The notes: generated from the sequence alone by a model not told the origin. Counted from the stretch's first letter, positions 1 to 54,040 are shown. The stretch is DNA of 54,040 nt from Candidatus Micrarchaeota archaeon (GCA_043810635.1 JBDRNY010000021.1:1-54040), one strand, 5' to 3'. Program-made: numbers and translations.

Positions 1-1
1 A

Positions 2-529
2 AAGCTTCCGACGAAAGTGAATATAATAATTTGCGCAGGATGCGGAAAAATAAAAAATAAGGGGAAATGGGAGAGGAGGAGTGATAAATTAATTGAGGAA
101 ATTGCTGTAAAAGCTTTTAGAAAAAGCGGGTTTGAGGGAAAATTTAATGTGAGTGAAGGGGTTTGGAAAGGAATTATTGAAGGGGCGGAATATTCCTGCC
201 CTGTGGAAATTGCAATTGAAAAAATTATGTGCAAAAACTGCTCCCGTGCAAGTTCTGGGTATTTTGAGGCAATAATTCAATTAAGGGGGGAGAAAGGGAA
301 AATAGACAAATATTTGAAAAAAATAGTGAGAAGGGTTGGGAAAAATAATAGTATTTCAAAAATTGAGGAAATGCACGGGGGAGTGGATGTTTATGTTGCA
401 TTCAAAAAAGAAATTGGGGAAATTTTGAGTGAGGGGGGAATGAAATTTGCAAGGACTAGGAAATTGGTGGGGGAAAGGAGAGATGGGAGGAGAATATACA
501 GGGATACTTATTTGGTAAGGTTTGGGTGA
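2..529 (+). CDS. NMD3-family ribosomal large-subunit maturation factor homolog; 5' end probably lies outside the window
   Basis: The reading frame is open from nt 2, with no in-frame stop before the GTG at 17. It has Cys pairs CAGCG and CKNCSR and the YFEAIIQLRG motif typical of archaeal NMD3-like proteins. At 170 aa it is shorter than usual, consistent with truncation at the window edge. Confidence 0.55.
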   Translation, partial: KLPTKVNIIICAGCGKIKNKGKWERRSDKLIEEIAVKAFRKSGFEGKFNVSEGVWKGIIEGAEYSCPVEIAIEKIMCKNCSRASSGYFEAIIQLRGEKGKIDKYLKKIVRRVGKNNSISKIEEMHGGVDVYVAFKKEIGEILSEGGMKFARTRKLVGERRDGRRIYRDTYLVRFG

Positions 530-578
530 AGTGGGCTATTGTTTAAATAATCCATTCAGCCAAATTATTTTTGCACAT

Positions 579-651
579 GGCCAAGGTGGTGTAGTTGGTA
601 GCACGGGGGACTGTGGATCCCTTAGCCCGAGTTCAAATCTCGGCTTTGGCC
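579..651 (+). tRNA. tRNA-His (anticodon GTG) with genomically encoded G-1
   Basis: Manual cloverleaf: 8-bp acceptor stem including G-1:C73 (GGCCAAGG/CTTTGGCC), D arm GTGT/GCAC, anticodon arm GGGGA-CTGTGGA-TCCCT and T arm CCGAG-TTCAAAT-CTCGG. CCA is not fully encoded. Confidence 0.9.
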
Positions 652-664
652 CAGATAATTTTTC

Positions 665-678
665 TTTTTATAAAAAAC
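665..678 (+). promoter_or_regulatory. Candidate TATA box for the 725-20229 operon
   Basis: TTTATAAAAA lies about 50 nt upstream of the ATG at 725, in the only intergenic gap (73 nt) before the nine-gene cluster. Confidence 0.3.
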
Positions 679-724
679 TCATAATAGCGGGATTTTTCTC
701 TGAAGATATAGTTTTTAAAAGATA

Positions 725-3700
725 ATGCAGAGTTTCGGAGTAATGGAAAGCCGATGCGGGAGGGTGGGGTTAGGTGTTTTTCTAGCTCTAATCTTATTTA
801 TATCTTTAGTTGCAGGGGCAGATTGCGAAGGCTCTCCTCCGTGTGATGGAAAAGAGTGCGCAGATGAAAACTTGGAATGTGTGGAAGCGGCGGGAAAATG
901 CACCTGCCAGTCAATATGCACTGAGCCTCCGAAACGCACATATATTGAAGCGTTTTATGAAGATTATAAGAGCACAAAAAATAAGGGCACCCTCGATATA
1001 AATGTTTTTTATATAGATGACAGCGGGCAGGTGCCTGAAAAAAAGCCAGTGGAAGGAGGACTTGTAATAATAGACAGCGGGGCATATGTCAAAGGAGGAG
1101 GGTACGACCCCTTTGGAGGGGCAGGTGCCAACAAAGTATGCAGAGCAACTACAGACAGCGAAGGAAAAATATTGGTTAATCTTCCCCACCCCTCAGGAGG
1201 GCAGAAAATAACGCACAGAATAATTTTTTGCCCTTATACAGATATGACAAGTGAGGGGGGGAAAGAGGATTTGGCAGTCTGCGCAAGGCTGTATGACAAT
1301 AATGCAGATGTTTATGAAAAAATCAATTGGCAGGAAATTCCAGTATGTGAAGGAAATCAGCCAGACCCTGAAAACAATATGCTGTTTAACGGGGAGGATG
1401 TAAAAAAGGCAGATAGGATAGGCCCCTCTGAAACATCTGTTGAAGCAATAAACAACAACCCTTCCGCAGCTGCCACCACATTTTGCTGGGCGCTTGCAAT
1501 TGTATTCGGGCTTCTTTTGTCTGCCTCATACACGGTTGGCAGAAACCCGCTGATGTTTCTTGACATGAACAGCATGCGCCAGGTGAAAATGAACAGAAAT
1601 TTTGGATATTATTTTCCAAGAACCCAGAATGTGAGCGTAAATGTTGAGGCGATTGCAAATACCATATACAGTGCTGCAAAAGTTGCAACCGCCAAAAAGG
1701 AAAAGAAGGGGGAGGGAAAGGAGGATGGAAAAAAGGAAGAGCCAAAGCAAAGGGAAGGGGAAAGCAATGAGGATTTTGAAGGAAGAAAGCTGGGTGAAAA
1801 AATTGCAGGTGAAATGGGTTCGTTTTCAATGGACGGCCTTCTTTCAGGAACATTTTTGGACAATAAATATGATTCTGCATATGCAAAATCAAGGGGAGGG
1901 ATAAGACAGGAGTTGCTGGCTCCTGTGCTTGGGGACCCGGCAAAAGGCGAAAATGTAGCAGGTGAAAACTTGTTTGGCGACAGCCCGTTTTTACGAGGCC
2001 TTGGAAGAGTGAGTGTAAGAATGCTTGCATCTGGAATGCTTGAAGGGGGAGTAAATCTTGTAGGAGGGGCAATAAAAGGAGGGCTGAAAGGGGGATTTAA
2101 AGGCGCTGTTAAAGGCATGAAATTTGGAAAAGCAGGCAGTTATGCAGGCATGAGGATATTGAGGGAAGGATACCGCCCGCTTGTGTGGGAGCTGCTCAAA
2201 GGAGGGGTGATGCTGGCTCCGGCATCAGATGAAACTGGTGCAGATGTGGAAGGCCCGGTTGCTGTAGGAGGAAAGTTTGAAGCTGTGGAAAAGCTTAAGA
2301 AAACAGTTGAAGGGAGAGAATACAGTGGAAAGTTTGATATAGCTGGAAATGAAAGCATTGGCTACACTGTTTCAGGAAAAATTGTTGCTTCAAAAAAATT
2401 GGAAGATACAAAAAAGAAATTAAGGAACCTTAAGAGATTTGTCCCTAGTGGTTCTTATCCAACCTTTTCAACCCGGGATAACGTTTATGCAATATTTGAT
2501 GATAAAGAAATTGCCAAACTTAATAAGATGCTGGCGGGGGAAAAAACAATAATAACAGATAAATTCGGAAGGAAATATTTAGTGGAAAAAAACTGGGATA
2601 TGTATAGCATGACAACAACTTTTGATATAACAATGGAAGGCACTAAGCTGAAAAGCGCTGAATTTACCAAAGACGGAAGAGTAAAGCTTGAGCTGTATGC
2701 TAAAACAACAGAGGATGGGTTTCCGGATTTAAAGAGCGAGGTGCTGACATATAATACAGATTATGCACTAAATATGGAAACAGGAAAAGTGCAGCTTGTA
2801 GACAATCTTTTAAGCAACCCGAGCCAGGGCGAATATTTCAAAACAAGCAGTGCAGGCACAATTGCATTCAACCCAAACACCCAGGAAATGATTACCCTTC
2901 AATCAGGGGAAAACTTTGCTGTCACAACACAAACAAGGCTTGTTTTGTCTTCAATATTCAGGGGGGAATGGATAGATGCATTGCAAGAGCTTGCAAAGCC
3001 GGTTACTGGAACAGTTGCCAGCTTGCTTGCAATAGGAAAAGGGCTTAAGGGAGAGTATGTTTTAAAAAAGGCTGAAAGAACATTTGGCAAAGGGTATGAG
3101 AGATTTAAGATAAAAAAAATATCGCAAAATAAAGGAATAGTTGTTGAATTGTTTCAAAATGCTGAAGGAGAACAGGAGGAAGGTAGGGAGGTTGGGACAT
3201 TTGAAAAAGGAAATATAAAATTTTCAGAAGAGTATGCTGGCTCGTTTGACAGCAATAGAATTTACAGGGTTGATGGAGAGAGCATTTTTGATGTAACAAC
3301 TGAAGTTAATGGCAAAACTACGCAAATAAACGGGACTGAAATTGACGGCACCAGAATAAATATTGGCGGGAAAGAGCTTGAAATAATAAATAAGATGATG
3401 CCTGATAAGGAGCTAAATGTCCAGATAATTGTGGACCCGAATAAACCAAGCAGGGCAACGGGAGAATTTGAAGTTGTGGCGCTAATATACCGCTCTGGTT
3501 ATGGCGTGGAAAAAATAACAGATGGAAAAGGGAATAAAATTGAATCAATAAATGCAAACGGAGTGGAGTATGGATTTGAGACAGGAAAAAACATGGAAGG
3601 CAAATCAGACAGCCATGTGCTTGCTGTTTCCCAGGTTGGAAAAGTTTCCGGAAATGTGGATGTGAATGCATGGGATTTGGTTATTGCAAAGCCAAACGGG

Positions 3701-5038
3701 GAATTGTATACGATTGACGGAAGGGCGGCGAAAAATTTTGATGAAGTGTATAAATCCATTTTATATGATGTTTATGGAATGAGCAGCAATGCAGAGCAGA
3801 TGGCAATGCAGCATAAAATGAATGACATGCTGCAAAAAAGCAATAAAATACTTAATGATGCGCAGCTGTCGTCAGAGCATGAAAAAGAACTGGATAATAT
3901 TGAAAAAGGGCTTAGAAGCCAGCTGCCTGAAAATGTAAAAGTTATGGACGGCACCCAGCTTAGGAAATTTGTTCTGGACGGGAGAGGTGCCAAGCTTACA
4001 GAAGCGCAGCAAAAATCATTGAACACGCTTATAGGCGTGGTCCATTACTCGGAATTTCAGTCTACAGATATGAAAGATTTGGAATCAACAATGTATATGT
4101 CAGGCTTTGTTGTAAGGAAGACAGCAAACACTCAGATTGTCAATTCAATGCTTCTTGAAAAATCAATCAGAAATGAGCTGAGGCAGGAATACGGGACCAT
4201 GGACATAAATGAGCTGCGTGCCATAGCGCAGAAGGGGACAGATTACGCAAAATTAGACCCATATTCTTTAGAGCCAACAAAAAATGAAATAAATGCAATC
4301 AAAAAGCTTAATGCGCTTAACAGCGGAATTGGAAGTGTGCTGGGGATATACAATACGCTCTCATCAGGTGAGCAAAAGCTTGCCAATAATATTGTGAAAG
4401 CGGAAATGGCAGACGTTGCCATGACAAGACATTCCGTATTGATGCAAGAATCTAATTTGGACAATATGGTTGAAACAAATCTTCGGCTGAAATCCGGAAA
4501 CCAGCATCTCGTTAAGATTACAAAAATAGAAAGGGAGGCGGCACAAAAGGCTGAGGAAAGCTTTGATAAAATGCAGGAAAAGCTGGGAAGGATTGATGAA
4601 ACTTTAGGCAAAAAAGTGCCTACAGTATTTGAAGAGCATAAAAGAAAAGTTGGAAGCAAAATAAGAATTGTCAAAGTTCCGACAGATTATAAACCGGAGA
4701 TAGTTGTAAACCAAAAAGCAATGGATGAATTTAGAAATGATGTTAAGGCATACCAAAGCCAGCAAAGAAAATTTGAGCAGAATATGAACAATATAAATGT
4801 TCTTAGAATGGCGGGAGATGCGATTGCAAATACTATGACTCCTGTACTTTCCAAAAAAAGAAAGTCAGGGGAATTGAGGGTGCTTATGAAGGAAACAAGC
4901 GAATTGGCATTGAACTATGCACGCCCGAGAGTTTTAGAAAAGAAAAAAGCCGAAATACTTGGGAAAATCCAGCAAAATATTGTAAGGATAAATAATATAT
5001 CCCAACAAGAAAAAGGGATTGAAAAGAAGAAAAAATAA
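725..5038 (+). CDS. Giant single-pass membrane protein (1437 aa) of unknown function, first gene of the cluster. It has a signal peptide, a ~220-aa Cys-rich ectodomain, one TM and a ~1160-aa Cys-free cytoplasmic domain.
   Basis: Long ORF. N-terminus is VGLGVFLALILFISLVAGA followed by CEGSPPCDGKECADENLECVEAAGKCTCQSIC. The TM is TFCWALAIVFGLLLSASYTVGRN. The remaining ~1160 aa contain no Cys, a Gly/Lys-rich segment (GGAIKGGLKGGFKGAVKGMKFGKAG) and a charged, coiled-coil-like C-terminal third. I see no recognisable enzymatic motif. Confidence 0.85.
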   Translation: MQSFGVMESRCGRVGLGVFLALILFISLVAGADCEGSPPCDGKECADENLECVEAAGKCTCQSICTEPPKRTYIEAFYEDYKSTKNKGTLDINVFYIDDSGQVPEKKPVEGGLVIIDSGAYVKGGGYDPFGGAGANKVCRATTDSEGKILVNLPHPSGGQKITHRIIFCPYTDMTSEGGKEDLAVCARLYDNNADVYEKINWQEIPVCEGNQPDPENNMLFNGEDVKKADRIGPSETSVEAINNNPSAAATTFCWALAIVFGLLLSASYTVGRNPLMFLDMNSMRQVKMNRNFGYYFPRTQNVSVNVEAIANTIYSAAKVATAKKEKKGEGKEDGKKEEPKQREGESNEDFEGRKLGEKIAGEMGSFSMDGLLSGTFLDNKYDSAYAKSRGGIRQELLAPVLGDPAKGENVAGENLFGDSPFLRGLGRVSVRMLASGMLEGGVNLVGGAIKGGLKGGFKGAVKGMKFGKAGSYAGMRILREGYRPLVWELLKGGVMLAPASDETGADVEGPVAVGGKFEAVEKLKKTVEGREYSGKFDIAGNESIGYTVSGKIVASKKLEDTKKKLRNLKRFVPSGSYPTFSTRDNVYAIFDDKEIAKLNKMLAGEKTIITDKFGRKYLVEKNWDMYSMTTTFDITMEGTKLKSAEFTKDGRVKLELYAKTTEDGFPDLKSEVLTYNTDYALNMETGKVQLVDNLLSNPSQGEYFKTSSAGTIAFNPNTQEMITLQSGENFAVTTQTRLVLSSIFRGEWIDALQELAKPVTGTVASLLAIGKGLKGEYVLKKAERTFGKGYERFKIKKISQNKGIVVELFQNAEGEQEEGREVGTFEKGNIKFSEEYAGSFDSNRIYRVDGESIFDVTTEVNGKTTQINGTEIDGTRINIGGKELEIINKMMPDKELNVQIIVDPNKPSRATGEFEVVALIYRSGYGVEKITDGKGNKIESINANGVEYGFETGKNMEGKSDSHVLAVSQVGKVSGNVDVNAWDLVIAKPNGELYTIDGRAAKNFDEVYKSILYDVYGMSSNAEQMAMQHKMNDMLQKSNKILNDAQLSSEHEKELDNIEKGLRSQLPENVKVMDGTQLRKFVLDGRGAKLTEAQQKSLNTLIGVVHYSEFQSTDMKDLESTMYMSGFVVRKTANTQIVNSMLLEKSIRNELRQEYGTMDINELRAIAQKGTDYAKLDPYSLEPTKNEINAIKKLNALNSGIGSVLGIYNTLSSGEQKLANNIVKAEMADVAMTRHSVLMQESNLDNMVETNLRLKSGNQHLVKITKIEREAAQKAEESFDKMQEKLGRIDETLGKKVPTVFEEHKRKVGSKIRIVKVPTDYKPEIVVNQKAMDEFRNDVKAYQSQQRKFEQNMNNINVLRMAGDAIANTMTPVLSKKRKSGELRVLMKETSELALNYARPRVLEKKKAEILGKIQQNIVRINNISQQEKGIEKKKK

Positions 5039-5056
5039 TTGGGAGGTTATGGCAGG

Positions 5057-6208
5057 ATGCTGAATGACTATATGGTTGCCCTTCCTTACGGAATTGCAAT
5101 CGGAAGCGCAATAGTTGCCCTTGCATATATGGCGGGCGCGTTTTTGCAGTCAAAACAGGCAAAAGCTTATGCAAAAACAGAGATGGGGGAGCTTGTACTA
5201 TCTGCAATTATTGTGGTTATTGCATTAAGCGTATACAGCTCGCAGGATATTAACATTGCACTAACAGGCAGTGCTGATATTCAGGGAGCGACAATAGACA
5301 GTATGAAAGTATATATGGAAAAGCCGCTAAACGATGCGTTTGTTTCCCTTGTAAGCTCAAGCTATTCATTAAGCAAATATATTTCATATAACTATAATAT
5401 CCAGCTGCCGCTTCCGGGCTTTTCACCCCAGACTGCCCAAAGCAAGGGGATAGGAGCATATCCCCTCAGCCTGCAACTTATTAGGGGAATTGATGCAATA
5501 TCACTGAACCTTTTGCTTGTAAGGGCAATGATGGTGCTTTATATTTTCCTTGAATTTGCATTCAAGCATATGCTTCTTCCTGCAGGAATTATTTTGCGCT
5601 TTATTCCGCCAACAAGAAAGATGGGCGCAATTTTAATAGGCACAGGGCTTGCAGTGCATCTGGCATTTCCTGCGGCGGTGGTATGGACAGGCTCTATGGC
5701 GCAGGATATTATGCCAAATTATGATGCACCCATAAGGGAGCTGGCAGACCCGGGAGATCCTGCATCTGCAGGAATTATCTGCAATGAAGTGGTGCAAACT
5801 GTTTATGGAATAGGGGATATGTTCGGGCCTTTGCTTATATGCATGACAGCATGCCTTGCAGCAACTGTAGGCTATCTTGCATGCGTGGGCTGGCCTTCAG
5901 TATGGCCTTTTACCACAGGCTCGGGATGCCTTGCAGGAGTATCAAGCGGATGGCAAATATACCAATATGCATTTCCCTTAACTGTTGGGCCAAACCTTGA
6001 GCTTTCAAGCATTGTGCTGACAGCAGAAAAGGCGGAAGAAATATTTGGAATAATTTTAGAGCAGATAATTCCTGCTGTAATGGAAAGGCATGTTGCAATA
6101 CTTATCATGGTAATTTTGCAGCTTACAGTTACTATTGTGCTTGCGCGGGCATTTTCCCAGGCAATAGGCGCAGAGGGTCAGATTTACGGGCTTAGCAGGT
6201 TGATATAA
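5057..6208 (+). CDS. Polytopic membrane protein, TM-core paralog 1 (no N-terminal signal peptide, small ectodomains)
   Basis: The ORF track starts at TTG 5039; ATG 5057 follows a GGAGG at 5042. It shares with paralogs 2-6 the TM hairpin (LAYMAGAFLQSKQAKAYAKTEMGELVLSAIIVVIAL), the core LLPAGIILRFIPPTRKMGAILIGTGLAVHLAFP and the C-terminal tail AIGAEGQIYGLSRLI. Confidence 0.85.
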   Translation: MLNDYMVALPYGIAIGSAIVALAYMAGAFLQSKQAKAYAKTEMGELVLSAIIVVIALSVYSSQDINIALTGSADIQGATIDSMKVYMEKPLNDAFVSLVSSSYSLSKYISYNYNIQLPLPGFSPQTAQSKGIGAYPLSLQLIRGIDAISLNLLLVRAMMVLYIFLEFAFKHMLLPAGIILRFIPPTRKMGAILIGTGLAVHLAFPAAVVWTGSMAQDIMPNYDAPIRELADPGDPASAGIICNEVVQTVYGIGDMFGPLLICMTACLAATVGYLACVGWPSVWPFTTGSGCLAGVSSGWQIYQYAFPLTVGPNLELSSIVLTAEKAEEIFGIILEQIIPAVMERHVAILIMVILQLTVTIVLARAFSQAIGAEGQIYGLSRLI

Positions 6209-6210
6209 AT

Positions 6211-7179
6211 ATGGAAAAAATACGCATGCTTGCATTGTTTTTTGCGGTTTTGTTTAGCATAAATATTGCATCAGCGCAAGATGTGTGCTTTGGGCAGACA
6301 ATGAACTGGGCATTGGAGCCGAGGTTTGCAATAGGCGGGGGGGCTCTTATAGGGTATGGAATTTTGATTATGGCATTTTTGTGCGTAGGCGCATATATGA
6401 TTGGAAAAGCTTTCAGCAAGCCGGAGTTTGTTGTGTGGGGCGCAAGCGAGGGAGTTACGCTCGTCTGGTCAATTCTGCTGATAATTGGAGTGCTGGCTGC
6501 ATTTATTTTTTCATGCGAGCTTTCCCAAAAAATTGCAGAAATAAACAACCCCAACAAAAGCCCGGCACATATGGCAACATTGGGCTTGAATGACTTGAAC
6601 AACAAATTTGGAATAACGATTGCAAAGGATTTGCAGGAGGATGCTATACATGACATGTTTGAGGGGATGTATTATGCATATTGGTCAATCCCTGCAATGG
6701 ACGGAGGAGGGCTTGCTTACAGGGCAAACAAGAGGGCATGGGCAACGCAGAGGGAGGTGCTTATAGATATCTATCTTCCGCTCAGCTATCTGCTGCATGC
6801 ACAAGAGCTTTTTCTTGAAATTTTGATGCCCGGTGTGATTGCAATTATTCTGCCTGCAGCGCTTTTCTTCAGGATGCTTTTTGTTACCCGGGATGTGGGA
6901 AATATTTTGATTGCTCTTTCCTTTTCAATATATTTTGCATTTCCGCTTGTGTATTTGCTCGCATTTTCTGCAACTGAAAACATGACAGCTGATTTTGAAG
7001 GGGATGAAAAAAACCCTTTTGAAAAAATGTCGCTTGCAAAAGATATGGTTGTTGGGGATGCGTTCCAAAAAATAGGGTATCTGGCGGCTGTTGCAGTTCT
7101 TTTGCCAAACCTTGCGCTTGTAATAGTTATTACAATGACAATGTCATTGTACAAGGCAATGAGAGGTATTGTTGCATGA
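6211..7179 (+). CDS. Polytopic membrane protein, TM-core paralog 2
   Basis: It has a signal-peptide-like N-terminus (LFFAVLFSINIASAQD), the TM hairpin GAYMIGKAFSKPEFVVWGASEGVTLVWSILLIIGVL and the core ILPAALFFRMLFVTRDVGNILIALSFSIYFAFP. Its stop overlaps the next start (ATGA at 7176). Confidence 0.85.
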   Translation: MEKIRMLALFFAVLFSINIASAQDVCFGQTMNWALEPRFAIGGGALIGYGILIMAFLCVGAYMIGKAFSKPEFVVWGASEGVTLVWSILLIIGVLAAFIFSCELSQKIAEINNPNKSPAHMATLGLNDLNNKFGITIAKDLQEDAIHDMFEGMYYAYWSIPAMDGGGLAYRANKRAWATQREVLIDIYLPLSYLLHAQELFLEILMPGVIAIILPAALFFRMLFVTRDVGNILIALSFSIYFAFPLVYLLAFSATENMTADFEGDEKNPFEKMSLAKDMVVGDAFQKIGYLAAVAVLLPNLALVIVITMTMSLYKAMRGIVA

Positions 7180-10100
7180 TATTGAATTTAGTCAAAAAAT
7201 TTGCGCCGGTTGTGTTGGCATTGCTCATTCTTGCTAGTGCAGCAAATTTTGCGCAAAAAAATGTAACCGAGCTGATTGAAGCGCAGATTCAAAACCCTCT
7301 TGCATACTGGGTTACAAATTATGAGGCGGTTGCCATTCTGGCCGCCATAATTGCAATTATTTTGGTGGCTTTGCTGTATTTTGCATCAAAATTCTTTGAA
7401 AGCGAGGAAATGGCAGGGCTTGCAAAAACAGAGCTTGTGCAGGCGGTTGCAGGAATTATTATACTGATAATTTTCCTTGCATTTGTCAATACATCAGACT
7501 GGCTCATAAACTATTCTGCTGAAAATATTAAGAGCCCGTGCCTTGACCCGAATTTCAATCCGCCTCCCCAGGCAACAACAATAAACAAATATGCTGCATG
7601 CTATACCCATAACCTGAAAGCAATGGCAGTAAGCATTGGAAAAAAAGCGCTCGGGGAGTCTGTTAAAGAGGCAAGAGAAGCATATTCAAGCTGGGGTTAT
7701 CAGAGCAATACAATATACCTGCTATACACTGGAATAAGCGGGAGGTTTAATGCGCACAAGAGGCTTGACTCTGAAATAAACGGGCTTGAATTTGATTTGG
7801 CAACAATATATATTACAAGCCTTGAGGCGCAGGAAAAATTTCTTAACAACATTGTGCCGGTGCTTGGGCCAAGCGCGCTTTTGATTGGAATTGTATTGCG
7901 CTCATTTTTCTTTACAAGAAAGCTTGGCGGGCTGCTTCTTGCAATAAGCATAGGGTTGATGATAATATTGCCTGCATGCTATCTTTTGGCATGGTACACT
8001 TTGCAGGTTGCGGCATATGGCGGGAAAGCAATAGGCGAGCCTGAAAGCTTATGCCCTGAAGGGTGCAAAGTGCTTCCGCCGTGGGGCTATTTGAAATCAA
8101 AAAATATTGATGGTGCGCAGCTTGCAATGGGCTTTTATGATGATGAACACAGGGTTGATGATTATGGAGTGTATTCTTTTGCAGATGTGGAAGAGATTAA
8201 TTTAAAGAGGGTGGAAAACGGAAAAGAGATGCTTACATTAAAAGACGGGGAAGCATGGATGGATGAAGAGAAAATTCAGGTTTGCTTCCCAAGGGACAAC
8301 TCCGGCTGGGGGAGTGCATTCAGTGCAGAGGATTCTGCAAACTGCCCTGCAGAATGCAGGTATTTGCCAACTCCAACAGAAATTAATTGCGACCAAAGCG
8401 CATGCGACAAAATTCCTGCAGCATGCAAAGCAGTAAGGGCAATGACAGAAGAGGATTTTGCCGACTATTGCACAGTAGAGAAAAACAAAGATTTTGCATG
8501 CTATTGCCCAGAAGACTGCATGCTTGATTTGCCTTTTGTTGAAGAGGATGCTGGTGCTGTAAACAAAGAAATGCTGGAAAGCAAATTTATGCAAATAAGC
8601 GAAAATGCAAACAAGTTTGCAGAAGATCCGCCGTTTGACTGTACAAAATGTCCGGTGCACTGCAGAGGTTATTATTCTGATATTGAGCCACAGGAAGTGA
8701 CCCATGCAGGGCAGGATAATGCCTGTGACAAGGAATGTGCAAACTGTTTTGAAGCAAAGCCTGATGTGCTTACAGGAATTCCTTCTTTGCGCACCACAAC
8801 ATGCAATTCCGAGCATACATGCGGAGACCCGTTAAGCGCCCGTGATGCGATTGCACAGGGAAGGCTTGATGTCTGCCCTATTGAATGCAGGGCAATTTTT
8901 GACGGGGTGGATGAAAAATACAAAGACCCGTATTATATTTATTATTGCGAGCAAAATTTCAAGAAAGTGTGTGAAGGCAGATGCCCTGAAAAATGCAAAA
9001 TCAAAATTTCAGATGTTGTTGCTATGGGAGGCTGCAGCTCTCCCCCAAAATTTGAAAATTTGGCAGGAAGAGCATGCACATATGAAGATGTAAAAGACGG
9101 GTGGGACGGAAACAATGCAAAATGCCTGATGGAAGCAGAAATTACTGCAAATTGCGCAAGATGCCCACTTGCGTGCAGGTTTGTAAACCCAAGCTCTATA
9201 CCAGAATACAAAGAAGATGACCTGGATACTGAGGAAGACGAATCAGAGCAGCTGGAGCTTAATGAAAACAATATTGAATTTTGCTCAGATCCGGATGTAA
9301 GAAGGTTTTGCACATGGGACAGCCCAAGGGATTATTGCAACTTAGGCGTGTGCGGGGTTGACAGGGAAACAGAAGGGCCTTTCTTGTGTGAAATTGAAGA
9401 CTTGTCATATAAATATTCGAATTTGCCGAATAATGAAGAATATTGCGGAACATGCTATACTATAAATAGTGCAAAAACAACAGGCCCGCAATGCCAGGTT
9501 TTGCTTTATTGGCAAAATGAAGAAGGAGAAATTCCTGCAGAATGCTCTGATGCTTGCAATCCTGGCACCACTAATGCCAGGGCGGGCGGGCAATGCAATG
9601 GATTTTGCTATCCAAGGCTTGAAATTCCTTCTGGCGGAAGCTGTGGGGAATATGATGAAAATAGCAGGGGTGAGGATGACAGGAGCATGGTAAACGGCGC
9701 GGCATGCCCCCTGAATTGCAGATATGATTATATGACAAAAAGCGGGGAAAAAATGCCGAATTATGCATTGCAAGCCTGTGGCTATGAATTAGATTTTTCA
9801 GACGGGCCGAAGGAGTGTGATACACGCTGTGAAGGAAGGGTTTATGGAACACGCAACAAAGACTGGTGCGAGGGAAGACGCAATGCAAATGCAGTCTGCA
9901 ATAGTGATGGCAGAACAAGCAGGGTATGGTATCACATAAATTCAGCGCCAGAAGTTCCAGATATGACAAGCTCATGCCCGTGTGAAGATGATAATGAATG
10001 CAATCAAAATACATGTGAGGATTCTAGAGGGGTTGAATACACAATAGGAAGGCTTCCAATTTATTCCTGCCAACGCCAGCAAACATATGATGGGTGGGAT

Positions 10101-11084
10101 GCAATTGTAAGGCGGGATACCGTAAAGGCAAATTATATAGAGTGCGGAACAATTGACAAAACAAATAATCAGGATTTGAATTTCTGCGGAAAGAAAACTG
10201 TTTTAAGAAGAGATGTTGTAGGGCTGGCTTCAGAATGCAAGGCAGAATATAATGCAAGGGCTGTTGCATGCCTGCCCAAGCCGCCGCTGGATTTGAAATC
10301 AGGCTATTGGACTGACGAGCAGGTAGCAAGGTTTGAAGCATCAATTCAAAGAGGGGAGCCTGTACTCGGGGTGGACGGCGGATTGGATGGTGATGGAAGC
10401 GATGTGAATTGTGTGAGTTGCCCCCTTCCTTGCAGGGTAAATGAAAATACAGATTATCAAGTATGTAAAGAATATGCCGAACACTCGAATGCAATAGACT
10501 GTGAAAGCCAGGTGCAATGTGATTTGCGCGCAATGCAGAACTCTCCGCCCGAAGTATACAACCCGATTGGATATTGTGGGGTTGATGGGGAGGCATTTAA
10601 CCTTGATAATAATTTATGTGAAAAGCCTCTTGCAGATAAGAGTGCTGCATGCCCTGCAAGATGCAGGCTTTCAATTTCAGGAGCGCTTCCAGTAGGGTGT
10701 GGAGAAGGGGAAATTGCTGATGCATGCAAATACCTTAAGCAGGAGTGTACAGCACAGGTGAAGGGAGCGCCATGCGCTGAATGCGACAAATGCGCTGTTG
10801 TGGAATGCACTGCAAAGCCATATGCATGGACAGAAAGCTGCACTGAGCTGTGCACAGCAGATGACTTGGAGTTAAGCCTCGGGCAACAAACCCCAGAAGC
10901 CCTGCTTTCAACAATTGAAGGGGCAAATGCAAGATACTCTGACTGGCAAACTCTTGGAGCGCTTGGGGTTGCATCATTTGTTCTTCCAATATTTTGCATG
11001 ATCATAACCATTGCATTTATCAGAACCCTCTCGCCATTGCTTGGGGGAGATATTGAAATTCCGGGGATAATGAAGTTGATATAA
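7176..11084 (+). CDS. Polytopic membrane protein, TM-core paralog 3, with a ~950-aa Cys-rich ectodomain inserted between the core and the last TM (1302 aa)
   Basis: It has the TM hairpin LLYFASKFFESEEMAGLAKTELVQAVAGIIILIIFL and the core VLRSFFFTRKLGGLLLAISIGLMIILPACYLL. The ectodomain holds about 80 Cys (manual count) and ten C-P-x-x-C-[RKM] motifs. The final TM and tail read FVLPIFCMIITIAFIRTLSPLLGGDIEIPGIMKLI. Confidence 0.85.
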   Translation: MILNLVKKFAPVVLALLILASAANFAQKNVTELIEAQIQNPLAYWVTNYEAVAILAAIIAIILVALLYFASKFFESEEMAGLAKTELVQAVAGIIILIIFLAFVNTSDWLINYSAENIKSPCLDPNFNPPPQATTINKYAACYTHNLKAMAVSIGKKALGESVKEAREAYSSWGYQSNTIYLLYTGISGRFNAHKRLDSEINGLEFDLATIYITSLEAQEKFLNNIVPVLGPSALLIGIVLRSFFFTRKLGGLLLAISIGLMIILPACYLLAWYTLQVAAYGGKAIGEPESLCPEGCKVLPPWGYLKSKNIDGAQLAMGFYDDEHRVDDYGVYSFADVEEINLKRVENGKEMLTLKDGEAWMDEEKIQVCFPRDNSGWGSAFSAEDSANCPAECRYLPTPTEINCDQSACDKIPAACKAVRAMTEEDFADYCTVEKNKDFACYCPEDCMLDLPFVEEDAGAVNKEMLESKFMQISENANKFAEDPPFDCTKCPVHCRGYYSDIEPQEVTHAGQDNACDKECANCFEAKPDVLTGIPSLRTTTCNSEHTCGDPLSARDAIAQGRLDVCPIECRAIFDGVDEKYKDPYYIYYCEQNFKKVCEGRCPEKCKIKISDVVAMGGCSSPPKFENLAGRACTYEDVKDGWDGNNAKCLMEAEITANCARCPLACRFVNPSSIPEYKEDDLDTEEDESEQLELNENNIEFCSDPDVRRFCTWDSPRDYCNLGVCGVDRETEGPFLCEIEDLSYKYSNLPNNEEYCGTCYTINSAKTTGPQCQVLLYWQNEEGEIPAECSDACNPGTTNARAGGQCNGFCYPRLEIPSGGSCGEYDENSRGEDDRSMVNGAACPLNCRYDYMTKSGEKMPNYALQACGYELDFSDGPKECDTRCEGRVYGTRNKDWCEGRRNANAVCNSDGRTSRVWYHINSAPEVPDMTSSCPCEDDNECNQNTCEDSRGVEYTIGRLPIYSCQRQQTYDGWDAIVRRDTVKANYIECGTIDKTNNQDLNFCGKKTVLRRDVVGLASECKAEYNARAVACLPKPPLDLKSGYWTDEQVARFEASIQRGEPVLGVDGGLDGDGSDVNCVSCPLPCRVNENTDYQVCKEYAEHSNAIDCESQVQCDLRAMQNSPPEVYNPIGYCGVDGEAFNLDNNLCEKPLADKSAACPARCRLSISGALPVGCGEGEIADACKYLKQECTAQVKGAPCAECDKCAVVECTAKPYAWTESCTELCTADDLELSLGQQTPEALLSTIEGANARYSDWQTLGALGVASFVLPIFCMIITIAFIRTLSPLLGGDIEIPGIMKLI

Positions 11085-12241
11085 TGAAAGCCAGGCATGA
11101 AAATAAAAAAAGGAAGAGGAGTATATGGCGCACACCGTTAATTGCAGTTTTGACTATTATGTTTCTTCTGCCGGCAGCTTTTGCAGCGCCAAAATGGGAA
11201 GTTGCAGTTTCGGCTGCAATTGCAATATCAATTCTCGGGGCAGCAATCGCATATCTGGCAGTGCATGCAATGCGGCTTGAGGTGATGAAGCCTGTTGTTT
11301 ATGATGAAATCGGGCAGGTTGTGCTGAATGTAATTATAATCGGGGTGATTATTCTCTCGCTCAGCTATTTTGATGATTCAATAAAAAAGTTTGTATTCGG
11401 ATTTAGCCAGCCTTCAGATACATGCAAGGAATGCTCCAAAGATACAGAGCAATATATTTATTGCAAAGCAAGCGCAAAAAATCCAGATTCGTGCAATTTT
11501 GACCCGAATGCGCCCGTGGAACCGCCTGCTGAGAATTTGCGGGGGTGGGCTTTGAACCTAAATGACCGCTCGCAAAAGCTTTTGGAAAAAAGAATTGACA
11601 ATATGGTGGAATATTCAAATGCAATAGGAGAGCAAAGCTCGCGGAGCGGGATGTGCAACTTTCTTGCAATAGGGTTTACAATTGCGGGATGCTCTTCTTG
11701 GGGAGTATTGCGGGGACCAGTAGGCCAGATGATAAATGTTGCAGGCATGGGAATGATGGATTTGGAAGCTGAAAGGATTTTGCTTCAGTTTGCGCAAAAT
11801 ACTGTGCTTGCACTTTTTCTGCCGCTGGGAATTTTGATGCGTGCGTTGTATATTACAAGGAAGGCGGGCTCTACTTTGATTGCGCTTGCGCTTTCGTTTT
11901 ACTTAATATTTCCTGCAGTAATTTTGATGGGGAATGCTGTTGCAGATGCGTTTATCAAAAATTATCAAGATTATGGAGACATATCAGGACTTGATGCAGG
12001 AAGCATAGAATGCGACCCGTTTGACCCGGATTTGAGGGATTTGAAAAACCAAATAAAGCAGGTTAATGAAGGCGGGAAAAATGATGAGCCTTCAAAATCC
12101 GAAACCCTGATATTCTATGTGCTTGGGCGGAATGTTATGATAACCGCGCTTGCGCTTACAGCAACTCTCGGGGCGGCAGGCGCACTTGGAAAAGGGCTGG
12201 GAGCGGAAATTTATATTAGTGCAATAGCAAGGCTGAGCTGA
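11084..12241 (+). CDS. Polytopic membrane protein, TM-core paralog 4
   Basis: The start overlaps the previous stop (TAATG). It has a signal-like N-terminus (LTIMFLLPAAFAAPK), the hairpin IAYLAVHAMRLEVMKPVVYDEIGQVVLNVIIIGVII, the core FLPLGILMRALYITRKAGSTLIALALSFYLIFP and the tail GLGAEIYISAIARLS. Confidence 0.85.
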   Translation: MKARHENKKRKRSIWRTPLIAVLTIMFLLPAAFAAPKWEVAVSAAIAISILGAAIAYLAVHAMRLEVMKPVVYDEIGQVVLNVIIIGVIILSLSYFDDSIKKFVFGFSQPSDTCKECSKDTEQYIYCKASAKNPDSCNFDPNAPVEPPAENLRGWALNLNDRSQKLLEKRIDNMVEYSNAIGEQSSRSGMCNFLAIGFTIAGCSSWGVLRGPVGQMINVAGMGMMDLEAERILLQFAQNTVLALFLPLGILMRALYITRKAGSTLIALALSFYLIFPAVILMGNAVADAFIKNYQDYGDISGLDAGSIECDPFDPDLRDLKNQIKQVNEGGKNDEPSKSETLIFYVLGRNVMITALALTATLGAAGALGKGLGAEIYISAIARLS

Positions 12242-12468
12242 TGGAAAAAATAAATAAAATGCAGAAAGATGCCCGCATTTTCGCGAAAAAAGCCAGCTAC
12301 AGCTTCTTGCTTGCAATTATGATTGCGCTTCTTTTTTCAAATTTTGCATTTGCAGAAATAATAGCAGAAGTGCAATATTCGGTAAATGACCAGCCGCCAG
12401 GGCAACAGCCTCCTGCAGAAATGCAGAGCAATGATATGCTTCAAACATTTGTTTGGCCCTCATGCGAG

Positions 12469-12478
12469 CCCCCCCCCC
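12469..12478 (+). repeat. Poly-C tract (C10) causing frameshift 1 in paralog 5
   Basis: Sequence reads gag-CCCCCCCCCC-tcatgc. With 9 C the frame reads ...WPSCEPPPSCSGQFYVTYTYSCGG. The tract is flanked by the direct hexamer TCATGC. Confidence 0.9.
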
Positions 12479-13208
12479 TCATGCTCAGGGCAGTTTTATG
12501 TTACTTATACCTATTCCTGCGGAGGGGAAGATGTAGATATTTCGGAATATGATGTTCAGGCAGGCGACCCTATATGGGAATTTTTTATTGCAAAATCATA
12601 CCCGCAATGCCAGAATTTGGATGTTTTGCAAAAAATTGAAGTAAAAGACACAAACCCCCCGGAAGATGAGCTAATTCCGCCCGTTCAAAATCCAATTATA
12701 ATAAACTGGGTGAACCAAAACCTTCCGCCAGATGTTGCAATAGACATGATTAGCCCTGAAGAGCGTGCATACACTCCGGGAGAAGATACGGAAATAGATA
12801 TTTATATTGAGTTTCGGGATTCTGATGATTTGGCAAAAAGGCTGATGACTAATGTACAAATAATGCATGACGGAGAAATAACGGGCAGTGTTTCCTGCAT
12901 TCCCGCGCTCGGAGGGCTGCAATGCACAGAGCAGGGCGATTTGGATAAAATGATCGAAACGCTTGGCGGAAGTTTTATCCACTACGTGATGCGAATAGAC
13001 AGCTCAACATATACACAAGATATTTTGGTTAAGGCAAATGTACAGGATCCGCAGGGGCTGCAAGATGCAGCAGATATGATAATTACTTCTGGAGATTTGC
13101 CAAAAAAGCCTGAAATTTTAGGTTATACTCCTGATGAACCGAGAAATGATGAGGAAATAATTGTTAGTGCAAGGCAGGATGAATTAAATGTTGGAAATCC
13201 AAACAGGC

Positions 13209-13216
13209 ATATATAT
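13209..13216 (+). repeat. (AT)4 dinucleotide repeat causing frameshift 2 in paralog 5
   Basis: Sequence reads c-atatatat-ac. Removing one AT unit gives cat ata tac aaa gtg tat gat = HIYKVYD, which matches the next tandem repeat. Confidence 0.85.
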
Positions 13217-15191
13217 ACAAAGTGTATGATAAAGATGGGGATTTGCAGTTTGAACAAACAGAGCCATTTGAGATGGTATTTCCGCCTCCACCGTCCATAA
13301 CAACTTCATATTCATTCACATGCACACCTGAAATATGCAAAAATAAAATTACTGTGGAAGTAATTGCAATCGGGAACGGGCTGGCTTCAGAATCTGCATT
13401 TATTACTATTGATTTGGATGATGGTGCACCAAGATATCTTATGCCCCCGCTAATCAGGATAGAGCCAGATGATCCTGAATGGGGGGAGGATTTTATTATT
13501 TATACAACACAGCCAGATGAGAGCCTGCCAGCACTTGAGCACAAATATAAAATTTATGAAATTGACGGGGAGGAGCAGGAGGAAATCCTGAGCTTTACCC
13601 TCCCTGTGCAAAACAGGGAAACCCAATATAATTTTGAGTGCGGAAGCGAGTATTGCGACAATCCAATTCTGGTTACAGTGAAAGCAGCAGATGGTTCTGA
13701 TGAATCAGAAGCAGGAAATTTGCTTATACAATTCAGGCCGGTTGCCCTGCCCCCGCCAGTGCTTGTTTCCGCAACTCCGCAGGATGTTTTTGAGCAGCTG
13801 GATTGGGATGGCATTGCCCTGATATTTTCTGAAAGCGATGTTATAATAAATATTGAAGCCGGAGGAGGGGGGCAAACTCCTGATAAGTTTGTTTATGAGG
13901 GCACAATAAACGGGGAAGAAATGGGCATTATTTCAGGCACCAAGCCTGCATCAGAGCTGCAGCAGATGAGAATAAATTGCAATGATATTGGATGCAAATA
14001 CGGGGATTATATAAGGCTGGATATAACAGCATATGAAGGGGTGAGGCAGAGCAGGCCGCTCTCCCTCAACTTTTATGTATCAGACCCAGAGCAGGGCTTA
14101 ATGCCTGCAATTGGAAGAATTTGCAGCAAGAAAGAAATCAACTCACTTATAGTTTATTCTGTAGCAGGGTTTGTTGCAATGATATTTATAATTGCAATAA
14201 CATTTATGCTGGGAAATGCACTCCATCAGCCGAGGTTTTTAGACTGGTCAAAAATGGAAGCAATGCAGATTGTTTTTTCATTTGTATTGTTTGCCTTGAT
14301 ATTTATTGCACTCCAGCTGCAATGCAACCTGAATATTGTTGAATTTAAAAACTGGCTTGGGGGGCAGGGAGGGCTTGCCCTTCGCGGAACTACAATGATG
14401 GAAGCTGCACAAGATTATGTTGAATGGTCGGTGGGGCAAACACACCTTACCCTGGTTATGCTGAGAAGGGATTTGGGGGCAATAAACATGCGCGCAACCT
14501 ATTCAAACTATGACAACCAGGGCTTGGGGCTTGGAATGAACGGATTTAGCTATGCGCCCTATTCAGGAGATTATACCACCACAGGCGCAATGGGAATGTT
14601 AATGAACCTGAATACTGGATTTATGCTGACAAATCTTTTTGAATATTTTTCGCTTGCATTTTTTGCATCCAGCACAGGGTTTCTTATATTTCTGGTGCCT
14701 ATTGGATTTTTGCTGCGCTCGGTGCCTTTCCTGCGCGGGCTTGGAGGGGGATTAGTTGCAATAGGAGTCGGGTTTTATATCATGTACCCGATTATTTTTG
14801 CCATGCTTGCAATCGCGCTTCCGCCGGCAATAACCAATGATGCAAGCAAAGTGTTTGATGACAGGTATTGCGGGGGAAAAGACTGCGGAACAGGAAACAA
14901 TTTGCAGCTGAAAATTGACAAGGTGCAGGCTGATGAGGAGAGCATTACAGGAAAAAACATATTTTCATATTTTGACGACCATCCAAACCCAAAAATAAAT
15001 ACCAACCCTAATGATGAAGAGTTTCCAAGGGTTGATTTGGCCACATTCTTCAGGCTTACTGCAATCAATTTTATAAGAACATTTTTCCTTCCAACTGTCG
15101 GCCTTGTTATAACAATTTCAATCATACGAGATATGTCAGGACTGCTGGGCGATGAAGTTGATGCGACAAAGCTTGTGCAAATGGTGTGATA

Positions 15192-16364
15192 ATGGAAAAT
15201 AGAAAATTAAATGCACGAAAAATCTGGCTTGCGCTTGCCTTTCTTATTGCAATCAATGCAATTATGCCCGCACTAAATGCTGCTGATGAAAGCACATGGG
15301 GAAGTGAGGAAGATGCTGCAAGAGTTAAATATTTCTTCCTGCAGCCGGGGGAGGAAGGGGCAGCGCAGGATACACGGCACCAGTGGAGAGGCATTGCAAT
15401 GCTTGCAATTGCAGTATGCATTTTTGCAAATATACTGGTTTATATGACAGGAAGGGCATTGGGAATGCAAAAAGTGGAAAGGTTTGCAATATCTGAATTT
15501 TACCAGGTAAGCGCATCTGCGATTATGATATTTTTGCTTATTTTGGTAGCAGAGGAAGGGTTTAATTTCCTTGCCCATGAAAGCGTGGGAATACTTCCGG
15601 AAGGCACAACTACAAAATGCGCAGGCGAGGAAAAAAATGTTTGGGAAGAGGGGCCGTTTGGAATAATGAGGTGCAAAATACAGGAAAAAATAATATATTT
15701 GGAAAAGCTTTATGACCAGGCATATGAAAACAACAAAAGAGTAGAATGGAAAACAGCTACATGCATTTATTTCATGAGCCTGCCGGTGTATTGCGGAGAC
15801 TGGAATATTGGCTGGCATGCAACTGTTGAAAAATCGCATTATATTGCGCACAAGATTGCGCCTATTGCAATCAATCTGCATGGCCAGTATATTTTTGCAA
15901 CCTATCTTGAGCAAAATATGCTTGCAGTGTTTTTGCCGCTCGGGCTTATTCTAAGGATTTTTCCGCCATTCAGGGGGATTGGGGCAATGCTTATAGCAAC
16001 ATCAATCGGCTTTTATATAGTGTTTCCAGTGTCATATATTTTGCTTGACCCAAGCACTATAAGGCCTGACCCATCGCAGGTTGTTCCCTATGTTGATGAT
16101 GCAAATGTGGGCCAGTGCTATAGAAGCTTTTCAGGCATGATAACCCTTCTTACCAAGCCACCAGCGCAGGAGCAGGGGGCAGGCGGGGTGCAGCAATTGC
16201 CAGACCCGGATAGGATTGGGAAGGAGATTGCGAACCTGCAGGTTGAGGCATTTTTCTATCCCTTGGCAGCGCTTGCTGCCACAATGTTTTTCATAACAAC
16301 TGCAGCCCCCATACTCGGAGGAGATTCTGGAATGATAATGCATTTCTTGGCAAAGGTTATATGA
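15192..16364 (+). CDS. Polytopic membrane protein, TM-core paralog 6
   Basis: ATG 15192 lies 2 nt after the stop of paralog 5 (the track starts at GTG 15186). It has a signal-like N-terminus (LAFLIAINAIMPALNAADE), the hairpin LVYMTGRALGMQKVERFAISEFYQVSASAIMIFLLI, the core FLPLGLILRIFPPFRGIGAMLIATSIGFYIVFP and the tail APILGGDSGMIMHFLAKVI. Confidence 0.85.
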   Translation: MENRKLNARKIWLALAFLIAINAIMPALNAADESTWGSEEDAARVKYFFLQPGEEGAAQDTRHQWRGIAMLAIAVCIFANILVYMTGRALGMQKVERFAISEFYQVSASAIMIFLLILVAEEGFNFLAHESVGILPEGTTTKCAGEEKNVWEEGPFGIMRCKIQEKIIYLEKLYDQAYENNKRVEWKTATCIYFMSLPVYCGDWNIGWHATVEKSHYIAHKIAPIAINLHGQYIFATYLEQNMLAVFLPLGLILRIFPPFRGIGAMLIATSIGFYIVFPVSYILLDPSTIRPDPSQVVPYVDDANVGQCYRSFSGMITLLTKPPAQEQGAGGVQQLPDPDRIGKEIANLQVEAFFYPLAALAATMFFITTAAPILGGDSGMIMHFLAKVI

Positions 16365-16368
16365 GAGG

Positions 16369-19300
16369 ATGAAAATGGAAGATATAAAAAAAACTGCACT
16401 TTTGTTTGCGATTTTGGCAGCAATTGCCCTCTTTGCATCAGGATGCACCCAACAGCCGAATACAAACCTATCATATGCAGACTGCTGCCAATATTCAGAA
16501 AAAAATTATGAATGCTTTATGGTGATGGAGGGGGATGAGCCGAAAAGAGATGGTGACGGAAGAATCGAGCTTAGTGAATGCGGCATATGCGAAAGATGGG
16601 ATGATTCAAGCGGGCTGTTGTATGACAATGCAGGAAATATTTTGCTGGATAAAAAGAAAATTCCTATCACCCCGGCAGAATGTGAAAATAATTGCAATTT
16701 CCAAAAAGCTGACTGCACAAACGAGGATGAGAGCGGAAACTGCTACCTTGTTGAAAACAACAAAATAAACCAAGATGTTGTTGTTGCCCCGATTTGCAGG
16801 GTTGCACCCGGAGACCCCTGCACCCAAAACGAATGCTCTGCAATGATATGCTCTGAGCAAAAACCAAGAGTAAGGCTTGCAACAAATGAGCAGGGGCTGA
16901 ATGCAATGGCTGAGAAGGGGAGCAGTGCAAGCAAGGATGTGGATGATGTTGGCGGGCTGAAGGGGATGATGTGCACATTTGACAAAATGAGCTCAAAAAC
17001 AACAAGGTTGCTAAAAAAAGGAGACGGATTTATAAATTCATTCAGGCTTGGAATTTCCGGGAGCTTTTCAGATTATGAGCAGGCGCGCTTTTACTTCCCG
17101 CCTTCGGATTTTTATTGCGGAAAGCTGGGGGAAAGGGCTGTTGTTGACAGGTTTGTAAATTATTTGGATGATGGAAAGGTATTGCCTCCGTTTAGGGGCG
17201 GAAATTTTATGGCAAAATTGCATTACTGCCAAAGGGATGGTGAAAAAGATGCAGATGATTCATATTGGTATTGCACAAATCCGCCCGAGCTGAGCGGCCT
17301 GAAATTTATTGTAGGGGAATATGCTTCAGATGAGGCTGCAGAATATGCTTGCGCAAATATTTGCAATTATTGGCAGGGAAAAACCTGCGAAAACAACAAC
17401 GAGCTTTATACTATTGATATTAATATTGCGCCACCGGGGGCAGATGAAAATATAGAAAAATTTGTAGATTATACAAGATATTATAGTTTGCTTGAAAAAG
17501 CTTATCCGATTCCGGACGCCCTTGATTATTACCATATAATGCCGCCCCTTGATGCAGGTGAGGAAGATATGGCAGCGGAGCTGCTAAAGCCGGGACCTGC
17601 AGGGGCACGGGTGTTTGAATGCACTGAAAGCACAGATTGCATGTCAAACATATGCAAAAAAGATGAGTTTAGCACAACCGCATGCTTTGACAAAAATACT
17701 GGCGAGAGGCTGGATTGCGGATGCAGGCTTATTTATGACTGTGATTTTGCATATTTGTGCGATCAGCTATATAAGAAAAGAACTGTTAAGTGGACAACAT
17801 GCTATAAATTAAGAAATGAATTGTGTGCATACAGGATTGGAGAGGGATATGTGCTTGCATGCGAATATAATGCAGTAGATAACAGAAAAGAATTTAGTGC
17901 ATTAAACGATTTTGGAGTGATTACGCTTGAAGATGACAAAATAAGGACTGGAGAATTTTGGGAGTTTGAGCAAACAAAAGACGAGCCACTGGAAATAGGG
18001 ATAATGCAAATGCTTGGGAAAAAAGAAAGGTGTTACAACAAAAACCTTGACCCGCAATGGAAAGACAAAAAAGAAGGAAGATGTCCCTCTGGGTATGAAA
18101 AAGAATTTTATTACAAATGGGTGAATGACCCTACAAGCGTTCGGGGATGTGTTGATGCGGAAGGAGGTTTTCGTGCATGCATAGAAGAGCATTGGGGCGC
18201 CTCGTTTGCGCCGGTTCCGTATGAGCAAATAATAATTGACACATACGGAGGGGGGACAAGCTTTTACACGGCCCCAGATATTACTTTTGAACAATTAAAG
18301 CAAAGAATGCCTGTTATTGATGCGTGTGAAATGCAATATGGAACAGATGTTATAGAATCAGAAACAAATGAAGGGACGCTGGAGGAAGCGCTTAAAAATT
18401 CAGGAGGGTATCCGCAGGATGAGAATGCAAAAAGAATAAACAAAATGTGGCGGCTTAATCGGCAAGGGGAAAATTCAGGGTTTGGAAAATGCATGCGCTC
18501 TGGAAAAGGGGATTATGACATGCCGTCGGTATTGGAATACGGAGTTTGCGAGCCTTGCGGCACCACTCTTTCATTGGCGTTTCAGAAAATTACAACTCAT
18601 GACAAAAGCTATTGCCCAACAACATGCAACACAGTATTTCCAATGTGCTTGTGTGATGATGAAGTGGAAGAACCCAGGGCGCACTTTATTTATTTGCATG
18701 AAACAGCTCCAAAAACATATCCAGAGTATGGATTTATTTCAAGCAAAATAGACGAATACATGGCTGCAGGCATAATGCCTGTGCTTGATATAAAAGAGTA
18801 TGAAATAACCACATCAGCACTTGGTTTGGACAAATATACTAGGTATTGGGATGCAGATGGAGAGGGGAGAGAATGGTGCGAGAATATGGGGGGGGAATGG
18901 GAAGAAGAGGGAAACTTTCTTGATTATTCAGACAGCTGCACCTGGGAAATTGGGCTTGGCGGAGATTATTTTCTAAAAGGATTGGCTGACGGGCGCTCTG
19001 CATCTATTCTTATAGTGGATGATTTGGAAGGGGTGGAAACCAAGCAGAGAATAAGCAATGTAAGATCACAGTGCCCGGATTGCATGCTTGCGCTTGAAAT
19101 AAAGCTTGAGGAGGGAGAGGTGCAGAAGGCAATGGAAGACGGCACCTACCCGCAAAGAGTTTCAGATATAATAAGAGAGTTTAGCGAAGAAAAGGAATAT
19201 GATGAATACAGATTTTCAGATCCTTGGGGAGGGATGCCAAAGCCGCCGCAGATAGCAGATGTGGATATTTTAGTGCTTAATATGAATTTGGAAGGTGCAA

Positions 19301-20229
19301 GCTTTGGAAATAAAGAAAAGCTGGATAAGGAAGTGAAAAACCTTGTAAATATGTCAAGAAAAATTTTGCAGCATGTTGGCTGGAAAACATTGTGGAAGTT
19401 TGAGGGGAATGAAAAAGCATACAAACACCAGGAATTTTACAAAACGCTTTGGGCAAACGAATATGAGATGAGTTTGTATGGTGTTGTGGGGATATTGCTT
19501 CCTCCAATGGATGAGCTTATTTACGGAAAGGACATAAAAGATGCAGAGAGTGCATTTTGCGCAGCAGAAGAAGGCTCTACAGAATTTTTGCATCCGGAAA
19601 ATGTGGTTGCATTGCAGCAGATTTATCCAAGGGAAGGATGCCAGTGCAACCCATGCACTGAAACCGAAATTAAACTTGACCAGTGCAAAGAGAGCGCAAG
19701 ACTTTGCCTTGACGGAATGCCATGCAAAAGTTATAATGAAGTGAGCGGGGAGTGGGATTTGCCCCCCTCAGGAAAATGCCAGGATGCATGTATTAGGGCA
19801 GATGGAGATTATATGAAAAAGTGCGAAGATGTGCAATTAGAAGTCACGTGCAGGGCTATGAGGTCAGATAATGAGTTGTTAAGATTATGCAGTGGGGCGC
19901 AGGATTTGCCTGAGTGCGATATTATTACATTTAAGATTAGCGAGCTTGTTACAAATCCGTTCTTAAGCCCGTACAGGGCAGAATTTATTGGGGGCCTACC
20001 TGCAAAAGAGCGCTGCTATATAGAGGAGGAAGATGCAAAATTCAGCTACCGCTTGCAAATATCTGCAAGGTCGTTTTCAGAACCCATGATATATCCAACT
20101 TATGGGGCAAACACAACAGAGTGCTCAAGGCTTAAGCTTACAGATGAGGATGTTGACACCTGCAACTGGGATTATAGAATTCCGTTGCCCATAAGAAAGA
20201 CTGCATGGACATGCACAATTTCAGGATAA
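16369..20229 (+). CDS. Giant Cys-rich secreted lipoprotein (1286 aa) of unknown function, last gene of the cluster
   Basis: It has a lipobox-like signal (LFAILAAIALFASGC). There are dozens of Cys throughout and no further TM segment. The start lies 4 nt after the stop of paralog 6. No recognisable domain. Confidence 0.85.
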   Translation: MKMEDIKKTALLFAILAAIALFASGCTQQPNTNLSYADCCQYSEKNYECFMVMEGDEPKRDGDGRIELSECGICERWDDSSGLLYDNAGNILLDKKKIPITPAECENNCNFQKADCTNEDESGNCYLVENNKINQDVVVAPICRVAPGDPCTQNECSAMICSEQKPRVRLATNEQGLNAMAEKGSSASKDVDDVGGLKGMMCTFDKMSSKTTRLLKKGDGFINSFRLGISGSFSDYEQARFYFPPSDFYCGKLGERAVVDRFVNYLDDGKVLPPFRGGNFMAKLHYCQRDGEKDADDSYWYCTNPPELSGLKFIVGEYASDEAAEYACANICNYWQGKTCENNNELYTIDINIAPPGADENIEKFVDYTRYYSLLEKAYPIPDALDYYHIMPPLDAGEEDMAAELLKPGPAGARVFECTESTDCMSNICKKDEFSTTACFDKNTGERLDCGCRLIYDCDFAYLCDQLYKKRTVKWTTCYKLRNELCAYRIGEGYVLACEYNAVDNRKEFSALNDFGVITLEDDKIRTGEFWEFEQTKDEPLEIGIMQMLGKKERCYNKNLDPQWKDKKEGRCPSGYEKEFYYKWVNDPTSVRGCVDAEGGFRACIEEHWGASFAPVPYEQIIIDTYGGGTSFYTAPDITFEQLKQRMPVIDACEMQYGTDVIESETNEGTLEEALKNSGGYPQDENAKRINKMWRLNRQGENSGFGKCMRSGKGDYDMPSVLEYGVCEPCGTTLSLAFQKITTHDKSYCPTTCNTVFPMCLCDDEVEEPRAHFIYLHETAPKTYPEYGFISSKIDEYMAAGIMPVLDIKEYEITTSALGLDKYTRYWDADGEGREWCENMGGEWEEEGNFLDYSDSCTWEIGLGGDYFLKGLADGRSASILIVDDLEGVETKQRISNVRSQCPDCMLALEIKLEEGEVQKAMEDGTYPQRVSDIIREFSEEKEYDEYRFSDPWGGMPKPPQIADVDILVLNMNLEGASFGNKEKLDKEVKNLVNMSRKILQHVGWKTLWKFEGNEKAYKHQEFYKTLWANEYEMSLYGVVGILLPPMDELIYGKDIKDAESAFCAAEEGSTEFLHPENVVALQQIYPREGCQCNPCTETEIKLDQCKESARLCLDGMPCKSYNEVSGEWDLPPSGKCQDACIRADGDYMKKCEDVQLEVTCRAMRSDNELLRLCSGAQDLPECDIITFKISELVTNPFLSPYRAEFIGGLPAKERCYIEEEDAKFSYRLQISARSFSEPMIYPTYGANTTECSRLKLTDEDVDTCNWDYRIPLPIRKTAWTCTISG

Positions 20230-20266
20230 ACACAATAATTTATTTGGATGGGGGAAAAGGAATGAA

Positions 20267-20277
20267 TTTTAAATATT
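20267..20277 (+). promoter_or_regulatory. Candidate TATA box of the psmA-exosome superoperon
   Basis: TTTTAAATATT lies about 60 nt upstream of the psmA ATG. An SD-like AGGGGTG lies 7 nt before the ATG. Confidence 0.35.
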
Positions 20278-20333
20278 GGTGCAACATAAAAAGAGTAACA
20301 AAAAGATGTCAGTCGTCTTTAGGGGTGTAATAT

Positions 20334-21044
20334 ATGTATCCAGTTTCATCTCAAGCATATGACCGGGCAATTACTGTTTTCTCGCCAGACGGAAGGCTTT
20401 TCCAGGTGGAATATGCCAAAGAGGCGGTGAGAAGGGGAGCCACTGCAATTGGATTGGTTTGCAGTGACGGCGTGGTATTGGTTGCATACAAGCATGCGCC
20501 ATCAAAATTGCTTGTGCCGGATTCTATGAAAAAAATATTTGAAATTGACACTCATATTTCTGCAACAGCTTCGGGGTTGATTGCAGATGCGAGAAGATTG
20601 ATTGATATTGCAAGAGTGGAGGCGCAAAGGCACAAAGTTGCATATTCAGAAAGCATTACTGTTGAAGCTATTGCAAAAGAATTGTGTGATTTGATGCAAG
20701 TGTATACCCAATACGGGGGAATAAGGCCTTTTGGGGTGAGCTTGCTTATTGCAGGCATTGACAGGGAGCCAAGGCTTTATGAGGCAGAACCGTCAGGTGC
20801 ATTGACAGGATATAAAGCATGTGCAATAGGCTCTGGGAAGAAAGAGGTGGAGGAGTTTTTTGAAAAAGAATATAAAGAGGATATTTCCTCTTCAGATGGA
20901 ATTTCGCTTGCAATAAAAGCATTGAAAAAAAATACTGAATTGAAATTGGACAGGGATAATATTGAAATTGCTATTTGCCCGAAAAGCAGCAAAAAATTTG
21001 ACATACTTTCTCCAAAAGAAGTGGAAAAATATTTGAAACCATAA
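20334..21044 (+). CDS. psmA: Proteasome subunit alpha
   Basis: The N-terminus YDRAITVFSPDGRLFQVEYAKEAV is the canonical 20S alpha-subunit signature. The length (236 aa) and the synteny with SBDS and the exosome genes agree. Confidence 0.95.
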   Translation: MYPVSSQAYDRAITVFSPDGRLFQVEYAKEAVRRGATAIGLVCSDGVVLVAYKHAPSKLLVPDSMKKIFEIDTHISATASGLIADARRLIDIARVEAQRHKVAYSESITVEAIAKELCDLMQVYTQYGGIRPFGVSLLIAGIDREPRLYEAEPSGALTGYKACAIGSGKKEVEEFFEKEYKEDISSSDGISLAIKALKKNTELKLDRDNIEIAICPKSSKKFDILSPKEVEKYLKP

Positions 21045-21063
21045 AAAGGTGAGTTGGAGCCGA

Positions 21064-21756
21064 ATGGCATCACTTGACAAGGCAATTGTTGCGCATATAA
21101 AAGTGGACGGAGCTGAATTTCAGATATTGGTAGATCCTGATTTGGCTTTAATGTATAAATTAGGGCAGAAAAAGGAATTGAATAATGTATTAGTAGTGGA
21201 AGAAGTGTTTGAAGATGCTAAAAAGGGGGAAAGGCATAAAAGCTCTGCCCTTCAAAAAGCATTTGGAACAACTGATGTATTCTCTATTGCGGAAAAAATT
21301 ATCAAAACAGGGCATATTGCCCTGACAACAGACCAGAAGAGAAGGATGGTGAAGGAAAAAAGAAAGCAGATTGCAGTGCTTATTGCAAAGGAGGCAACAG
21401 ACCCGAGGACGGGCGCGCCCCATCCGCTTGCAAGAATTGAAAATGCGATGGAAAATATAAGGCTTGATGTTGACCCTATTAAAGATGCGTCAGAGCAGGT
21501 GGAAGAGGTGCTTGATGCACTCAAGCTCACACTGCCGATAAAGCTTGCAAAAAGAAAAATTGCTGTTAAAGTAGGGCCTGAATATGCCCAGAAAATATAT
21601 GGAATGCTGAAAAATCATGGAATTGAAAAAGAGCAATGGACTAATGACGGAAGCCTTATAGCAGTAGTAACAGTGCCTGCAGGGCTTGCAGGAGAATTTT
21701 ATGACCGGCTTAACAAGGCGACCGGCGCCAGTGCTGAAACAAAAGTGATTGAATAA
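21064..21756 (+). CDS. SBDS-family ribosome maturation protein
   Basis: It contains LDKAIVAHIKVDGAEFQILVDPDLAL and is about 230 aa. It occupies the conserved position between psmA and rrp4. The ATG at 21064 follows AAGGTGA (the track start is GTG 21049). Confidence 0.85.
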   Translation: MASLDKAIVAHIKVDGAEFQILVDPDLALMYKLGQKKELNNVLVVEEVFEDAKKGERHKSSALQKAFGTTDVFSIAEKIIKTGHIALTTDQKRRMVKEKRKQIAVLIAKEATDPRTGAPHPLARIENAMENIRLDVDPIKDASEQVEEVLDALKLTLPIKLAKRKIAVKVGPEYAQKIYGMLKNHGIEKEQWTNDGSLIAVVTVPAGLAGEFYDRLNKATGASAETKVIE

Positions 21757-21918
21757 AAAATTCGGATAAACAAACAAAAAAGTAAAATAAATAAAAAATA
21801 AACGGACGAAAAAATAAACAATAAAATGAAAAACCCGAATCTTGGAAAACGGTTTGCGGGAAAATAAATTGAAGTTTTTGTTGAGGATAGAAAAACTGAA
21901 ATAAAAAAAGGTAATGAT

Positions 21919-22749
21919 ATGGGAAAAATAGTTGTGCCAGGAGAGGTAATAGCAGAAAGCGCTGTCAGGATGCCTTATACATATACTGACGGCAAAAAAA
22001 CATATGCGACCGTGCTAAGCCTTGTTTCAGAAGGAAATAAGCTGATACCGCTTGAAGGGCCGTACGAGCCGCTGGTGGATGATGTTGTTATAGGGTATGT
22101 TATAGATGTAAGGTTTGCGGGCGCTGACGTGCAGATAAATGCCCCGGGCAGGACATTTCTTTCAAACAGGAATACAAGGGAGAAATTTGCGCTTGGAAGC
22201 ATTATAATGGCAAGAATAGAAAAAGTGGATGAAACAGGCAGCATAGACTTGAGTGAAGCGAGGGTTTTGAAAGGGGGGATATTGGAAAAAATAAGCCCGG
22301 TGAAAGTGCCCAGGCTTATCGGCAAGAAGAATTCAATGATAGGAATGATATCAAGCGCAACAGAATGCAAAATTTTTGTTGGCAGAAACGGATTTGTGTT
22401 TATATTAACAGATGGGAATTATGAATTGGCAAAAGAAGCTGTTGAAATGATTGAAAGAGAAGCCCATATTTCAGGGCTTACTGACAGGGTGGCAAAATTT
22501 CTTTCTAATAAAACAGGCAAAGAAGTGGTGCCCCAGCCCCAGGAAAATGTTAACCCTTATGCAGATTTGCCTCCGAGGGAGGAAAGAAGGGAGTATGGGA
22601 GAGGGCCTCCCAGGCAGGGAGGATATGGCGGAGATAGAAGGGAAAGAAGAGATTATGGTGACAGGCGAGGCCCTCCGAGAAGGCATAGTGGGGGGTATGG
22701 AGACAGGAGAGGGCCTCCGAGAAGGCCGAGAACAAACAGCAGATACTAA
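21919..22749 (+). CDS. rrp4: Exosome RNA-binding subunit Rrp4 (S1 + KH) with an unusual Arg/Gly-rich C-terminal tail
   Basis: It starts GKIVVPGEVIAE and has an S1/KH-like layout. It lies directly upstream of rrp41-rrp42. The tail reads GRGPPRQGGYGGDRRERRDYGDRRGPPRRHSGGYGDRRGPPRRPR. Confidence 0.85.
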   Translation: MGKIVVPGEVIAESAVRMPYTYTDGKKTYATVLSLVSEGNKLIPLEGPYEPLVDDVVIGYVIDVRFAGADVQINAPGRTFLSNRNTREKFALGSIIMARIEKVDETGSIDLSEARVLKGGILEKISPVKVPRLIGKKNSMIGMISSATECKIFVGRNGFVFILTDGNYELAKEAVEMIEREAHISGLTDRVAKFLSNKTGKEVVPQPQENVNPYADLPPREERREYGRGPPRQGGYGGDRRERRDYGDRRGPPRRHSGGYGDRRGPPRRPRTNSRY

Positions 22750-22758
22750 GGTGAAAAT

Positions 22759-23514
22759 ATGGCAGAGGATAAAACAAAGCTTATTAGAAAGGACGGAAAA
22801 AGGCTTGACGGCCGTGCAATGGATGAATTAAGGCCGCTTGAAATAAAGGCAAGGGTGCTTAACAACACAGACGGCTCGGCGCTTATAACATGGGGCAAAA
22901 ACAAAATAATTGTAGGAGTGCACGGGCCGAGGGAATGCATACCCCGCCATGACCAGTCTCCTTACCGCGCAAAAGTGAGGTGCAGGTATAATATGGCTCC
23001 ATTTTGCTCGCTTGAAGAGCATGGAAGAAGCGGGCCTTCAAGAAGAAGCCAGGAATTGTCAAAAGTTATTAGCGAGGCGTTTGGAAATGTTGTGATTGCG
23101 GAAAATTTCCCAAAAACAGCAATTGATGTTTTTATTGATGTGCTGCAGTCTGACGGAGGCACAAGGTGCGCCGCGCTTACTGCTGCCGCTGTTGCGATTG
23201 CAGATGCGGGAATTCCCTGCAAAGATTTGATATCTGCGGTTGCTGTAGGGAAATTTGAAGGAAAGCTGGCTGTTGATTTGTCAAAAGACGAGGATAATTT
23301 TGGGCAGTCGGACAATCCGATGGCATTTGCTTCAAAAAATAATGAATTGCTTCTTTACCAGATGGATGGGCTGCTTACAAAAGAGGAAATAGGCAAGGCA
23401 ATTGAGATGGGAAAAGAAGCTGCGAAAAAAATCAATGAGCTGCAGGTGAAGGCATTGCAGGAAGTTTATGCAACCCCGAAAAAAAGATGGGTAGAGCTCG
23501 GAAACGGGAAATAA
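22759..23514 (+). CDS. rrp41: Exosome RNase PH-like catalytic subunit Rrp41
   Basis: It contains RKDGKRLDGRAMDELRPLEIKARVLNNTDGSALITWGKNKIIVGVHGPRE, an RNase PH fold signature. Synteny agrees. Confidence 0.92.
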   Translation: MAEDKTKLIRKDGKRLDGRAMDELRPLEIKARVLNNTDGSALITWGKNKIIVGVHGPRECIPRHDQSPYRAKVRCRYNMAPFCSLEEHGRSGPSRRSQELSKVISEAFGNVVIAENFPKTAIDVFIDVLQSDGGTRCAALTAAAVAIADAGIPCKDLISAVAVGKFEGKLAVDLSKDEDNFGQSDNPMAFASKNNELLLYQMDGLLTKEEIGKAIEMGKEAAKKINELQVKALQEVYATPKKRWVELGNGK

Positions 23515-23530
23515 AAATAAGGTGAAACTA

Positions 23531-24307
23531 ATGGAAATAGAAAAAGAAATTAGCCATGACATGGTTGAAAACCTGCTTAAGCAGGGAAAAAGAGGGGACG
23601 GAAGAAAAAAGCTGGAATACCGTGAAATTAAGTTGCAGAAAAATGTTATTCCAAACGCCGAAGGGTCGGCGCTTTGCTCTATTGGAAAAACACAGTTGCT
23701 TTCAGCAGTTAAGATTGCTTTGGCAAAGCCGTACCCTGACAGGCCTGAAGACGGGATACTTTCAACTAGCGCTGAATTTACCCCGCTCGGCTCCCCTTAT
23801 TTTGAGCCGGGCCCTCCCAGAGCTGGCGCAATAGAGCTTGCAAGGGTTGTGGACAGGGGAATCCGCTCGTCGGAATGCATTAACTTGAAAAAGCATAATA
23901 TTGAAAATTCGGAATTTGTGCTTGCAACATATATTGATTTGTGGATACTTGACCATGACGGAAATTTATTTGATGCGGCAATGCTTGCATCAATGTCTGC
24001 ATTGCAGAATACAAGGATGCCGAAAGTTGAGGAAGACAAGATAATTCGGGATGAAATTGTCGGAAAGCTGAAATTGTCAACTTCGGTTGTATCGTGCACA
24101 TTCACCAAAATCGGGGAAAATCTCCTCCTGGACCCTGCATTTGAAGAGGAAATTGGTGCTGAAGCAATGCTTACAATAGGCACCACCCCGGAATATGTGT
24201 GTGCAGTGCAGAAAAGCAAAAGAGGGGGGCTGACCCAAAAAGATATATTGGAATTGGTAGATATATCTTTTGACAAAGGAAAGGAATTGAGAAAATTCCT
24301 GGATTGA
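23531..24307 (+). CDS. rrp42: Exosome RNase PH-like subunit Rrp42
   Basis: It contains RGDGRKKLEYREIKLQKNVIPNAEGSALCSIGKTQLL. The position after rrp41 agrees. ATG 23531 follows AAGGTGA. Confidence 0.9.
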   Translation: MEIEKEISHDMVENLLKQGKRGDGRKKLEYREIKLQKNVIPNAEGSALCSIGKTQLLSAVKIALAKPYPDRPEDGILSTSAEFTPLGSPYFEPGPPRAGAIELARVVDRGIRSSECINLKKHNIENSEFVLATYIDLWILDHDGNLFDAAMLASMSALQNTRMPKVEEDKIIRDEIVGKLKLSTSVVSCTFTKIGENLLLDPAFEEEIGAEAMLTIGTTPEYVCAVQKSKRGGLTQKDILELVDISFDKGKELRKFLD

Positions 24308-24327
24308 ATTTTGAAGAGGTTATTATT

Positions 24328-24576
24328 ATGGCAGGCAAAAATGTAAGAAGCGGCGCTGAATTAAGGAAAAGGGCGGCAGCAGTAAAAGCTTCAAAAACAA
24401 AAAAGCACATCTGCCCCCGCACCGGGAAGAAAATGAAAAGAATTTCAAATTCCATCTGGAGGTCTGCGGGAGGGTATGTGTATGCAGGGGGGGCGTATGC
24501 GCCAGCCACTTCATCAGGGGAAGTTTTTTCAAGAATGGTAAAAGAGTATAAGCAGAAAAAAGCAAATAAGAAGTGA
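24328..24576 (+). CDS. rpl37ae: Ribosomal protein L37Ae (eL43) with three of the four zinc-ribbon cysteines lost
   Basis: It has an L37Ae-like GGAYAP motif and the conserved position before rpoP. HICPRTGKKMKRISNSIWRSAGGYVYAGGAYAP replaces the usual C-P-x-C...W-x-C-x-x-C pattern. Confidence 0.8.
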   Translation: MAGKNVRSGAELRKRAAAVKASKTKKHICPRTGKKMKRISNSIWRSAGGYVYAGGAYAPATSSGEVFSRMVKEYKQKKANKK

Positions 24577-24713
24577 TGGCTATGTATATGTGTGCAAAAT
24601 GCAAAAAGGAAATTAATGAACTGGAAACAAAGTTTACAAGGTGCCCTTACTGCGGATGCAGGGAAGTGCACAAAACAAGGCAGCCTATTGCAAAAGATGT
24701 GGATACTGATTAG
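24576..24713 (+). CDS. rpoP: DNA-directed RNA polymerase subunit P (Rpo12)
   Basis: This is a 45-aa ORF absent from the track (too short): MAMYMCAKCKKEINELETKFTRCPYCGCREVHKTRQPIAKDVDTD, with CxxC...CxxC. Its ATG overlaps the L37Ae stop (ATGA). Confidence 0.85.
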   Translation: MAMYMCAKCKKEINELETKFTRCPYCGCREVHKTRQPIAKDVDTD

Positions 24714-24755
24714 GCGCTTCCTTTTTTATATTATCTAATTCCAAACTTAATTTGT

Positions 24756-25142
24756 ATGTTAATTACTGTTTCGAAAAATTCCTCCGGAAAAATAAGGAGG
24801 AGTGCGGAAAAAATTGCTGCGCATATTCCGGAGTGTGGGTATATTCCGCGCTCGGGAAGGGCTATTTCAGAAATTTGCAATATTGTAAATAAGAGAGGGG
24901 GGAAGGAAATATTTGTTATTGATGAAAAAATGAGAGTAAGGAAATATTATGAAAAAGAAGGGGAATGGTGCTGGGATGCACGCTCGTTTAAAATAAAAAA
25001 AATAAAATTCGGGAAAATTGTGGAAAGAGAAATTTTTGATATGAAACTTGTTGCGAAAAATAAAGAGGGGAAAGATATTGTAGAATTTTTGGTTTTGAAA
25101 GCGGGTATGCGGAAAAATTGTGCGAAGAATGCGTGGAAATGA
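24756..25142 (+). CDS. Brix/Imp4-domain ribosome biogenesis protein (short form)
   Basis: The N-terminus MLITVSKNSSGKIRRSAEKIAAHIP...IPRSGRAISEI resembles archaeal Brix proteins. It occupies the conserved superoperon position after rpoP. Confidence 0.6.
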   Translation: MLITVSKNSSGKIRRSAEKIAAHIPECGYIPRSGRAISEICNIVNKRGGKEIFVIDEKMRVRKYYEKEGEWCWDARSFKIKKIKFGKIVEREIFDMKLVAKNKEGKDIVEFLVLKAGMRKNCAKNAWK

Positions 25143-25224
25143 AAATCGGTGTGAAAGGGGGAAAGATGAATATCAAATTTGAAAATGAGGAGAATATTGA
25201 AATTGAATATGAATGGGATGAATT

Positions 25225-25452
25225 ATGAAAAAAGTGGAATTAAAATTTGAAAATGAAGGGAGTGCGAAAAATGCTGGGAAAATTATTTCAATGCAATTGG
25301 AAAAAATAGGAAAAACAAAAACGAATGCGGAAATAAGGGGAAAGGATGTTGAAATTAAGATAGAAGATGAAGGGAAGAGTAATGAAAAGGCGGCATATTA
25401 TGCTGCAAAAAGGCTTGGAACCATGCTTTCTGAAATTGATAAGCAGATATAA
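25225..25452 (+). CDS. Probable KEOPS subunit Pcc1-like small protein
   Basis: The call rests on size (75 aa) and on its position between Brix and prefoldin beta in the archaeal superoperon. Sequence similarity was judged by eye only. Confidence 0.4.
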   Translation: MKKVELKFENEGSAKNAGKIISMQLEKIGKTKTNAEIRGKDVEIKIEDEGKSNEKAAYYAAKRLGTMLSEIDKQI

Positions 25453-25488
25453 AGGGGGGGAATTCAGTAAACTATCAGGTAATTCGCG

Positions 25489-25662
25489 TTGTCAAAAAAA
25501 GACTGGACCGTGATTTTGCATAAAGCAGAAGAAGGAGGCTACTGGGTGGATGTGCTTAATCTCCCGGGATGCATCTCACAAGGTGAAACAAAAAAAGAGG
25601 CACTCGAGAATATTAAAGAAGCCATTGAGCTTTATCTGGAAACGGTTGGGGAAGCAGGGTAA
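25489..25662 (+). CDS. HicB-like (UPF0150) antitoxin-fold small protein, TTG start, no adjacent HicA
   Basis: This 57-codon ORF is not in the track. WTVILHKAEEGGYWVDVLNLPGCISQGETKKEALENIKEAIELYLETV matches the HicB N-terminal domain pattern (GGY...PGC...G.T.EEAL.N..EAI). An SD-like AGGTAA lies 6 nt before the TTG. Confidence 0.55.
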   Translation: MSKKDWTVILHKAEEGGYWVDVLNLPGCISQGETKKEALENIKEAIELYLETVGEAG

Positions 25663-25721
25663 ACCATTAAAACCCTAAAATCCTTATGTAATACCATAAT
25701 ATTTGAAGCAGGTGAATTTGT

Positions 25722-26078
25722 ATGGCAGAATCTATCAGAGACCCGAAAAAGCTTCGGGCAGATGTTGATGAATTCCAAAGATTGCAGAGGCAGATGCAAA
25801 TGCTTGGGATGCAGAAGCAGCAGATGCAGATGCAAATTGAAGAGATGAAGCTGGCGCAGGAGGCGCTGAAAGATGCGAAAGGGGAAATTTACAAAGCTGT
25901 CGGGAATTTGCTTGTGGAAGCTGAAAAAGGGAAAACAAAAAAAGAATTGGAAGGCAGAATTGAAACATTTGAAGTAAGGAGAGGGACGATTGCAAAGCAG
26001 GAGGAAAAAATGAGGGAAAAATTGGATTCCCTGCGGAAAGAGCTTGAGAAAGCGACAGCGGCTGCGGGAAGCTCGTAA
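25722..26078 (+). CDS. pfdB: Prefoldin subunit beta
   Basis: It is a 118-aa coiled-coil protein (QRLQRQMQMLGMQKQQMQMQIEEMKLAQEAL...IYKAVGNLLVE). The superoperon position agrees. Confidence 0.85.
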   Translation: MAESIRDPKKLRADVDEFQRLQRQMQMLGMQKQQMQMQIEEMKLAQEALKDAKGEIYKAVGNLLVEAEKGKTKKELEGRIETFEVRRGTIAKQEEKMREKLDSLRKELEKATAAAGSS

Positions 26079-26088
26079 GGGTAGAATA

Positions 26089-27114
26089 ATGGCTGCAAGA
26101 AAAAAGAGGAAAAGGAAAAAAGCAAAAAGGGAGATGGCAGGCTATTCCCCCTCCCCTCCAAAAAAAATAAAAAAAATATTTTCTTCTTTCAAAAAGAAAA
26201 AAGCAATAATTACATTCCACTCGCTTGCGGATTTGGATGCGTGTGCATCAGCCCTTGTTTTGGCCCAGGAATTGGGAAATGCGGAAATTGGAATGCCAGA
26301 CAGGATAAATTCTGAAAGCAAAAGGGTGCTTGGGAAAAATTCCGGAAAATTCCTTAAATTTTTGGAATTGAGGAAAAAATTCCCGAAAGCAAAAATAATT
26401 TTGCTGGATTGCAATGAAAAAAGCCTGCTGCCGCATCTGCATGAAAATGAAGCGGATGTGTTGATAGACCACCATGCACTGCAAAAAAATTCTGTGGATG
26501 CAAAAATAAAATGGATAAACCCCGAGGCAAGCTCTACTTCTGAAATGATAGGGGAATTGGTAAAAAATCCGGATGCTTTCCAGGCAAAAATGCTTGTTTT
26601 GGGCATATTGTCTGATTCTGCAAATTTGGCAAATGCAAATGCAGGCACTTTTTCTGTGCTGTCAAAATTGCTTTCAAAATGCAATGAAAGCTATGAAGCA
26701 ATGCATTCAATGCTGCGCATTCCGCGCTCGGTGGAAAGCAGGATGAGGGTGCTGGAAGGGCTGAGAAATATTAATTTTATGCAGAAAGGGGGGATAATTT
26801 GCGCAATTGCGCAGGTTTCTTCAAATGAATCCCATGTTGCGGATGCGTTTATACGCGCTGGCGCCGACGGTGCGTTTGTAGGCGCGGCAGGAAGAAATAG
26901 TGCAAGGGTTTCTGCAAGAGTGAAGCAAAGAATGGTTGCGCATATTGATTTGCCGAAATTGATGGGTGAGGTTGGAAAAATAATTGGCGGAGGCGGGGGA
27001 GGGCACCCCGCCGCTGCGGGCGCAACAGGCGCAAACCCGCAAAAATTGGGGGAAGCGCTTGCATTGGCGCAAAAGCTTTTTTTCAGGCATACAACAGCAA
27101 GAATAAAAATTTAG
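26089..27114 (+). CDS. DHH/DHHA1-family phosphoesterase (RecJ/NrnA-like) with a Lys/Arg-rich N-terminal extension
   Basis: It has DLDACASALVL, DHH (LIDHHAL) and the DHHA1 motif GGGGGGHPAAAGA. ATG 26089 lies after the pfdB stop (track start 26044 overlaps pfdB). Confidence 0.75.
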   Translation: MAARKKRKRKKAKREMAGYSPSPPKKIKKIFSSFKKKKAIITFHSLADLDACASALVLAQELGNAEIGMPDRINSESKRVLGKNSGKFLKFLELRKKFPKAKIILLDCNEKSLLPHLHENEADVLIDHHALQKNSVDAKIKWINPEASSTSEMIGELVKNPDAFQAKMLVLGILSDSANLANANAGTFSVLSKLLSKCNESYEAMHSMLRIPRSVESRMRVLEGLRNINFMQKGGIICAIAQVSSNESHVADAFIRAGADGAFVGAAGRNSARVSARVKQRMVAHIDLPKLMGEVGKIIGGGGGGHPAAAGATGANPQKLGEALALAQKLFFRHTTARIKI

Positions 27115-27130
27115 GGCTCCAAATAGCTTA

Positions 27131-28096
27131 ATGACAATTGTAGAAGAGTTGCGCTCAAAAATTTCAAAAGAAGAGTTTGAAACAGGAGTGCGGGAGAAAT
27201 TGGAGGAATTTCACCACCTTATTACAAAAGAAAGCGCGGAATATTTGCTTGCATTGGAAAAAATAGGGGCAAAAGCAAAATTAGAAAATATTGAATCTGC
27301 AAAACTGAAAGGAATTCCGTGCATTTTGAATGCAAGGGTGGAAAGGGTGTTTTTGCCCCAAATATTTGAAAAAGGGGGGGAGGAATCCCGAACTCAGAGG
27401 ATGCAAATTTCTGACCAGACAGGGGGGGTTATAGTTGCATGCTATGATGAGGGAAGCAAAAAAATTGACAAAGAAATTGTTGCGGGGGATTTGGCTGAAA
27501 TAGGGCCCGTGAGGTTTCGGGGGGAGGAATTTCATCTTCTTCCAAAAGGAAATGTGAGAAGGATTCAGAAAGGGGCAAGGGGAAAGCTGAAGGATGAAAA
27601 ATTGCAGGTTGGGAATTTTGAAGGAAAAGTTGTGCAATTTCAGGGGGATTTTCCATATAAAAAAGGGCAGGCAAGGCTGGTTGGAGAGGGGGAAACTGCA
27701 TTGATGAGCTCTTTTGAATTGGAAGACGGGAGCGGGAAAAAAAGAGTGGTGGTTTGGGACAGCCCCGGCATGAAAAATATTTTGAAAAAAGGTATGGAAG
27801 TTGAAATTGAAAACGGAAACAGAAGAAACGGGGAAGTGCATATTGGAAAAGGGGGAAGACTGGTGTTTGACAGGAAGGAGGAGAAAAGGCCTGAAATTGA
27901 GAGAATTGAAATTAATGAGGGGGAAGTAAAAGTTTTTGCTAAAGAAAAAACAATTGTATTTGAAAATTTGGAAGAAGCGTGCTTTAAATTCGGCATTGGA
28001 AAAGTGCCTGAAGGAATTAAGGAAAAAACCGCGCTTGAATTAAAGAAAAATGATTGGGTTGGAAAGCCGTTGCCTTTAAAATGGGAAAAAAATTAA
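27131..28096 (+). CDS. OB-fold protein, RPA-like ssDNA-binding candidate (two OB-like repeats)
   Basis: Two segments fit an OB pattern: ILNARVERVF...MQISDQTGGVIVACYDE...GDLAEI, and FEGKVVQF...FELEDGSGKKRVVVWDS...KKGMEVEIENG. This was judged by eye only. Confidence 0.4.
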   Translation: MTIVEELRSKISKEEFETGVREKLEEFHHLITKESAEYLLALEKIGAKAKLENIESAKLKGIPCILNARVERVFLPQIFEKGGEESRTQRMQISDQTGGVIVACYDEGSKKIDKEIVAGDLAEIGPVRFRGEEFHLLPKGNVRRIQKGARGKLKDEKLQVGNFEGKVVQFQGDFPYKKGQARLVGEGETALMSSFELEDGSGKKRVVVWDSPGMKNILKKGMEVEIENGNRRNGEVHIGKGGRLVFDRKEEKRPEIERIEINEGEVKVFAKEKTIVFENLEEACFKFGIGKVPEGIKEKTALELKKNDWVGKPLPLKWEKN

Positions 28097-28680
28097 GTTC
28101 TTGAGCCGGGCAGCCATGTGTAAACTGTCATATTTCCAACATATTGCGCCTGCTCGCTCCCTATCTCGCGCTCAACATAAACAACTCTTCTTACTTTTGC
28201 TATTTCTGCATTGGCAGGTGGTTCGTTTCCAAATTCAACATTTATGGCTTGGGGGAAAGGAGGATATTTGAATGTGTCAGGGTCTGCAATTGCAAGCCGC
28301 ATAACAACATAATATTCTGCAGAAGTTGCCATCAACACCCTTGAGTCATCATAATTTTGTCCGGGTATAAGATGCACGCTTGCAGCTTCTATATTTGGCC
28401 GCGGTACCCTTTGATAAACCAAATTTCCTGGAAATGAATTTTCCACTCCAAACCCTGCTCTCATTGCGCCTGAAGGGTTGATATACCAATTAGAAGGATT
28501 GCCAACTCCAAGCATTAAATCAGAAATTCGGTGAGCTTCGCTTTGCAAATAATCTGTATCTTCATTCATCTGGGAGCGGAGCGCAAACCAGTGGTTCATT
28601 AAAATAGAAAGGGCCATGATGAAAATTACAGAGGCAAGGATTGCATCAAATGAAAAATATTGCCCGCGCAAAAAATTCAT
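28093..28680 (-). CDS. Type IV pilin-like protein (class III signal peptide), 195 aa
   Basis: The N-terminus is MNFLRG/QYFSFDAILASVIFIMALSIL. The start overlaps the upstream stop (ATGA). Confidence 0.7.
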   Translation of the reverse strand: MNFLRGQYFSFDAILASVIFIMALSILMNHWFALRSQMNEDTDYLQSEAHRISDLMLGVGNPSNWYINPSGAMRAGFGVENSFPGNLVYQRVPRPNIEAASVHLIPGQNYDDSRVLMATSAEYYVVMRLAIADPDTFKYPPFPQAINVEFGNEPPANAEIAKVRRVVYVEREIGSEQAQYVGNMTVYTWLPGSRT

Positions 28681-29192
28681 ATGTCCACCTCAATTCTTGT
28701 GCCATCCTCATCTGTAATATAATTAAATGAAATTGCCCCGCTGCTTGAATACACTTCAACTACAGTATAATGCACTCCTCCGGCATTATATTCATGAGAA
28801 TATCCGCCGCCCGGCAAAGTGAAATTTCCAAATCCTATTGGGTATGCAAAGCTCATTTCCTCCCCGTCTCTGCCTTCCACATCAGCATAAATCCATCCCG
28901 AGCTTACAAACCTCAATCTATAAGGCTCTCCATTCACTTCTTCCTGAATATTGAATTTTGCAGAAAAGCCCGGGCCTCCGTCCAATACGAATTTTGCATA
29001 ATCCCCTACTTGGTTTACTGTTGCCCTTGCAAGCATAAATTCCCTTTTTTGTATGTCTGCATTAAAGCTGGAAATAATGAAAAGCGTGAAAAATACGAAC
29101 ATAAGCATGAAAAATGCAATATAAATCATAACTTCCATTGACACTTGCGCCTTTTTGCAACCCCGCCATTTTTTTTGCAATTCAATTTCCAT
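28677..29192 (-). CDS. Type IV pilin-like protein (class III signal peptide), 171 aa
   Basis: The N-terminus is ...RGCKKA/QVSMEVMIYIAFFMLMFVFFTLFII, which fits the QxSxE pattern of archaeal class III signal peptides. Confidence 0.7.
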   Translation of the reverse strand: MEIELQKKWRGCKKAQVSMEVMIYIAFFMLMFVFFTLFIISSFNADIQKREFMLARATVNQVGDYAKFVLDGGPGFSAKFNIQEEVNGEPYRLRFVSSGWIYADVEGRDGEEMSFAYPIGFGNFTLPGGGYSHEYNAGGVHYTVVEVYSSSGAISFNYITDEDGTRIEVDI

Positions 29193-29275
29193 CCCAATAA
29201 CCTTTTTTTCTATTCCGCCCGCAATACAAATTTTTCAATATTTTCATCCGCCCGGTTTTTTGCAATTCAATTTCC
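29163..29275 (-). repeat. 28-nt direct repeat (25/28 identical) at 29163-29190 and 29248-29275
   Basis: On the + strand the copies read ccgccaTTTTTTTTGCAATTCAATTTCC and ccgcccggTTTTTTGCAATTCAATTTCC. Copy 1 covers codons 2-10 of the 171-aa pilin-like gene. Copy 2 lies in the 109-nt gap upstream of it. Confidence 0.8.
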
Positions 29276-29301
29276 GCTTTTCAATTCCAAACCTCTTTTT
29301 T

Positions 29302-29871
29302 TCAATAATCCACTCCCGGCACGAACCTTACAATATTTACATATTGCCCCTCGTTTTTTACAATAAGCACCTGTGAGCCTGGGTTGAGGGTGCCGTCAGC
29401 ACGCTCAAGATAATTTAAATTATGGGCAACATGGCCTGCAGGAATATTTTTCACAGGCGCAGGGGAAATTACAATAACTCTTACTTCCCCGCCTGTAGAA
29501 TCATCAAGAGTAAGCACAATATCCCTTCCTTTTGTTTTTATTTCATCAGGGCAGATGAGCTTTCCATTAGGGTCGATTGAGCAGATTATTTCATTTCCAC
29601 TCAAAGAAACATCCATAATTCCGTCAGGGTAATTTACCAGAATAGTTCTTCTTGCCCCATACCCTTCATACCAGACTTCCCCTGCAGTGTCTGATATATG
29701 CTGTGCCATTGCCTTTGCCTGCATTTGGTTTAATGTTTGTATTTTCAAAGTGGTGGAAGAATAGAAAATCAATACAAGGGGGATTATGAATACCAGTGCA
29801 ATTCCCAATATCATTAAAGTTTCAACTGCCGCCTGCCCGAATTTTGCTTTTGTTTTATTAAACAAATTCAT
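29302..29871 (-). CDS. Type IV pilin-like protein (class III signal peptide), 189 aa
   Basis: The N-terminus is MNLFNKTKAKFG/QAAVETLMILGIALVFIIPLVLIF, with Glu at +5. Confidence 0.75.
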   Translation of the reverse strand: MNLFNKTKAKFGQAAVETLMILGIALVFIIPLVLIFYSSTTLKIQTLNQMQAKAMAQHISDTAGEVWYEGYGARRTILVNYPDGIMDVSLSGNEIICSIDPNGKLICPDEIKTKGRDIVLTLDDSTGGEVRVIVISPAPVKNIPAGHVAHNLNYLERADGTLNPGSQVLIVKNEGQYVNIVRFVPGVDY

Positions 29872-29879
29872 AATACCAC

Positions 29880-31886
29880 TTATCTGCAGCTTGAACCGTC
29901 GTTTACAAGAGATTCAGTAAATTCTAACTCTTCCAAATTATACCTGTTAGATGGAACTTCACCAGGATTGGCATCATCCGGCAGGGTTGTTAATGCAAAC
30001 CTCCCAACTCCCACCTGCCTTATGTATTTGTCTTCCATGCACATCCAATAAGATTTGCATCCGGGCAGCCCTTTTTCAAAAACTCCGGAGCATTTGGGCG
30101 TGCTGACACCCTCTTGATAAAAATGATAATCCATGCGAGACCTTCGCTCATTATTTACGCCTCTAGAATCTGCAGTGTTTGCATTCGGGTCACGCCATCC
30201 GCCAGCCCATGCGCCAACATTAAATGATTCAATTCCATATTCAAGAAAGGGGGAGGAGTAAGGAGTTATGCCGTCATAGCTTTTCAGCACAGTAAGCCTT
30301 TGCAAATAAGAGGGGCCGTATTCGGATTTTACATAGTATCCGCAAATTGCCATATCCCTCGGGCCAGTCATATCCCATAATTTGCTGTCTGCAGAAGTAC
30401 TACTTGCTTCCTTCATCCTAAGCGCAGCAAGCCTGTCTGCCTTGCTTGTAGCACTATTATATTCTTCCATTATTTCACTGTAATTTACATCATTTTCAAT
30501 AAGTGCTTCAGAAAGCCCAAGATGATAATTTTTTTCAATATCTGGAAGCCGGCCTGACAGACAAATATAAGGTATGTCAGTGTTTTTTGGAATTGTTTCC
30601 ACAACATAATGCGGCTCTTTAATATAAGTATCAGGATCTGCAAGGACACTGCAGCCCCTTCCCCTAAGCTCGTAATATCGTATTTTGTAAAGGCAGCCTT
30701 TTTGTGTTATTTGATATAAAAAGCAATTAGGGGCAATATTATTGATAGCAAATCCATCATCAAAGCCTGCAGGTTGATGGAGTAATATTATCCCCCCAAA
30801 ATATTTGGATTGTTCAACTGCAGTTTCCACGTTTGTTGTTGCATAAATATACTGGTTTATCCTGGAGATGTTAAATCTGTAATTTAAATCTGGATTGTTT
30901 TTTACAAATTCAAAATATTCTTTTGTTTCTCCATATGAAACAACAGGCCCGAAAAACCAGCCCATCCCTTCTATTGCATCAGGCGCTGCAGCCGCAATTT
31001 CTGCCCTTGCATCAGCAGGAACTTCATATTCTTGCGAATGATAAACATTTTTGTGAGGAAGGGCATAAAGATCAGTAATTGTCCCGATTGAAATTCCTCC
31101 GGGAGAGAGTTTGTATTTCAAATCATTTCTTAAAAGCGAGGGGTCTGTGAATCCGTTTATATCCACTGAAACATTTGCTTCCAATAATTTGTTTATTTCC
31201 ACCCTTCCGTCATCATCATAAAATTTTACAGGCACTTTCAAATAAACCCCGACAGTCCATTCATCCCTGTGGCTGAAATTATAATCCTGCACTTCGCCCC
31301 ATTCAATATTATAGCCAGACATTTTTGCGGCTTTTGCGGTTTCTTCAAAATAATATGAAAGCAGGTATTTTTTTTCTTCACCTGAAAATGTGAGGTTTTT
31401 CTGCACCCAGACTATGCCCATTCCTTCAGGTATTGCATAATTATAGAAAAATTTGTTTTGATATGAATTAGAAGAGTCGGTTATATACGCGCTGGTATTT
31501 CCATATACCATTAATTCATACATGGTTTTGTTTACATAATAAGTTCCGTCAGGGTCGCGAACTCGGTTTGGCTCATTCTCCTCTTCCACGGAATAAGCAT
31601 TTCTATATATCCCCATAATTTCTCCTTGGGGATGCTCTTCAATCGTGCCTGAGAGGTTGTCAAGGCAGTAAATCATTGATGCATTTACAAACCTGGAAAA
31701 TGATTTGTTATCTATAAGGGAAAGGGAGGTGCGCATTGCATCAATCCTGAAATTTTCCGCGGCGCGCTTTTCCTCAATCTGCTGAGTCTGGGCCCATAGT
31801 TGAACTGAAATAAATATAAATGAAATTAAAATTAAGGCAAGCACCGTGAAAATAAATCCTTTTTTGTTTTGAATAATTGAATTCAT
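29880..31886 (-). CDS. Large (about 668 aa) protein with a pilin-type N-terminus; candidate tip or adhesin subunit
   Basis: MNSIIQNKKG/FIFTVLALILISFIFISV is followed by a ~640-aa soluble domain. ATG 31886 lies 2 nt after the upstream stop (the track start 31898 would overlap it). Confidence 0.7.
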   Translation of the reverse strand: MNSIIQNKKGFIFTVLALILISFIFISVQLWAQTQQIEEKRAAENFRIDAMRTSLSLIDNKSFSRFVNASMIYCLDNLSGTIEEHPQGEIMGIYRNAYSVEEENEPNRVRDPDGTYYVNKTMYELMVYGNTSAYITDSSNSYQNKFFYNYAIPEGMGIVWVQKNLTFSGEEKKYLLSYYFEETAKAAKMSGYNIEWGEVQDYNFSHRDEWTVGVYLKVPVKFYDDDGRVEINKLLEANVSVDINGFTDPSLLRNDLKYKLSPGGISIGTITDLYALPHKNVYHSQEYEVPADARAEIAAAAPDAIEGMGWFFGPVVSYGETKEYFEFVKNNPDLNYRFNISRINQYIYATTNVETAVEQSKYFGGIILLHQPAGFDDGFAINNIAPNCFLYQITQKGCLYKIRYYELRGRGCSVLADPDTYIKEPHYVVETIPKNTDIPYICLSGRLPDIEKNYHLGLSEALIENDVNYSEIMEEYNSATSKADRLAALRMKEASSTSADSKLWDMTGPRDMAICGYYVKSEYGPSYLQRLTVLKSYDGITPYSSPFLEYGIESFNVGAWAGGWRDPNANTADSRGVNNERRSRMDYHFYQEGVSTPKCSGVFEKGLPGCKSYWMCMEDKYIRQVGVGRFALTTLPDDANPGEVPSNRYNLEELEFTESLVNDGSSCR

Positions 31887-31888
31887 AT

Positions 31889-32548
31889 TTAACCCCATAC
31901 TGTAAGCCTCAATAATCCTACGCTAAAATCCCCGTGTATAAAGGAGCTTGCTGTCTGTATATCGCACGGCACTTTTGTGCATTCGGAAGGGGGGGTGGTG
32001 TATACCGGCGTCCCTGCGGTTCTGGATTCATACGGCATATAGCCTTTGCACACTACATTGCAATTCATTGAATCCCCGCCGATTACGGGGTCTTTGTATA
32101 CTGCAATTAAAAGGGTGGAAGAGGCGGCAACACGGTGGAAAGGCATATTGCAAAAACGCATTCCATTGTCATACCTGCTCGGGCAGTCAGATGATGCATT
32201 ATGTATCGGATGCCACTGCCTTGTTCCAAAATCATAATAATCATAAGAATAGGAATATGGATCTGGCACCAAATCATTTGTAATTTGAATCAACTTCGCA
32301 GAATGGGAGGGGTCAATATTTCCTTCTAATGCGCCTTGTACTGCCTCTCCAAACAAATCTTTTCCCCCATCATATCTTACTTCATATAATGAGTTCAAAC
32401 TATCTTGGGCAATATAATTTGCCTGCTCAAGCGCGCGGTAATAGCCCACAGGGGAGGATGAAACCACCACCAGGGATTGGACGGCAATAAGAATAAGCGA
32501 AAATGCTACGAATGAATCTAAAGAGAAAGCAAACCCCCGCTTTTCCAT
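31889..32548 (-). CDS. Type IV pilin-like protein (class III signal peptide), 219 aa
   Basis: The N-terminus is MEKRG/FAFSLDSFVAFSLILIAVQSLVVV. It is the first gene of the minus-strand pilin operon. Confidence 0.7.
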   Translation of the reverse strand: MEKRGFAFSLDSFVAFSLILIAVQSLVVVSSSPVGYYRALEQANYIAQDSLNSLYEVRYDGGKDLFGEAVQGALEGNIDPSHSAKLIQITNDLVPDPYSYSYDYYDFGTRQWHPIHNASSDCPSRYDNGMRFCNMPFHRVAASSTLLIAVYKDPVIGGDSMNCNVVCKGYMPYESRTAGTPVYTTPPSECTKVPCDIQTASSFIHGDFSVGLLRLTVWG

Positions 32549-32607
32549 ATGGCAAAAATAGCAGGCAAGAGTTTAAAATGTGAGGGAAGGCAACTAATAT
32601 AGGTGGT
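32549..32607. promoter_or_regulatory. Candidate bidirectional promoter between the divergent pilin operons
   Basis: The spacer is 59-62 nt and contains TTTAAAA (32572-32578). That motif lies about 25 nt from the minus-strand ATG (32548) and about 35 nt from the plus-strand ATG (32611). GGTGGTG precedes the plus-strand start. Confidence 0.35.
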
Positions 32608-32610
32608 GTG

Positions 32611-32862
32611 ATGAGAGGGCAGCTTTCTGCGGAGATGCTTATTATTCTTGCAATTATTTTGGGGCTTGTTTTTATTGTATTTACCCAGATGACAAAAACC
32701 GTGAAAGACACTGGGGAAGCGGTTGATGAAAGGACAGGGAAATTGATTAATGCGACAGCATTAAGCGCTGAAGAAATGGCATGCGTAAAAGATGCTGATT
32801 GCGAGAAAGTAGATGATGCGTGGGAATGCGATGTGAGCAAGGGGCATTGCACAGAAAAGTAG
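32611..32862 (+). CDS. Short type IV pilin-like protein (83 aa), candidate major pilin
   Basis: MRG/QLSAEMLIILAIILGLVFIVF is a close match to the QxSxExxxL class III signal motif. The small Cys-containing C-terminal domain reads CVKDADCEKVDDAWECDVSKGHC. Confidence 0.75.
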   Translation: MRGQLSAEMLIILAIILGLVFIVFTQMTKTVKDTGEAVDERTGKLINATALSAEEMACVKDADCEKVDDAWECDVSKGHCTEK

Positions 32863-32868
32863 ATTTTG

Positions 32869-33273
32869 ATGAAAGGGCAGCTGACTCTTGAAATGCTTGT
32901 TGTGGGCGCGCTTGCGCTTGCTCTATTGCTAATTGCGGCAAGTGCGGTATCAAAAATTCAATATGCAGAAGCCATGATGTTTGAAAGAAAAATATTGCAG
33001 GAAGAATTGCATTATATGGCAGAATATGCTGATGAAATTTGCATTTTGGGCGCTGGCAATGCGCGCACTGTGCCTCTTTCAAATACTCCTTTGAATATTG
33101 ATGCAAGTGAAAATAAGAAAATGCTTATTGTAAAATTAGGGGAGTGGCATGCGGTTGAGGAAACTGCTTGTGAAATTAAGATAATTGAGAATGTTCCTTT
33201 TCAAAATACTGCATATTTGTGGTATGAAGAAAATGAAGATAAAGTAATTCTTTCTTCTGAGCCGAAAACCTGA
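32869..33273 (+). CDS. Type IV pilin-like protein, 134 aa
   Basis: The N-terminus is MKG/QLTLEMLVVGALALALLLIAASAV, with Glu at +5. Confidence 0.75.
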   Translation: MKGQLTLEMLVVGALALALLLIAASAVSKIQYAEAMMFERKILQEELHYMAEYADEICILGAGNARTVPLSNTPLNIDASENKKMLIVKLGEWHAVEETACEIKIIENVPFQNTAYLWYEENEDKVILSSEPKT

Positions 33274-33333
33274 GCCGAACCAAATCCACAACCCTTTTAT
33301 ACAATACAACGGTTGGAATTTACGGTGTTGTTT

Positions 33334-35560
33334 ATGGATATGGGCGCAAAAACAATATTGTTTGCAATTTCAATTTTTTCATTAATTTTAATGGCAGGCT
33401 GTGTTGAGCCGCCTCCGCCTAACGGGGGAGGGCAGAATATTACTACCCAGCCAGGGGGAGGGCAGATTATCGTGCCCCCTGATTTGAGCGGTCAAACAGA
33501 AGAATTGAAAAAATTTGAAAATATGGATGAAATGCAGAAATGGCTGAAGGAAAATACCAAACAAGACAGGTATTATTATGATGATGTGATGTATGAATCA
33601 GCTCCTGGAATGGATATTCTTGGCATGGCTACAAGCGGTGCGGCGTCTAAAGCAGCGCCTGTTGCGGGCGTGGATTATTCTGCAACAAATGTACAGGTAG
33701 TTGGTGTGGATGAAGCTGATTTTGTAAAAACAGACGGAAATTATATTTACATTATACACAACAATGAGCTGATTATTGTTGATGCAACAAACGGAGGGGA
33801 AAATTCTGAAGTGATATCAAGGACTGAAATTGTTGATGAAGATGCGAGCTATTATTCCCCCCAAGCAGAGCAGATGTTTATCTATGGAGAGAGGCTTGTG
33901 ATTTTTGTTGACAAGCCGGATGAGGCAATTACATTTCCGAGGTATGATATTACGCCCAGGGAAACTTATGTTGAAAACACGGTTGCTATTATATATGATA
34001 TAAGCAACAGGGAGGCTCCTGAAATAAATGAAGTTATGACAATTTCAGGAAGCTATTACCAGTCAAGGATGATTGGGGACAAGGTGTATGTGATAACAAG
34101 GGAAGATGTAAATTATTACTCACCCGTACGCGAGCCTATGATATATTATGATGTGATAGAAATTCTTCCGCCTGTATATTATTTTGACCACCCTGAAGAT
34201 GATTATGTTTTCCACACAATTGCGTCAATAGATGTTGATGATGAGGAAATTGTTGATGCCCAGACATTTTTGATGGGCTATGGAAACACAATGATGATGT
34301 CAACGGAAAATATGTATATTGCATACCAAAAATATGACCAGTGGTACTGCTATTGGTGCTATGAGGAGAAAAGGTATGACAGGGAAAGGTTTTTTGAAGT
34401 GGTTGTGCCGCTTCTGCCTGACAACGTGGCAAACAAAATTTATGAAATAGATGGGAAAAATGTTTCAGAGCAGGAAAAATGGAGGCAGATATCCGCCAAA
34501 TTGGAAGATTTCTTTGAACCAATACTTACTGATGAGGAAACATATATGGATAAGAAATATTACGAGGAATTGATGGAAAAAATAGAAGATGCTTTGGCAG
34601 AATATGATGCAAACAAAAAGCTTGATGAAACCGCAACCATTATACACAAATTCGGGGTGGACAACGGGAAAATTACATACAAAGCAAAAGGTGCGGTGCA
34701 CGGATATTTGCTAAACCAGTTTTCAATGGATGAATTTGAGGGGAATTTGAGGGTGGCAACAACAGTGGATATTTGGACAACCTACAAAAATTTGGAATAC
34801 AACAATGTGTATGTATTGAATGAGGAAATGGAAACAATCGGCTCTCTTGAAAGGATTGCGCCTGACGAGGAAATCTACTCTGCGAGGTTTATGGGCAAAA
34901 AGCTTTATTTGGTAACATTCAAGCAAATAGACCCGTTCTTTGTAATAGATTTGTCAAATCCGGAGGAACCGGAAATACTTGGCGCATTGAAAATACCGGG
35001 TTATAGTGATTATTTGCATCCATATGATGAAAATACTATAATAGGGGTTGGAAAAGAAACAGAAGAAAATATTTGGGGGGGGAGTAAGCACAGGAGGGGT
35101 GAAAATAGCCCTCTTTGACGTGAGCAACCCCGAGAAGCCGAAAGAAATTGACAAAATAGAAATTGGGAAGGGGGGTTCGGACAGTGCGGTGCTGCATGAC
35201 CATAAGGCATTTTTGCTTGACAAAAGAAACAGCATAATGGTAATTCCGGTGAAAGAAGTGGAAGTGGAGGAAGGGCTTTTCAGGGACAAAACAACTGTAT
35301 TGGACGGAGCATATGCATTCAGGATCGACAAGGATGGATTTGAGGAAATAGGAGTGGTAAGGCATTCCAAGAAAAAAGATTATTATGACAGCTGGAGAAG
35401 CCAGGCAACTGTTATGAGAAGCATGTATATCGGCGGGGATTTGTACACAATTTCGACGCAATATATAAAGGCAAATAAATTAGAAGATGGGTTGCCTTCC
35501 TTAAACAGCATAGAATTGCCTGAAGAAGAGGAGGATGACTGGTGGAATTGGTTTGAATAA
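33334..35560 (+). pseudogene. Secreted beta-propeller-domain lipoprotein (COG4880-like), interrupted by a frameshift at a G8 tract
   Basis: It has a lipobox-like LILMAGC, and VQVVGVDEADFVKTDGNYIYII is typical of the secreted beta-propeller family. ORFs 33313-35118 and 35048-35560 join as ...EENIWGGVSTGGVKIALFDVSNPEKP if G8 (35075-35082) is read as G7. Confidence 0.7.
35075..35082 (+). repeat. Poly-G tract (G8) at the frameshift site of the beta-propeller gene
   Basis: The sequence reads atttGGGGGGGGagt. The two reading frames overlap exactly here. Confidence 0.9.
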
Positions 35561-35572
35561 AAATGTTCAGAA

Positions 35573-35709
35573 TGCCAAGGGAGGGATTTGAACCCTCGGC
35601 TTCCAGATTTCTCAGAGAGCCATTATTCATCATTAAGCAAAAATGCTTTCGGCACTCATACGGCTTTGCATATGAGTCTGGCACTCTAACCAAACTGAGT
35701 TACCTTGGC
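35573..35709 (-). tRNA. tRNA-Met (anticodon CAT; elongator type, or Ile2-type CAU) with a 62-nt intron at position 37/38
   Basis: Manual fold on the minus strand: acceptor GCCAAGG/CCTTGGC, D arm ACTC/GAGT, anticodon stem CCAGA/TCTGG with loop CTCATA-[intron 35609-35670]-A, T arm GAGGG-TTCAAAT-CCCTC, discriminator A. The G1:C72 pair and the anticodon stem argue against an initiator. Confidence 0.85.
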
Positions 35710-35869
35710 AACAGATATTATTTGAACAAATAAAGAATAAAAAAGGAGCATAAGCAGTGCAACTGGAAATAAAATCCAAAATTCCCTTATTTTTTCATAA
35801 CTTTTTTTCATTTTTCAATTATTTGAAATTTTTGCTTCGGAAATGCCGTGAGAGAAAGATATTTAAATC

Positions 35870-38800
35870 ATGTGTGAGATGGTTGGAATGGTGGTACCAG
35901 TGTTGGGTTTGTCCAAATTCGTTCCTAAGAAGATGTTCTCGTATATATTTGCTATTTTTGCAATATTTCTTTTGATGGGTTTGTCAAATGCTGCATTAAG
36001 CATTTTTGCAAATACCACCAATGCTACCACCAATAGCAGTTTCAGTTATACTTGGTATTCGAAAAATGCAACTTTAATTCAGATCAATGTGACTGCAAAT
36101 GATTCGGATTATTTGCAGAATATTACTAATGTTACCTTGAACGGCTCTGTTTGTAGTGAAGGGGCACTCGTAGCTTTTGTTAACACCACCAATGCAACAA
36201 ACGGCAGTGGCACCAACAGTGCATTTTCAACTGTTAATTGGACTGTTAATTGCACATTCTCGCAGGGTGCAACCGACGGGCCGAAAAACCTTACAATTAC
36301 AGTATATAACAACAAGTCTGAAAATGCGACTGTAAATATTACAATTACCCAGGATACTACGGGCCCCACATTTGTAAAGCACCCCAACAGCACAGGAGTG
36401 CTTCAGCAAGATAATTGGTATTCTGACTGGTATGTTAATGTTACTGACAATGAAAATATTTTGAATATAACAATCAATGTGTCAGATGCAGGAGTGTGGA
36501 ATGTTTCCCATATCAACATCAGCTTGTGGAATAACAGCCAAGGAGGAGCGGTGCACACATTCTTTGGAGTGTGGAATATGTCCAACACTTCAACCCAATG
36601 GAACATCACCCTTAACCTCACAAACATATCATTTAACAACCACACAATTACAACTCCGGAAGGATATATTCTTTACATAAACGGAAGTGATGTTTTGGGC
36701 AATGTGCCTTCAGGCTCTCCTGAAAACCAGTCAATCAGCTTATTATTGCATAATTTAGGAAATGTGCAGGGGCCGCCGGCAGACGTAATAATGAACGGCG
36801 TTAATATAAGCCAGTGCATAAGGGAAACTACTGCATCAACAAACATGAGCAAAATCAGGAATTATGCTGCAACCAACTTTGTAATGGAATCGGAAATGAA
36901 CGGCACAGCCACATGCAGTGCAATGTTTGGAATGACCCAGGCAGCCCCGTGGAATAACACCTTCCAGAAAATTGGAAAAGTAAACTTTAGCCTTGTTAAT
37001 ATAAGCAGCCAGGCGCAGGCGCAAGCAGTTATGATGGCAATGGGCAATGCAATACAGATACAGATTGCGCCTCCGCGCTCTTACAGAGCTTCAAGAATTT
37101 ATGTTAATTCAAGCGCGATATCATCGCTTAACACAAGCGCAAATATTACATTGTATTACCTGCCGCTTTGCGGCGTACCTAATATAAGCTATGACGAGGG
37201 AGGAGACAACAGTGTGGTAGTTGTTGCAAATTCAACATGGTATGATTCAGCCAATTACACCTGCTTTACAAACCTTACAATACAGGTGGGCAATTTCTCA
37301 GGCTATAACTTATCAGATGTTACTCCGCCTTCAATAAGAATACTCAGCCCGCTTAATGCATCAAACTATTCCTCGGCCCACATAAGTTTCTCAGTAAACG
37401 GAACTGGGAGCGAGATAAGCTATATTGCCTCATGGATTGTGAATTCCTCAGGTTCCACAGTCAGTAACGCAGGTTTTGTGTTCAATGGCACCCATAATTT
37501 AGGAAACACCTCGGGGTGCGTTAACATTTCCCCAAGCTGGGCAAATATGACATGCAATATGACCAATCTAAGCCTGCCTGCAACCGCAGGAAATTATACA
37601 TTATATGTAAGAGCATATGACTTTGGAGGAACCTCTGGAAACATCCTCCTAGTAAATTCATCTTTTGTAAACAACACAGGCCCGACGGTTAGTGCAAATG
37701 TTACATATACAAACAAAACCACAGGGCACACCATAACCATCCAGGCAACATTTGCTGATGACAACGGGGCAGATGATATCAACTTTACAAATGTGAGCTT
37801 AAACTTAAGCGGCTACACCAATGTTTCATGCACATATAATAGCAATACTACATCTGGCGGCTCGTTTACTGTTTATTACAATTGCACAAACAACACAGCA
37901 TTTGTGCAGGGCAGGAACTTCACCCTTAACATAACTGTAAATGACACTTACAACACCACAGTCAATGCAGTGTATGCTGCAGGGGACGGCAATATGTCAT
38001 TGCCTGACAATGCGCCTGTAATAAGCGCGGTTGCAATTACGCCCTTGCCATTATTCAACTTTACAAACGCTACATGCACCCCGACAGTGTCAGACCCTGA
38101 CAATGATACGTTTAATTATACCTACAACTGGTCGATTAACGGAAGCTATACAAGAAATTTGAGCGGAAATACATACAATACAACAGATACTATGTGGTAT
38201 GTTTCCAACTACACTGCTGGTTCAAATATTACATGCATGGTGATTGTAAACAGCACATATGCAAATGCAACAGCAGTTAATTCAACCACATATATTGTGT
38301 CAAACCAGACAGGATCTAATATGACAATTATAAATAATATTACAATGAATGTATCCCACTCCCTAAACTACACAACTGTAGCAGGAGATGTATCGCTCAA
38401 TATGAGCTTTGTAAACGGCACCAATGTAAGCATGCCTGCAGGCAACAACTATACTACAGAAGTAAATGCAACGGAAGGAAATGTTTTCTTGTGGATTTCC
38501 AACTTCACCGTATCCAGCGGTGATTTGACAAATACAAATACATCGCAATACGGCCTTATCTTCCAGGGAGGGCCTTCAGGAGTGAATTTCACGCCAAATG
38601 CAACTGTGACATTTAATTACAGTGGAGTTTCAGCAGCACTGCAAGCCCAGATTGAAACAGCATTGGCTGCAGGAAATCTGTGGATTAAGAAATGCAATGA
38701 ATCCGGAGGGGCATGCCAAAACCTTTCCCCAAGCGGATATTCCGCAGCAAGCAACCTCATCAATGTAAGCATATCAGGATTTTCAGTGCTTGGAATTTAT

Positions 38801-39235
38801 GACAACACATCAGCACCTGCTGCAGCAGCCACACCCGGAACAACCAGCAGTGGAAGCTCAACTGGTGGAGGCTCATTCTCCCAGCCAGTTCCTGCAACAC
38901 CTTCAGCTGGTGAAGAAGAGGAAGGAGAAACAACACCGCCAGCAACTCCGCCATCAGGAGGAACTGTTGAACAGCCAGGGCCTGGGGAAGCAGGAGGGCA
39001 GCAGCCTGGAGAAGGAGAGCAGCAGCCCCCGACAACACCAACAACTCCGCAGCCGGGCACAACAATAACTCCGCCAGGAGGAGCGGCTCCAACAACGCCT
39101 GGAGAAGAGCCGGGAATTGACTTCTTCGGCATTTTGGTATCTCTTGTAGGAATAGTCATCCTCATTGCAATAGTCGGAGGAGGGGCATTCCTGCTGTTAA
39201 GAGGAGGCAAAGGAAAAGGGCTTGCTGGCATTTAG
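35870..39235 (+). CDS. Surface (S-layer-like) glycoprotein candidate, 1121 aa, extremely rich in N-glycosylation sequons, with a Pro/Thr linker and a C-terminal TM anchor
   Basis: The signal peptide is MFSYIFAIFAIFLLMGLSNAALS, so the real start may be ATG 35933. My manual count gives about 105 N-x-S/T sequons. The C-terminus has a PGTTSSGSS...TPTTPQPGTTITPP linker, then PGIDFFGILVSLVGIVILIAIVGGGAFLLL and RGGKGKG. Confidence 0.8.
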   Translation: MCEMVGMVVPVLGLSKFVPKKMFSYIFAIFAIFLLMGLSNAALSIFANTTNATTNSSFSYTWYSKNATLIQINVTANDSDYLQNITNVTLNGSVCSEGALVAFVNTTNATNGSGTNSAFSTVNWTVNCTFSQGATDGPKNLTITVYNNKSENATVNITITQDTTGPTFVKHPNSTGVLQQDNWYSDWYVNVTDNENILNITINVSDAGVWNVSHINISLWNNSQGGAVHTFFGVWNMSNTSTQWNITLNLTNISFNNHTITTPEGYILYINGSDVLGNVPSGSPENQSISLLLHNLGNVQGPPADVIMNGVNISQCIRETTASTNMSKIRNYAATNFVMESEMNGTATCSAMFGMTQAAPWNNTFQKIGKVNFSLVNISSQAQAQAVMMAMGNAIQIQIAPPRSYRASRIYVNSSAISSLNTSANITLYYLPLCGVPNISYDEGGDNSVVVVANSTWYDSANYTCFTNLTIQVGNFSGYNLSDVTPPSIRILSPLNASNYSSAHISFSVNGTGSEISYIASWIVNSSGSTVSNAGFVFNGTHNLGNTSGCVNISPSWANMTCNMTNLSLPATAGNYTLYVRAYDFGGTSGNILLVNSSFVNNTGPTVSANVTYTNKTTGHTITIQATFADDNGADDINFTNVSLNLSGYTNVSCTYNSNTTSGGSFTVYYNCTNNTAFVQGRNFTLNITVNDTYNTTVNAVYAAGDGNMSLPDNAPVISAVAITPLPLFNFTNATCTPTVSDPDNDTFNYTYNWSINGSYTRNLSGNTYNTTDTMWYVSNYTAGSNITCMVIVNSTYANATAVNSTTYIVSNQTGSNMTIINNITMNVSHSLNYTTVAGDVSLNMSFVNGTNVSMPAGNNYTTEVNATEGNVFLWISNFTVSSGDLTNTNTSQYGLIFQGGPSGVNFTPNATVTFNYSGVSAALQAQIETALAAGNLWIKKCNESGGACQNLSPSGYSAASNLINVSISGFSVLGIYDNTSAPAAAATPGTTSSGSSTGGGSFSQPVPATPSAGEEEEGETTPPATPPSGGTVEQPGPGEAGGQQPGEGEQQPPTTPTTPQPGTTITPPGGAAPTTPGEEPGIDFFGILVSLVGIVILIAIVGGGAFLLLRGGKGKGLAGI

Positions 39236-39239
39236 CCCA

Positions 39240-39271
39240 TTTTTTCTTCTTTTTTATTTTTATTTTCTTTT
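39240..39271 (+). terminator. Oligo-T-rich putative archaeal terminator after the glycoprotein gene
   Basis: The sequence tttttcttcttttttatttttattttctttt lies immediately downstream of the TAG at 39233. Confidence 0.45.
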
Positions 39272-39343
39272 CAATATAGCCCAATTACTTTTTATTTTAT
39301 TGCAACCTATCCTAATTATGGCAAAACATAAGAGGCGAAGATG

Positions 39344-39406
39344 ATGGCAAAACAACAGCAGAAAAGGTTTTGCCAGACTTATCCGGGAAAAAGGAGGATA
39401 AGCTGA
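39344..39406 (+). promoter_or_regulatory. Conserved leader upstream of glyS: 20-codon uORF (MAKQQQKRFCQTYPGKRRIS) containing an 8-bp hairpin
   Basis: The element is 33/36 nt identical to 43097-43132 upstream of rpl7ae. The hairpin is GGCAAAAC (39346-53)/GTTTTGCC (39367-74) with a 13-nt loop. The uORF has its own SD (GAGG, 8-nt spacing), and its TGA overlaps the glyS ATG (TGATG). An 8-codon mini-ORF (39318-39344, MAKHKRRR) precedes it in the same overlapping fashion. Confidence 0.5.
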
Positions 39407-40905
39407 TGGCAAAATTACATGAGAAAATATTGGATATTGCGATTCAGCGGGGATTTCTCATTCCTTCAGCCGAAATTTACAACTCTCCTGCAGGATTTTA
39501 TGATTACGGGCCTGTGGGGGCGGCTGTTAAAAGAAAAATGCAAAATTTGTGGAGAGAATTGTTTGTTTTAAGGCAGGGGTATTTGGAAATTGAAACCAGC
39601 ATAATACTTCCGCATAATGTGTTTGTTGCTTCAGGCCATGCTGCAAATTTCAAGGATTTTATGATTGAATGCAAAAAAGAAAAGAAAAAATTTCGGGCAG
39701 ACAAATTGCTTGAAGAAAAAACAGGAAAAAGTTGGGAAGGAAAGAGTGCCGGGGAAATTGAGAAAGGGATAAAAGAGCATAAAATAAAATGCCCGGATTG
39801 TGAGGAAGAGCTGGCAGATGTTGCTTCTTTTAATTTGATGTTCGGCACAAGGATAGGCAGTGGAAAAGATGATAATGCAAATTTAAGGCCTGAAACAGCG
39901 CAGGGAATATTTCTTGCATTTAAAAGAATATTTGCGCAATACGGGGCAAATCTGCCTGTTGCAATAGCCCAGATTGGAAAATCTTTTAGAAATGAAATTT
40001 CCCCCCGCCAGGGATTGGTAAGGATGAGGGAGTTTACGCAAATGGAATTAGAATATTTTTTTAACCCTAAAAATGACAAAATGGAAGAATTTGAAAAATT
40101 GAAGGAAAAAAAGGTGAGGATAAAGCTTCCTGCAAAGAAAAACGAGGAAGCGAAAATTGAAGAAATAACATTGCAGGAAGGGGTGGAAAAAAAATATTTT
40201 CCAAATGAAATTATGGCAGTAATGATATATTGGCAGCAGGAATATTATGAAAAAATCGGAATTGACAAGAATAAATTTCATTTCAGGATTATGCCCCCAG
40301 AAGAGTTGCCCCATTATTCCAAGGGAAATGTTGATTTGGAAGTGGAGACAAGCTATGGGGTGATTGAAACAGTCGGCACTGCTTATAGGACAGATTTTGA
40401 TTTATCCTCCCATCAAAAGCATTCTAAACAGGAATTGGCTGTGCATGTGCAGGGGGAGGGAAAAATAATCCCCCATGTAATTGAGCCTTCATTTGGAGTG
40501 GACAGGCCGTTTTATTGCATTTTAGAGCATTGCTTTAGGGAGAAGAGCAAGGAAAAGGAGTGGGAATGGTTTGCTCTTCCGCCGTCTATTGCGCCTTATG
40601 TTGCAGGAATATTTCCATTGCAAAAAAAAGATGGATTGCCTGAAATTGCGGAAAAAATTGTGAAAATGCTTCGTGAGGAAGGGATAGATGTTTATTATGT
40701 GAGAACAGGTTCGATAGGGAAGAGATATGCGCGCGCTGATGAAATCGGGGTGCCTTATTGCATTACAATAGATTATGAGAGCAAGGAAAAAAATGATGTT
40801 ACAATTAGGTATCGGGATGACGGGGGGCAGGAAAGAATTGCAATAAGCGAGCTGGCGGGGAAAATAAGAGAATTGGAAAAAGAGGGGAAAACTTCGCTAA
40901 AATGA
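39406..40905 (+). CDS. glyS: Glycine--tRNA ligase (archaeal/eukaryotic-type class II)
   Basis: It contains MAKLHEKILDIAIQRGFLIPSAEIYNSPAGFYDYGPVGAAVKRKMQNLWRE, FRNEISPRQGLVRMREFTQMELEYF and EPSFGVDRPFY. A GGAGG lies 8 nt before ATG 39406. Confidence 0.93.
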   Translation: MAKLHEKILDIAIQRGFLIPSAEIYNSPAGFYDYGPVGAAVKRKMQNLWRELFVLRQGYLEIETSIILPHNVFVASGHAANFKDFMIECKKEKKKFRADKLLEEKTGKSWEGKSAGEIEKGIKEHKIKCPDCEEELADVASFNLMFGTRIGSGKDDNANLRPETAQGIFLAFKRIFAQYGANLPVAIAQIGKSFRNEISPRQGLVRMREFTQMELEYFFNPKNDKMEEFEKLKEKKVRIKLPAKKNEEAKIEEITLQEGVEKKYFPNEIMAVMIYWQQEYYEKIGIDKNKFHFRIMPPEELPHYSKGNVDLEVETSYGVIETVGTAYRTDFDLSSHQKHSKQELAVHVQGEGKIIPHVIEPSFGVDRPFYCILEHCFREKSKEKEWEWFALPPSIAPYVAGIFPLQKKDGLPEIAEKIVKMLREEGIDVYYVRTGSIGKRYARADEIGVPYCITIDYESKEKNDVTIRYRDDGGQERIAISELAGKIRELEKEGKTSLK

Positions 40906-41571
40906 TTCTGGCTCCTTTGGCTGGGAAGAAGGAACTTCCTTAGGTTTTTCATCATTTTTTGAAGAATAGATTTTCACATAAAGCGCTACCCCGGAAAGCG
41001 CTATTGCATATATGGGCCACAAAAGCCAGCCAAAAGAATCTTTGCTTTGCCTGGAACTAAGAAATATGGAAAAAAGTTCTGAAAATGAATATGTTCCCTT
41101 ATCTTTTTCCTTGAACCACGAAACCCAAGCTTGTGCAGTAGTATTCTGCAGGATGCTACGAGTTTGGAAAAGTTCGGATGGGATTCCTCCTATGTCGTGT
41201 ATCATAAAAGTTAGGGGAGAGTCTTTTACAATTGGTCCAGTTTCAACAAGCAGGGACCTGTAATCAGAGTATATGCCATTACATGCTACACTCCATAAAT
41301 ACGTTTTCGCCTCCATGTTCTTGGAAGTAAAAACAATTTTTTCCCCGGCAGGCACCCGAAGCGGACCTAAGGGGGACGAGCCTTCAGACAGAAAAAAACA
41401 GGTTGCAGCATCAGACTCTTGGCTTTCTCCAGTATAAACAAATGAAAAATCAACGCTTGAGCTGTTGGTGCGCAGACCGTCAATTGGAGAGATAAGCTCG
41501 ACAGAGGCAACAGCAAAGATGAGTGGGAAAAGAAGAAATACCGCAACAAAAAATTTTATCCCGCAGGTCAT
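40897..41571 (-). CDS. Secreted protein with a C-terminal TM anchor, unknown function (224 aa)
   Basis: It has an N-terminal signal (FFVAVFLLFPLIFAVASV) and a C-terminal TM (WLLWPIYAIALSGVALYVKIY) followed by a charged tail. Confidence 0.6.
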   Translation of the reverse strand: MTCGIKFFVAVFLLFPLIFAVASVELISPIDGLRTNSSSVDFSFVYTGESQESDAATCFFLSEGSSPLGPLRVPAGEKIVFTSKNMEAKTYLWSVACNGIYSDYRSLLVETGPIVKDSPLTFMIHDIGGIPSELFQTRSILQNTTAQAWVSWFKEKDKGTYSFSELFSIFLSSRQSKDSFGWLLWPIYAIALSGVALYVKIYSSKNDEKPKEVPSSQPKEPESF

Positions 41572-42770
41572 TTATCCACCCTAACAAATTTATCCACTAT
41601 AGGCCTAATGGCTGTTTTAATAGGACAATATATCCTCATAAATACAACAGAAAACAGATAAGAAATGAGAAGGACAGGGAGAGCATATACTAAGAAAGCC
41701 AAAGGACCGCCAATAAAAGGCAAATTATTTCTCAATAAAGCATATACTGCCCAATGGATTAGATAAATTGTAAGGATATGCCTTCCGAATTCAGAGAGAA
41801 AGTCTGTTATTATTCCCCCAAAGCGATAGGATGTGAGAAAGAGCAGCAATATCAGCGGGGGAAAAAGGAAGAATGCATATTTGTAAGAGAGATAAATAAA
41901 CACTGAAGTGCCTATGAGAATAAACAGTAATATGGCTGAAACTAGTACGGATTTCTTTCTTTTTGCTACAGAATCAAAATTATATTCTGAGAGGTATGCA
42001 CCAAAAAGAAAAAAGAAAAGATATCGGAATGGAAGTGTGAGTATAAGAGAATAAGCTATTGAGGTTGTGTACAGGTGAGATTCAAAGAAATCGGATACGA
42101 AACAAGAGATAAGTGAAAAAATAAAAACGGCTATTAACACCTTCTGATTAAGAAAGAAGCGTTTGAAATTTAGGAAAAATGGAAATATGAGATACATATA
42201 GATTATTAACGGGATGAAGTAATTTGAGGGGGAGTCGTGAATATATGGCATTTGTCCCAGTACCATGTCAAGAAAAACATTGATTGGGTCAATTGGGAAA
42301 GAGGATAGGATGCGCAGAAGAACAACTATCAGAAAATAGGGAACAATTATGCGGAAAAAAATGTTGAGAAAATATTTTTTGTATGAAAACAAATAAGCAT
42401 AACGCTTCATCAGCAGGTATCCAGAGCATAAAATGAAAATAGGAACAGCAGACCCTAGAAAAAAGTAAGGAATAGGACTGTTTACGTGGATTAGTATTAC
42501 GGCAATTATGCCGATTCCCTTTAGCACATCAAAAAGCTTGATTCTTTTTTGTTTTTCAGAAGGGTCGGGCTCCTCTCTTTTTGGGAAATTTTTCAATGCC
42601 CATCCCAAGGTAACTAAAAACAGGATTCCGATCGTGAAATCAAGAAAGAAATTGAGAGGATCAAACTCAAACATATAAATTATATGAATGAAAAAAGGAT
42701 ATAAACAATAGCTAATAAGATGCAAATCTGCCAATATTAGAAAAACAAGCCTTAAATAGGGAAAATACAT
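41568..42770 (-). CDS. Integral membrane acyltransferase (acyltransferase-3 family-like)
   Basis: It has about 10 TM segments. FDVLKGIGIIAVILIHV resembles the LD.LRG.A...V...H N-terminal motif of acyltransferase-3 proteins. The true start may be internal. Confidence 0.5.
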   Translation of the reverse strand: MYFPYLRLVFLILADLHLISYCLYPFFIHIIYMFEFDPLNFFLDFTIGILFLVTLGWALKNFPKREEPDPSEKQKRIKLFDVLKGIGIIAVILIHVNSPIPYFFLGSAVPIFILCSGYLLMKRYAYLFSYKKYFLNIFFRIIVPYFLIVVLLRILSSFPIDPINVFLDMVLGQMPYIHDSPSNYFIPLIIYMYLIFPFFLNFKRFFLNQKVLIAVFIFSLISCFVSDFFESHLYTTSIAYSLILTLPFRYLFFFLFGAYLSEYNFDSVAKRKKSVLVSAILLFILIGTSVFIYLSYKYAFFLFPPLILLLFLTSYRFGGIITDFLSEFGRHILTIYLIHWAVYALLRNNLPFIGGPLAFLVYALPVLLISYLFSVVFMRIYCPIKTAIRPIVDKFVRVDK

Positions 42771-42785
42771 TATATTTTTGCAAAT

Positions 42786-42995
42786 GGCCCCCGAGCTGCT
42801 TGCGCTCCCTTAAATGGGAGTGAGGAAGTTCTGTCCACAGCAAATGATAAGCCCTCCGCCTTCAAGGGGCGGAGCCGGGAGCAGAAACGACACCTGTATG
42901 GGATGAAACGGCTCGGCTTTAGAGGGCGGCTGTGCAAGGCATTTATGCCGCGTCAGTCGAATGCAGCTAAAACAGAAGACAGACTATGAGGGGCC
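42786..42995 (+). ncRNA. rnpB: RNase P RNA, compact form (about 210 nt)
   Basis: It is a GC-rich non-coding island. P1 is GGCCCC/GGGGCC, P2 is AGCUGC/GCAGCU and the P3 hairpin is CUCCC-UUAAAU-GGGAG. The CR-I-like GAGGAAGUUCUGUCC pairs with the CR-V-like ACAGAAGACAGACUAU to form a P4 helix with a bulged U. Confidence 0.7.
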
Positions 42996-43096
42996 GTTTG
43001 CACTAAAAATAGCTTTTTAAGCATTCTACCTCTAAATATTTAGTGCTGATTCTTTTAGCATCAGCTATGAACCGATGAAAATTGAGGTGAGCATAT

Positions 43097-43162
43097 ATGG
43101 CAAAACAACAGCAGAAGCGGTTTTGCCAGACATCACCGACGAATGAAATGAGGAGGCGATGA
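43097..43162 (+). promoter_or_regulatory. Conserved leader upstream of rpl7ae: 21-codon uORF (MAKQQQKRFCQTSPTNEMRRR) containing the same 8-bp hairpin
   Basis: This is a near-identical copy of 39344-39379. The hairpin is GGCAAAAC (43099-106)/GTTTTGCC (43120-127). The uORF has its own SD (GAGGTGA, 8-nt spacing), and its TGA ends 2 nt before the rpl7ae ATG at 43165. Confidence 0.5.
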
Positions 43163-43164
43163 AG

Positions 43165-43692
43165 ATGGCAAAAAGCTATGTTAAATACGAAACTCCGAAA
43201 GAAATAGTTGCAAAGGCATTGGAAGCACTGACTATTGCAAATGATTCTGGAAGGGTTAGAAAAGGTGCTAATGAAACAACTAAAGGAATTGAAGCTTCTA
43301 CTTCAAAGCTCGTGCTTATTGCATCTGATGTTGAGCCTGAAGAGGTTGTAATGCATCTTCCTGAAGTGTGCAAGGAAAAAGGAGTGGCATTTGTATATAT
43401 TCCGACAAAAAAAGAGCTGGGCGGGGCTATTGGATTGCCTGTGCCTTGCGCTGCTGCTTCTATTGACAAGCCGGGAAATGCAACAGAAATGGTGAAAACT
43501 ATTGTTGACAAAATTACTCCATTGTGCGGAATAAGCGAGAAAAAGGAAGTGAAGGAGAAAAAGGTTGAGAAAAAAGAAGTTGTGAAGGAAAAAGAGGAAA
43601 AGAAGGAAGTGAAGAAAGAAAAGAAGGGAAGGAAAAAACACCCTAAAAAGGAAAAAAAAGCAGAAGCAAAAAAAGAAGAGGAAAAGAAATAG
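43165..43692 (+). CDS. rpl7ae: Ribosomal protein L7Ae (also a box C/D, H/ACA and RNase P subunit) with a ~55-aa Lys/Glu-rich C-terminal extension
   Basis: It contains VKYETPKEIVAKALEALTIANDSGRVRKGANETTKGIEASTSKLVLIASDVEPEEVVMHLPEVCKEKGVAFVYIPTKKELG. The tail reads EKKEVKEKKVEKKEVVKEKEEKKEVKKEKKGRKKHPKKEKKAEAKKEEEKK. Confidence 0.93.
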   Translation: MAKSYVKYETPKEIVAKALEALTIANDSGRVRKGANETTKGIEASTSKLVLIASDVEPEEVVMHLPEVCKEKGVAFVYIPTKKELGGAIGLPVPCAAASIDKPGNATEMVKTIVDKITPLCGISEKKEVKEKKVEKKEVVKEKEEKKEVKKEKKGRKKHPKKEKKAEAKKEEEKK

Positions 43693-43700
43693 GTGAATAA

Positions 43701-43919
43701 ATGGCTGCACCGCACGAAGCAATTCCTGTTGAAATTGTTGATGTAAAAGGAATAAAGACGGGCATACACGGCGAGGTATACCAGGTATTGTGCAAAATAC
43801 AGGCAGGCAAAGACAAGGGAAGAGTGATAAGAAGAAATGTTAAAGGACCTATTAAGAAAGGAGATGTGATTCTTTTGCTTGAAACAGAAAGGGAGGCAAA
43901 AGAAATCAGGGCAAGATAA
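43701..43919 (+). CDS. rps28e: Ribosomal protein S28e
   Basis: It contains PVEIVDVKGIKTGIHGEVYQVLCKIQAGKDKGRVIRRNVKGPIKKGDVILLLETEREA. The operon order is canonical. Confidence 0.93.
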   Translation: MAAPHEAIPVEIVDVKGIKTGIHGEVYQVLCKIQAGKDKGRVIRRNVKGPIKKGDVILLLETEREAKEIRAR

Positions 43920-43929
43920 GGTGTGAAAG

Positions 43930-44220
43930 ATGCCATTTGATTCTTTTTCAAACGAAGATATACCCAAAGGCACTGGCATAATGTATGTAATGAAAGACGG
44001 CAGGCTGTTTTATTTCAAAAACTCAAAAACCATGAAAAATATGCTTAAACTGGGAAGAGACGGCAGGAATGTGCGCTGGACCAAGAAAACTGCTGCATTG
44101 GTGCATGAGAAAAAGAAAGTGGAAAAGAAAGATTCTGCGCTTGCAAAAGAGATAGAAAAGAAATTGGCTGAAAAAGAGGCTGCAAAAGGCGGGGAAGATA
44201 AAAAGAAGGGAAAGGAATGA
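43930..44220 (+). CDS. rpl24e: Ribosomal protein L24e lacking all four zinc-ribbon cysteines
   Basis: IPKGTGIMYVMKDGRLFYFKNSKTMKNMLKLGRDGRNVRWTKK aligns with L24e (C.FCG..I.PGTG.M.V.KDG....FCSSKC), with Cys replaced by D, S, K and T. Confidence 0.85.
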   Translation: MPFDSFSNEDIPKGTGIMYVMKDGRLFYFKNSKTMKNMLKLGRDGRNVRWTKKTAALVHEKKKVEKKDSALAKEIEKKLAEKEAAKGGEDKKKGKE

Positions 44221-44232
44221 TTGGTGGATAAG

Positions 44233-44700
44233 ATGGCAGTTGAACAAACCCTTGTATTGCTAAAGCCTGATGCGTTGCAAAGGGGAATTATTGGCAAAAT
44301 TATTGCAAGAGTGGAAAAAAGAGGGTTGCAAATAATTGGAATGAAGATGATTCAGTTAAATGAAAATATTTGCAAAGAGCATTATGCACACCTTGTTGGC
44401 AAGCCTTTTTACCCGAAATTAGTGCAATTTATGACTTCTGCGCCTGTAATTGCAATTGTTGTGGAAGGAGTGGAGGCAGTAAGAATTGTAAGAGATATGT
44501 GCGGGCCTACAAATGCACGCGAAGCTCCTGCAGGAACTATTAGGGGGGACTTTTCGCTTTCTACTCAATGCAATGTAATACATGCATCAGATTCGCTTGA
44601 AACTGCTGGAAAGGAAATTGCCAGGTTTTTTTCTGAGAAGGAATTATATAAATGGACAAGAGAATTGGACAAACTTACTTGTGCTGAAGATGAAAAGTAG
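44233..44700 (+). CDS. ndk: Nucleoside diphosphate kinase
   Basis: It contains EQTLVLLKPDALQRGIIGKIIARVEKRG, GPTNAREAPAGTIRGDF and NVIHASDS (active-site His). Confidence 0.93.
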   Translation: MAVEQTLVLLKPDALQRGIIGKIIARVEKRGLQIIGMKMIQLNENICKEHYAHLVGKPFYPKLVQFMTSAPVIAIVVEGVEAVRIVRDMCGPTNAREAPAGTIRGDFSLSTQCNVIHASDSLETAGKEIARFFSEKELYKWTRELDKLTCAEDEK

Positions 44701-44737
44701 ATACCTATAAAAACCCCTTTTTACATACATTATATTC

Positions 44738-44850
44738 GTCAGCGGCCATAGGAGCGGGGCAAAACCCGAACCCATCTCGAACTCGGCAGTTAAGCCTGCT
44801 CACGATTGCGCTGTTACTGCATTCCTGCGGGAAGGCCAATTGCTGCTGAC
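44738..44850 (+). rRNA. rrf: 5S ribosomal RNA, not linked to 16S/23S in this window
   Basis: Helix I is GUCAGCGGC.../...GCUGCUGAC. The conserved CCCAUCUCGAACUCGGCAGUUAAGC core is present. Confidence 0.88.
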
Positions 44851-44976
44851 ACAAAATTACTGAATTTTGTGTGACTTGCGCTGCAAGCGCAAGCTGAGCA
44901 CTTAAATTTCATAGCTTTAATCTGAAAGCTGGCAACTAAAACTACTTTTAAAAATACTAGATATGTTATAACACAC

Positions 44977-46407
44977 ATGAAAAAAGCGTTTATATTCTCA
45001 ATTGCCATTCTTTCTCTCTTATTAGGCGTGTTTGCCCTTGATGAGAGCACATGGGGAGGAGGCGGAGGATGGGGGGAGGAAGTTGAAGTGAGGGTGCTGG
45101 ATGCCCATAACAGGCCTGTTGAAGGGGCTGAAGTGTATATAATATGGGAAATATCAGAGTCAAGGGGAGAAGGGCAGACAAAAACAAAAATTGCAAATGA
45201 CAGGGGAAGGGCTGAATTTTCGCTTACAAATATTGAATTTAATGAAGAGGATACAGATTATACTTATGACGTGTATGCAAAATATGGCAAAGCTGAAAAC
45301 AAAACGGAATTTGAATATAATGTGAGTAGTATGCCGAAGACTGTCAATCTTGAAGTGTATAAGGCAACATTTTGGGCAAGGGACAAGGATTTGAAGCCAT
45401 TGAAAATAGGGCTTAATGTTGATGACAGATATGAATTGGAAACAAATGAAAACGGAATTGTGTATATTCTTTTGGATAAAGGAAAGCATTATGTAAAGCC
45501 CATGTTTTTGGATGTCAGGGATGTGATAGAATTCGAGCTGGAAGAGGATGCGCAGATAAATTTAACAGTAAAATTGTACAGCCTTTCTGTAAGGGTTATT
45601 GATGATATGAGCACCCCCCTGTCTGCGCAAGTGTATGCAGGCTCGCAGACAAAAAAGAGCATTGACGATGGGTGGGCTTATTTTTCAAATATAACAAAGT
45701 CAGATTTGATGGTGCAGGCAAGCTATGGAAGGTACAAAAAAACTTCTTCAGTGAATTTGAGTATAAGCAATGAAACAATTATTATATTTGACAGCCACCC
45801 CCCCACAATATCAGATGTTTTTCCGCAGTGGAACCAGCAAAACCTTCAGGTAAGGGCGGTTATATCTGATGATGGGCAGTATGCAAGCGGCTTGCGGGAC
45901 GGGAATGCTTCAATAGACTTGTTTTATATCGGGGAAGATAAGGTGCAGAGGCAGGTGCCGATGTATGGTGTTGGTTATAATCTTTTTGAGGGGCTTGTTC
46001 CTACCCAGCCGGGAATGGGCACAATAAGGTATATTGTGCAGGCAACTGATGCTGACGGAAACACTGCAAGCGAGGCAGACACTTTTGTAATTCCGACTAC
46101 AGCAATTCCGGGAAACGGCACGCAGGGAGGGAAGCCGCCCCTGGACGCAATAATTGAAATGTTCGGAGGGGGCTGGACAATTATTCCCATTATTATTTTC
46201 ATAATTGCAATAATAATTGTTGGAGGGTATTGGTATTACAATACAAGAAAAGCTCCAAGTGAGGAAGGGGAGGAGCCGGAATACAAGTACAGGACAAAGG
46301 AGGAAAAGGCAGAGCAGGCAAAAGAAAAAAAGGATATAAAGAAAATGGTGCCAAAGAAAAGAGAGGGCAAGCCAGTGCCTCCAAAGCCCCCGGCAGCCAA
46401 AAAATAA
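44977..46407 (+). CDS. Secreted surface protein with a carboxypeptidase-regulatory/Ig-like N-terminal domain, a C-terminal TM and a Lys/Glu-rich cytoplasmic tail
   Basis: It has a signal peptide (FIFSIAILSLLLGVFA), VEVRVLDAHNRPVEGAEVYIIWE, and the TM WTIIPIIIFIIAIIIVGGYWYY. Confidence 0.7.
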   Translation: MKKAFIFSIAILSLLLGVFALDESTWGGGGGWGEEVEVRVLDAHNRPVEGAEVYIIWEISESRGEGQTKTKIANDRGRAEFSLTNIEFNEEDTDYTYDVYAKYGKAENKTEFEYNVSSMPKTVNLEVYKATFWARDKDLKPLKIGLNVDDRYELETNENGIVYILLDKGKHYVKPMFLDVRDVIEFELEEDAQINLTVKLYSLSVRVIDDMSTPLSAQVYAGSQTKKSIDDGWAYFSNITKSDLMVQASYGRYKKTSSVNLSISNETIIIFDSHPPTISDVFPQWNQQNLQVRAVISDDGQYASGLRDGNASIDLFYIGEDKVQRQVPMYGVGYNLFEGLVPTQPGMGTIRYIVQATDADGNTASEADTFVIPTTAIPGNGTQGGKPPLDAIIEMFGGGWTIIPIIIFIIAIIIVGGYWYYNTRKAPSEEGEEPEYKYRTKEEKAEQAKEKKDIKKMVPKKREGKPVPPKPPAAKK

Positions 46408-46420
46408 GCAACTGATTTTT

Positions 46421-46915
46421 ATGGACAATAAATTGCGGGAGATTCTTTCAAAGCCTTTTGGGCCGGTTATGAAAGTGGAAGAGGTAATTTCAAAGCTTGG
46501 AAAAGAAAAAATGAAACTAGTTATTGCAATAGGGGATGAAAGCGTGTATAACTTATTGATAAATGATATAATGCCGGATGTGGGAATATTTGATTTTAAA
46601 GTGAAGAGGGAGAGGGTGCCTGAGGAGTGGATAAGAGTTATACAGAAGAGTGCGGGAAATGCAATTAAAATAAAAAATCCGGCAGGAGAGATAACTTCCG
46701 AACTTGAAAAAGAAGTGAAGGAAACAGTGGAAAACGGGAAAGGATGGATTGAAATTATAGGGGAAGAGGATTTGGCAGCATTGCCTGCCCTTGCTTATGC
46801 GCCTGAAGGTGCGCTGATTTTATACGGGCAGCCGGATGAGGGGATTGTCTGGCTGGAAATAAGTGAAGAAAATAAAAAGAAGGGAAATGAATTGCTGGGG
46901 AAAATAAGAGAGTAA
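46421..46915 (+). CDS. GTP-dependent dephospho-CoA kinase (DUF359/UPF0218 family)
   Basis: It has the family pattern IAIGDESVYNLL...PDVGIFDFKVKRE...IIGEEDLAALPALAYAPEGALILYGQPDEGIVW. Confidence 0.7.
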   Translation: MDNKLREILSKPFGPVMKVEEVISKLGKEKMKLVIAIGDESVYNLLINDIMPDVGIFDFKVKRERVPEEWIRVIQKSAGNAIKIKNPAGEITSELEKEVKETVENGKGWIEIIGEEDLAALPALAYAPEGALILYGQPDEGIVWLEISEENKKKGNELLGKIRE

Positions 46916-46934
46916 TTTTTGCTCCAAGAAAATT

Positions 46935-48170
46935 TCACTCATACCTCAGCGCTTCAATAGGAGTTATGCTTGCTGCGCGCCTTGCAGGAAGAAAGCCTGA
47001 TACCATTCCTATTGTAAAACTAAATCCAAGGGCAAATGTAATAAGAGACAAATCTATAATTGCATGAAAGCCGGCAATGTTTACTATTAATGCAAAAAAT
47101 CCGCCAACTAAAATTCCAATAACCCCCCCGAGCAAGCCGAGCATTCCGCTTTCAATTATGAAAATGGAAAGCACTGCAAAATCTGAAGCCCCTATTGCTT
47201 TCAAAGTGCCTATTTCCCCTGTCCGTTCCATTACAGCCATATACATTGTATTCATTACCCCCACTCCGCCAACAATAAGTGAAATTGAGGCAATAAAGGC
47301 AAGGAAAAGGGAAATCAGGTCTGTTATCATTCCAATTTGGTCCAGCATGGATTCAGAAGTCATTATAGTAAAATCTTTTTCTTCCAGGCGCACATGGTGG
47401 GCTGCTGCAAGCGCTATTTCCGCCCTTTCTGCAACCTGGGTTACATTCATGCCGTCTGCCACCTCAAACATAATTCCATTAACTTCATTTTTTGCCAAAC
47501 TGCCTCCTGACAATTCTTTCATGTCATCAATATGCACAACTACTGCATTGTCATTGTCTTCCCCTTCAAGCCCTCCTTTTTTCTCAAGCACCCCAATCAC
47601 GCGGAATTTTTTCTTTTCTTTTCCAATATAAATAAACTGGCCGGCAGATATTTTGCGGTCAAACACATCATCAGCAATATTTGCCCCAAGAAGAGCAACA
47701 TTTCTGTCACTATCACGAGGAAACCTGCCTTCCCTTAATACATAAAAATCCTTATACATGGCAAAGAGAGCGTCTGGATAAACCCCCATAACAGATATGG
47801 AAGCTGTCTGGTCACGGAATGTGATGCTCTGCTGACTCATAATATAGGCAGTAATAAGTTCAACCCCTGGCACCCCTGCAATAGTGTTTATATCTTTTTC
47901 AAAAAGCCTGCCTTCAGAAGCCCCGGGGGCATGGCTTCCGCCCATCATGCTTGAGAGGCTTCCGGGCATAACCACAACCATGTTTGAGCCAAATGCGCTC
48001 ATCATGTCATCAATTGTATAAGAAAGCCCCTCGCCCAATGAAATTAAGGAAACTATTGCAGCAATTCCGATAACTATTCCAAGTATTGTTAAGGAAGAGC
48101 GGAGTTTGCTGTAGAGCAAGGAGCGGTATGCATACCAGAAAAATTCAATAATTGAATCAATTTTCCACAT
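46935..48170 (-). CDS. ABC transporter permease, MacB/FtsX family
   Basis: It has an N-terminal TM, a ~230-aa periplasmic-type domain and a C-terminal FtsX-like 3-TM module (GEIGTLKAIGASDFAVLSIFIIES). Confidence 0.85.
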   Translation of the reverse strand: MWKIDSIIEFFWYAYRSLLYSKLRSSLTILGIVIGIAAIVSLISLGEGLSYTIDDMMSAFGSNMVVVMPGSLSSMMGGSHAPGASEGRLFEKDINTIAGVPGVELITAYIMSQQSITFRDQTASISVMGVYPDALFAMYKDFYVLREGRFPRDSDRNVALLGANIADDVFDRKISAGQFIYIGKEKKKFRVIGVLEKKGGLEGEDNDNAVVVHIDDMKELSGGSLAKNEVNGIMFEVADGMNVTQVAERAEIALAAAHHVRLEEKDFTIMTSESMLDQIGMITDLISLFLAFIASISLIVGGVGVMNTMYMAVMERTGEIGTLKAIGASDFAVLSIFIIESGMLGLLGGVIGILVGGFFALIVNIAGFHAIIDLSLITFALGFSFTIGMVSGFLPARRAASITPIEALRYE

Positions 48171-48174
48171 TTTC

Positions 48175-49392
48175 TTAACCCTGCCTTATTGCAACAATTG
48201 GGGAAAGCTTGGAAGCTTTTCTTGCAGGCAAAATGCCGGATATTACCCCGATTCCGATGCTGAATATTAATGCAAAAGCAATAAGCCACGGGCTTATTAC
48301 TGTTTTGAAATCAAAGAATGAAACTATAATTGACAATACCCAGCCAATCAGCAAGCCTATAATTCCGCCAACAAGGCCGATAATCGCGCTTTCCAAAACT
48401 ATGAGAAGCAAAACATCTTTGCTGGATGCACCTATTGCTTTCAAAGTGCCTATTTCTTTTGTTTTTTCCATTACAGCCATATACATTGTATTTGCAACCC
48501 CCACTCCCCCAACAAGCAGGGAAATGGCTGTAATAAATCCTAAGAATGCAGTAAGTATGCCTATAATTTGTCCAACCTGCTCAAGTATAGAATCAGAAGT
48601 CATAATTGAGAAATCCTTGTCATCAATAGATACTCCGCGCGAGGATGCCAAAGCCCATTCAACCCTGCCAATTGTTTCATCAAAATCAAACCCCTCGGCA
48701 ACCTGAAATCTTACCATTGTAACCTCATTTTCAGCTATGCTGTCTCCTGCCAATTTCTCTGCATCAGCATAAGGAATTATGATGACAGATTTTGCCACAG
48801 CATTGGCAGGGTCAAGGATGCCCACAACTCTAAACCTCTTTTTTTCCTCCCCCAAATAAAATACTGAACCCACATCCATATGCTGGCTTTTGAATATTGA
48901 ATCATCTGCATACTGCTCGCCGATAACCGCCACTCCCCGGTCATATTCTGTCAAATACCTTCCTTTATACACACCTATGTCAACCAATTTGGAAAACTTT
49001 TCTGGCTCGGTTCCATATACAGAAACTGTAAGGTTTTTTTTCTTAAATTCCATGGAAGTGCTTACTGCAAGCTGCTTTGTTACATAGGTGGTGCCTGGAA
49101 TTGTTTTAACTCGCTCCATATCTTTTTCAAATATTTTTCCTTTGGATGGGGGGGCATATCCTCCCCCGCTCATTGCCATGGAAGACATATCTCCGGCCAT
49201 TATTACTGCATTTCTTGGCCCAAATGCTTCAAGCTGCTCTTCCACCCCTGCCATAAGCCCGTCGCTTATTGATATTAGGCAAACAACAGCAGCCACCCCT
49301 ATTACAATGCCAAGCACTGTAAGATAGGAACGAAGCTTGCGGTGGGAAAGGGAGCGCAAAGAATATGAAAGCAGGTCAATTAAGCTTACCAT
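48175..49392 (-). CDS. ABC transporter permease, MacB/FtsX family (paralog of the previous gene)
   Basis: It has the same architecture (KEIGTLKAIGASSKDVLLLIVLES). Confidence 0.85.
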   Translation of the reverse strand: MVSLIDLLSYSLRSLSHRKLRSYLTVLGIVIGVAAVVCLISISDGLMAGVEEQLEAFGPRNAVIMAGDMSSMAMSGGGYAPPSKGKIFEKDMERVKTIPGTTYVTKQLAVSTSMEFKKKNLTVSVYGTEPEKFSKLVDIGVYKGRYLTEYDRGVAVIGEQYADDSIFKSQHMDVGSVFYLGEEKKRFRVVGILDPANAVAKSVIIIPYADAEKLAGDSIAENEVTMVRFQVAEGFDFDETIGRVEWALASSRGVSIDDKDFSIMTSDSILEQVGQIIGILTAFLGFITAISLLVGGVGVANTMYMAVMEKTKEIGTLKAIGASSKDVLLLIVLESAIIGLVGGIIGLLIGWVLSIIVSFFDFKTVISPWLIAFALIFSIGIGVISGILPARKASKLSPIVAIRQG

Positions 49393-49402
49393 AACTCTGC
49401 CC

Positions 49403-50962
49403 TCACTTCTTTTTCTCTTTTCTCATATAGAAATACCAATACAAAGCAGCAATCAGCACAACTGCACCCACTATTGCAAATATGCACATTGTGAAATCGC
49501 CGCTTCCTCCTGCAGCATCTGCGCCCAATATTTTCAGCTCAATTGTTTGGGTTATGTCATACTCTTTGTTGTAAGAGTCTCGGAATTTCATGTTTACATC
49601 AAGGTTGTGTATTCCCGGAGTGGTATTGGCGGGTATTTTTACCTTGTATTGCACTGTGCTAAAGTCATCTTCCACAAGCCCGCCGATAAATTGCTTATCT
49701 TGGGCTTCTTGCAATACAAATGCATCCCCTTCAATTCCAACAGTAAGCGCTTTTATTGAGGAAGTGCCTACATTTGACACAAGCACAGAAAGGCTGTGGT
49801 CCCCTCCAACAACAAGAGGGGCGGGGTTTGCTGATACAAATACGCTCACATCACTCAATCCTTCCACATTTATTCCAAGAGGAAGAAGCTCGGGCGAGCG
49901 GGAATCCCCGTTTTCATCCTTTGAATTTACTGCCATATACTGGCGGTAGAATCCGGTTGCCACATCGCTAACTCCAACATCCAAAGTTACCAGTTTTGAA
50001 TCACCCGGCGCAAGGTCTCCTACAGAAGCATATGTTGCTCCAAGGGTTGTGAGGGTGTTGCCTGTGCAAAGAGAGGTGTCATAGCCTGCTGTTTCACAGT
50101 CTTTTGCTGTTGCCATCTCAATTCTTACATCATATGCAGTTTCGTCTCCATTGTTAAACACTTTTAATTTTAATGGCAAATCATAGCCGGGAACAAATTT
50201 GTAACCTCCCTCAAGAGATAAATCTATTCTTGGTGATTTTCGTTTTACAACAAGGCGCAGCTTTTCTGCAGATGTCTGCTCCCCGCCTGCTTCGTCAAGG
50301 TAGATTATTGTAACAGGCACTGAATAGGTGCCAGAAGTTATGTTTGATGCAAGAGTTACTCCGAGCACAAACTCGTTTGACTCCCCAACACCAATATTGC
50401 CTATAACAAGCGGGTTGGGCCCTGTTTGCAAAAATTGGGAAGAGTTTATGGAAAAGCGGATGTTTCTTGCAGCCCCGCCATTGTTTGAAATTCTTATATT
50501 TACCTCAAAATCCCCTGTGGTGTAAACAGTTTTGTCAAGCGCTTCTAATGAGAAAATTGCAGGGTTGGTTACTGTTATGGGGGTTTGGATTGTTTTGTAT
50601 GCAGTGCCTGTGGCATTTACCCAGCTGAATTTAACTGTCATCTGGTAAACTCCTGCAGGGGTGGATAAGGGCACTGAAAACGGAACAGTTGCGGTGCCTG
50701 AAGAAGAGGGCCGGAAATCCCCGAGAAATGTGCTTCCTTGAGAATGTATATATCCGGTTCCGGACGCTTCTACAATAACAGAAGTTGCATCTCTTGTATC
50801 TGCATTTGAAACCGTCATGCTCACAACCCCGGTAGTGCCGGGGCGCACAATAGACGGAAGCACGGTTATATTTGAGACAGACAAGTCTGCAAATATTGCA
50901 CTGCTCAGCAAAAACAATGCCAAAGCAAAAATTCCTATATTTTTATACAACTTCCCGTTCAT
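49403..50962 (-). CDS. Secreted repeat protein with CARDB/COG1361-type S-layer-like domains and a C-terminal TM
   Basis: It has a signal peptide (MNGKLYKNIGIFALALFLLSSAIFA) and four repeats with the x-N-x-G-x-x-x-A pattern (SNADTRDA, SNNGGAARN, FNNGDETAY, SNVGTSSIKA). ATG 50962 overlaps the upstream small-ORF stop (ATGA). Confidence 0.75.
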   Translation of the reverse strand: MNGKLYKNIGIFALALFLLSSAIFADLSVSNITVLPSIVRPGTTGVVSMTVSNADTRDATSVIVEASGTGYIHSQGSTFLGDFRPSSSGTATVPFSVPLSTPAGVYQMTVKFSWVNATGTAYKTIQTPITVTNPAIFSLEALDKTVYTTGDFEVNIRISNNGGAARNIRFSINSSQFLQTGPNPLVIGNIGVGESNEFVLGVTLASNITSGTYSVPVTIIYLDEAGGEQTSAEKLRLVVKRKSPRIDLSLEGGYKFVPGYDLPLKLKVFNNGDETAYDVRIEMATAKDCETAGYDTSLCTGNTLTTLGATYASVGDLAPGDSKLVTLDVGVSDVATGFYRQYMAVNSKDENGDSRSPELLPLGINVEGLSDVSVFVSANPAPLVVGGDHSLSVLVSNVGTSSIKALTVGIEGDAFVLQEAQDKQFIGGLVEDDFSTVQYKVKIPANTTPGIHNLDVNMKFRDSYNKEYDITQTIELKILGADAAGGSGDFTMCIFAIVGAVVLIAALYWYFYMRKEKKK

Positions 50963-51171
50963 AAAACCACCCGCAAGGAAACCCACGATTTCAATCGTGG
51001 GAGGAATTGTGAAGCTTCCAGTGGAAACCTACCCTCAAAACCTTTAAATATCCCTGTAAACATATTCTCTTCGTATTTTGGAGCGGATTCGTCCAGTTTT
51101 CCAGATATGAAGTGTCGGTCAATACGCTTGTCCGCTGACATGACGGGTTGCTGTTTAGTTATGCGGTGCAT
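50959..51171 (-). CDS. Small hypothetical protein (70 aa) inside the ABC operon
   Basis: A GGAGGT lies 7 nt upstream of the ATG, and there is ATGA coupling to the downstream gene. No recognisable domain. Confidence 0.4.
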   Translation of the reverse strand: MHRITKQQPVMSADKRIDRHFISGKLDESAPKYEENMFTGIFKGFEGRFPLEASQFLPRLKSWVSLRVVL

Positions 51172-51228
51172 ATTTGTGACCTCCGATTGGAATTGAATTG
51201 CCTCTGCGGCTGGGTATCCGCATGCAAG

Positions 51229-51248
51229 CCAACCAATTTATTGGTTGG
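51229..51248. repeat. Perfect 20-nt palindrome CCAACCAAT-TT-ATTGGTTGG between the ABC ATPase gene and the small ORF
   Basis: It has 9-bp arms and a 2-nt spacer. It lies 25 nt after the ATPase stop and about 58 nt before the small-ORF ATG. Confidence 0.85.
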
Positions 51249-51272
51249 TAGTTGACAACACTCACCTTGTTA

Positions 51273-51992
51273 TTATTTTTTCTTATAAACATCAGATTCT
51301 ATTTTCCCGTCCTTTAATTTTATAACCCTCGGGCTGCGCTTTGCAATTTCTGCGTCATGTGATACGATTATTATGGTGCGCCCCTCTTTATGCAGCCTGT
51401 CAAAAACTTTCAATACTTCATCCCCTGTTTTTGAATCCAAATTTCCTGTCGGCTCGTCTGCCAACAAAATTGACGGGTCGTTTACAAGCGAGCGCGCAAT
51501 TGCAACCCTTTGCCTCTGCCCTCCTGACAATTCTGCAGGGCGGTGGGTAAGCCTGTCTCCCATCCCAATGCTTTCAAGCGCTGCGGTTGCTTTTCTTATC
51601 CTTTCCTCTTTTGAAACATTGTAAAACATCATAGGCAGGGCAGTATTTTCAAGAGCGGAGAGGGAGGGGATGAGGTGAAATGCCTGGAATATAAATCCTA
51701 TTTTCTTTCCCCTGAAATAAGACAACTCGTCATCAGTAAGGCGGGCAATGTCTGTGTTGTCTATTTTCATGGTTCCGTTTGTCGGCCTGTCAAGCAATCC
51801 CAGGATGTGGAGAAGGGTGCTTTTTCCGCTGCCAGAAGGGCCCATTATTGACACTCTTTCGCCCTCTTTTATATCCAAAGACAGGCCGCAAAGCGCATGC
51901 ACCTGCACCTCGCCCATCTGATATGTTTTGGCAACATCATTAAGAGAAAGCACGGTTTTCCCTTTTTGGATAGTCTTTGACGAACGCCTCAT
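51273..51992 (-). CDS. ABC transporter ATP-binding protein (MacB/LolD-like)
   Basis: It has Walker A GPSGSGKST, the signature LSGGQRQRVAIARSL and Walker B ILLADEPTGNLD. Confidence 0.93.
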   Translation of the reverse strand: MRRSSKTIQKGKTVLSLNDVAKTYQMGEVQVHALCGLSLDIKEGERVSIMGPSGSGKSTLLHILGLLDRPTNGTMKIDNTDIARLTDDELSYFRGKKIGFIFQAFHLIPSLSALENTALPMMFYNVSKEERIRKATAALESIGMGDRLTHRPAELSGGQRQRVAIARSLVNDPSILLADEPTGNLDSKTGDEVLKVFDRLHKEGRTIIIVSHDAEIAKRSPRVIKLKDGKIESDVYKKK

Positions 51993-52054
51993 TTTGGCTC
52001 AACCCTTGTTCATTTTAAACCTCAATAAATTATTATAACCCTTTACTCCTAAAA

Positions 52055-52255
52055 ATGTATATGGCATCAACAAAAATGAAGGCATTGCTGGAAATTGCAA
52101 GAATAGTTGCTGGCATTGCAGCAGGCTATTTGGTATATTGGAAATGGGATGAAGTGAGAACAGGGGATCCGGAATATTATGCAATACTTGCCGGAATAAT
52201 TGTTTCTGTAATGTTTATTGTATTGCTTAAAAAACTGAATAAGGGAGAAGGCTAA
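52055..52255 (+). CDS. Small two-TM membrane protein, hypothetical
   Basis: This is a 66-aa ORF with two hydrophobic segments (IARIVAGIAAGYLVYW and AILAGIIVSVMFIVLL). Confidence 0.4.
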   Translation: MYMASTKMKALLEIARIVAGIAAGYLVYWKWDEVRTGDPEYYAILAGIIVSVMFIVLLKKLNKGEG

Positions 52256-52299
52256 ATTTGGAATTTCCTTTTTGTATTATTTCGCTTAAAAAGAAAATG

Positions 52300-53208
52300 T
52301 TAGAATTTGAATTGCTTTCTTATTTCCCTTCTTTTTGGCATTCCCTGAGCGCCCGGATGCATTACTTTTGCAGCAGCGCATGCATGAGCCATTTTAATTG
52401 ATTCATATATTGAGCGCCCTTCTAATTTTCCGCAAATAACTCCTGATGCAAATGCATCCCCCGCACCCAATGTATCTGCAACATGGGGGGCGGTGTATGG
52501 GGGCACTTCATATAATTTCATTCCATTCTGGCATGCAATTGCAGGGCCGTGCCCTGTTTTCAAAATTACGGTGCAGTCAAATTCTTTTGAAAGATGCTTT
52601 ATTTCTTCAGAAGATTTGGAGCCTGTTAATGCATTCAATTCTTTTCTATTGAGGATGAGCAATTCAGTGCGCTCAATTACAGGAGACAGTTTTTCCAATC
52701 CCAATCTTGAAGCGGCCCTGCCCGGGTCAAATGAAAGAGGAATTTGAAATTTCGCGGCAGCTTTGCTTGCCTGCGAAAGCCAGGAATATTCGCACCCTGT
52801 CAAATGCACCCATCTTGAATTTGCAATATATTTTGCAGGCAAATTTCTCGGAGCGTCTACGCTTCCCTTGTCTTCTATTACCATTACCTGCCCTTCTTTG
52901 TCTATCAAAATCACAGAAAGCCCTGTGCGCCCCCCTCTCACAATCCTTATTTCTTTTTTATCCACCCCCCTTCTCCTTAATTCATCAACAAGGAATTTCC
53001 CATGAATATCATCCCCCACATTTGAAACCAATCCTGAAGTGTGGTTTAATTTTCTGCAATTCATTGCAACATTTGCTGCGCTTCCCCCGGGCCCGGATTG
53101 GGGGGGCATTCTCATAAATACTGTTTTATCCAGTTGGGGGAAATTTTGCACATAATCCCTTATGTCATATACCAAATGGCCCACGCATACTATATCCAAC
53201 TTCCCCAT
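52300..53208 (-). CDS. PfkB-family carbohydrate/nucleoside kinase
   Basis: It has GGSAANVAM near the N-terminus and DTLGAGDAFASGVI near the C-terminus, the ribokinase-family signatures. Confidence 0.85.
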   Translation of the reverse strand: MGKLDIVCVGHLVYDIRDYVQNFPQLDKTVFMRMPPQSGPGGSAANVAMNCRKLNHTSGLVSNVGDDIHGKFLVDELRRRGVDKKEIRIVRGGRTGLSVILIDKEGQVMVIEDKGSVDAPRNLPAKYIANSRWVHLTGCEYSWLSQASKAAAKFQIPLSFDPGRAASRLGLEKLSPVIERTELLILNRKELNALTGSKSSEEIKHLSKEFDCTVILKTGHGPAIACQNGMKLYEVPPYTAPHVADTLGAGDAFASGVICGKLEGRSIYESIKMAHACAAAKVMHPGAQGMPKRREIRKQFKF

Positions 53209-53238
53209 ACAAGAAGCAAAACATAAAGGGTATAAAAA

Positions 53239-53799
53239 TCAATCTATTTCAATCCTTTCTTCAATTTTTTTCAGCAGTAAATCAAATTTTTCAAATCCTG
53301 ACTGCGCCTGAAAATGTTCTCCTCCTTTTAGTAAAATTATATTTTCCCCAAGATTTGATGCAAACTCTTGCGCTTTTTGCAATGGAATATGGGAGTCATT
53401 GTCTGAATGGAAAATATAGAATTTTTTGCAATTTTCCTTTATTTTATTCCAATCAAATTTTCTTTCTGAAAAATCATCAATATTTTCTTCCCCTTCCACA
53501 TCAAGATGGCCAACAAACCCGCTCACAAGAAATGCTGAATTTATTTTTACATTTTCAGAATTTAGTATATTAAGAATAAACGGAACTCCGAGGCTGTGGC
53601 CTATCATAATGGAATCCTCCAGATATTGCTCGAATGGCTTGAGCGTTTCCATCCAATTTTGAAGGGTTTGCTTTTCTTCTATTGGAAATTGGGGCGCAAA
53701 AACCTGCATCCCTTTTTCCTCTAATTTGCTTTTAAGCCAGGGATACCAGTGCTTTTCAGGATTTCCGCCTGAGCCGTGGATGATAAATGCATATTTCAT
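53239..53799 (-). CDS. Alpha/beta serine hydrolase, YdeN/RBBP9-like
   Basis: It is 186 aa, with IIHGSGGNPEKHWYPWL and the nucleophile motif GHSLG. Confidence 0.7.
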   Translation of the reverse strand: MKYAFIIHGSGGNPEKHWYPWLKSKLEEKGMQVFAPQFPIEEKQTLQNWMETLKPFEQYLEDSIMIGHSLGVPFILNILNSENVKINSAFLVSGFVGHLDVEGEENIDDFSERKFDWNKIKENCKKFYIFHSDNDSHIPLQKAQEFASNLGENIILLKGGEHFQAQSGFEKFDLLLKKIEERIEID

Positions 53800-53849
53800 A
53801 AAATGATTTGGGCATTGATTATTAAAAGAAGTATTGTGTAAATAATTTT

Positions 53850-54040
53850 ATGAAAATGTCATTGCTATTGCTGGGCATAATTGCTATTTCATTTATTTTG
53901 CAAATTGCAATAGGGCCATTTACCCAAATATTCTATTTCAATCCTGCAAATCTGCAAATTTGGCAATTTATTACTTCAATATTTTTGCACGGCAGCGTAA
54001 TCCACCTTTTATTCAATGCGTATGCATTGTTTTTGTTTGG
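53850..54040 (+). CDS. Rhomboid-family intramembrane serine protease, 3'-truncated at the window end
   Basis: MKMSLLLLGIIAISFILQ...WQFITSIFLHGSVIHLLFNAYALFLF carries the rhomboid H-x-x-x-N motif. The ORF runs off the end of the window. Confidence 0.65.
   Translation, partial: MKMSLLLLGIIAISFILQIAIGPFTQIFYFNPANLQIWQFITSIFLHGSVIHLLFNAYALFLF

Follow-up and report, generated by a model that had tools for sequence, protein, structure and literature searches.

Among described systems, MIRUs come closest in mode of operation to the element reported here. They are short, non-autonomous repeats that insert at start codons or between the genes of an operon, where they carry an ORF coupled at -4 with a stop that overlaps the next start, which keeps the host gene translated, and they can occur in tandem (PMC12548453). 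The likeness is one of operation. The small palindromic repeats Correia/NEMIS, ERIC, REP/BIME and RPE resemble the element in being protein-less, hairpin-forming, dispersed and co-transcribed, and in lying sometimes in frame within genes. REP elements leave no target duplication. Gene-end-targeting integrative elements (those using tRNA or gene-end integrases) share with it a doubled target end that leaves the gene intact. On the side of translation, L7Ae regulates mRNAs via k-turns in their 5'-UTRs (PMC5539422, PMC6298567), and in its published form the L7Ae 5'-UTR k-turn combines tandem G:A pairs and a bulge of sequence GAU with an SD that is adjacent or occluded (PMC6298567). In an archaeon, genes overlapping by TGATG or ATGA were found to be strictly coupled through termination-reinitiation, to which the SD contributed to a varying degree (PMC6728339).

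The element described below departs from each of these systems. Unlike MIRUs, it is archaeal, forms a covarying GA/NNGA hairpin, is accompanied by an inverted and a long direct target duplicate, and is also found at gene 3' ends and at the ends of tRNA genes. Unlike the bacterial MITE-like repeats, it has a locus-specific outer helix, a long and variable duplication (9-30 nt) and no partner transposase among the families screened (Y1_Tnp and Cas1). It is set apart from integrative elements by its size (~60 nt), by the absence of an integrase and of a fixed att core, and by the extra inverted target copy. With the L7Ae k-turn it shares tandem GA motifs beside SD and AUG, but it has another sequence and a 2-nt bulge, is not conserved before rpl7ae and sits at unrelated genes. 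We found no earlier publication that describes an element of this kind, and the family is apparently unpublished; Rfam gave no match at the gathering threshold or at E <= 1. We know of no transposition chemistry that explains a direct plus inverted target duplication around a tiny hairpin, and the insertion mechanism is the part of the finding that could be new.

The window, by which we mean the whole stretch of 54,040 nucleotides that was analysed, belongs to a MAG of Candidatus Micrarchaeota (DPANN) of 1.11 Mb in 89 contigs, which is ~82% complete. The initial annotation had described a conserved leader, consisting of an SD-equipped uORF and an 8-bp hairpin, upstream of glyS and again upstream of rpl7ae. 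Its observations on the sequence itself were largely borne out. The shared 35-mer ATGGCAAAACAACAGCAGAA[AA/GC]GGTTTTGCCAGAC is present at 39344-39378 and 43097-43131 with 33/35 identical positions (0 expected from shuffles), although its length is 35 nt and not the 36 nt given earlier. The hairpin GGCAAAAC/GUUUUGCC appears in the MFE folds of both leaders, an SD-like sequence precedes every start in both, and the junctions read TGATG at glyS and TGA-AG-ATG at rpl7ae. The two internal differences are indeed synonymous, but they are adjacent bases (AA to GC); because they may represent one mutational event, their being synonymous carries little weight. RNAfold energies of the two leaders were -25.1 and -25.8 kcal/mol (z = -4.8 and -3.2). 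In the glyS leader, RNAfold places a second hairpin immediately 3' of the first. This second, covarying hairpin (39378-39402 at glyS, 43131-43161 at rpl7ae) is absent from the initial annotation, and it is the sole part of the repeat that is conserved family-wide. We consider it likely that each of the two leaders is a copy of one insertion element, small, non-coding and hairpin-forming, which has spread in its own genome and is patchy in relatives; the comparisons below establish insertion, a repeat family, duplication, stem covariation and a non-random relay ORF. The glyS locus has the following features.

39289..39301, + strand: A/T-rich TATA-like box of the putative glyS promoter (TTTTTATTTTATT), ~17-29 nt before the first ATG
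39318..39344, + strand: uORF1, MAKHKRRR-stop, with its ATG at the ancestral glyS start position (by alignment with empty sites)
39332-39344, + strand: remnant of a 5'-truncated second element copy, GAGGCGAAGATGA, inside uORF1
39344..39406, + strand: uORF2, the relay ORF, 20 codons, MAKQQQKRFCQTYPGKRRIS-stop, whose TGA overlaps the glyS ATG
39344..39405, + strand: complete element copy, including the 9-nt direct repeat ATGGCAAAA (CM 67 bits, E 5.6e-14; second CM score 57 bits; MFE fold)
39346-39353 / 39367-39374, + strand: hairpin 1 of this copy
39375-39377, + strand: A-GA, followed by stem 2 (39378-39384 / 39396-39402) and CUGA (39403-39406)
39393-39397, + strand: GGAGG in the loop of stem 2
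39406..40905, + strand: glyS, class II glycyl-tRNA synthetase (Pfam tRNA-synt_2b, HGTP_anticodon)

The element is absent upstream of glyS in three same-genus relatives (G001, G002 and G003; G numbers denote genomes, G000 being the own genome, and C numbers denote contigs). In these element-free genomes a TTTTTATTTTATT-type box lies at an equal distance directly before the glyS ATG; a TTTTTATTTT box stands ~22-25 nt ahead of the ATG, and there is no leader. Judged by archaeal promoter geometry, TTTTTATTTTATT would act as the promoter of a leaderless glyS transcript. The glyS orthologues begin with MAKL or MQKL at an ATG that aligns with 39406, and the ancestral ATG of the relatives corresponds to the position where the uORF begins in the own genome. 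There, the first ATGGCAAAA (39318) occupies the ancestral ATG position and is followed by the 5'-truncated unit and then by the complete unit. The truncated unit together with the next repeat (GAGGCGAAGATGATGGCAAAA) is identical at 20/21 positions to the 3' end of the copy at rps9. The 8-codon MAKHKRRR ORF is chained to the next ORF via TGATG, as had been noted before, but it originated as the ancestral glyS start fused to the 5'-truncated second copy. TGATG overlaps thus occur twice in this leader, at 39342-46 (uORF1/uORF2) and at 39404-08 (uORF2/glyS). An in-frame TTG is found at 39370, upstream of the glyS start.

At rpl7ae the older leader has been kept, and the insertion follows it.

43045..43096, + strand: ancestral rpl7ae leader, conserved in G001, G006, G010 and G005 and partly in G002 and G003
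43045-43065, + strand: hairpin of the ancestral leader, GCTGATT/AATCAGC
43071-43088, + strand: k-turn/k-loop-like motif ACC-GAU-GA-AAAUU-GA-GGU, overlapping the SD
43084-43090, + strand: ancestral SD, GAGGTGA
43097..43164, + strand: insertion of 68 nt, one 9-nt repeat plus the element (CM 55.5 bits, E 6e-11)
43099-43106 / 43120-43127, + strand: hairpin 1 of this copy, followed by A-GA (43128-43130)
43131-43137 / 43155-43161, + strand: stem 2 with one mismatch, followed by AAGA (43162-43165)
43152-43156, + strand: GGAGG in the loop of stem 2
43097..43162, + strand: uORF of 21 codons, MAKQQQKRFCQTSPTNEMRRR-stop; TGA, then AG, then the rebuilt ATG at 43165
43165..43692, + strand: rpl7ae (Pfam), followed by rps28e, rpl24e and ndk (operon)

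No element was found upstream of rpl7ae in six relatives (G001, G002, G006, G010, G005 and G009). In G001, G002 and G006 the leader consists of the hairpin, then ATGAACCGATGA-aatt-GAGGTGAGC and then 4-6 nt, so that GAGGTGAGC-nnnn-ATGGCRAAR leads directly into rpl7ae without an insert. Since the own leader (43045-43096) is kept and is followed by 68 extra nt, the uORF ATG at 43097 is where rpl7ae ancestrally began, and the SD before it is ancestral too. By sequence (ACC-GAU-GA...GA-GGU), and compared with the description in PMC6298567, the segment 43071-43088 fits a k-turn. The ancestral leader (43071-43090) matches the autoregulatory L7Ae k-turn (Daume et al. 2017; Huang, Ashraf and Lilley 2019).

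Two further loci gave the same picture. All of 8 relatives have the rpl13 stop and SD (TAGGTGAT) plus 4 nt and then the rps9 ATG, with no element; in the own genome the element is placed after ATGGCAAAAAAAA. In 6/6 relatives pgi ends in ...E[AV]KK[IL]L..-stop without an element, and the own pgi reads KEAKKLLEKK-stop, a 35-nt core and then a second, out-of-frame KAKNLLEKN-stop. The reading as a conserved leader of glyS and rpl7ae fails because the orthologous sites in relatives are empty, an outcome that the initial annotation had itself named as refuting. The same-genus relatives used here are distant (58-84% protein identity), which means that the insertions could be old; synteny holds.

The copies in the own genome were searched for with a simple hairpin pattern and then with GCC-N-GAC ... 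G-NN-GA and a complementary stem. This pattern search returned 9 copies on 7 contigs. A covariance model (CM) built on them, R1, recovered the same 9 (E 2e-15 to 6e-11), and no other match rose above noise. A broader model, R2, added a weak tenth copy on C30, giving ten copies on 8 contigs. Four copies lie at gene starts (glyS, rpl7ae, rps9 and a basic membrane-protein gene on C28) and have a stem 2 loop of 11-25 nt with GGAGG. Five lie at or just behind gene 3' ends (pgi, rnhB, a sugar-phosphate isomerase-like gene and two unknown genes), with a stem 2 loop of 3-4 nt. The large, GGAGG-bearing loops are confined to start-site copies. The copies are not restricted to glyS and rpl7ae, and the proposed specific link between a tRNA synthetase and the L7Ae operon dissolves with the unit's presence at rps9, the membrane-protein gene and the 3' ends of pgi, rnhB and others.

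R1 matched 8/61 related genomes and 7/401 genomes of the phylum, the latter being a sparse and insensitive sample. R2 was run on 20 chosen genomes and gave between 0 and 15 copies per genome: 15 in G054, 10 in G000, 8 in G042, 7 in G050, 4 in G028, 3 in G030, 2 each in G001, G003 and G020, and 0 in seven genomes. Tandem arrangements occur as well. G042 has three tandem 47-nt units ahead of one gene, and in G054 two contig ends carry identical 47-nt units in tandem, adjoining a tRNA gene. Another G042 copy adjoins a tRNA 5' end in antisense. In-frame copies inside genes were seen on C6 of the own genome and on C20 of G050. A metagenome pattern scan for more members gave only chance matches on unrelated high-GC contigs, and exact-protein look-ups for near-identical strains gave no match.

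In the window, 3.7 kb separate the glyS copy from the rpl7ae copy, and the two form a mosaic, as the 5' part is 33/35 identical and the 3' part only 18/33. Simple copy-and-paste fails to explain them because of this mosaic, which suggests local conversion, or mobilisation of the element plus an earlier flank. Could the repeat then be the product of a purely local duplication or gene conversion between the two leaders, without a family and without constraint? The short distance and the drop from 94% identity in the first 35 nt to 55% in the rest would fit. Ten copies on 8 contigs plus copies in at least nine other genomes, covarying stems and non-random relay ORFs speak against it; we judge this reading extremely unlikely, and as a complete explanation it is refuted. 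Local conversion may still underlie the 5' identity.

All copies follow one layout. Target copy 1 comes first, and after it an inverted copy of the 7-12 nt with which the target begins, then GA, a 7-bp stem, NN-GA and target copy 2; the stem carries a tetraloop or a larger loop, and hairpin 1 is formed by target copy 1 and the inverted copy. At finer resolution, flank copy 1 is followed by a U-rich inverted segment, N-GA, C-stem(6)-loop-stem(6)-G, NN-GA and flank copy 2. The ~24-nt core N-GA-[7-bp covarying stem, loop]-NN-GA is the only part that all members of the family have kept. By contrast with this core, the flank-pairing segment differs at nearly all loci: GGCAAAAA, UGAAAAAA, UAGAAAAA, UGGAAAAG, CUGGAGC, CCCCAGC, UGGACAAGUCGG and GAGAAAG. 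Hairpin 1 is perfect (8-12 bp) in those own-genome copies that have one; the C12 copy is without a 5' arm.

Covariation in the stems exceeded that of shuffled alignments. The nine own copies had 93% of cells paired and a covariation score of 0.343 vs 0.113 after shuffling (0/500 reached the score). For 20 copies from nine genomes, 94% of cells were paired, double changes occurred at 10/15 pairs and the score was 0.479 vs 0.160 (0/500), with slid controls falling to ~0.1; the copies were recruited by a structure-aware model, and these figures are inflated by it. In stem 2, all of GC, AU, CG and UA were seen at two positions. Its closing pair is mostly C:G, with A:U in the rpl3 copy of G003 and U:A in G268. 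One copy has an orthologue: the C32 copy, behind an unknown gene beside EF-1alpha, recurs in G003, and the stem shows a compensatory change (TTATCC/GGATAA vs TTATTC/GAATAA).

The structure raises the question of a dedicated cis-regulatory RNA of a regulon, in which the GA/NNGA internal loop would bind a protein (an L7Ae/k-turn-type binder), occlude SD and AUG and co-regulate translation genes. Such an RNA would account for the tandem GA motifs on either side of the covarying stem, and in an alternative fold the outer helix (U-run/A-run) pairs the main AUG and half of the SD. The start-site copies include translation genes (glyS, rpl7ae and rps9 in the own genome, rpl3 in G003), the orthologous pair on C32 and in G003 preserves its stem by compensatory change, and L7Ae is a known regulator through 5'-UTR k-turns (PMC5539422, PMC6298567). 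Yet the bulge has 2 nt where a k-turn has 3, and the closing pair (C:G, A:U or U:A) covaries and is not a loop base. Moreover, half of the copies sit at gene 3' ends or antisense beside tRNA genes, with neither SD nor AUG, the orthologous leaders of relatives are without the element, rpl7ae already owns a conserved k-turn leader upstream, and no Rfam family matches. We regard a regulon RNA as improbable. A canonical k-turn within the element was rejected on the same grounds, as the 2-nt bulge reads CU, AA, CA, UA or CG and its closing pair covaries. Box C/D sRNAs (no RUGAUGA box, no Rfam match) and hammerhead or other ribozymes (core motifs absent, no Rfam match) were rejected as well.

Insertion of the element, the reading we prefer, is also recorded in its flanks. 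We compared the 40 nt before the inverted segment with the 40 nt after the core, within and between loci. Within-locus scores were 22-28 (glyS, C28+, rps9, C32 and pgi) vs 14.6 +/- 4 between loci. The direct target duplicate spans 9-30 nt and is accompanied by the inverted copy of the first bases of the target. Start-site duplicates cover the ATG and a few codons. Those at 3' ends cover the last 5-9 codons and the stop (pgi, rnhB, C32, G028 and G268), for example RQKKLGDF-stop / RQRKISDF-stop at rnhB and YGKKKKK-stop / DGKKKKKK-stop at C32. Because the target is duplicated, the gene end stays intact on one side. In some copies only 4-9 nt agree with the native flank, and the upstream copy is "foreign". 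The upstream flank copy of rpl7ae equals that of glyS, and a G001 copy has a perfect 12-bp hairpin 1 with only TGGA in common with the gene.

The downstream flank copies are apparently unused, but at 7/8 loci each has kept a stop codon that aligns with the one upstream and is of another kind. Where codons differ between the flank copies, about half of the changes are synonymous. In the own-genome copies, the downstream flank copy has diverged while hairpin 1 stays perfect. Together, the retained orthologue with its compensatory change, the perfect hairpin 1 and the kept stops suggest constraint or function after insertion rather than purely selfish DNA. The same stops and synonymous differences would be expected of an RNA-level intervening element, whose unit would be excised from transcripts together with one repeat copy, like an intron, with both flank copies used and selected; since the repeats are direct, the gene would be restored by any excision between them. 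There is, however, no bulge-helix-bulge (BHB), as the unpaired segments are opposed and not staggered by 4 bp, and direct-repeat junctions cannot pair. Rfam returned no ribozyme or intron family, the copies beside tRNA genes are antisense to the tRNA, and the relay-ORF signal implies translation of the unspliced form. Such excision thus seems very improbable to us. A BHB intron in particular was discarded after inspection of the aligned copies, in which GA and NNGA are opposed, stem 2 has no interruption and direct repeats form the boundaries. The string GCCAGAC of the element also occurs in a nearby tRNA(CAU) intron, but the BHB of that intron is made of other bases.

Insertion at a gene start leaves a characteristic ORF. 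In 6/7 independent start-site copies the ORF from the old start stays open to a stop on, or <=3 nt from, the rebuilt ATG, or is fused in frame. The relay is present in glyS, rpl7ae, rps9, the G003 rpl3 copy, G001 and G050, and is missing from C28+. When interiors were shuffled with lengths kept, the per-copy chance was 0.04-0.46 and the joint probability of at least 6/7 was ~5e-4. Overlapping stops take the form TGATG at glyS (twice), rps9, G003 rpl3 and G001, and ATGA in the G042 array. The UGA stop is built from the conserved NNGA and the TG of the start codon, and GGAGG lies 7-8 nt upstream of the rebuilt ATG, spanning part of the stem 2 loop and of the 3' strand.

Do these ORFs encode a conserved micropeptide (MAKQQQKRFCQT...), as had been suggested? 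The two window copies share the first 12 residues, and both nucleotide differences between them are synonymous, albeit at adjacent bases. The copies at rps9, C28+ and in G001, however, read the conserved TTTTGCCAGAC in another frame (FLPD, as in FLPDFA..., vs FCQT), the G003 rpl3 copy yields MAKKKIAFCQNYPTNRRII, and the 3'-end copies have no such ORF. We give a functional micropeptide next to no credence.

Translational coupling, which had also been proposed, fares better. The chained uORFs and start overlaps are non-random and a coupling role is plausible from the sequence; a dedicated leader is what does not hold up, and the coupling would be a survival feature of the insertion and not a dedicated device. 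When the element hits a gene start, the old start codon, with its old SD or at a leaderless 5' end, would be left upstream as a uORF, and the element would supply a new GGAGG plus a UGA stop overlapping the rebuilt ATG. Ribosomes from the old start would read through the insert, melt the hairpins and re-initiate on the gene by termination-reinitiation. Direct SD-dependent initiation at the rebuilt ATG is a second possible route. At glyS, the relay would consist of two short ORFs, the first of which opens with the AUG at the leaderless 5' terminus. At rpl7ae, the old k-turn autoregulation by L7Ae would now act on the uORF, and on rpl7ae only via coupling; we infer that the feedback persists in this way, just as actual coupling and re-initiation at both genes are inferred from their architecture. 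The k-turn loop before the uORF would then be a case of regulation handed on through coupling. At essential genes, the survivors would be only those sense-oriented insertions that had an SD and kept a relay.

Leaderless or SD-led starts have thus been displaced by ~60-90 nt of structured RNA, yet glyS, rps9, rpl7ae and rpl3 persist. The persistence of essential genes behind the insert is an argument for working termination-reinitiation relays in these organisms, and the insertions offer compact natural coupling modules for archaeal translation. Repeated "leaders" with coupled uORFs in DPANN/Micrarchaeota can be insertion scars, and gene starts at them are prone to being mis-called, glyS with its in-frame upstream TTG (39370) being an example.

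Regarding the mode of spread, neither of the two enzyme families in our screen for transposase-related genes (Y1_Tnp and Cas1) tracks the element. The Y1 transposase was found in 6/17 genomes tested. It is absent from G042 (8 copies), G050 (7), G001, G003 and G268, whereas G004 has Y1 without the element, and no element-like match lies beside Y1 genes. Cas1 is missing from the own assembly, and the genomes that have it include some with the element and some lacking it. IS200/IS605 (Y1) or Cas1/casposase were accordingly rejected as mobilisers for want of co-occurrence. An origin as a REP/RAYT or IS200/IS605-derived repeat was rejected given the lack of Y1 (HUH) co-occurrence and the presence of target duplications. 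A classical MITE does not fit either: there are no common terminal inverted repeats, the outer repeat is complementary to the local flank, and the duplicates vary from 9 to ~30 nt and are not fixed. That a pre-existing guide sequence chose the target is unlikely, as the inverted segment is locus-specific and matches the local flank.

We favour DNA-level copying, either by template switching or by staggered cleavage with fill-in. Template switching during replication or repair would lead from an existing copy to a site of microhomology, or involve fold-back of the nascent strand. It can account for duplications of variable length, for upstream flanks of foreign origin, for tandem arrays and for the preference, within the genome, for GGCAAA-type sites; it offers no obvious explanation of copies with unrelated flanks, and we favour it as a weakly supported model. 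A further-reaching reading is that archaea (DPANN) harbour a class of mobile DNA not described so far, with a ~24-nt core hairpin, no enzyme gene of its own, and direct and inverted target duplicates that rebuild gene ends. We hold this to be speculative and rather unlikely. In a bolder variant, the downstream flank copies with their kept stops may still be used, the unit being removed at the RNA or DNA level. If such a class exists, its copying route (hairpin template switching or a host nuclease/ligase) would be unlike any described transposition. In the own genome, ATGGCAAAR is a frequent gene start: it occurs 136 times vs 21 expected, and 68 of these occurrences open ORFs of at least 60 codons.

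The leader of rpl7ae, in which the window carries a copy of the small hairpin-forming element, has an ancestral part and lies next to an RNA gene:

42783-42998, + strand: archaeal RNase P RNA (Rfam RF00373 match), immediately 5' of the rpl7ae leader
43045-43096, + strand: ancestral rpl7ae leader with a k-turn/k-loop-like motif, conserved across several Micrarchaeota

The motif (ACC-GAU-GA-AAAUU-GA-GGU) overlaps the Shine-Dalgarno sequence GAGGUGA, and its full hairpin version is present in the related genome G005. By sequence, it fits the published site of L7Ae autoregulation. Upstream of rpl7ae in G003 (L031), the k-turn region is separated from the Shine-Dalgarno sequence by a different insert, about 60 nt long (ATGGCAAATCCTAAAAGGGTTTGACACGAAGTTGGATGCGCGAAGCGCAGAC...); therefore, this leader was struck independently in a second genome.

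The RF00373 match spans only about 216 nt and scored 70 bits against a gathering score of 84 (E 4.5e-18). The RNase P RNA sequence (…cagactatgaggggcc…) was likewise found 5' of rpl7ae in G001, G002, G003 and G004. This synteny is suggestive, since archaeal RNase P includes L7Ae as a subunit.

Features recorded outside the window include:

G054 C7:12800-13121 and C15:231300-231582: tandem arrays of element units (L122, L123)
Own genome C44:2760-2993 (L141): incomplete Y1 transposase gene of the IS200/IS605 type, located at the end of a contig

The transposase gene has no copy of the element close by. The arrays consist of perfect 47-nt tandem units in at least four copies, with a tRNA gene alongside, and extend into the contig ends, where they probably caused the assembly to break. 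The arms of their hairpin 1 are identical to tRNA acceptor-stem sequence (CUGGAGC/GCUCCAG).

Two copies are in frame and read as protein: one lengthens a C-terminus by about 20 residues (own genome, C6:5786-5840), and the other contributes 17 N-terminal codons (G050 C20, L022). At glyS, ORF finders call a 511-aa product owing to an in-frame TTG at 39370, inside the element and 36 nt 5' of the ATG; judged from the orthologues, the true start is this ATG at 39406.

One tRNA gene in the window is interrupted:

35573-35709, - strand: tRNA(CAU), its 64-nt intron in the canonical position

ARAGORN fails to call it. The intron may encode a methylation guide, because it contains a box C/D-like AUGAUGA ... 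CUGA. In G001, the same intron-bearing tRNA also lies 5' of glyS.
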